Assembly (NCBI RefSeq): GCF_000017305.1
Contig: NC_009664.2
Coordinates: forward strand, 2,250,001 to 2,282,000
DNA length: 32,000 nt
Reading direction: 5' to 3'
DNA from: Kineococcus radiotolerans SRS30216 = ATCC BAA-149
GTDB taxonomy: Bacteria > Actinomycetota > Actinomycetes > Actinomycetales > Kineococcaceae
A program made the position numbers and the translations under genes. The notes beneath the pieces are model-generated. The model saw only the letters and a program-made list of their open reading frames with translations. It was not told the DNA's origin and made no database searches. This document shows, piece by piece, positions 1 to 32,000 of the stretch (positions are counted from its first letter, which is position 1; each line of letters opens with the position of its first letter).

Positions 1-26
1 CCGGGGCGCTCCGGGGGTCGCGCCGC

Positions 27-425
27 TCAGGTCCGGGGGGCCTTCACCGCCAGCACCGGGCAGTCCGCCTCCAGCAGGACCGTCTGCGCCTCGGACCCGA
101 AGATCAGCTTGCCGGTGGGGCTGCGGCGGCGGATGCCGATGACGATGGCCGACGCCGCGACGTCCTCCGCCGTCGCCAGCAGGGCCTCCGCGGGGTCGCG
201 GTCGTCGATGCGCCGGTCGAGGTGGAACTCCACCCCGGCCTCCTCCAGCCGGGCCCGCACCTGCGCCCACCCCTCCTCGTCGGCGTAGCGGGGGTCGACG
301 ACCTTGTCCCCGCGGGAGGTGTTCAGCACGTGCAGCGGCTCGCCGCGGCGGTCGGACTCGTCGAGGGCGAACGTCAGGGCGGCGTCGCCGGCGGGGGTGG
401 GGGTGTACCCGACGAGGATGGTCAC
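27..425 (-). CDS. Universal stress protein (UspA-family) single-domain protein
   Basis: 132-aa ORF with Usp-like alpha/beta pattern (ILVGY N-terminus; C-terminal [18 protein letters not shown] tail). GTG start at 425 overlaps the tctA stop (GTGA, 422-425). Confidence 0.8.
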
Positions 426-1978
426 GTGGTCTCCCGTTCCGCCCCGGCCTTCACCGGGGCGTCGTCAGCGTGGGCGGTGGCGAGGACCGTCTCGCCCAGC
501 CGCCGCGCGCGGCGCTTCAGCCAGGCGCTGGCGGCCAGCAGCACGACGAGGCTGCTGTAGACGACGACGGTGAAGGGCGAGGCGACCAGGGTCGTCAGGT
601 CGCCCTGGCTGATCTGCAGCGCGCGGCGCAGGTTCTCCTCGGCCAGCGGGCCGAGGATGAGGCCGATGACGGCGGGGGCCACGGGGAACCCGTGCACCCG
701 CATGACCCAGCCCACCAGCCCCAGCAGGAACAGCAGCACGAGGTCGGTGGTGGAGGCCCCCACCGAGTAGCTGCCGAGGGCGGCGAAGGTGAGGATCCCG
801 GCGTAGAGGTAGGGCCGGGGGATCTGCAGCAGCTTCACCCACACCCGCGCCAGCGGCAGGTTCAGCACCAGCAGCAGCAGGTTCCCCACGTAGAGGCTGG
901 CGACCAGGGCCCACACCAGCGGTCCCTCGTCCACGAACAGCGTGGGTCCGGGGTCGATGCCGTAGCTCTGGAACGCGACGAGGATGACCGCGGCCGTCGC
1001 CGACGTCGGCAGCCCCAGGGTGAGCAGGGGCACGAGCACCCCGGCGGCGGCGGCGTTGTTCGCCGCCTCCGGCCCGGCGACGCCCTCGATGGCGCCCTTG
1101 CCGAACTCCTGCTTCCGGCGGGACACCTTGCGCTCCAGGCCGTAGGACAGGAACGTCGCGACGTCGGCCCCGCCGGCGGGGATCGTCCCGACCGGGAACC
1201 CCACGAGGGAACCCCGCAGCCACGCCGGCCACGACCGGCGGAGGTCGGCGCGGGTGAACCAGGAACCCGACACCGGGACCAGCGGCAGCGGCCCGCGCCG
1301 CATCCGCGCCGCCACCAGCAGCGCCTCCCCGACGGCGAAGAACCCCACCGCGACGACGACGACGTCGATCCCGTCGGCCAGCGCGGGCAGCCCGAAGGTG
1401 AACCGCTGCTGCCCGGTGAGGGTGTCGGTGCCCATGAGGCCGATGAACAGCCCCAGGCCCAGCGACGCCAGCCCGCGGGCGGGGGAACCGCCGAGGACGG
1501 CGGCGACGGTGAGGAACGCCACCACCATGAGGGCGACGAAGTCGCGGGGGCCGAGCCCGACGGCGAGTTCGGCCAGCCGGGGCGCCAGCAGCGTCAGCAG
1601 CAGGGTGCCGATGGTGCCGGCCACGAACGACCCGATGGCGGCCGTGGCCAGGGCCGCGGCCCCGCGCCCGGCGCGGGCCATCGCGTTGCCCTCCAGGGCC
1701 GTGATGATCGAGGCGGACTCCCCCGGGGTGTTCAGCAGGATCGACGTCGTCGACCCGCCGTACATGCCGCCGTAGTAGATGCCGGCGAACATGATGAGCG
1801 CGGCCTCGGGTTCCAGCGTGTACGTCAGCGGCAGCAGCAGCGCCACCGTCATCGCCGGGCCGATGCCGGGCAGGACGCCGACGGCGGTGCCGACGGTGAC
1901 CCCGAGCAGCGCGTAGAGCAGGTAGACGGGGTTCAGCGCGGTGGCGAACCCGTCGGCGAGGAGGGCGAAGTCACCCAA
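422..1978 (-). CDS. tctA: Tripartite tricarboxylate transporter, large permease TctA
   Basis: 518-aa polytopic membrane ORF with typical TctA N-terminus ([22 protein letters not shown]) and [13 protein letters not shown] motif. TTG start at 1978 overlaps the tctB stop by 8 nt. Confidence 0.93.
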
Positions 1979-2537
1979 AGCCGATCACTCCCCCCAGCGG
2001 CCCGGCGGGCAGGAACAGCCCGAGGACCTGGGTGAACAGGACGTGGGTCCCGACGGCGATGAGCGCGCCGACCAGCAGCGGTCGCCACACCGGGCGGGCG
2101 CCCAGCGACCACGCGGTGCCGCCGAACAGCAGGGTCGCGGCGATCGGCCAGCCGAGGGGTTCGACGAGGACGACGAGCGCGGCGAAGGACCCGGTGAGCT
2201 TCGCGACGGTGACCCAGTCGGTGCCGGCGGTGGCGTCGACGTCCTCGGAGTCCTCGACCTCGCCGCGGTGGCCGGTGAGGACGGCGACGACGACGGCGAC
2301 CCCGGCCGCGACGAGCAGCGCCCCCACCGCGAAGGGGAACGCGCGCGGGCCGACGGTGTTCTGCGCCCCGGTGACGGCGATGGTGGTGGCGTCGGCGAGG
2401 GTGAACACGCCGAGGCCGGTGATCCCCAGCGGCAGGAGGAGTTCGGGCCAGCGGCGGCGGGAGGGTCCCCCGTCGCGCGTCGTGGTGGCCGGGGTCGTCG
2501 CGACGGTCGGGGTCCCACCGGTCTCCCGGGCGGTCAC
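1971..2537 (-). CDS. tctB: Tripartite tricarboxylate transporter, small membrane subunit TctB
   Basis: C-terminal about 150 aa of the 1971-2663 ORF is a 4-TM protein located between tctC and tctA. I place the start at GTG 2537, which overlaps the tctC stop (GTGA, 2534-2537). The longer ORF start would run antisense-free into tctC and is rejected. Confidence 0.78.
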
Positions 2538-3571
2538 GAGGTGAGGCCGATGCTCTTCAGGACGCCCTGCACGCGGGTCTCCTCCTCGGCGAGGAAGGCG
2601 TCGAACTCGTCCCCGGCGAGGTACTCGTCGGTCCAGTCGTTGGTGGCGAGGACGTCCTTCCACGCCGGCGAGGCGTGCAGGTCGGCGACGAGGGTCTCGA
2701 GCTTCTCCTCGGCCTCGTCGCTGATCCCCGGGGGGGCCACGACCCCGCGCCAGTTGGTGAGGGTGACGTCGTAGCCGGCCTCGGTGATGGTGGGCGCGTC
2801 GACGCCCTCGACGCGTTCCTCGCCGGAGACGGCCAGGGCGCGCAGGTCACCGCTCTCCACCTGCTCGGCGTACTCCCCGACCCCGGAGATCCCGGCGGAG
2901 ACCTGGTCGCCGAGCAGCGCGGCCAGCGATTCCCCGCCCCCGGAGAAGGGCACGTAGTTCAGGCCGTCGGCGGGGACCCCACCGGCCTGGGCGAGCAGCC
3001 CGGCGAGCATGTGGTCGGTGCCGCCGGCGGAACCCCCGGCGATGGAGACCCCCTGCCCCTTGGCCTTCATGTCCTCCACCAGGTCGTCCAGCGTCCGGTA
3101 GGGGGAGTCGGCGGGCACGACGACGATCTCGTCCTCGCCGGTGAGGCGGGCGATGGGGGTGACGTCGTCGAGGGTGGCCTGGGACTGGTTGGTCTCGATC
3201 GCGCCGACCATGACCAGGCCCATGACCATGAGGAACTCCTCGCTGCGCTCGTTCTTCAGCTCGGCCAGGCCCACGGTGCCGCCGGCGCCGCCGACGTTGC
3301 TGACCTGGACGCTGCCGGCCAGGCCCTCGGCCTCGATGGCCTGGGCCATGGCGCGGGCGCTGGAGTCCCAGCCGCCGCCGGGGTCGGCGGGGGCCATGAC
3401 CTGCAGCCGGCGGATCGCCTCCGCCCCGCCGCCGCCACCGCCGCCGGAGGTCCCGGTGCTGGAACCCCCCGAGCAGCCGGCGGTGACGGCGAGCGCGGCC
3501 AGGGCGAGCGCGGCGACGCCCCGGCGGGTGACCGGGCGGTTGACCGGGCGGGTGGCGTGGTTGCGGGACAA
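2534..3571 (-). CDS. tctC: Tripartite tricarboxylate transporter substrate-binding protein TctC (Bug family), probable lipoprotein
   Basis: 345-aa ORF. Signal peptide ends LAVTAGC and is followed by a Gly/Ser linker. Bug/TctC-like body (GGAGGTVGLAEL, VPFSGGGESLAALLG). TTG start at 3571 is preceded by GAGGAGGA 4 nt upstream. Confidence 0.9.
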   Translation of the reverse strand: MSRNHATRPVNRPVTRRGVAALALAALAVTAGCSGGSSTGTSGGGGGGGAEAIRRLQVMAPADPGGGWDSSARAMAQAIEAEGLAGSVQVSNVGGAGGTVGLAELKNERSEEFLMVMGLVMVGAIETNQSQATLDDVTPIARLTGEDEIVVVPADSPYRTLDDLVEDMKAKGQGVSIAGGSAGGTDHMLAGLLAQAGGVPADGLNYVPFSGGGESLAALLGDQVSAGISGVGEYAEQVESGDLRALAVSGEERVEGVDAPTITEAGYDVTLTNWRGVVAPPGISDEAEEKLETLVADLHASPAWKDVLATNDWTDEYLAGDEFDAFLAEEETRVQGVLKSIGLTS

Positions 3572-3733
3572 GGGATCCTCCTCGTCGAGGGCCGTCTGAG
3601 ACTCCGGACGCTAGGCACCGCGCGACCGGCGCGGGGGATGCGGCGGGTTCCGGTCGTTGTGGTCTTTCTGGTCGCAGCCACGACCGCCTCGGGAGCCCCT
3701 CCGGTGGGGCACACTGACCCCGTGCGCCGGTCG

Positions 3734-5293
3734 ATGCCGCTGGGCCTGCAGCTGTTCCTGCTGCAGCTGGGCATCGTCGTGCTCACGGTGACGATCGCGG
3801 GACTGCTGGCGGTGCACCTGCAGCAGGACCAGATCCGCGAGGCGTACCAGCAGCGGGTGCTGACCGTGGCCCGGGCCACGGCGGGGTTGCCCAGCGTCGT
3901 CGACGCCTACGACGACCCCGACCCGGCCGCGACGCTGCAGCCGCTGGCGGAGCTGCTGCGGCAGGCCTCGGGCACGACGTTCGTGGTGCTCTCCGACGTC
4001 GACGGGGTCCGGTACTCCCACCCCGACCCGGCCCGCATCGGGCAGCGGGTGTCCACCGACCCCTCCCCCACGCTGGCCGGGCAGGTGTTCGTGGGCACCG
4101 AGACGGGGACGCTGGGGGAGTCGCTGCGCGCGAAGGTGCCCGTGCGCGACGCGTCGGGCCGGGTGGTCGGGGCGGCCAGCGTCGGGGTGCTGGAGCGGGA
4201 ACTGGCCGACGACCTGCGCGAGGACGTCCCGGTGCTGGTGGCGTGGATGGGCGGGGCGGCCCTGCTGGGGACGGCGGCGTCGTTCCTGGTGGCCCGGCTG
4301 GTCCGCCGCCGCACCCACGGCCTGGAGCCGGAGGAGATCGGGCGGCTGCTGGAGACCCGCGACGCGATGCTGCACGGCATCCGGGAGGGCGTCCTGGCCG
4401 TGGACCGGCGCGGGACGCTGGTGCTGGCCAACGACGAGGCGCTGCGGCTGCTGGACCTCGGGGCCGACCCCACCGGGCGCGCCGCGGCCGACGTCCTCGA
4501 CGGCCACGTGCTCGACCTGGTCACCGGCCCCCGCGACGTCGTCGACGAGCCCCTGCTGGCCGGGGAGCGGCTGCTCGTGGTGAACCGGACCTCCGCGGTC
4601 GTCTCGGGGCGGCAGGTGGCGCACCTGCTGACCCTGCGCGACCGCACGGAGCTGTCCGGGGCGGTGCGGGAGCTGGACTCCCAGCGCAGCCTCACCGCGA
4701 CCCTGCGGGCCCAGGCCCACGAGTTCGCCAACCACCTCCACGTCGTCCAGGGCCTGCTGGAGCTGGGCCACGTGCCGGAGGCGTCCTCCTTCATCGACCG
4801 CATCGGCGGCGGCGGGGACCTGGTGTCCGCCGGCGGGGTGCTCGCGGTGCGCGACCCGGAGACCGCGGCGCTGCTGCTGGCGAAGGCGGCGGTGGCGCGC
4901 GAACGGGGCTGCCGGGTGTCGCTGGACCCGGCCAGCGCCCTCGACGACGCCGACCCGGACCTGCTGACGGTGCTCGGCAACCTCGTCGACAACGCCGTCG
5001 ACGCCGCGGGCGCCGGCGGGACGGTGCTGGTGTCGCTGTCCGGCGACGCGGAGGGCGTGCGGGTGCGGGTGGACGACGACGGCCCCGGGGTCCCCGCCGC
5101 CGGCCGGGCGGCGGTCTTCGCGGTGGGGTACACCACCAAGGCCGGCCGCGACCTGCACGGGCGCGGCATCGGGCTGGCCCTGGTGGCGCGCATCGCCGCC
5201 CGCCGCCACGGCCGCGCCGAGGTCGGGGAGTCCCCGCTGGGCGGGGCGCGCTTCGAGGTCGAGCTGCCCCGCGCGCGGGTGGGGGCGCGGTGA
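3734..5293 (+). CDS. Sensor histidine kinase, CitA/DcuS family
   Basis: TM1 (LQLFLLQLGIVVLTVTIAGLLAV), extracytoplasmic PAS-like domain (RYSHPDPARIGQRVS), TM2, cytoplasmic PAS, DcuS-type phosphoacceptor helix (RAQAHEFANHLHVVQGLLELG) and HATPase (DDGPGV, GRGIGLALV). ATG 3734 preferred; in-frame ATG 3638 is possible. The rest of the 2675-5293 ORF is antisense to tctC. Confidence 0.87.
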   Translation: MPLGLQLFLLQLGIVVLTVTIAGLLAVHLQQDQIREAYQQRVLTVARATAGLPSVVDAYDDPDPAATLQPLAELLRQASGTTFVVLSDVDGVRYSHPDPARIGQRVSTDPSPTLAGQVFVGTETGTLGESLRAKVPVRDASGRVVGAASVGVLERELADDLREDVPVLVAWMGGAALLGTAASFLVARLVRRRTHGLEPEEIGRLLETRDAMLHGIREGVLAVDRRGTLVLANDEALRLLDLGADPTGRAAADVLDGHVLDLVTGPRDVVDEPLLAGERLLVVNRTSAVVSGRQVAHLLTLRDRTELSGAVRELDSQRSLTATLRAQAHEFANHLHVVQGLLELGHVPEASSFIDRIGGGGDLVSAGGVLAVRDPETAALLLAKAAVARERGCRVSLDPASALDDADPDLLTVLGNLVDNAVDAAGAGGTVLVSLSGDAEGVRVRVDDDGPGVPAAGRAAVFAVGYTTKAGRDLHGRGIGLALVARIAARRHGRAEVGESPLGGARFEVELPRARVGAR

Positions 5294-6006
5294 GCGCGGG
5301 GGGCGGGCACGCGCCGGTGCGGGTCCTCGTCGTCGACGACGACGCGACCGTCGCCCTCGTGCACCGCGGGTACGTGGAGACCCTGCCCCGCTTCACCGTC
5401 TGCGGGGTCGTGCACCGCGGCGCGGACGTCCTGCCCGCCGTGCGGGCCACCGCCGCGGACCTGGTGCTGCTGGACATCCACCTGCCCGACGAGTCCGGTC
5501 TCGACGTCCTGCGCCGGTTGCGCGCGCACGGCGTCGACGTCGACGTCGTCGCCATCACCGCCGCCCGCGACGTCGACACCGTGCGGGACGCGATGGCGGG
5601 CGGGGTGTGGCACTACCTGGTCAAGCCGTTCTCGCTGGCGACCTTCGCCGAGCGCATGGAGGCCTACGCCCAGCACCGGCTGGAGTTCGCCCGCCGCGAC
5701 GGGTCCGACGCCCTGGGGCAGGAGGAGGTGGACCGGTTGCTCACCTCGCGCCGGCGCAGCGCGAGCGCGCTGCCCAAGGGGCTGTCGCCGCGCACCCTCG
5801 ACGTCGTCGTGGACCACCTGCGCGCGGGGGCGGGCGGGGACGGCACCGGGGACGTGTCTGCGGCGGAGCTGGCCGCGCGCTGCGGGATCGCGCGCGTCAG
5901 CGTCCGCCGCTACCTGGAGCACCTGGAACGGGCCGGGCTGGCCGAGGTGCGGCCCCGCTACGGGCGGGCGGGGCGGCCGGAGAACGGCTACCGCTGGTCG
6001 GGCTGA
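5290..6006 (+). CDS. Response regulator, CitB/DcuR family (REC + C-terminal HTH)
   Basis: RVLVVDDD, LVLLDIHLPDESG and YLVKPF receiver motifs; C-terminal HTH (SAAELAARCGIARVSVRRYLEHL). GTG 5290 overlaps the kinase stop (GTGA, 5290-5293). Confidence 0.87.
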   Translation: MSAGGGHAPVRVLVVDDDATVALVHRGYVETLPRFTVCGVVHRGADVLPAVRATAADLVLLDIHLPDESGLDVLRRLRAHGVDVDVVAITAARDVDTVRDAMAGGVWHYLVKPFSLATFAERMEAYAQHRLEFARRDGSDALGQEEVDRLLTSRRRSASALPKGLSPRTLDVVVDHLRAGAGGDGTGDVSAAELAARCGIARVSVRRYLEHLERAGLAEVRPRYGRAGRPENGYRWSG

Positions 6007-6039
6007 GCGGACCCGCCCGCCGGCCTCAGCGGCGGCGCC

Positions 6040-6819
6040 TCACCAGCCCCACCCGCGGCGGGCGCCGAGCTCGTGCACCGCGCGGTCCAGGGCGGCGGCC
6101 ACCCGCGCGCGGTCGGTGTCGGCGAGCGAGAGGCGCAGCCGGCCGACGACGTCGCGCCCCTCGGTGAGCAGCCCGCCGCGGCGGTCGGCCTCCAGCACCA
6201 CGTCCACGCCCTGCGCGTCGGCGAGGAACGTCACCTCGAGCTCGTTGACCCGGCGGACGTGGGCGGGCGGGGCGAACTCCAGCTCCTGGTAGAAGGGCAG
6301 GTCCGAGCCGCGCACGCGGCCCTTCTCCACGTCGGCGTGCTTGAAGCGCCAGCCCAGGGAGCCGAGCGCGTCGACGACGGCCTGCTGCACCGGCAGCGGC
6401 GCCACGGTGAGGCCGTCGAGGTCGCCGGGGTCCACCGCGCCGGCGATGACGAGGCGGGTCGCGACGCCGACGTGGACCCCGCGCAGGTGCCAGCCGCTGA
6501 TCGCGGTGATCGGGGTCTGCCAGGGCAGGGCCAGCGCGAAGGGCAGCTCGGTGCGCTGGCCGGGGACGGTGGTGAAACCGGCGCCGACGCGGGCGGACCC
6601 GAAGACGACGTCCTCGCGCCACTCGGAGTCCCCGCTCTCCACCTCCACCCGCGCCTGCAGGGCGACGACGACCTCCTCGACGTCCTGGGCCACCGAGCCG
6701 CCGACCACGACGACCCGTCCGCTCACCGGCCCGCCGGGCTGGGCGACGTCGCGGTCCAGCACCGTGTCCACCGACGCCGCGCCCGCACCGAAGCGCGCCG
6801 CGAGGTTGCGCAAGCCCAT
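6040..6819 (-). CDS. SpoOM-family (sporulation-control-like) protein
   Basis: 259 aa from ATG 6819. The N-terminus MGLRNLAARFGAGAASVDTVLD...QPGGPVSGRVVVVGG matches the SpoOM pattern. The upstream part of the 6040-7107 ORF is an R/G/P-rich artefact. Confidence 0.8.
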   Translation of the reverse strand: MGLRNLAARFGAGAASVDTVLDRDVAQPGGPVSGRVVVVGGSVAQDVEEVVVALQARVEVESGDSEWREDVVFGSARVGAGFTTVPGQRTELPFALALPWQTPITAISGWHLRGVHVGVATRLVIAGAVDPGDLDGLTVAPLPVQQAVVDALGSLGWRFKHADVEKGRVRGSDLPFYQELEFAPPAHVRRVNELEVTFLADAQGVDVVLEADRRGGLLTEGRDVVGRLRLSLADTDRARVAAALDRAVHELGARRGWGW

Positions 6820-6911
6820 CTCGTCCTCCGTCCCCGGGCCGCGGATCGGCCCCCGTCCTGTGGACGGGCGGGGAGGGCGGGGTGTTCCCGCCCGGCCGCC
6901 CCGCCCGGGGG

Positions 6912-7199
6912 TCAGGCGGAGCGCGCCGGCGCGTCCGGGCGGACGCGGCGCGGCGCGGCCTCCTGCAGGGCGATGCCGCTGATGGCGTCGCACAGCTCGG
7001 GCAGCGACTCCAGCACCTGCTCGGCGACCTCCAGGGGCACGGCGGCCGGGGCCAGGATCGTCACGGTCACCCGGCCCCGCGTGCTGGGCCCCTGGGAGAC
7101 GAAGCACCCGGGGACGCGCTCGGAGATGCCCGCGATGAACCCGTTGAGGTCGCGCACGCCGATCGGTCGGGTCGTCTCGATGGCAAGGACTGTCTTCAT
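6912..7199 (-). CDS. Small hypothetical protein (95 aa), ferredoxin-like beta-alpha-beta-beta-alpha-beta pattern
   Basis: ATG 7199 is preceded by GAGGAG. The alternating hydrophobic pattern is reminiscent of Lrp-C/ACT-like ligand-binding domains (inference only). The N-terminal extension of the 126-aa ORF is rejected. Confidence 0.5.
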   Translation of the reverse strand: MKTVLAIETTRPIGVRDLNGFIAGISERVPGCFVSQGPSTRGRVTVTILAPAAVPLEVAEQVLESLPELCDAISGIALQEAAPRRVRPDAPARSA

Positions 7200-7386
7200 C
7201 GTGCTCCTCGGCGCCTCAGGCGGGTGGCCGTGCCCGCCACCGGTCGGGCGGGTCACCTGACGGAGGCATCGGCACGGCTCGCCCCCGGCCACAGCCCCGG
7301 CGGCGCACTTCTCCCCGGACGGGGCAGCGCGTCACCCTCCCGGACCACTGCGCACGGCCGGCGGGGCGCGGGGCAGGATCGTCGTC

Positions 7387-8328
7387 GTGAACCCCCTCGC
7401 CGCCGAGCGCCCGCTGTCCCTCCAGGACGTCCAGGAGGCCGCGGCCCGCACCGCCGGCCGCGTGCGCCGGACGCCCGTCCTGCCCGTGGGGGCGGGCCGC
7501 TGGCTGAAGCTGGAGCAGCTCCAGCACACCGGCTCCTTCAAGGCGCGCGGCGCCTTCAACCGCCAGCTCGCCGCCCGCGAGCGCGGGGAGCTGGACCCCG
7601 TGCGCGGGATCGTCGCGGCCTCGGGCGGCAACGCGGGCCTGGCCCACGCCCACGCCGCCGCGGAGCTGGGGGTGCCGGCGACGGTCTTCGTGCCCGGGAC
7701 CGCCCCCGCGGTGAAGGTGGACCGGCTGCGCGGGCTCGGCGCGGACGTCCGCCTCGTCGGGAACGAGTACGCCCAGGCCCACGAGGCGGCCGTGGGGTTC
7801 GCCGAGCAGCGGGGGGCGGTGTTCTGCCACGCCTACGACCAGCCGGAGATCGCGGCGGGGGCGGGGACGCTGGCCCTGGAGCTGCTGGAGGACGTCCCCG
7901 ACCTCGACACCGTGGTGGTCGCGGTGGGCGGCGGCGGGCTGTTCGCCGGGGTGGCGGCCGCGCTGGAGGGCCGGGTGCGGGTCGTCGCCGTGGAGACCGC
8001 CGGCGCCCCGACCCTGCACCGGGCGCTGGCCGCGGGCGAGCCCGTCGACGTCGCGGTGTCCGGGGTCGCCGCGGACTCCCTCGGGGCCCGCCGGGTCGGC
8101 GCGATCGCCTTCGACCTCGCGCGCCGCACGTCGCCGGTGAGCCTGCTCGTGGAGGACGCCGCGGCCACGGCCGCGCGCTCGGAGCTGTGGTCGCGCTTCC
8201 GGGTCGTCGCCGAGCACGGCGCGGCGACGGCGTGGGCGGGGCTGGGCCCGGGCGGCTACGAACCCGCCGACGGGGAGCAGGTGGCCGTCGTGGTGTGCGG
8301 GGCGAACACCGACCCCGCCACGCTCTGA
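7387..8328 (+). CDS. PLP-dependent threonine/serine dehydratase (no regulatory ACT domain)
   Basis: 313 aa. PLP-lysine motif HTGSFKARGA and glycine loop ASGGNAG. GTG start. Confidence 0.86.
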   Translation: MNPLAAERPLSLQDVQEAAARTAGRVRRTPVLPVGAGRWLKLEQLQHTGSFKARGAFNRQLAARERGELDPVRGIVAASGGNAGLAHAHAAAELGVPATVFVPGTAPAVKVDRLRGLGADVRLVGNEYAQAHEAAVGFAEQRGAVFCHAYDQPEIAAGAGTLALELLEDVPDLDTVVVAVGGGGLFAGVAAALEGRVRVVAVETAGAPTLHRALAAGEPVDVAVSGVAADSLGARRVGAIAFDLARRTSPVSLLVEDAAATAARSELWSRFRVVAEHGAATAWAGLGPGGYEPADGEQVAVVVCGANTDPATL

Positions 8329-8378
8329 GGTCGGGCCCCGGCGGGTTGTGCCCCGGCGGGTCCGGGTAGGAGCCCGTC

Positions 8379-9260
8379 ATGGCTCCTGACCAGCACACGC
8401 CCACGGACCCGACCACGCAGTACCCGGACAGCACGCCGGGGCAGACGATCCCGCACCCGGGGGTCACCTCGGACATGGGTCCCACCCCCGACCACGGGGA
8501 GGACAGCTACGTCGGCACCGGACGCCTGCAGGGCCGTCGGGCGATCATCACCGGCGGCGACTCCGGCATCGGCCGCGCCGTCGCGATCGCCTACGCCCGC
8601 GAGGGCGCGGACGTCCTGATCGTCCACCTGCCCGAGGAGCAGGAGGACGCCGACACCACCGTCGCCCTCGTGCGGGCCGCGGGGCGCAAGGGCATCAGCG
8701 CCCCCGGCGACCTGCGCGACGAGGAGTTCTGCCGCAGCGTCGTGGAGCGCGCCGTGACGGAGCTCGGCGGTCTGGACGTCCTGGTGAACAACGCCGCCTA
8801 CCAGATGTCGATCGACAGCATCGAGGACCTCTCCACCGAGCAGCTGCTGCGCACGTTCACCACGAACGTCTTCGCGACGGTGTGGCTGAGCAAGGCCGCC
8901 GTCCCGCACTTCGCGCCGGGGTCCAGCATCATCAACACCGTCTCCGTGCAGGCCGACTCCCCCTCCCCCGCCCTGCTGGACTACGCCATGACGAAGGCGG
9001 CCCTGGTCAACTTCACCCTGAACCTCGCCCAGGAGGTCGGCGAGAAGGGGATCCGCGTCAACGCCGTCGCGCCCGGCCCGGTCTGGACCCCGCTGATCCC
9101 GGCGACGATGCCCGCGGAGCAGGTCGAGGACTTCGGCACCCAGACCCCGCTCGGCCGCGCCGGGCAGCCGGCGGAACTCGCCCCCGCCTACGTGTTCCTC
9201 GCCTCCCAGGAGTCGAGCTACAGCACCGGCACGGTCATCCGGGTCGCCGGGGGGAAGTGA
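8379..9260 (+). CDS. SDR-family NAD(P)-dependent oxidoreductase (YhdF/YghA-like)
   Basis: 293 aa. TGGDSGIGRA cofactor motif, NNAA, and catalytic Y-x3-K (YAMTKAAL). AGGAG lies 6 nt upstream of ATG 8379. Confidence 0.9.
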   Translation: MAPDQHTPTDPTTQYPDSTPGQTIPHPGVTSDMGPTPDHGEDSYVGTGRLQGRRAIITGGDSGIGRAVAIAYAREGADVLIVHLPEEQEDADTTVALVRAAGRKGISAPGDLRDEEFCRSVVERAVTELGGLDVLVNNAAYQMSIDSIEDLSTEQLLRTFTTNVFATVWLSKAAVPHFAPGSSIINTVSVQADSPSPALLDYAMTKAALVNFTLNLAQEVGEKGIRVNAVAPGPVWTPLIPATMPAEQVEDFGTQTPLGRAGQPAELAPAYVFLASQESSYSTGTVIRVAGGK

Positions 9261-9266
9261 CCCCCG

Positions 9267-9306
9267 CCCCGTCGGGCCCTCCCTGGACGGGGAGGGCCCG
9301 ACGGGG
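9267..9306. terminator. Bidirectional intrinsic-terminator-like hairpin between convergent genes
   Basis: Perfect 17-bp stem (9267-9283 pairs with 9290-9306) and a 6-nt loop. Lies between the SDR stop (9260) and the LGFP gene stop (9316). No U-tract, as is usual in high-GC actinobacteria. Confidence 0.6.
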
Positions 9307-9315
9307 CTCGGGCCG

Positions 9316-10392
9316 TCACTCGCAGGCGATGCCGTCGCCGTCGCGGTCCAGGGCGGGGCGGTACCCGGGCTGACCAGCACGGATCGGGGCAGCGCCTGCA
9401 GCGCGAGCCTCGTCGCAGTTCCTGTAGTAGACGCCGGACGGTGCGGGCGGCGGCGGCGGCGGGGTCGTCGTCGGCGGAGCGGGCACGGGCACGACGGCGG
9501 CGACGGGCTGGTTCACCCGGGCCCCCGTGGCCGCCGACCACTCGACGTACCCGCGCTGGAAGTCCACCCGGCGTCCCCCGGGGACGTCGTGCTCGTCGTT
9601 CACCGGGTAGCCCAGCGACCCGTTCTCGTAGCCCGTCGAGGCGTAGGCGTCGAGGATCGCCCCGCACAGCGCGTGCGCGCCCGTGGTCGGCGACCAGTAC
9701 GCGACCCCGCCCTGGAACCGCTGGTACACCCCGCCGTCGCGGGCGGGGAGCTCCTGCGAGGTCGGGTAGCGCAGGCAGCCGTTCTCGTGGCCGAGGCGGG
9801 CGTAGAGGTCGCGGAAGGAACCCGAGACGGTGTGCGCGCCGGAGGCGGGCGACCAGTAGGCGACCCCGCCCTGGAACAGCTGGAACACCCCGCCGTCGCG
9901 GATCGGGACCTCCTGGCTCGTCGGGTAGCCGAGGAACCCGTTCTCGTGGCCCAGCGACCCGTAGAGGCGCAGGAACTCCCCCGACACCGAGTGCGCGGCG
10001 CTCGCGGGGGACCAGTAGAGGGTCCCTCCCTGGTAGTTCTGGAACACCCCTCCGGCCCGGGTCCCCACCTCACCGGAGACGGGGTAGTGCAGGAACCCGT
10101 TCTCCCAGCCGGTCGCGGCCCACAGGTCGCGGAAGGAACCGGAGACGTCCCAGGCCCCGGAGGCCGGGCTCCAGTAGACGGCCCCGCGCTGGAACGTCGC
10201 GAACCGGCCGTCGGCCGTCGGCTGCTCGCAGCCCGTGACCGCCCCCAGCCGGCCGGACGTCCCGCCGAGCTGCGCGTAGCGGGCGTCGACGGCACCCGTC
10301 AGGCAGGTGTCGGCCGACGCCGTGCCCACCCCCGCCACGAGGGTTCCGCTCAGCACCAGCAACGCCGTCATCGCCTTCACCGCACCGCGCAC
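9316..10392 (-). CDS. Secreted LGFP-repeat protein with C-terminal Excalibur calcium-binding domain
   Basis: 358 aa. Signal peptide (…GVGTASA/D), five about-50-aa LGFP-type repeats (ENGFLGYPTS…GGVFQ.FQGG..YWSP), Pro-rich linker, and C-terminal YYRNCDEARAAGAAPIRAGQPGYRPALDRDGDGIACE. Confidence 0.86.
   Translation of the reverse strand: MRGAVKAMTALLVLSGTLVAGVGTASADTCLTGAVDARYAQLGGTSGRLGAVTGCEQPTADGRFATFQRGAVYWSPASGAWDVSGSFRDLWAATGWENGFLHYPVSGEVGTRAGGVFQNYQGGTLYWSPASAAHSVSGEFLRLYGSLGHENGFLGYPTSQEVPIRDGGVFQLFQGGVAYWSPASGAHTVSGSFRDLYARLGHENGCLRYPTSQELPARDGGVYQRFQGGVAYWSPTTGAHALCGAILDAYASTGYENGSLGYPVNDEHDVPGGRRVDFQRGYVEWSAATGARVNQPVAAVVPVPAPPTTTPPPPPPAPSGVYYRNCDEARAAGAAPIRAGQPGYRPALDRDGDGIACE
9523..10296 (-). 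repeat. Five tandem coding repeats (LGFP units, about 144-156 nt period)
   Basis: Repeated protein units are visible in the ORF. DNA-level recurrence of ccagta(c/g)gcgaccccgccctggaac… blocks. Confidence 0.8.
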
Positions 10393-10564
10393 GCGTTCCC
10401 CCGGAGCTCACGCTGAGCAGTTCCTCAGCTACACGGCGCAGCCTAGGGCGTCCGGCGCCGGGAGGGGCGCCGTTCGGCACCTCCGCCCACCCCGGGCCGG
10501 GCCGGCGCAGGGACGGGCGTGGCAGAGTCCTCCGGTCACCGCTGAGCCGCACCCGAGGAGCACC

Positions 10565-11527
10565 GTGCCGGACCCGTCCCCCCTCGCCCCCCTCGTCGTG
10601 GTCGTCACCACCGGCGGCACCATCGCCAGCACCGTCGACGAGGACGGGGTGAGCCGCCCGACCCTGGGCGGCGACGCGCTGCTCGGCACCGCCGGCGACG
10701 AGGCCGGTGTCCGGGTGCGGGTCGTCGAGGCGCTGCGGGTGGACTCCTCCACCCTGACCCTCGCCCAGGCCGACCTGGTCCGCGCCCGGGTCGCGGAGGC
10801 GCTCGCCGACCCCGGCGTCGCCGGGGTGGTCGTGCTGCACGGCACCGACTCCCTGGAGGAGACGGCGTACCTGCTGGACCTGCACCACGACGACCCCCGT
10901 CCCGTCGTCCTCACCGGCTCCCAGCGCACCGCCGACCACCCCGCCCCCGATGCCCCCGCCAACGTGCGGGAGGCGCTGCGGGTCGCGGCGGACGGGCTGG
11001 CCCGCGGGCAGGGGGTCCTCGTCGCGTTCGGCGGCCGCGTGCACGCGGCCGCCGGGACGACCAAGCGCCACACCACCGACCTCGACGCCTTCGCGGCCCC
11101 CGACAGGGCGCTGCCCCGGGCCGGGGCGCTCACCGCCGTCGGCTCCCCGGACGCCCCGTGGCCGCGGGTGGACGTCGTCGCCGCGCACCCGGGCACCGAC
11201 GGCGCGCTGCTGGACGCGGCGCGGGAGCTGGGCGCGCGGGGGGTCGTGCTGCAGGGCCTGGGGTCGGGGAACGCGACGGCGGAGGTCGTCGCCGCGGTGG
11301 CGCGCGCCGTCGCCGCGGGGGTGGTGGTCGTGCTGACGACGCGGGTGCCCGCCGGTCCCGTCGCGACCAGCTACGGCTCCGGCGGCGGGGGTGCGGAGCT
11401 GGCCGCGGCCGGGGCGATCCCGGCGGGGCGGCTGCGGGCCGGGCAGGCGCGGGTGCTGCTCGCGGTGCTGCTGCGCGCGGGCGCTGACCGCGGGGAGGTC
11501 GCCCGGGAGTTCGCGCGCCGCGGCTGA
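10565..11527 (+). CDS. L-asparaginase (type II-like)
   Basis: 320 aa from GTG 10565, with GAGGAG 4 nt upstream. Catalytic TTGGTIAS motif, HGTDSLEETA, and LQGLGSGN. The upstream part of the 10307 ORF overlaps the LGFP gene start and is rejected. Confidence 0.85.
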   Translation: MPDPSPLAPLVVVVTTGGTIASTVDEDGVSRPTLGGDALLGTAGDEAGVRVRVVEALRVDSSTLTLAQADLVRARVAEALADPGVAGVVVLHGTDSLEETAYLLDLHHDDPRPVVLTGSQRTADHPAPDAPANVREALRVAADGLARGQGVLVAFGGRVHAAAGTTKRHTTDLDAFAAPDRALPRAGALTAVGSPDAPWPRVDVVAAHPGTDGALLDAARELGARGVVLQGLGSGNATAEVVAAVARAVAAGVVVVLTTRVPAGPVATSYGSGGGGAELAAAGAIPAGRLRAGQARVLLAVLLRAGADRGEVAREFARRG

Positions 11528-11602
11528 CCGCGCTCGGGGGATCCCCCGTGTCGTCCACCCCCGCTAGCGTGACGAGGAGCCGACGGGGAGGACGGGGAGA
11601 CG

Positions 11603-13996
11603 ATGGCCAGGTCCACGCAGCAGGTGCCCGCGACCGGCTCGCCGGGGCGGGGTGCGGACGCCCACGACGTCATCCGGGTCCGCGGGGCGCGGGAGAACAA
11701 CCTCCGCGACGTGGACGTCGAGATCCCCAAGCGCCGGCTGACGGTGTTCACCGGGGTGTCGGGGTCGGGCAAGAGCTCGCTGGTGTTCGGGACGATCGCC
11801 GCGGAGTCCCAGCGCCTCATCAACGAGACCTACAGCGCGTTCGTCCAGGGTTTCATGCCGAGCCTGGCCCGCCCGGACGTCGACGTCCTGGAGGGCCTGA
11901 CGACGGCCATCATCGTCGACCAGCAGCGCATGGGCGCCGACAGCCGCTCCACCGTCGGCACCGCCACCGACGCGAACGCGGTGCTGCGGATCCTGTTCAG
12001 CCGGCTCGGGGAACCGCGCATCGGTTCCCCGCAGGCGTTCTCGTTCAACGTCGCCTCGGTCAGCGGCAGCGGGGCGGTCACCGTCGAGCGCGGCGCGAGG
12101 ACGAGGGCCGTCAAGGCGAGCTTCACCCGCACCGGCGGGATGTGCCCGCGCTGCGAGGGGCTCGGCCACGTCTCCGACCTCGACCTGTCCCAGCTCTACG
12201 ACGACGCGAAGTCGCTGAACGAGGGCGCGCTGACCGTCCCCGGGTACAGCGCCGACGGCTGGTACGGGCGCATCTTCGCCGGGTGCGGGTTCTTCGACCC
12301 GGACAAGCCGATCCGGGAGTTCACGCCGCGGGAGCTGCACGACCTCCTGCACCGGGAACCCACGAAGATCAAGGTCGACGGCATCAACCTCACCTACGAG
12401 GGCCTGATCCCGAAGATCCAGAAGTCGATGCTCTCCAAGGACGTCGACGCCCTGCAACCGCACGTCCGGGCGTTCGTCGAGCGCGTCGCGACGTTCGCGG
12501 TGTGCCCCGAGTGCGAGGGGACCCGCCTCAACGAGGGCGCCCGGTCCTCGAAGGTCCGCGGGATCTCCATCGCCGACGCGTGCCGGATGCAGATCAGCGA
12601 CCTCGCCGGGTGGGTCCGCGGGATCGACGACCCCTCCGTCGCGCCGCTGCTGGAGACCCTGCGCCAGACGCTGGACTCGTTCGCCGCGATCGGGCTGGGG
12701 TACCTGTCGCTGGAACGGCCCTCGGGGACGCTGTCGGGCGGGGAGGCGCAGCGGGTGAAGATGGTGCGGCAGCTGGGGTCCGCGCTGACCGACGTCACCT
12801 ACGTGTTCGACGAACCCACCACGGGGCTGCACCCGCACGACGTCCAGCGCATGAACGACCTGCTGCTCCAGCTGCGGGACAAGGGGAACACCGTCCTCGT
12901 CGTCGAGCACAAGCCCGAGACGATCGCCATCGCCGACCACGTCGTCGACCTCGGCCCCGGCGCCGGGCCCGCGGGGGGTTCGGTGTGCTTCGAGGGCGAC
13001 GTCGAGGGCCTGCGGTCCAGCGGCACCGTCACCGGCAGGCACGTCGACGACCGGGCGCGCCTGAAGCCGGCGGTGCGGACCGCGACGGGTTCGCTGCCGA
13101 TCCGCGGGGCGTCGCGGAACAACCTGAAGGACGTCGACGTGGACGTCCCCCTGGGGGTCCTCACCGTCGTCACCGGCGTCGCCGGTTCGGGCAAGAGCTC
13201 GCTCATCCACGGTTCCCTGCCCCCCGGCGCCGGGGTCGTGTCGATCGACCAGGGCGCCATCCGGGGGTCGCGGCGCAGCAACCCCGCCACGTACACCGGC
13301 CTGCTGGAACCGGTCCGGAAGGCGTTCGCGAAGGCGAACGGGGTGAAGCCCGCGCTGTTCAGCGCGAACTCCGAGGGCGCCTGCCCCGCCTGCAACGGCG
13401 CCGGGGTGATCTACACCGACCTGGCGATGATGGCGGGGGTGGCCACCACCTGCGTGGAGTGCGAGGGACGCCGCTTCGACGACGCCGTCCTGGACCACCT
13501 GCTCGGGGGGCGGAACATCGCCGAGGTACTGGCGATGCCCGTCGCGGAGGCCGTGGAGTTCTTCGCCGCCGGGGAGGCCCGCACCCCGGCCGCGCACGCG
13601 GTCCTGGAACGGCTGGCCGACGTGGGTCTGGGCTACCTCACCCTCGGCCAGCCGCTGACGACGTTGTCCGGCGGGGAGCGGCAGCGGCTGAAGCTCGCCA
13701 CGCACCTGGGCGGGAAGGGCGGGACCTACGTCCTGGACGAACCCACGGCCGGTCTGCACCTCGCCGACGTCCAGCACCTGCTGGGGTTGCTGGACCGGCT
13801 CGTGGACTCGGGCCGCTCCGTCATCGTCATCGAGCACCACCAGGCCGTCGTGGCGCACGCGGACTGGGTCATCGACCTCGGCCCCGGCGCCGGCCACGAC
13901 GGCGGGCGGGTCGTGTTCGAGGGCACCCCCGCCGACCTCGTCGCGGACCGCTCGACGCTCACCGGGCAGCACCTCGCCGCGTACGTGGGCGCGTGA
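11603..13996 (+). CDS. UvrA-like ABC ATPase paralogue (short, class II/UvrA2-type)
   Basis: 797 aa. Two ABC modules (GVSGSGKSS / LSGGEAQR / VFDEPTTGLH and GVAGSGKSS / LSGGERQR / VLDEPTAGLH) and Cys-x2-Cys zinc modules (CPRCEG, CPECEG, CPACNG, CVECEG). About 150 aa shorter than canonical UvrA. Confidence 0.9.
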   Translation: MARSTQQVPATGSPGRGADAHDVIRVRGARENNLRDVDVEIPKRRLTVFTGVSGSGKSSLVFGTIAAESQRLINETYSAFVQGFMPSLARPDVDVLEGLTTAIIVDQQRMGADSRSTVGTATDANAVLRILFSRLGEPRIGSPQAFSFNVASVSGSGAVTVERGARTRAVKASFTRTGGMCPRCEGLGHVSDLDLSQLYDDAKSLNEGALTVPGYSADGWYGRIFAGCGFFDPDKPIREFTPRELHDLLHREPTKIKVDGINLTYEGLIPKIQKSMLSKDVDALQPHVRAFVERVATFAVCPECEGTRLNEGARSSKVRGISIADACRMQISDLAGWVRGIDDPSVAPLLETLRQTLDSFAAIGLGYLSLERPSGTLSGGEAQRVKMVRQLGSALTDVTYVFDEPTTGLHPHDVQRMNDLLLQLRDKGNTVLVVEHKPETIAIADHVVDLGPGAGPAGGSVCFEGDVEGLRSSGTVTGRHVDDRARLKPAVRTATGSLPIRGASRNNLKDVDVDVPLGVLTVVTGVAGSGKSSLIHGSLPPGAGVVSIDQGAIRGSRRSNPATYTGLLEPVRKAFAKANGVKPALFSANSEGACPACNGAGVIYTDLAMMAGVATTCVECEGRRFDDAVLDHLLGGRNIAEVLAMPVAEAVEFFAAGEARTPAAHAVLERLADVGLGYLTLGQPLTTLSGGERQRLKLATHLGGKGGTYVLDEPTAGLHLADVQHLLGLLDRLVDSGRSVIVIEHHQAVVAHADWVIDLGPGAGHDGGRVVFEGTPADLVADRSTLTGQHLAAYVGA

Positions 13997-14016
13997 GGGG
14001 CGCGTGAGGGGCGCGT
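13988..14016. repeat. 11-bp tandem duplication (GGCGCGTGAGG x about 2.6) spanning the uvrA-like stop codon
   Basis: The sequence reads gggcgcgtgaggggcgcgtgaggggcgcgt. The first TGA (13994-13996) is the stop. Confidence 0.85.
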
Positions 14017-14017
14017 C

Positions 14018-14263
14018 TCAGTAGGTGCCCTCGATCCGCGCCTGCTCCACGAGGCCCTCGTAGCCGTCCTCCCCCTCGTCGACCTGCTCGGGGCCGAGCA
14101 CGGAGATCGACCAGGGGACCTCGCAGGGCCCGTCGTGCTCGGGGTCGGGGCACAGGGCCCGGCTGATCCGCTCGACGACGTCCTGCGCCTGCTCCTCCGA
14201 GGCCCACACGCCGATGCGGATCTCGTGGGTGCCGCGGCCGCTGGCGGGGTTGCTCGGGCTCAC
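14018..14263 (-). CDS. Small acidic cytoplasmic protein (81 aa) with CPDPEHDGPC motif, function unknown
   Basis: Non-artefactual C-terminal part of the 14018-14779 ORF (IRIGVWASEEQAQDVVERISRALCPDPEHDGPCEVPW…). GTG 14263 overlaps the stop of the upstream gene (GTGA, 14260-14263). Confidence 0.6.
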   Translation of the reverse strand: MSPSNPASGRGTHEIRIGVWASEEQAQDVVERISRALCPDPEHDGPCEVPWSISVLGPEQVDEGEDGYEGLVEQARIEGTY

Positions 14264-14862
14264 CGCGGGTCCCGCGAGGGTTCGCGGGTGGTCACGCAGA
14301 GGACCACGGCCAGGGCGGCGACCGCGGCGGCGAGGACGCCGAGCCCGGTCTCGACGCCGTGGTCGAGGACCGAGGGGCGCACGGACCCCCACTGCGCCGT
14401 GGCGGTCTCCCGCGCGGTCGGGGCCCGCAGCACCGACCACGCCGACAGCGCCGCGGTCCCCGCCGCCCACACCGCGCACCCGGCCGCGGTGACGCCGACG
14501 AGGAGGCGGCGGCGGGCGACGATGAGCCAGCCCGGCGCCCCGGCGGCCACGACCGCGGCCAGGGCGAGGAGGGCGAAGGCGCTGACCGCGGCGGGCCAGC
14601 CCGGGGGCTGGGCCACCAGGACCAGGGCCCAGCGGTCGGCGAGCACCACGGGGGCGTCCTCGTCGCCGGTCCGCTCCACCACCGCCCCGGCGTCGCCGGC
14701 GAGGCGCTGCACCGCCACCACGGACACGGCGAGCGGCAGCGCCGCCGCGAGCAGGAGCGCCCACCACACCCAGGACCACCGCCCGGCGGGGTCGTCCTCG
14801 AGGTCGGGCCCGGGACCGAGCCCGGCGTCCTCGCGCGGGCCGGGGGCGGCGGCGGGGGTCAC
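14260..14862 (-). CDS. Integral membrane protein (200 aa, about 5 TM), function unknown
   Basis: Hydrophobic segments in the C-terminal 200 aa of the 14260-15600 ORF. GTG 14862 overlaps the upstream stop (GTGA, 14859-14862). Confidence 0.6.
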   Translation of the reverse strand: MTPAAAPGPREDAGLGPGPDLEDDPAGRWSWVWWALLLAAALPLAVSVVAVQRLAGDAGAVVERTGDEDAPVVLADRWALVLVAQPPGWPAAVSAFALLALAAVVAAGAPGWLIVARRRLLVGVTAAGCAVWAAGTAALSAWSVLRAPTARETATAQWGSVRPSVLDHGVETGLGVLAAAVAALAVVLCVTTREPSRDPR

Positions 14863-15656
14863 GGCTGCGGCCTCCGGTAGTGCGCGTAGTCCTCCGCGCT
14901 GGGGCGCGGGAACGGCGGCACCTCCCCGGACCCGGCGGGGGTTCTCGCGGGGGACCCCGCCGCGGAGCCCGGGAGCGGTTCCGCCGCCGGGGGTTCCGCA
15001 GCGGGCTCCACGTCGGGTTCGGAGAGGGGTTCCGCAGCGGGTTCCGCGAGGGGTTCCGCGGCGGGGCCGGGGTCCTGCTCCGCGGCCGCGGCGGGCGGCA
15101 GCGCCGGCCCCAGCAGCACGACGCCGGCGACGGCGGAGAACACGAGCGCGGTGGCCATCGCCGCCAGGACGGGGGCGACGTCGAGGAACGACGAGGAGGA
15201 GGGGAAGTACGCCCCCTCCCCCTCCGGCAGCTGCACGGCGACGAGGTCGACCACGACGACCGCCGCGGCCGAGAGCGCGGAGAGCGCGGCGGCGCCCGCC
15301 CCGGCCCACCGGCAGGCCCGGGGCAGCGGCCACCGGACCCCGGTGGTCAGGTGCAGCCCGGCGAGGACCACGCAGGCGGCGGCGGCGGCGAGCAGGGCGC
15401 GGTCGGCGGGGGCCGCGCCGGACAGGACGCTCCACCGGTCCCAGAAGTCGACGTCGGGGGAGACGGTGCGCGTCTCGTTGCCCTGCGCGTCGTACTCGTA
15501 GCTGGCGAAGTACCGCACGTCGAGCGCGCCGGCGAGGACGCGCTGGTGCACGCCGAGGAGCACGACGGGCAGCAGCACCGCCACGGCCACCAGCGCCCAC
15601 GCCGCCGCGCGCAGCACGGGCGGGACCCGGGGGAGGTCGCCGGTCTCCGGAGTCAC
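14859..15656 (-). CDS. Integral membrane protein (265 aa, about 4 TM) with C-terminal Ala/Glu/Pro-repeat tail, function unknown
   Basis: Sensible TM pattern plus a loop YFASYEYDAQGNETRTVSPDVDFWDRW, and an AAEPL-repeat tail. GTG start at 15656. Confidence 0.6.
   Translation of the reverse strand: MTPETGDLPRVPPVLRAAAWALVAVAVLLPVVLLGVHQRVLAGALDVRYFASYEYDAQGNETRTVSPDVDFWDRWSVLSGAAPADRALLAAAAACVVLAGLHLTTGVRWPLPRACRWAGAGAAALSALSAAAVVVVDLVAVQLPEGEGAYFPSSSSFLDVAPVLAAMATALVFSAVAGVVLLGPALPPAAAAEQDPGPAAEPLAEPAAEPLSEPDVEPAAEPPAAEPLPGSAAGSPARTPAGSGEVPPFPRPSAEDYAHYRRPQP
14970..15062 (-). repeat. Imperfect tandem coding repeat (about 15 nt; AAEPL / AEP units)
   Basis: Protein segment AAEPLAEPAAEPLSEPDVEPAAEPPAAEPL. 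The plus strand shows recurring ggttccgc(a/g)gcgg units. Confidence 0.7.
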
Positions 15657-15741
15657 GCCCCGACCCTACGGTTCCCGGTCCGCCCGCGGGCGGTCCACGC
15701 GGTTCGGGGCCGGGGAGGCGACCCGCCGGGCCCGCAGGAGG

Positions 15742-16374
15742 TCAGGAGCGGCGCGGGACGGGGTCGGCGCCGGGGCGCTGCATCCGCAGGCGGCGCTCGG
15801 CGCCGAGGGTGAAGTAGTCGGCCGGGCCGCCCGCGCGCAGCAGCGGGTCCGCGGCCAGGGTGTCGAAGACCCCGTCGACGATCACCCGCTCGTCGAGGTG
15901 GACCACGACGACCTCGCCGAGGACCAGCCAGGCGTCCACCTCGCGCTGCGCGGCGTCGGTGAGGCGCTGGACGCGGGTGACGCGGCACTCGAAGGCGACG
16001 GGGCTCTCGGCCACCCGCGGGGGCCCGACGAGCTGGGAGGGCGCCGGGGTCAGCCCGGCGAGCGCGAACTCGTCGACCTCGGGACCGACCGGCGCGGAGG
16101 TGAGGTTCATCGGCTCCGCCAGCGCGACGGAGGCGAGGTTCCAGACGAACTCGCCGCTCGCCTCGGCGTTGGCGACGCTGTCCTTCCAGCCGGTGCTGGA
16201 GAAGCCCACGATGGGCGGGCTGTAGTTGAAGAGGTTGAAGAAGCTGTACGGGGCCAGGTTCAGCGTCCCGTCCGCCGCCGCCGTCGAGACCCAGCCGATG
16301 GGGCGGGGGGCGACGATCGAGTTCAGCGGGTCGTGGGCCAGGCGGTGGCCCTCGCGGGGCTGGTAGGAGTGCAC
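15742..16374 (-). CDS. Flavin reductase family protein (FMN-binding split barrel)
   Basis: 210 aa from GTG 16374. Motifs IVAPRPIGWVSTAAADGTLNLAPYSFFN and VAESPVAFECR. The rest of the 505-aa ORF is an artefact overlapping the EamA gene. Confidence 0.85.
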   Translation of the reverse strand: MHSYQPREGHRLAHDPLNSIVAPRPIGWVSTAAADGTLNLAPYSFFNLFNYSPPIVGFSSTGWKDSVANAEASGEFVWNLASVALAEPMNLTSAPVGPEVDEFALAGLTPAPSQLVGPPRVAESPVAFECRVTRVQRLTDAAQREVDAWLVLGEVVVVHLDERVIVDGVFDTLAADPLLRAGGPADYFTLGAERRLRMQRPGADPVPRRS

Positions 16375-16385
16375 GGGCGCGGACG

Positions 16386-17327
16386 CTACCCGCGCCCGCG
16401 GGGCCGGGCGCCCCGGAGCGGGGTCCCGCCCACGAGGCGGGTGGCGAGCAGCGCGAGCGCGAGGCCGCCCGCGGTGGTGGCGGTGACGGGTTCGCCGAAG
16501 GCCAGGGCGCCCCAGGCGGTGGTGACCGGGGGCACGAGGAACAGCAGGCCGTTGACGGCGGTGACCCCGACCCGGTCCAGCAGCAGCCAGTACAGCCCGT
16601 ACCCGCCGAAGGTGGGCAGGACGACCGCCCACGCCGTGGCCAGCCAGAACCGGGGGTCGTCGGGCACGGTGGCCGCCCCGGTGGCGAGCGCCGCACCGCC
16701 GAGGAGCACCGCGGAGGTGGTGCAGTGGACGGTGAGGTTGCGCAGCGGGCGCGGCGGGGTGCCCGCCCGGCGGTCCAGCAGGGTCGCCGCGACCAGGCAG
16801 AGCATCCCGGCGGCGGGCACGGCGTAGGCCCAGCCGGGGGCGTCGGTGCGCGGGGAGGCGGCGTCGGCGAGGGTGACGACGAGGACGCCGGTCAGCCCGA
16901 GCGCGAGCCCCAGCCACTGCCGCCCGGACACCGCCACCCCCAGCAGCGGACCGGCGAGCGCGGCCACCACGAGGGGCTGCACGCCGTCGACGAGGGCGGT
17001 GGTGCCGGTGCTGACGCCGAGCCCGACGGCCCAGTAGACGCTGAGGAGGTAGCCGGACTGCGACAGCGCCCCGACGCCGGCCTGGCGCGCCAGCTCCGCG
17101 GCGGGGACCGGGGGCGGGCGGGGGTCCGCGCGGGTGCGGCGCACCCAGCCGACGAGGAGGAGCACCGCGGCGAGGGGGACGGTCCGCCAGGCGAGGACGG
17201 TGAGGACGTCGGCGTCGCGGGTGCCGAGCTTGGCGCCGACGAACCCGGAGGACCAGCACAGGACGAACAGCGCGCTCAGGACGGCGAGCCCGGCGGGGCG
17301 GTGGAGTACACCGATCGGTTTACCCAT
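16386..17327 (-). CDS. EamA/DMT-family transporter
   Basis: 313 aa, about 10 TM, duplicated EamA-type halves. ATG 17327. Divergent from tetR. Confidence 0.85.
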   Translation of the reverse strand: MGKPIGVLHRPAGLAVLSALFVLCWSSGFVGAKLGTRDADVLTVLAWRTVPLAAVLLLVGWVRRTRADPRPPPVPAAELARQAGVGALSQSGYLLSVYWAVGLGVSTGTTALVDGVQPLVVAALAGPLLGVAVSGRQWLGLALGLTGVLVVTLADAASPRTDAPGWAYAVPAAGMLCLVAATLLDRRAGTPPRPLRNLTVHCTTSAVLLGGAALATGAATVPDDPRFWLATAWAVVLPTFGGYGLYWLLLDRVGVTAVNGLLFLVPPVTTAWGALAFGEPVTATTAGGLALALLATRLVGGTPLRGARPRGRG

Positions 17328-17350
17328 GACGGGAGAGTAGACCGATCGGT
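17306..17350. promoter_or_regulatory. Two copies of the perfect 10-bp palindrome ACCGATCGGT (probable TetR operators) in the eamA/tetR divergent region
   Basis: Copies at 17310-17319 and 17341-17350, centres 31 bp apart. The first extends to an 18-bp palindrome with one mismatch (17306-17323) and lies in eamA codons 3-6. The second abuts the tetR ATG (17351). Confidence 0.6.
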
Positions 17351-17929
17351 ATGGTCGTGCGCGTGGAGACGAAGATCGACTGGACGCCCAAGGCCCTCGA
17401 CGTGCTCGCCGCGGCGTCGGAGCTCTTCTACGCCCACGGCATCCACGCCGTCGGCGTCGAGGCGATCGCCGCGCGCGCCGGGGTCACCAAGAAGACCCTC
17501 TACGACCGCTTCGGCAGCAAGGAGCGCCTGGTCACGGAGTACCTCGCGGCCCGGGACCGGCGCTGGCGCGACCTGCTGACGACCCGCCTGGAGGAGGCCG
17601 GGCCCGATGCCCGGGACCGGCTGCGCGCCGTGTTCACCGCCACCGCCGAGTGGTCGCGGGTGGAGGGCCGCCGCGGGTGCGCGATGGTCAACGCCCACCC
17701 CGAGCTGGAGGAGTCCTCCCCCGCCCGCGCCGTCATCTCCGACGAGAAGCGCTGGCTGCTCGGCCTCTTCCACGACATCGCCGCCCGCTCCGGGGCCCCC
17801 GCGCCGCAGGACCTCGCCCCCGTCCTCCTGCTGATCCACGAGGGGGCGCTGGTCACCCACGGCCTCGGCGTCCTCGACGACGTCTTCCCCCGCGCCCTCG
17901 ACGCGGCGCTGGCCGTCCTCGACCGCTGA
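17351..17929 (+). CDS. TetR-family transcriptional regulator
   Basis: 192 aa. N-terminal HTH (AASELFYAHGIHAVGVEAIAARAGVTKKTLYDRFGSKERL). Confidence 0.9.
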   Translation: MVVRVETKIDWTPKALDVLAAASELFYAHGIHAVGVEAIAARAGVTKKTLYDRFGSKERLVTEYLAARDRRWRDLLTTRLEEAGPDARDRLRAVFTATAEWSRVEGRRGCAMVNAHPELEESSPARAVISDEKRWLLGLFHDIAARSGAPAPQDLAPVLLLIHEGALVTHGLGVLDDVFPRALDAALAVLDR

Positions 17930-18006
17930 ACCGGCCGGGCCCGGGACCGGCCTCCGTCCACCGGCGGCCGCCGGTCCGCGCGCCCGCGCCGCGCGACCCC
18001 CCTAGC

Positions 18007-18699
18007 GTGCAGCCCGTGCTCGACGTACCGACCCGCTCCGCCCCCCGCCCGCCCACCGCCGGCACCCGGGTGCCGGCCCTGGCCGGGACCGCGCAGCGCC
18101 TCGCCCTCGACCTGCTCGCCCACGACCCCGCCCGCCGCCGCCACAGCAGCGCGGTCGCCGCCCGCGCCGGCGAGGGGGCCGGCACCCTGGTGCCCGCCCT
18201 GCGCAGCGTCGTGGTGGCCGCCGCCTGGCTGCACGACGTCGGGTACGCCCCCGCGCTGCGCGTCACCGGCTTCCACCCCCTCGACGGCGCCCGCCACCTG
18301 CGCGCCCACGGCTGGCCCCACCCCGTCCCGACCCTGGTGGCCCACCACTCCGGGGCCCGGTTCGTGGCCCCCGCCCACGACCTCGCCGACGCCCTCGCCG
18401 AGTTCCCCCTCGACGGTCCCGAGGACGACGAGCGCCGCGACCGGGAGGACGGGGACGGCACCGGCGTCGTCCCGGGGTCGAGGCTGCGCGACGCCGCCGA
18501 CGTCCTCACCTGGGCCGACCAGACCACCGGCCCCCGGGGTGGACCCGTGACCCTGGACGAGCGGCTGGACGACATGCTGCGCCGCCACGGCCCCGACAGC
18601 CCCAACGCCCGCGTCCACCGGGAGCGGGCGGCGCACCTGCGGGCCGCCGTCGCCCGCGTCGAGGAACGCCGCCGCCGGCTCGCCGCGACCACCCCCTGA
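18007..18699 (+). CDS. HD-domain protein (metal-dependent phosphohydrolase fold)
   Basis: H…HD signature (RRHSSAV…AAWLHDVGY) and a later HH. GTG 18007 or in-frame GTG 18016. The upstream part of the 17650 ORF overlaps tetR and is rejected. Confidence 0.72.
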   Translation: MQPVLDVPTRSAPRPPTAGTRVPALAGTAQRLALDLLAHDPARRRHSSAVAARAGEGAGTLVPALRSVVVAAAWLHDVGYAPALRVTGFHPLDGARHLRAHGWPHPVPTLVAHHSGARFVAPAHDLADALAEFPLDGPEDDERRDREDGDGTGVVPGSRLRDAADVLTWADQTTGPRGGPVTLDERLDDMLRRHGPDSPNARVHRERAAHLRAAVARVEERRRRLAATTP

Positions 18700-18818
18700 C
18701 GCCCCTGGTGAACGTCCGGTGAACGACCGCGGCCACCCCTGGTCCCGGGGCGGGTCCCCGCCGATCGAGGTCCCGGAGCGCCGAACCGGTCGGCGCCGAC
18801 GGGAGGCGTGGTACCAGC

Positions 18819-20438
18819 ATGGGTCAGCAGGGGCGCACGACGGGATCGACCGGCTCGCGCAGCGGGTTCGGCCGGTGGCTGGCGAACCGCCGCGTGGGCA
18901 CCCGGCTGCTGGCCGCGACGGCGCTCGTCGCCGTGTCGGCGCTCGTCGTGGGGTTGTTCAGCCTCTCGGTGGTGCAGAACCTGCAGACGCAGCGCCAGGA
19001 GGAGGTCGGGCGCGCCGTCCCCTACATCACCGGGCTGCAGCAGGCCGCCCTGGCCGCGAAGTCGGCCGCCACCGACGAGCGCGGCTACTTCATCACCGGT
19101 GAGCAGGAGTACGCCGAGGAGAGCCTCGGGCGCCAGGAGGCCTTCGACGCCGCGATCGCCACGGCCCGGGACTCCGCGAGCACCGACGCCGAGCGCGCCG
19201 TGGTCGCCGGCGTCGAGGAGGACGTCCACGCCTGGTTCGAGGCGCTGCGCGCGGAGTACGCGCTGGCCGCCACCGACCGCGACGCGGCCGTCGCCGTGTC
19301 CTTCGGGGCCAACCGCGACGCCCGCAAGGCCTACGAGGGGGTCCTCGCCGAGGAGACCGAGCGCGCTGGCACGGCGCTCGCCGCCGGCCAGGACTTCGCT
19401 GCCACCGTCCGCCGGGGGCAGCTCGCCGTCCTGACGCTGCTGGTGGTCAGCCTCGCCGTCGCGGTCGGGGCCGCGCTCGTCGCCCGCCGCAGCATCGTCG
19501 CCCCGCTGCGCCGGGTCACCGACGTCCTCGCCCGGGTCTCCGACGGCGACCTCAGCGCGACCGTGGACCTCGACACCCGCGACGAGATCGGTTCCATGGC
19601 GCGGGCGCTGGACCACTCCACCGTGCGCTTCCGCACCGCCATGCAGCAGATCACCGGCAGCGCCGGCCGCCTGGCCGGGTACGCCGAGCAGCTCACCCGC
19701 GTCTCCACCCAGCTCTCCGACGGGGCGGAGCAGTCCGCCGACCAGTCGAAGGTCGTCTCCGCGGCCACCGAGGAGATCTCCGCCAACATCGGGACCGTCG
19801 CCGCCGCCGGGGACGAGATGTCCTCGGCGATCCGCGAGATCGCCTCCTCCACCGCCGAGGCCTCCTCGGTGGCCGCCGCCGCGGTCTCCTCCGCCGCCGA
19901 GGCGTCGGCGACGCTGGAGCGGCTGTCCGCCTCCTCCCGGGAGATCGGCGACGTCGTCAAGCTCATCACCTCCATCGCCGAGCAGACGAACCTGCTGGCG
20001 CTGAACGCCACCATCGAGGCGGCCCGAGCCGGGGAGATGGGCAAGGGCTTCGCCGTCGTCGCCGGTGAGGTGAAGGAGCTCGCGCAGCAGACCGCGCGGG
20101 CCACCGAGTCCATCACCAGCCGGGTGGGCACCACCCAGGCCGACGCGGTCGCCGCCGCGGCCGCCATCGCCGACATCGGCGAGGTCATCGCCCGCATCGA
20201 CGGGTTGCAGTCGACCATCGCCGCGGCGGTGGAGGAGCAGTCCGCGACGACGTCGGAGATGGTCCGCAACGTCACCGAGGTCTCCACCGGCTCGCAGGAG
20301 ATCGCCTCCAGCGTCTCGGGGATGGCCGCCTCCGCCGCCGACACCACGGTCAGCGCCACCGCCACCGCCCGGACCGCCGCCGAGGTCGACGACACGGCCC
20401 GCGAGCTGCAGGGGCTCGTCAGCGTCTTCCGCTACTGA
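18819..20438 (+). CDS. Methyl-accepting chemotaxis protein (4-helix-bundle sensor, TM, HAMP, MA domain)
   Basis: 539 aa. HAMP ([18 protein letters not shown]) and the conserved signalling hairpin ([37 protein letters not shown]). Confidence 0.92.
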
Positions 20439-20463
20439 GGCCGCGCGGGTCGCCCCCGCGGCC
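20439..20463. terminator. GC-rich hairpin between convergent mcp and nuclease genes
   Basis: 7-bp stem ggccgcg/cgcggcc, one mismatch, 3 more bp, and a 3-nt loop. Begins 1 nt after the mcp stop. Confidence 0.4.
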
Positions 20464-20465
20464 CG

Positions 20466-21272
20466 TCACTCGCAGGCGAGGCCGTCGCCGTCGCCGTCCA
20501 GGGCGGTGCTGTAGCCCGGGTCGCCGGTGCGGACCGGTGCCGCGCCGGCGGCGCGGGCGGCGGCGCAGTCCGCGAACGCCGCCCCGGTGCTCGGTGTCGC
20601 GGTCGCGGTCGGGGCCGGTTCGTCGCAGTCGGCCAGGACCCGGGCCATCGCGTCCTTCTCGGCCCGGGTGACCCAGAGGCCGTACTCGGCCTTCACGCTG
20701 ATCTGGCGCCGGACGTAGGTGCAGCGGTAGGCGGTGTCCGGCGGCAGCCAGGTCGCGGCGTCACCGTCGCCCTTGGCCCCGTTGGTGGGCCCGTCGACGG
20801 CGAGCAGTTCCAGCGGGTCGTTGGCGAACTCGACGCGCTTCTCCTCGTCCCACGCCTGCGCGCCCTTCTGCCAGGCGTCGGAGAGGGCGACGACGTGGTC
20901 GATCTGCACGGCCCCGCTGGTGCCCTGCCCGCGCTCGAACCCGATGGTCGACCCGCTGTAGGGGTCGTGGAGGGTTCCGCTGCGCACGACGCAGTCCCCC
21001 GTCCCGGGCACGAACTCGACGTCGACGAGGTCGCGGGCCAGGACGTCGTTCCTCGTGTCGCAGCCGTTGCGGTCGGTGTCGACCCAGCCGGAGCCGAACT
21101 CCTCGCGGGAGTACCCCGTCTTCGGGGCCCGGCCCTTGACGGTCAGCGCCTCGAGGGCGGCGTCGTCGGACCGCGGTCCCTCGTCCGGGGTCGTGGTGCA
21201 GCCGGTGGTCCCGCCCGCGAGCAGGGCCAGCGCGAACCCGAGGGCGAGCGCGCGGGCGGTGCGCGGCCTCAC
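20466..21272 (-). CDS. Secreted (lipoprotein-like signal) DUF1524/HNH-type nuclease with C-terminal Excalibur domain
   Basis: 268 aa. Signal ALALGFALALLAGGTTGC. DUF1524-like core (TGYSREEFGSGWVDTDRNGCDTRNDVLARDL…QIDHVVALSDAW…NDPLELLAVDGPTNGAKGD…WLPP). C-terminal CAAARAAGAAPVRTGDPGYSTALDGDGDGLACE. Confidence 0.85.
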   Translation of the reverse strand: MRPRTARALALGFALALLAGGTTGCTTTPDEGPRSDDAALEALTVKGRAPKTGYSREEFGSGWVDTDRNGCDTRNDVLARDLVDVEFVPGTGDCVVRSGTLHDPYSGSTIGFERGQGTSGAVQIDHVVALSDAWQKGAQAWDEEKRVEFANDPLELLAVDGPTNGAKGDGDAATWLPPDTAYRCTYVRRQISVKAEYGLWVTRAEKDAMARVLADCDEPAPTATATPSTGAAFADCAAARAAGAAPVRTGDPGYSTALDGDGDGLACE

Positions 21273-21679
21273 GTGCGCCGGGGGGCCGGCGCCGGCAGGT
21301 GCCGCTGGCGCTCGGCGTAGGCGAGGACGTCCTCGAGGCGGACCCGGCGGTGGGTGCCGGGTTTGGTGAAGGGCAGCGCGCCGGACTCCAGCAGCCGCAC
21401 CAGCGTGGGGCGGCTGACGCCGAGGACCTCCGCGGCCTCCTGGGTGGTGAGCAGCGCCTCGTGCGGGGTCAGCGTCACCGCCTCGCCGTGGGAGAGGGCC
21501 AGGACGGTCTGGCGCAACGCGGCGGCGAGTTCGGCGGGCACGGCGACGGCGCGTCGGCCGACCTTGAGGACCAGGGGGCTGTCCGGTTGCGCGGCAAGCA
21601 TTCCGGCGAGGTCGTCCAGACCGTCCAGACCGGGGTGGACGGTGACCTCAGCGCCGTGACGGGCGACGGTCGATGACAC
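21269..21679 (-). CDS. Excisionase/MerR-superfamily HTH (HTH_17-type) DNA-binding protein, antitoxin-like
   Basis: 136 aa. Motif LLTTQEAAEVLGVSRPTLVRLLESGALPFTKPGTHRRVRLEDVLAYAERQR. Its stop overlaps the GTG start of the nuclease gene (GTGA, 21269-21272). The exact start (GTG 21679) is uncertain. Confidence 0.8.
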   Translation of the reverse strand: MSSTVARHGAEVTVHPGLDGLDDLAGMLAAQPDSPLVLKVGRRAVAVPAELAAALRQTVLALSHGEAVTLTPHEALLTTQEAAEVLGVSRPTLVRLLESGALPFTKPGTHRRVRLEDVLAYAERQRHLPAPAPRRT

Positions 21680-21774
21680 TCCCCCACGGTAACAGCCCGG
21701 TCTCGAATCGAACAGAACGAAAATCCGGGTTAGGGTGGGCGGACCGACCCGCCCCCGATCCGTGAGGACCGGCC

Positions 21775-24588
21775 GTGCTGATCCTGCTCACCGTCCACGC
21801 CGTCGCCGCCGTCCTCGCCGTGCCCCTGGTGCGGCGGCTGGACCGGCGCGCGTTCCCGCTGCTCGCCCTCGTCCCGGCCGCGACCACCGTCTGGGCCGCG
21901 GTCCAGGGCCCCGCCGTCCTCGCCGGGAACGGCCCCGAGCTCGTCGTGCCCTGGGTCCCCTCGCTGCAGGCCGAACTGGCGTTCCGCCTCGACCCGCTGT
22001 CGTGGGTGCTGACGCTGCTCGTCGGCGGGGTGGGCGCCCTCGTGCTGTTCTACTGCGGCAGCTACTTCCCCGCGCGGAACCCCGGGAGCGCGCGGTTCGC
22101 CGCCGTCCTCACCGCGTTCACCGGCGCCATGACCGGTCTCGTCCTCGCCGACGACCTCGTGCAGCTGTACGTGTTCTGGGAACTCACGACGGTCTTCTCC
22201 TACCTGCTCATCGGCTACGACTCGCACGAGAGGGCCGCCCGCCGCGCCGCCACCCAGGCCCTCGTCGTGACGACGCTGGGCGGGCTGGCGATGCTCGTCG
22301 GGCTGATCGTCCTGGGCCAGAGCGCGGGGACCTACCGGCTGTCGGCGCTGCTGGCGGAGTTCCCCACCGGGACCGCCGCGACCGTCGCCGTGGTGCTCGT
22401 CCTCGTCGGGGCCGTCTCGAAGTCGGCGCTGGTCCCCTTCCACTTCTGGCTGCCCGCCGCGATGGCCGCCCCCACCCCCGTCAGCGCCTACCTGCACGCC
22501 GCGGCCATGGTGAAGGCCGGCGTCTACCTCGTCGCCCGCTTCGCCCCCGCCGCCGCGGACCTGCCCGCCTGGCAGGTCACCGTGATCGGCCTGGGACTCA
22601 CGACCATGCTCGTCGGCGGGTACCGCTCGCTGCGCCAGCACGACGTGAAGCTGCTGCTGGCCTTCGGCACCGTCAGCCAGCTCGGGTTCCTGATCGTCCT
22701 CGTCGGCGCGGGCACCAAGGCGGCGACGGCCGCCGGGATCGCGCTGCTCGTCGCCCACGCCACCTTCAAGGCCGCGCTGTTCCTCGTCGTCGGGATCGTC
22801 GACCACCAGACCGGGACCCGCGACCTGCGGGAACTGTCCGGGCTGGGCCGGCGGATGCCGCTGCTCGCCGTCGTCGGGACCGTCGCCGCGGCCTCGATGG
22901 CCGGGGTGCCGGTCACCCTGGGGTTCGTCGCCAAGGAAGCCGCCTACGAGGCGTTCCTCCACGACCGCCCCTGGGTCCTCGTCGTCCTGGTGCTCGGGTC
23001 CGTCCTCACCGCCGCCTACTCGGCGCGGTTCGCGTGGGGGACGTTCGCCCGCAAACCCGGGGTCCCCGACTCCACCGCGCCGCGACCCTCCGCCGCGCTC
23101 ATCGCCGCGCCCCTCGTGCTGGCCGCCGCCACCCTGCTCCTCGGCCCGCTGGCCGGGCTGGTGGACCGCCCCGCCGTGCTCATCACCCACGGGGTCCCCG
23201 GGGAGGAGGCCGAGCACCTCGCGCTCTGGCACGGGTTCACCACCGTCCTGCTGCTGACCGCGGTGACCCTGGGCCTCGCGGGCGCCCTGTTCGCGGGGCG
23301 GTCCGCGGTCGAGCGCGTCCAGGCCCGCCTGCCGCACCCGCCCGCCGCCGACCAGGCCTACCGGCGCAGCGTGCGGGCCGTGGACCGGGTCGCCGTCGAG
23401 GTCACCGGCGCCACCCAGCGCGGTTCGCTGCCGATCTACCTCGCCTCCATCCTCCTCGTCGTCGTCCTCGTCCCCGGCGGGGCGCTGTTCCGCACCCGCC
23501 CCTGGCCCGACGACGTCGTGCTCGCCGACAGCGTCGGGCAGGTGCTCGTGGGGATCGTCGTGGTCACCGCCGCCGTCCTCACCGTCCGCGCCCGCCGCCG
23601 GCTGCGCGCGGTGATGCTCGCCGGGGTCACCGGCTACGGCGTGACGCTGCTGTTCGTCCTGCACGCCGGCCCCGACCTCGCGCTCACCCAGGCGCTGGCC
23701 GAGACGATCACCCTCGTCGTGTTCGTCCTCGCCCTGCGGCGGCTGCCCCCGTTCTTCTCCTCCCGCCCCCTCGTCGCGACCCGCTGGATCCGGATCGCGA
23801 TCGGGGTCGCCGTGGGGATCTGCACCTCCTGCGCCGCCCTCGCCGCCTCCGGCGCGCGGGTCGCGGTGCCGACGTCGCTGGACCTGCCCCGGTGGGCCTA
23901 CGAGTACGGCGGGGGGAAGAACGTCGTCAACGTCACCCTCGTCGACGCCCGCGCCTGGGACACCATGGGCGAGATCTCGGTGCTGCTCGTCGCCGCCACC
24001 GGGGTCGCCAGCCTGGTGTTCCGCCGCCGGATGGGGTCCATCGACCGGGCCCTCGCCGCGCACACCGACCCCGACGAGGCCCCGCCGCAGCGCAGCCGCG
24101 GCGCGAACTGGCTGCCCGCCAGCAGCACCGTCTCCCCCGAGCGCCGGTCCGTGGTGTTCGAGGTGGTGACCCGGCTGACGTTCCACGCCATCCTCGTGCT
24201 GTCGCTGTACCTGGTGTTCGCCGGGCACAACTCCCCCGGCGGCGGGTTCGCCGGCGGTCTCGTCGCCGGGCTCGCCCTGCTCGTGCGCTACCTCGCCGGC
24301 GGCCGCTACGAGTTCAACACGGCCGTGCCCGTCAACGCCGGCTGGCTGCTGGGCAGCGGCCTGTTCCTGTCCGCCGGCACCGGCCTGGTGGGGATCCTCA
24401 TCGGCCAGGACGTCCTGCAGACCGCGATCGTCGAGTTCGACGTCGTCGTCCTCGGCCACGTCAAGCTCGTCACGTCGGTGTTCTTCGACGTCGGGGTCTA
24501 CCTGCTGGTCGTCGGCCTCGTCGTCGACGTCATCCGCAGCCTGGGCGCCGAGATCGACCGCCAGATCGAGGAGGAGGTCTCCGCGTGA
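21775..24588 (+). CDS. mrpA: Na+(K+)/H+ antiporter Mrp/Mnh subunit A (fused MrpA-MrpB)
   Basis: 937-aa polytopic protein with an NuoL-like N-terminal part (WELTTVFSYLLIGY, KSALVPFHFWLP.AMAAPTPVSAYLH) plus an MrpB-like C-terminal part. No separate mrpB is present. Confidence 0.92.
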   Translation: MLILLTVHAVAAVLAVPLVRRLDRRAFPLLALVPAATTVWAAVQGPAVLAGNGPELVVPWVPSLQAELAFRLDPLSWVLTLLVGGVGALVLFYCGSYFPARNPGSARFAAVLTAFTGAMTGLVLADDLVQLYVFWELTTVFSYLLIGYDSHERAARRAATQALVVTTLGGLAMLVGLIVLGQSAGTYRLSALLAEFPTGTAATVAVVLVLVGAVSKSALVPFHFWLPAAMAAPTPVSAYLHAAAMVKAGVYLVARFAPAAADLPAWQVTVIGLGLTTMLVGGYRSLRQHDVKLLLAFGTVSQLGFLIVLVGAGTKAATAAGIALLVAHATFKAALFLVVGIVDHQTGTRDLRELSGLGRRMPLLAVVGTVAAASMAGVPVTLGFVAKEAAYEAFLHDRPWVLVVLVLGSVLTAAYSARFAWGTFARKPGVPDSTAPRPSAALIAAPLVLAAATLLLGPLAGLVDRPAVLITHGVPGEEAEHLALWHGFTTVLLLTAVTLGLAGALFAGRSAVERVQARLPHPPAADQAYRRSVRAVDRVAVEVTGATQRGSLPIYLASILLVVVLVPGGALFRTRPWPDDVVLADSVGQVLVGIVVVTAAVLTVRARRRLRAVMLAGVTGYGVTLLFVLHAGPDLALTQALAETITLVVFVLALRRLPPFFSSRPLVATRWIRIAIGVAVGICTSCAALAASGARVAVPTSLDLPRWAYEYGGGKNVVNVTLVDARAWDTMGEISVLLVAATGVASLVFRRRMGSIDRALAAHTDPDEAPPQRSRGANWLPASSTVSPERRSVVFEVVTRLTFHAILVLSLYLVFAGHNSPGGGFAGGLVAGLALLVRYLAGGRYEFNTAVPVNAGWLLGSGLFLSAGTGLVGILIGQDVLQTAIVEFDVVVLGHVKLVTSVFFDVGVYLLVVGLVVDVIRSLGAEIDRQIEEEVSA

Positions 24589-25022
24589 GTCCCAACCTGA
24601 CGCTCGTCGTCGTCTCCGGGGTGCTCGTCGCCTGCGGCGTCGCGCTGCTGCTGGAACGCACCCTGACCCGGGTGATCGTCGGGGTCGTGCTGCTCGGCAA
24701 CGGCATCAACGTGCTGTTCCTCGTCGCCAGCGGCCGGCCCGGGGTCGCCCCGTTCGTCAAGGGCGGCGCGACCGCGGAGACCATGAGCGACCCGCTGCCG
24801 CAGGCGATGGTGCTGACCGCCATCGTCATCACCCTCGGCATGGTCGCGTTCGTCCTCGCCCTGGCCTACCGCAGCTGGCAGGTGGACGGGCACGACGAGG
24901 TCCAGGACGACGTGGAGGACCGCCGCATCGTGCGGCGGGCCGAGCTCGACGAGACCTCCGCCAGCTACGACGACGACACGCGCGACACCAGCGTGGACGA
25001 GGGCGAGGGGGTTTCCCGGTGA
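24585..25022 (+). CDS. mrpC: Mrp/Mnh antiporter subunit C (NuoK-like) with acidic C-terminal tail
   Basis: 145 aa from GTG 24585 (GTGA overlap with mrpA). Three TM segments (LLLERTLTRVIVGVVLLGNGINVLFL… DPLPQAMVLTAIVI). Confidence 0.9.
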   Translation: MSPNLTLVVVSGVLVACGVALLLERTLTRVIVGVVLLGNGINVLFLVASGRPGVAPFVKGGATAETMSDPLPQAMVLTAIVITLGMVAFVLALAYRSWQVDGHDEVQDDVEDRRIVRRAELDETSASYDDDTRDTSVDEGEGVSR

Positions 25023-26596
25023 CCGAGTGGGCGCGGATCCTCATCCCCCTGCCCGTCGTCCTGCCGCTGTTCGCGGCCGGGCTGACCCTGGCCCTGGCGC
25101 GGCGCCCGCGGGCCCAGCGCACCATCAGCGTGAGCGCGCTGAGCGTCGTCGTCCTCGCCTCGGTGACGATGCTGGTGCTGACCGACCGCGGGAGCGGCAC
25201 GTACTCGATCGACGTCGGCGGCTGGCCGGCGCGGCTGGGGATCCCGCTGGTCGCGGACCGGCTGTCGACCCTCATGCTCGTCGTGAGCTCCGTCGTCACC
25301 CTCGCCGTCCTGCTGTACTCCCTCGCGCAGGGCGTCGCCGACGGCGAGGAGGGCACCCCCGTCTCGATCTACCACCCGACGTACCTGGTGCTCTCGGCCG
25401 GCGTCTCCAACGCGTTCCTCTCCGGGGACCTGTTCAACCTGTACGTGGGGTTCGAGATCCTGCTCGCCGCGAGCTACATCCTGCTGACCCTGGGCGGGAC
25501 GAAGGCCCGGGTCCGGGCGGGGACCACCTACGTGGTCGTGAGCCTGCTGTCCTCGATGGTGTTCCTCACCGCGATCGCCCTGGTCTACGCGGCCACCGGC
25601 ACGGTCAACATGGCCGAGCTGTCGCTTCGGCTGCAGGAGATCGACCCCGACGTCCGCCTCGTGCTGCACCTGCTGCTGCTCGTCGGGTTCGGCATCAAGG
25701 CGGCGGTGTTCCCGCTCTCGGCGTGGCTGCCGGACTCCTACCCCACCGCCCCCGCCCCGGTCACCGCGGTGTTCGCGGGGTTGCTGACCAAGGTCGGGGT
25801 GTACGCGATCATCCGCACCGAGACGCTGCTGTTCCCCGGCGGGGAGGCGAGCACGCTGCTGCTGTGGGTGTCGCTGGCGACGATGGTGGTGGGGATCCTC
25901 GGCGCCGTCGCGCAGAACGACGTCAAGCGACTGCTGTCCTTCACCCTCGTCAGCCACATCGGGTACATGGTGTTCGGGATCGCGCTGGGCACCGCGGCCG
26001 GGTTGTCCGGCGCGGTGTTCTACGTCGCCCACCACATCACCGTCCAGACCACCCTGTTCCTCGTGACCGGGCTGGTGGAGCGGCACTCCGGCAGCACGTC
26101 GCTGGACTCGCTGGGCTCGCTGGCGAAGCGGGCCCCGCTGCTGGCGGTGCTGTTCTTCGTGCCCGCGATGAACCTCGCCGGGATCCCCCCGTTCTCCGGT
26201 TTCCTCGGCAAGCTGGGGCTGCTCCAGGCCGGCGTCGACGTCGGGACCACCTCGGCGTACGTCCTCGTCGCCGGCGGGGTGCTGACGAGCCTGCTGACGC
26301 TCTACGCGATCGCGAAGGTGTGGAACCGGGCGTTCTGGCAGGAACCCCTCCTCGACCCCGAGGACGACCCCCGCGCCCACGGCGTGGGCGGTCTCGCCAC
26401 CGCCACCGAGGTCGGGGTCCGCACCCCGGCGGGCATGGTCGTGCCGACCGCGGCGCTCGTCGCCGTCGGGGTCGGGATCACGTTCGTCGCCGGACCGCTG
26501 TTCGGCGTGGCCGACCGCGCCGCGCGCGACCTGCTGGACCGCGCGCCCTACACGTCCACCGTCCTGCACGACCGGGTCCCGGAGGTCGGCCGGTGA
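25019..26596 (+). CDS. mrpD: Mrp/Mnh antiporter subunit D (NuoN/M-like)
   Basis: 525 aa. GTGA overlap at 25019-25022. Motifs FNLYVGFEILLAASYILL and AAVFPLSAWLPDSYPTAPAPVTAVFAGLLTKVG. Confidence 0.92.
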   Translation: MTEWARILIPLPVVLPLFAAGLTLALARRPRAQRTISVSALSVVVLASVTMLVLTDRGSGTYSIDVGGWPARLGIPLVADRLSTLMLVVSSVVTLAVLLYSLAQGVADGEEGTPVSIYHPTYLVLSAGVSNAFLSGDLFNLYVGFEILLAASYILLTLGGTKARVRAGTTYVVVSLLSSMVFLTAIALVYAATGTVNMAELSLRLQEIDPDVRLVLHLLLLVGFGIKAAVFPLSAWLPDSYPTAPAPVTAVFAGLLTKVGVYAIIRTETLLFPGGEASTLLLWVSLATMVVGILGAVAQNDVKRLLSFTLVSHIGYMVFGIALGTAAGLSGAVFYVAHHITVQTTLFLVTGLVERHSGSTSLDSLGSLAKRAPLLAVLFFVPAMNLAGIPPFSGFLGKLGLLQAGVDVGTTSAYVLVAGGVLTSLLTLYAIAKVWNRAFWQEPLLDPEDDPRAHGVGGLATATEVGVRTPAGMVVPTAALVAVGVGITFVAGPLFGVADRAARDLLDRAPYTSTVLHDRVPEVGR

Positions 26597-27195
26597 GCGC
26601 GAAGGTGCTGTCCCTGCGCGAGCGGATCAGCCTGCCCCTGCTGGTCTGGCTGGTCGTCCTGTGGCTGCTGCTGTGGGGCGACCTGTCGTGGGCCAACGTG
26701 ATCTCGGGGACCCTGCTGGGGCTGCTCGTGACGATCGTCCTGCCGCTGCCCCCGGTGCGCTTCGACGTGCGGGTCCGGCCGCTGCGGATCCTCGCCCTGC
26801 TCGCCCGGTTCGTCGTGGACCTGTTCGCGGCCAGCGCCCAGGTGGCGTGGCTCGCGGTGCGGCCCGGGCGGCAACCGCGGAACTCGGTGGTGGGGGTCCC
26901 CCTGCACAGCGGCTCGGACCTCTTCGTGTCCATGACCGCCCAGCTGGTGTCCCTGGTGCCGGGGTCGGTGATCGTCGAGATCGGGGCCCCCTCGGCCCAC
27001 GAGGGGCAGGGCTCGATCTACGTCCACGCCCTGGGCGTCGACACCGCCGAGGGCCGGGAACGGATCCGCCGCCAGACGCTGCTGACCGAACGGCGCGTCA
27101 TGCGGACCTTCGCGGCCCCGCGCGTCTACGCCGAGTACCTGGAACGCTGCCGGGCCGACGGCTCGGACAGCCTGTGCGGAGGGGAGTCCCGGTGA
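26593..27195 (+). CDS. mrpE: Mrp/Mnh antiporter subunit E
   Basis: 200 aa. GTGA overlap at 26593-26596. Position in the operon and the LVWLVVLWLLLWGDLSWANVISG N-terminus are typical of MrpE. Confidence 0.82.
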   Translation: MSAKVLSLRERISLPLLVWLVVLWLLLWGDLSWANVISGTLLGLLVTIVLPLPPVRFDVRVRPLRILALLARFVVDLFAASAQVAWLAVRPGRQPRNSVVGVPLHSGSDLFVSMTAQLVSLVPGSVIVEIGAPSAHEGQGSIYVHALGVDTAEGRERIRRQTLLTERRVMRTFAAPRVYAEYLERCRADGSDSLCGGESR

Positions 27196-27470
27196 CCGTG
27201 GTGGTCGGGCTGTGCCTGGGGATGCTGACGGTCGCGGCGCTGCTGGCGCTGCTGCGGGTGGCCAAGGGACCCACGATGCTGGACCGCGTCGTGGCCCTCG
27301 ACGTCGTCGTCGCGGTCGTCGTCATCGCGCTGTGCGTCGAGGCGGCCGCGAACCGGCACGCCACGACCCTGCCGGTCATCGTCGTCCTCGCCCTGGTGGG
27401 TTTCGTGGGGGCGGTCAGCGTGGCGCGGTACGCGGCGAAGGAAGCGCCGCAGGAGAGGGGCGAGCGGTGA
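27192..27470 (+). CDS. mrpF: Mrp/Mnh antiporter subunit F
   Basis: 92 aa. GTGA overlap at 27192-27195. Motif LRVAKGPTMLDRVVALD. Confidence 0.86.
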   Translation: MTVVVGLCLGMLTVAALLALLRVAKGPTMLDRVVALDVVVAVVVIALCVEAAANRHATTLPVIVVLALVGFVGAVSVARYAAKEAPQERGER

Positions 27471-27838
27471 ACGGGTCCGTGGACTGGTCGGGGATCGCCG
27501 ACGTCGTCTCCGCGGTCTGCCTGCTGCTGGGCTGCCTGCTGACGCTGCTGGCGGCGATCGGGCTGCTGCGGCTGTCCGACGTGCTCGCCCGGATGCACAC
27601 CACCGCGAAGCCCCAGGTCCTGGGCGTCGTCCTCTCCCTCGTCGGGGTGGGGTTGCAGCTGCGCCGGGAGACCGACGTCGCCACCCTCGTCGCGATCGCC
27701 GCGTTCCAGCTGCTGACCGTCCCCGTCGCCGCGCACCTGGTGGGCCGCGCCGCCTACCGCACCGGGCAGGTCGACCCGGCCCTGCTCGACCACGACGACC
27801 TCGCCGAGCGGCTGGCCGAGGAGGAACGCTCCGGCTGA
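27467..27838 (+). CDS. mrpG: Mrp/Mnh antiporter subunit G
   Basis: 123 aa. GTGA overlap at 27467-27470. Motif IGLLRLSDVLARMHTTAKPQVLG. Confidence 0.86.
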   Translation: MNGSVDWSGIADVVSAVCLLLGCLLTLLAAIGLLRLSDVLARMHTTAKPQVLGVVLSLVGVGLQLRRETDVATLVAIAAFQLLTVPVAAHLVGRAAYRTGQVDPALLDHDDLAERLAEEERSG

Positions 27839-27955
27839 ACCGGGAGCGCCCCGTCGTGGGCCGCGAGCGCCGGGGCGATCGAGGCGGGGCTCACAATCTC
27901 GGCACCGCCTTTGCGGCGCTGCACGCGATCCGGCCCGGGGACCGGGAGCGCGGCG

Positions 27956-28294
27956 TCAGCGGGCCCGGTCCCGCCCACCTGCGGGCGGGTCGACGACGGC
28001 CCCTGCGAGGGCGACGACGTGGCCGATTTGCACGTCGGCACTGGTACCCGCTTCGCGGATGAAGGCGATCGAACGACCGGAGTACGGATCGGCCAGGATC
28101 CCGCTCAGCACGGTGCAGCCGTCGCGGTCCAACGTGATGGCGCTCAGGTCCCGGAGCAGGATGTCGTTGCGGGTATCGCACCCGTTGGCGTTGACGTCTA
28201 TCCGCGCTGTGCCGAACAGCTCACGTGCGTAGCCGGTGCGCGGAGTCCGGACCTCGACCTCCGAGGTGTCCTGCGCGGTGCGCGCCTCACCTCG
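27956..28294 (-). pseudogene. Truncated/decayed DUF1524-type nuclease paralogue, with no start codon or signal peptide of its own
   Basis: My codon-by-codon translation gives EVEVRTPRTGYARELFGTARIDVNANGCDTRNDILLRDLSAITLDRDGCTVLSGILADPYSGRSIAFIREAGTSADVQIGHVVAL. This aligns with residues about 44-135 of the intact nuclease at 20466-21272. Homology is lost after HVVAL (D-to-G change in the DH motif, then stop at 27956). Faint further similarity appears in another frame down to about 27850. Confidence 0.65.
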
Positions 28295-29215
28295 TCAAGT
28301 GCCGGCGTAGGAGACGGTCGCCCCAGCGGCAGGTGTCCAGGTGATCGAGCCGCCCTGGAAGTCGCTGCGCCGCCCGCCGGGTACGTCGTACTCGTCGCTG
28401 GTGGGGTAGCCCAGCCGACCGGTCTCCCAGCCCTGTGCCGCCCATGCGTCGCGGATGGCCCCACGCACCAGGTGCGCGCCGGTGGCCGGGGACCAGTAGA
28501 TCGAGCCGCCGGTGAAGTGGTTGAACGCCCCGCCGCGGATCGGGGTCTCGCTGGTGCTCGGGTAGCCCAGCACCCCGTTCTCCCAACCGGTGGCGCCCCA
28601 CTTGTCGAAGACCAGCCCACGCACGGCGTGGGCGCCGGTGGCCGGGGACCAGTAGACGGAGCCGCCCTGGAAGTGGTTGAAGGCTCCGCCGCGGATGGCG
28701 TTCTCACCGGTGGTGGGTAGGCGCAGCCAGGAGGTCTCCCAGCCCATGTCCGCCCAGCGACCCTTGATGGCTCCGCGCACGTCCTGCGCGCCGGTGGGCT
28801 CAGACCAGTAGATGGAGCCGTTGATGAAGTGGGTGTAGCGGGCGGTGCCGTTGGGCGTGGCCAACTCACAGGTGGTCGAGGACCCCAGCACGCCGGTGGC
28901 CCCGCCCAGGAAGAGCCAGCGGGCCTCGATGGCTCCGCGCACGCACGGCTGCGGGGGAACCGGCGCGGGCGGCGGGCTGGTGGGGCGGTGCGGCAGGGAC
29001 TCGCAGGCGACGCCGTTCTCCGGGTTGCCATCGAGGTTGTCGGGGTCGCCGGGGTGGCGGTTGAGGTGGTCCTGCGCGTCCTCCTGGTAGGTGAAGTCCG
29101 AGCAGTTCACGTCCCCGATGTGATCGGCCCAGGCCGGAGTCCCGCTCAGGGCCCCGATGCTCACCACTGCCAGTGCTGCGGCCGCACCGCGCCGTGCCCA
29201 CGTTGCCACGCTCAT
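28295..29215 (-). CDS. Secreted LGFP-repeat protein with N-terminal Excalibur-like domain
   Basis: 306 aa. Signal peptide (…GTPAWA/DH), VNCSDFTYQEDAQDHLNRHPGDPDNLDGNPENGVACE, Pro-rich linker, and four LGFP units (WENGVLGYPSTSETPIRGGAFNHFTGGSIYWSP). Confidence 0.85.
   Translation of the reverse strand: MSVATWARRGAAAALAVVSIGALSGTPAWADHIGDVNCSDFTYQEDAQDHLNRHPGDPDNLDGNPENGVACESLPHRPTSPPPAPVPPQPCVRGAIEARWLFLGGATGVLGSSTTCELATPNGTARYTHFINGSIYWSEPTGAQDVRGAIKGRWADMGWETSWLRLPTTGENAIRGGAFNHFQGGSVYWSPATGAHAVRGLVFDKWGATGWENGVLGYPSTSETPIRGGAFNHFTGGSIYWSPATGAHLVRGAIRDAWAAQGWETGRLGYPTSDEYDVPGGRRSDFQGGSITWTPAAGATVSYAGT
28307..28936 (-). repeat. Four tandem coding LGFP repeat units
   Basis: Repeated about-52-aa units are visible in the ORF translation. 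Confidence 0.8.
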
Positions 29216-29523
29216 GTCGTCCCCCTGTGTGCGGGAGCCACCTCGCTCCGTCGCCTCAAGCTAACTGAGCCCCTGGCGCCGGCGGGCCGTTTCACCGCAC
29301 CGCCAGCTCGATGGCTGTGTTGCGCTCGCACGGGTCGGGCTGGGCCAGGGCCGGCGCGCTCGACCTGGCCACCGATCCCCGGTCGGTCCGCGTGATCGAC
29401 ATCGACCATCGACACCGTAGGGGCCGCTCTGATGGGCGCTGTCACGGTCTGCCCTAGGAACGAACGGGAGCGTCGGCGACGGCAGGACCGCGTGGTTCAG
29501 CGGTGGAGCCCTAGCCTGACTCA

Positions 29524-30291
29524 GTGATCACTGCGGGTGGCGACCTTGCGACCCAGCCCGCCAAGACGGGCCTCGCCGTCATCGAGTGGCGGCCCGACGA
29601 AGCCCGGCTCACGAGGCTGCAGCTGGACGTCACCGACCGCGACATCGTCGGGGCGGCACTGACGGCGCAGAAGGTGGGGATCGACTGCCCGCTGGGGTGG
29701 CCGGACGACTTCATCGCCTTCATCACCGCGCACGCCGGCGGCCGCGTCGAGCTCCCCACCGCCGAAAGCGGCGACGAGTTGCGCCGGCGCCTGGCCTACC
29801 GCCAGACCGACCGAGTGGTGCGTCAGGCCGGCTACTCACCCCTGAGCGTCGCAGCCGACCGCATCGGGCTCACCGCGATCCGGGTGGCCATCATCCTCGA
29901 AGATCTCGCCGCAGCGGGGGCGCCGGTGGACCGCTCCGGAGCGGGGGTCGTCGCCGAGGTCTACCCGGCGGCGTCCCTGGGCCGGTGGGGCTTGGCGCAC
30001 CGGCAGTACAAGCGCGAGAGCAACCGGGCGGCGCGCGAGGCGCTGGTCGCTGCGGTGCGCGAGCAGGTGCCGTGGTTGGACCTCGGCGGACACGGGCCGC
30101 TGTGCGAGGACTCCGACGATGCGCTGGACGCCGTCGTCGCGGCCCTGACCGCGCGGGCTGCGGCGTTGGGTCGCTGCGACTCGCCGCCTGAGCACGACAC
30201 GGAGCGAGCCCGGCGGGAAGGGTGGATCCTGCTGCCGAACGGGCCCCTGTCGACCCTGGTGCTGGACGACTCCGATGGAGGATCGAGATGA
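29524..30291 (+). CDS. DUF429-family protein (predicted RNase H-like-fold nuclease)
   Basis: 255 aa, GTG start. Motifs recalled for DUF429: VGIDCPLGWP, AEVYPAAS, and SDDALDAVVAALTARA. No convincing RBS. Confidence 0.72.
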   Translation: MITAGGDLATQPAKTGLAVIEWRPDEARLTRLQLDVTDRDIVGAALTAQKVGIDCPLGWPDDFIAFITAHAGGRVELPTAESGDELRRRLAYRQTDRVVRQAGYSPLSVAADRIGLTAIRVAIILEDLAAAGAPVDRSGAGVVAEVYPAASLGRWGLAHRQYKRESNRAAREALVAAVREQVPWLDLGGHGPLCEDSDDALDAVVAALTARAAALGRCDSPPEHDTERARREGWILLPNGPLSTLVLDDSDGGSR

Positions 30292-30673
30292 CACGTCGGT
30301 GGCGCTCGTGAGAGGCGATGAAGCCCGGGTGGTCGCGCAGTTCAGTGCGTGGTTGCAGGACGCCGGGTGGCAGGTCAGCACCGAGGTCGACTTCTGCGAC
30401 GTGGTGGCTACCCGGGGCGGGCAGACCCTGTACGCGGAGGCGAAGGGACGCACCACGTCCCCGGGGCTGGACGTCGACACCATGTACGGGCAGCTGCTGC
30501 GCCGGATGCTTCCTCAGGTGGGCGAGGACGTCAGGTACGCGGTGGTGGTGCCGCAGGCGGCACGGACCCACGCCCTGCGGGTACCCGAAGCGATCAGGGC
30601 GAGGCTGAACGTCGATGTCTACGTCGTCTCCGACGAAGGCAGCGTGGAAGCCGTCACGTCGCCTCACGTGTGA
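30275..30673 (+). CDS. Small PD-(D/E)xK (restriction-endonuclease-fold, Hjc/NucS-C-like) protein
   Basis: 132 aa from ATG 30275; GTG 30299 or 30308 are alternative starts. Candidate catalytic set E16 … D42 (CDVVA) … E55-A-K57 (LYAEAKG), followed by YGQLLRR. Overlaps the DUF429 gene by 17 nt. Confidence 0.62.
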   Translation: MEDRDDTSVALVRGDEARVVAQFSAWLQDAGWQVSTEVDFCDVVATRGGQTLYAEAKGRTTSPGLDVDTMYGQLLRRMLPQVGEDVRYAVVVPQAARTHALRVPEAIRARLNVDVYVVSDEGSVEAVTSPHV

Positions 30674-30765
30674 GCCATCGCTGCTGGTGAAGCTCGTGAT
30701 CAGCCAACTCCTGCCTGAGCCGCGACCGTGCGGACTTCCCGGCAGAAGACCACGGGCTGCACGCG

Positions 30766-30782
30766 CCACGTCAGTGACGTGG
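30766..30782. repeat. Perfect 17-nt palindrome CCACGTCA-g-TGACGTGG in a noncoding spacer
   Basis: Read directly. 8-nt arms around a single central base. Lies 93 nt downstream of the PD-(D/E)xK gene stop. Confidence 0.8.
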
Positions 30783-31058
30783 ACGAGCAGCCGGCGGCTC
30801 TTGGAGGCTGCGCTCACCCGCAGAGGAGACAGGTTCTTGGACGATTCGCGCAGGCGTGTCGGGTAGCCGCCAGATGCGCATCACAGGCAGGTGCTCCTGA
30901 GACGACTGCCCGCACCCGGCACCTCCCCGGCAGGCAGGCAGGCCGCCGCAGCGCAGCAGCTCACTCGTTCGCCGGATCGAGGCGACGGCGGCCGACGCCG
31001 ATGCCGTTGAGGAGGCAACCAGCCACGGGTAGGCGTGGACCGAACCCGTGGAGGCGGT

Positions 31059-32000
31059 GTGTCAGCAGGCGGTGCTCGAGACGCCGCGTCCGGCGACGGG
31101 CGGAGACACGGCCGTCGTGCCGAGCCGGCCGTGAGGGGTTCCCGCGCCACGGGGCGGCGTCTGGCCGGCGCCGCGGTCGCCGGGGCCGCGCTGTCGGGGC
31201 TGGTCTGGTGGGTGCTGCCCGACGAGGCGGTGTACTCGCCGTGGTGGACGCAGGTGCTCGGCTGGCCGGCCGCCCTGCTGCTGCGCGTCGACCCGGTGCA
31301 GCGCTGGATCGGCGGGGGCCGCCTGGACAACCGCCTCTGGCTCCGGCTCACGATCGCCGGGGTCCTGTTCGCGGGCACCATCGCCACGACCGGGGTGTCC
31401 TTCCTCTTCCCCGTCTTCGCCGCCCTGGTCGCCAGCGTGCACCTGCAGTGGAGCGGCGCGCGGGCGTGGCGGCCGTGCGCGGCGATGACGCTGCTGCTCA
31501 GCGCGGCGCTGCAGGTGGCGGTGCAGCTCGGCTGGTCGCCCTCGCACCTGCCCCGGTCGCTGGACCTGGTGGCCTCGGTGGTCACCCTGGTGCTGTCGCT
31601 GCTGCTGATCGGCAACGTGGCCGTGCTCGCCGCCCAGCGCGAGGCCGAGACCGCCGCCCTGGACGTCGAGCGGCGCAGCCGCCACGACGCGCTGCTGCAC
31701 GCCGCCACCCACGACGCCCTGACGGGGCGGCTGAACCGCGCCGGGCTGCAGGAGCACTTCACCCGGCCGCCGGGCGACGCGGCCCCCCGCGGCACCGGAC
31801 CGCGGGGGACGGGACCGCACGGCGCCGGCGCGGTCGCGCCCGAGGTGGACGCGGTGGGCGGGGTCGCGGTGGTCTACGTCGACCTGGACCACTTCAAGCC
31901 CATCAACGACCGCTACGGTCACGCCGCCGGCGACCTGCTGCTGCGCCTGGCCGCGGACCGCATGGCCGCGCTGCTGCGCCCGGGGGACGGGCTGGGGCGC
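31059..32000 (+). CDS. Membrane-anchored diguanylate cyclase (GGDEF domain), 5' partial - runs off the window
   Basis: The frame is open from 31011 to the window end, so it is absent from the ORF track. Several TM segments are followed by LLHAATHDALTGRLNRAG … VVYVDLDHFKPINDRYGHAAGDLLL. GTG 31059 has GGAGG 4 nt upstream; GTG 31035 and GTG 31131 are alternatives. Confidence 0.8.
   Translation, partial: MSAGGARDAASGDGRRHGRRAEPAVRGSRATGRRLAGAAVAGAALSGLVWWVLPDEAVYSPWWTQVLGWPAALLLRVDPVQRWIGGGRLDNRLWLRLTIAGVLFAGTIATTGVSFLFPVFAALVASVHLQWSGARAWRPCAAMTLLLSAALQVAVQLGWSPSHLPRSLDLVASVVTLVLSLLLIGNVAVLAAQREAETAALDVERRSRHDALLHAATHDALTGRLNRAGLQEHFTRPPGDAAPRGTGPRGTGPHGAGAVAPEVDAVGGVAVVYVDLDHFKPINDRYGHAAGDLLLRLAADRMAALLRPGDGLGR

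Follow-up and report, generated by a model that had tools for sequence, protein, structure and literature searches.

Two neighbouring genes for two different kinds of predicted nuclease raise the question of whether they form a system or just share a place. The case discussed here comes from Kineococcus radiotolerans. In a stretch of 32,000 nucleotides, the window, a first-pass annotation had pointed to a DUF429 gene (A) and a small PD-(D/E)xK gene (B) as a candidate two-nuclease module. The best explanation, to which we assign a probability of about 0.5, is an optional cargo cassette of mobile elements, whose two nucleases are predicted to be independent of each other and catalytically competent.

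A cassette of two genes

The two reading frames had been called as public gene callers call them. With their conserved non-coding flanks they make up a cassette with the following parts:

about 29.40-30.83 kb: the cassette, about 1.4 kb, genes A and B with conserved non-coding flanks
29409-29523, plus strand: conserved upstream non-coding part, carrying CCTAGCCTGA at 29510-29519
29524-30291, plus strand: gene A, a DUF429 protein, predicted RNase H-like/RuvC-like nuclease, GTG start, 255 aa
30275-30673, plus strand: gene B in its annotated alternative, ATG start, 132 aa, 17-nt overlap with A
30308-30673, plus strand: gene B from the family-conserved GTG (V/M-R-G-D-E), 121 aa, predicted minimal PD-(D/E)xK nuclease of an unannotated family
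30674-30835, plus strand: conserved downstream non-coding tail, including a window-specific palindrome at 30766-30782

On the chromosome of K. radiotolerans the cassette has an LGFP gene on one side and a GGDEF gene on the other; these and the Mrp antiporter operon are its surroundings in the window. Homology to related loci spans 29409-30778 in L068 (85.5 % identity), 29508-30835 in L001 and 29510-30675 in L060, and the flanks are unrelated. The tail is homologous up to 30835 in L001, 30825 in L069 and 30778 in L068.

Within CCTAGCCTGA, the hexamer TAGCCT (29512-29517) resembles a -10 element. It ends 6 nt before the GTG of A, which suggests a leaderless mRNA. The CCTAGCCTGA motif is kept in six of seven aligned Kineococcus-type A genes, whether B is present or not; the copy in L059 is degenerate. 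Promoters and terminators were sought by consensus scans, a weak instrument in actinobacteria, and none turned up; Rfam and tRNA scans of the whole window gave no matches. The genes lie close together on the same strand with no predicted terminator in between, and they would be co-transcribed from a leaderless promoter at the start of A.

Two further features had been noticed around the genes. The decayed nuclease gene is real: a fragment at 27956-28294 (minus strand) is related to the GmrSD_C+Excalibur gene at 20466-21272. The palindromes CAGTGATCACTG (29522-29533) and CCACGTCAgTGACGTGG (30766-30782), in turn, had been taken as a flanking feature of the module. Their numbers are at the level of shuffled sequence (arm 6, six observed versus 5.1; arm 8, one versus 0.45), and they are not conserved in relatives. 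CAGTGATCACTG encodes the conserved M/V-I-T N-terminus and is disrupted in L001 and L002. CCACGTCAgTGACGTGG is absent as a conserved feature from L001, L068 and L069; its right arm varies among relatives, and the alignment contains no compensating changes. After the shuffle test and these conservation checks, the palindromes were dropped as functional elements.

Gene A, a DUF429 protein

The assignment of A to DUF429 stands firmly. The Pfam model (PF04250) matches with E = 3.8e-33 and 115.5 bits, far over the cut-off of 23, along profile positions 3-213 of 214, and the sequence of A is that of P0121, a DUF429 protein of K. radiotolerans (100 % identity). PDB sequence and profile searches with A returned nothing meaningful. 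The RNase H/RuvC-like fold that had been proposed is borne out by the AlphaFold model (pLDDT 92.6), for which Foldseek lists RuvC (probability 0.99), RuvX, a poxvirus resolvase and terminase nucleases as top PDB matches. As modelled, the fold is RNase H-like, of the RuvC/terminase clade, which is consistent with the placement of DUF429 as clade D of the RNase H-like superfamily (PMC3985635).

Four acidic residues of A, D7, D54, E145 and D202, are invariant among 35 homologues. As in the description of the family, acidic residues are found in the first strand and the C-terminal helix (PMC3985635). With this fold and intact acidic residues, A qualifies as a predicted, catalytically competent nuclease. 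The gene shows a codon-position GC pattern of the coding type (GC3 = 0.90) and, with dN/dS of 0.20-0.33, purifying selection.

RuvC is similar within limits. The best structural match, 7xhj (probability 0.99), has a TM of 0.51 when normalised to RuvC, but of 0.34 when normalised to A, and the identity is 12-14 %. About 100 extra residues of A form a helical insertion (55-140), and no ruvAB genes are found near A. The acidic positions of A appear to be compatible with those of RuvC.

The earlier statement that nuclease activity of DUF429 is a matter of prediction has been overtaken. A characterised example of the family is RelZ from M. smegmatis (MSMEG_5849; MS_RHII-RSD), whose RNase HII domain hydrolyses both RNA:DNA hybrids and R-loops (PMC4429107, PMC7591505). 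A falls under the same family model. Unlike RelZ, it is a single-domain protein without a RelA/SpoT or NUDIX partner.

Gene B, a small PD-(D/E)xK protein

From conservation and model, B is a minimal PD-(D/E)xK protein of an unannotated, mainly actinobacterial family. The family comprises about 760 clusters, and Pfam, NCBIfam and PADLOC have no model for it; NCBIfam has none for A either. PDB sequence and profile searches with B also gave nothing meaningful. The AlphaFold model (pLDDT 87.6) has an alpha-beta-beta-beta-alpha-beta core (helix 7-29, strands 33-38, 41-47 and 50-56, helix 63-77, strand 86-93), and all its significant Foldseek matches are PD-(D/E)xK proteins. Among 37 sequences, D42 and E55 (numbered from the annotated ATG) are invariant, K57 and E16 nearly so (at least 90 %); the block GLDVDTxYGQLLRR is invariant in the family. 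The fold and the catalytic set E16, D42, E55-x-K57 were recognised correctly from the sequence, and the expected conservation of catalytic residues among homologues is seen for A as well as for B. Also B is under purifying selection (dN/dS 0.13-0.30) and has a coding-type GC pattern (GC3 = 0.86-0.88). The GC3 of both genes is below that of core genes.

The label "Hjc-like", in contrast, was too specific. Hjc shares the minimal core and the same D...E-x-K spacing; the catalytic residues of the Sulfolobus solfataricus enzyme, which we take to be E12, D42, E55 and K57, are numbered almost as in B. The Hjc model PF01870, however, aligns weakly to residues 33-79 of B and scores 12 bits, short of its cut-off at 21.1 (E = 0.22); three of the 37 family members match it at E ≤ 1. 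Solved Hjc structures (4tkd, 1gef, 1ob8) reach a TM of 0.35-0.43 (E 0.02-0.13), or about 0.37 as opposed to about 0.6 for XisH. The first Hjc appears at rank 15, below XisH, AF2093, YaeQ and Bax1. The GLDVDTxYGQLLRR block and two C-terminal strands are specific to the B family.

The nearest structures are XisH, AF2093 and MmcB-like proteins rather than Hjc. XisH (2okf, 2inb) and AF2093 (2ph7) are the closest solved ones (TM 0.54-0.60, E 5e-5 to 3e-4); they have about 130 aa and a minimal PD-(D/E)xK fold, as has B, yet only 14-20 % identity with it and no match at the profile level. MmcB-like proteins (PF06319) provide the best viral predicted-structure matches (TM 0.52-0.64) at an identity of 12-16 %, and a single member of the B family matches their Pfam model weakly and below threshold (E = 0.022).

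The likeness to XisH suggests a quite different job for B, that of a recombinase accessory factor which steers excision or integration of an element, A being incidental. XisF-mediated excision needs XisH and XisI (PMC4874684), the best PDB matches of B are 2okf and 2inb (TM about 0.6, E = 5e-5), and serine or tyrosine recombinases stand directly beside B in L009, L028, L040, L068 and L001, those in L009, L028 and L068 being serine recombinases. We regard this job as highly improbable. A recombinase is found within 6 kb of B in just 8 of 55 genome loci. XisH is cyanobacterial, whereas B is mainly actinobacterial; none of the 37 members matches the XisH profile (PF08814) at E ≤ 1, and no conserved small partner gene of the XisI type was found within 4 kb of B in the 55 genome loci. 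Fusions of B to nucleases and glycosylases, finally, suit an enzyme, not a directionality factor.

An accidental overlap and an optional pairing

The 17-nt overlap of the genes (30275-30291) had been read as evidence of co-translation. It depends on the ATG at 30275. The start M/V-R-G-D-E, shared by 27 of 36 aligned B homologues, corresponds to the GTG at 30308, which sits 16 nt past the stop of A. The A genes of K. arenarius and K. indalonis stop at the ancestral position, and B starts 65-81 nt further on. About 45 nt were deleted in the lineage of the window, and the stop of A went with them; by the junction alignment, the last seven codons of A (LDDSDGGSR) are a lineage-specific extension that arose from the lost stop. 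Judged from these alignments, the overlap is a lineage-specific deletion artefact. As a sign of translational coupling it was dropped, being contradicted by the junction alignment and the start-codon comparison.

How often, then, do A and B occur together? The neighbourhoods of B were searched by tblastn with A and then with HMMs of both DUF429 subfamilies. Of 55 genome loci, two have an A-type DUF429 adjoining B; of 80 metagenome loci, one has. These three of 135 sampled are all Kineococcus or Kineococcus-like. DUF429 of any kind was seen only in L001, L002, L068 and L070, and the one in L070 belongs to the other (P0264-type) subfamily, grouped with DUF6884-GIY_YIG_2. Conversely, A without B was encountered in five contexts at 65-85 % identity, two Kineococcus species (DK002 and DK004) included; the closest homologue of A, L058 (85 %), is among those lacking B. 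In one element A has been deleted, and B is intact and under selection. The L001 and L002 copies of A differ by a dS of 0.20, those of B by 1.13, and this discordance speaks against strict co-evolution.

The neighbourhood of B is equally variable. Its 74 immediate neighbours match 84 Pfam families, no family occurring in more than three neighbours. When the reading frames within 4 kb were clustered across the 55 genome loci, no conserved neighbour emerged; the only recurrent clusters were B itself and its antisense shadow frames. As a candidate for a second pair, a 134-aa gene directly after a stand-alone DUF429 gene (L152) was considered and ruled out, as it has no homology to B.

With three joint loci in 135, five contexts of A alone and one lineage of B alone, the idea of a conserved two-gene system is not borne out. 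Among the sampled loci, the pair recurs only in a few of Kineococcus type, which comes close to the outcome, never co-occurring in other genomes, that had been named beforehand as refuting the idea. Since each gene usually stands alone, the pairing is to be called optional. The surmise that the pair has no named counterpart, in turn, proved right: for A, PADLOC offers just a candidate that consists of one gene, PDC-S44, and it does not match B.

The same observations nourish a sceptical view: A and B might be accessory genes without relation to each other, brought side by side a single time in a mobile element of Kineococcus, and might not cooperate at all. Their joint inheritance would then follow only from their separation by 16-80 nt. 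The members of both families overwhelmingly stand alone and their neighbours vary, A can be lost without decay of B, the nearest homologue of A dispenses with B, the divergence is discordant and the overlap is recent. Still, we find such plain hitch-hiking rather doubtful. Both genes stayed intact and selected across at least four changes of context, and a P0264-type DUF429 turns up again near B in L070. By a rough estimate, chance would place a DUF429 gene next to B in fewer than 0.1 events per about 100 independent contexts. A further objection comes from protein fusions.

Fusions of the B domain

Five proteins (P0264, P0391, P0392, P0393, P0321) unite a DUF429 domain and a B domain, both catalytic motifs being intact. 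Their B domain is 49 % identical to B of the window (E = 7e-31), while their DUF429 domain has no detectable BLASTP similarity to A (E = 2.3). With DUF429 preceding the second nuclease, their domain order is that of the window pair; the difference is that there one polypeptide is made, here two genes are used. These proteins are evidence for a DUF429-B link that is independent of the window: as the sequences show a different DUF429 subfamily, the B domain has been joined to DUF429 independently at least twice, by adjacency in one subfamily and by fusion in another. The link between A and B is probably not pure chance.

The same second subfamily is fused to RusA (P0505) or to PDDEXK_4 (P0430) in place of B; the RusA match in P0505 has 22.8 bits, which is exactly the threshold of Pfam. 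All these fusions, to B, RusA or PDDEXK_4, come from metagenome contigs and a Kineosporia genome only. The exchange suggests that B plays the part of a structure-specific DNA endonuclease. B itself has further partners:

UDG-like domain: P0265, P0287, P0300
DUF1643: P0268, P0288
GIY_YIG_2: P0278
HNH: P0325

Every fusion protein inspected retains the motif D...(D/E)-x-K in its B domain. The same partner families adjoin B or are fused to it in L003, L018, L026, L039, L047, L071, L098, L104, L108 and L109.

Such partners bring DNA repair to mind. By analogy, A would clear R-loops or embedded ribonucleotides and B would incise near lesions, which might contribute to radiation resistance of the host. 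Under UV stress, RelZ clears R-loops by means of its DUF429 domain (PMC7591505). UDG-superfamily and DUF1643 domains are among the fusion partners of B, and B adjoins DUF6884, for which recognition of abasic or ribonucleotide lesions has been proposed (PMC11701544), and the nearest viral structures to B are annotated as MmcB-like DNA repair proteins. A host repair function nevertheless is very unlikely: the distribution is patchy even within Kineococcus, where DK002 and DK004 have A but not B, the contexts are mobile elements, GC3 is lower than in core genes, and the likeness of B to MmcB and XisH is one of fold level only (TM 0.5-0.64).

Travelling with mobile elements

At least four distinct settings of the cassette were found, and in most of them genes for an integrase, resolvase, relaxase or transposase accompany it:

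L001: DDE transposase, tyrosine integrase, resolvase
L060: relaxase, DndB
L068: resolvase 250 nt downstream
L061: relaxase, resolvase, ImmA-like gene

The best reading of these comparisons is that the cassette moves as a unit and was probably spread among Kineococcus by mobile elements. This behaviour is at variance with the published picture of DUF429, whose genomic context was described as conserved and without sign of mobility (PMC3985635); the subfamily of A lives in variable contexts of mobile elements. B occurs on 22 actinobacterial plasmids; a tblastn search for phage matches to B found none.

Mobile elements and plasmids commonly carry defence genes, and an anti-phage or anti-plasmid cassette, in which A and B jointly destroy invading DNA, had been proposed as a role. 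Two PADLOC models of PDC-S44 match A in part, with E = 2.2e-13 for residues 47-243 and 5.1e-5 for residues 1-57, no curated cut-off being given. Some neighbours are of the defence type (DndB-like, type II methylases, NERD-UvrD), and an SMC-like ATPase stands beside related genes in L150. The partner domains of B (HNH, GIY-YIG, glycosylase-like) resemble those that act as effectors in modification-dependent restriction enzymes. We nonetheless consider a defence function unlikely. PDC-S44 is a single-gene candidate of which B is no part, a literature search for it found nothing, and B has no PADLOC match of its own. The immediate neighbours of B are mostly other than defence genes, and in the window the context is an antiporter operon, an LGFP and a GGDEF gene. 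The cassette has no sensor, ATPase or immunity partner, and two constitutive nucleases lacking a mechanism to tell self from non-self would be toxic.

A possible division of labour

If A and B cooperate as optional cargo, B may be a modular nuclease for a second cut, joined to enzymes that make the first, specific recognition or incision on DNA. Partners for the first step would be DUF429 (RNase HII/RuvC-like), UDG-like, DUF1643, DUF6884-GIY-YIG and HNH domains. In the cassette, A would incise an RNA:DNA hybrid or a branched intermediate; B would then cut the adjoining or the opposite DNA strand, which would yield a break or a resolved branch. In this way replication or recombination intermediates of the element itself might be processed, or competing DNA might be attacked. 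The partnership would be useful, not obligatory. The substrates are inferred from the distant analogy of DUF429 in RelZ and from the logic of domain swaps.

A more far-reaching idea, which we put forward as doubtful, is that the B domain (MRGDE...D-x12-E-x-K...GLDVDTxYGQLLRR) is an unrecognised modular nuclease, which mobile elements of actinobacteria would fuse to, or place beside, recognisers of unusual DNA in two-step systems that recognise and then cleave. The recognisers would be UDG-like and DUF1643 base-flippers, DUF6884-GIY-YIG and RNase HII/RuvC-like DUF429, the targets lesions, modifications or branched structures in DNA. To these systems would belong the Kineococcus cassette as well as the fusions of DUF429 to B and to RusA. 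A fuller version would be the L150 cluster of Kineosporia, which comprises DUF1643, DUF429-RusA, DUF6884-GIY-YIG, a PD-ExK-like protein and the SMC-like ATPase.

What depends on the answer? If the link is functional, DUF429, widespread but named in only four papers of the literature searched, gains a functional handle through its partner, and a new PD-(D/E)xK family of some 760 clusters comes into view that escapes Pfam, NCBIfam and PADLOC. The glycosylase-like, GIY-YIG, HNH and DUF429 partners of B would suggest that, on plasmids and integrative elements of actinobacteria, it makes the second cut when DNA is cleaved at lesions, modifications or particular structures. Without a functional link, the locus would be accessory cargo of an ordinary kind, and the lesson is that a short overlap in a single genome does not speak for a system.

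As a side observation, the second DUF429 subfamily also occurs, in L151, outside a nuclease-rich neighbourhood; neighbourhoods of this kind are not universal for it.

Two intact nuclease genes

Genes A and B are both intact, and by fold and motif their products are nucleases under selection. Their association is facultative yet recurrent. At a probability of about one half, we read the pair as an optional two-nuclease cargo cassette of mobile elements.

Genes A and B (ORF scan, positions in the window)
29524-30291, + strand: gene A, DUF429, GTG start, 255 aa
30275-30673, + strand: gene B, PD-(D/E)xK, ATG start, 132 aa

Both reading frames are present as the first-pass annotation had described them, and public gene callers call the same pair. 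In a genome of 74 % GC, long reading frames are mostly spurious, and GC by codon position was therefore used as a coding check. Both genes display the coding-type pattern, GC3 being far above GC2 and GC1 above GC2; GC3 is 0.90 in A and 0.86-0.88 in B, slightly lower than in core genes (0.94-0.99). Since, in addition, their homologues number hundreds to thousands and purifying selection acts on A (dN/dS 0.20-0.33) as on B (0.13-0.30), A and B are real genes.

A is an ordinary DUF429 member (Pfam, E=3.8e-33); a DUF429 protein of K. radiotolerans, the species of the window, matches it at 100 % identity. Across 35 homologues, D7, D54, E145 and D202 never vary. Its model is confident (pLDDT 92.6); among solved structures it comes closest to RuvC resolvases, then to RuvX, poxvirus resolvase and terminase nucleases. 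This fits the classification in PMC3985635, where DUF429 is grouped with RuvC in one clade of the RNase H-like superfamily. The Pfam and structural matches support the RNase H-like nuclease fold proposed earlier. That nuclease activity of DUF429 is only a prediction, as was also stated, no longer holds: RelZ (MSMEG_5849) of M. smegmatis has a DUF429 domain that hydrolyses RNA:DNA hybrids and R-loops (PMC4429107, PMC7591505).

B represents an unannotated family inside a well-known superfamily. No model for it was found in Pfam, NCBIfam or PADLOC; its top Pfam matches are all sub-threshold and belong to the PD-(D/E)xK clan, and a few family members have sub-threshold matches to UPF0102, SfsA, MmcB-like and AHJR-like models. 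The family comprises 551 clusters at 90 % identity and 762 at 50 % identity. In the homologue alignment D42, E55 and the block GLDVDTxYGQLLRR are invariant, K57 and E16 nearly so. The model (pLDDT 87.6) has an alpha-beta-beta-beta-alpha-beta core. B had been called an Hjc-like nuclease. The nuclease fold holds, but the Hjc label is too specific: the Pfam score is 12 bits against a cut-off of 21.1, and TM to Hjc is only about 0.37, whereas XisH-family proteins and AF2093, the closest solved structures, reach about 0.6. Among viral models, MmcB-like proteins are closest. That B has an XisH-like accessory role in recombination stands at very long odds.

In the B of K. indalonis (P0007; 4357-4842 of locus L002), some 40 inserted low-complexity residues (…SRAGVQHGTSDRNACDHTSSSTGGDATGEVPGNPAG…) separate the GQLLRRM helix from the strand after it; the B of K. 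arenarius has a shorter insertion at the same position. The loop after this helix tolerates large insertions.

A facultative association

We sampled 55 genome and 80 metagenome loci of B and sought DUF429 by tblastn and with HMMs of two DUF429 subfamilies. A DUF429 gene lies within 6 kb of B in only two of the genome loci, those of Kineococcus sp. DK006 (L001) and K. indalonis (L002); an intact pair occurs in one metagenome locus (L068). Clustering of all neighbouring ORFs revealed no shared partner of B, and of the 84 Pfam families matched by its 74 immediate neighbours, none was matched by more than three. The pair is thus mostly absent. Judged by co-occurrence, the yardstick of the first-pass annotation itself, a conserved two-gene system is unsupported; what stands of the proposed module is two nucleases with a real, facultative link.

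Homologues of A are found without B at five loci, at 85 % (Kineococcus sp. DK002), 78 %, 78 %, 70 % and 65 % (Kineococcus sp. DK004) identity; in DK002, DNA homology to the window ends at 30267, just short of B. The reverse is seen in an element with relaxase, resolvase and ImmA-like genes (L061, L062, L067, L069), where A is deleted and B is 90 % identical to that of the window. Here the equivalent of window 29407-29454 is fused directly to that of 30173-30680, so that L061 5208-5768 holds 48 nt of the A upstream region and the last ~118 nt of A, then an intact B. Purifying selection persists on this B copy. An intact counterpart of the deletion derivative, L068, comes from a metagenome of the same study series.

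Between L001 and L002, dS is 0.20 for A versus 1.13 for B; between the window and L001 it is 0.60 for A versus 0.24 for B. This discordance implies a recombinational exchange of B and the 3' end of A, separately from the rest of A.

Mobility and surroundings

Homology to the window spans 29409-30778 in L068, 29508-30835 in L001 and 29510-30675 in L060 (K. arenarius); it is restricted to the cassette, the flanks being unlike. The cassette moves as a unit.

Contexts of the cassette elsewhere
L001: DDE transposase, tyrosine integrase, resolvase
L002: HNH and RNase_T genes
L060: relaxase and DndB-like gene
L068: resolvase

Surroundings in the window
18819-20438, + strand: CHASE3-HAMP methyl-accepting chemotaxis protein, upstream of the Mrp operon
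20466-21272, - strand: GmrSD_C (DUF1524) and Excalibur nuclease gene, intact
21775-27838, + strand: complete Mrp/Mnh-type multisubunit cation/proton antiporter operon (fused MrpA/B, then C, D, E, F, G)
27956-28294, - strand: GmrSD_C and Excalibur nuclease fragment, decayed
28295-29215, - strand: LGFP/Excalibur protein
from about 31059: GGDEF protein, beyond the cassette

The cassette follows the Mrp operon, the nuclease fragment and the LGFP/Excalibur gene, and precedes the GGDEF gene. The Mrp operon and the chemotaxis gene are ordinary housekeeping surroundings; a recognisable defence island this is not. That counts against a dedicated anti-phage or anti-plasmid defence, which we consider quite unlikely; the two arguments for it are the match of A to the PADLOC candidate PDC-S44 and some defence-type neighbours.

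The fragment at 27956-28294 and the gene at 20466-21272 match the same L001 and L002 homologues and are presumably paralogues. The cassette may have belonged at one time to a somewhat larger shared island of common origin, since in L001 and L002 it is likewise preceded, at 3-4 kb, by GmrSD_C homologues.

The A-B junction and the upstream region

The 17-nt overlap of the genes had been taken as evidence of coupling. In 27 of 36 aligned B homologues, however, the start is M/V-R-G-D-E, which maps to GTG 30308 in the window, 16 nt past the A stop. In L060 and L002, A terminates at the ancestral stop (...LVED*) and B begins at the conserved codon 65-81 nt after it. According to the junction alignment, a deletion of ~45 nt common to the window, L001, L061 and L068 cost A its stop, lengthened it by seven codons and produced the apparent overlap. 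The overlap is therefore a recent accident that hinges on the choice of start codon, and conserved translational coupling is unsupported. Co-transcription is still likely, because the two closely spaced genes share a strand and the scan detected no terminator between them.

The flanking palindromes occur at chance frequency. The one at the start of A (29522-29533) encodes the conserved M/V-I-T N-terminus and is disrupted in L001 and L002; the downstream one (30766-30782) is unconserved in L001, L068 and L069. Directly upstream of A, the motif CCTAGCCTGA (29510-29526) is kept in six of seven aligned Kineococcus-type A genes and is degenerate in L059. Within it, 6 nt before the GTG of A, TAGCCT resembles an actinobacterial -10 element, which suggests a leaderless A transcript.

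Fusions and possible cooperation

Five proteins of 369-386 aa (P0264, P0391, P0392, P0393, P0321) fuse DUF429 to B, with the catalytic motifs of both halves intact. By BLASTP their DUF429 domain bears no detectable similarity to A (E=2.3), whereas their B domain shares 49 % identity with that of the window; by this comparison, DUF429 and B have been united independently at least twice. L070 presents a third arrangement: a B-domain ORF, a DUF7669-DUF6884-GIY_YIG_2 gene, then a second-subfamily DUF429 on the opposite strand. In the fusion-type subfamily B can be replaced by a RusA-like resolvase domain (P0505 of Kineosporia; match exactly at the Pfam threshold, D-x-D-N-x-x-K motif seen by eye), by PDDEXK_4 (P0430) or by a zinc ribbon.

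The joint movement of the cassette, the fusions and the alternative domains in the B slot make the A-B link more than chance. Pure hitch-hiking of A and B, with no cooperation, is the unlikely counter-reading. As RusA and PDDEXK_4 take its place in related proteins, B is probably a structure-specific DNA endonuclease. In a cargo cassette, the RNase HII/RuvC-like A would cut first, at an RNA:DNA hybrid or branched intermediate, and B, as a modular second-cut enzyme, would then cleave the adjoining or opposite strand. The pair might thereby process intermediates that arise when the element itself replicates or recombines, or else attack competing DNA.

At L152 5001-6257, a stand-alone second-subfamily DUF429 is followed 10 nt on by a 134-aa gene without Pfam match. 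The latter is no homologue of B, and its N-terminus (MARYVIDAPTLL…) looks, by eye, like that of a PIN-type protein.

Other partners and carriers of B

The partner network of B is a lead of greater interest than the A-B pair itself. Among the top 150 representatives of the family, about 10 % are fused: to UDG-superfamily domains (P0265, P0287, P0300, P0302, P0246), DUF1643 (P0268, P0288), GIY_YIG_2 (P0278), HNH (P0325), DUF429 (P0264, P0321) and two unannotated domains. In the genome and metagenome loci, these families recur adjoining or fused to B: GIY_YIG_2 (L018, L026, L039, L070, L071, L098, L108, L109), DUF1643 (L003) and UDG-like domains (L047, L104). Both L070 and L150 (Kineosporia sp. 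A_224) have GIY_YIG_2 fused to DUF6884, for which recognition of abasic or ribonucleotide lesions has been proposed (PMC11701544).

Nuclease-rich cluster of L150
4343-11272: DUF1643 (- strand), DUF429-RusA, DUF7669-DUF6884-GIY_YIG_2, 332-aa protein, SMC_N/AAA_23 ATPase

There the DUF429-RusA gene sits between the DUF1643 gene and the DUF7669-DUF6884-GIY_YIG_2 gene, so that the partner families of B cluster with one another too. The L150 cluster may be a fuller multi-gene system. A PD...E-T-K motif is seen by eye in its 332-aa protein.

B is carried by 22 Rhodococcus and Streptomyces plasmids; on phages none was found. A recombinase directly adjoins B in L009, L028, L040 and L068. That the cassette is a repair module of the host appears highly improbable.

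In three loci, B lies at the edge of an integrative element. L028 2295-8275 (Blastococcus sp. TF02-8) comprises a Toprim/AAA_25 primase-like gene, B, a serine resolvase overlapping B by 4 nt and a tyrosine integrase; in L009, B is flanked by resolvase and integrase, and in L040 an integrase directly follows it. On a plasmid of Streptomyces sp. NBC_01463 (CP109469.1), the B-containing CDS (L065 4620-5393, 257 aa) adjoins a replication-relaxation family gene; its unannotated N-terminal extension of ~125 aa, without Pfam match, may be a further fusion partner of B.
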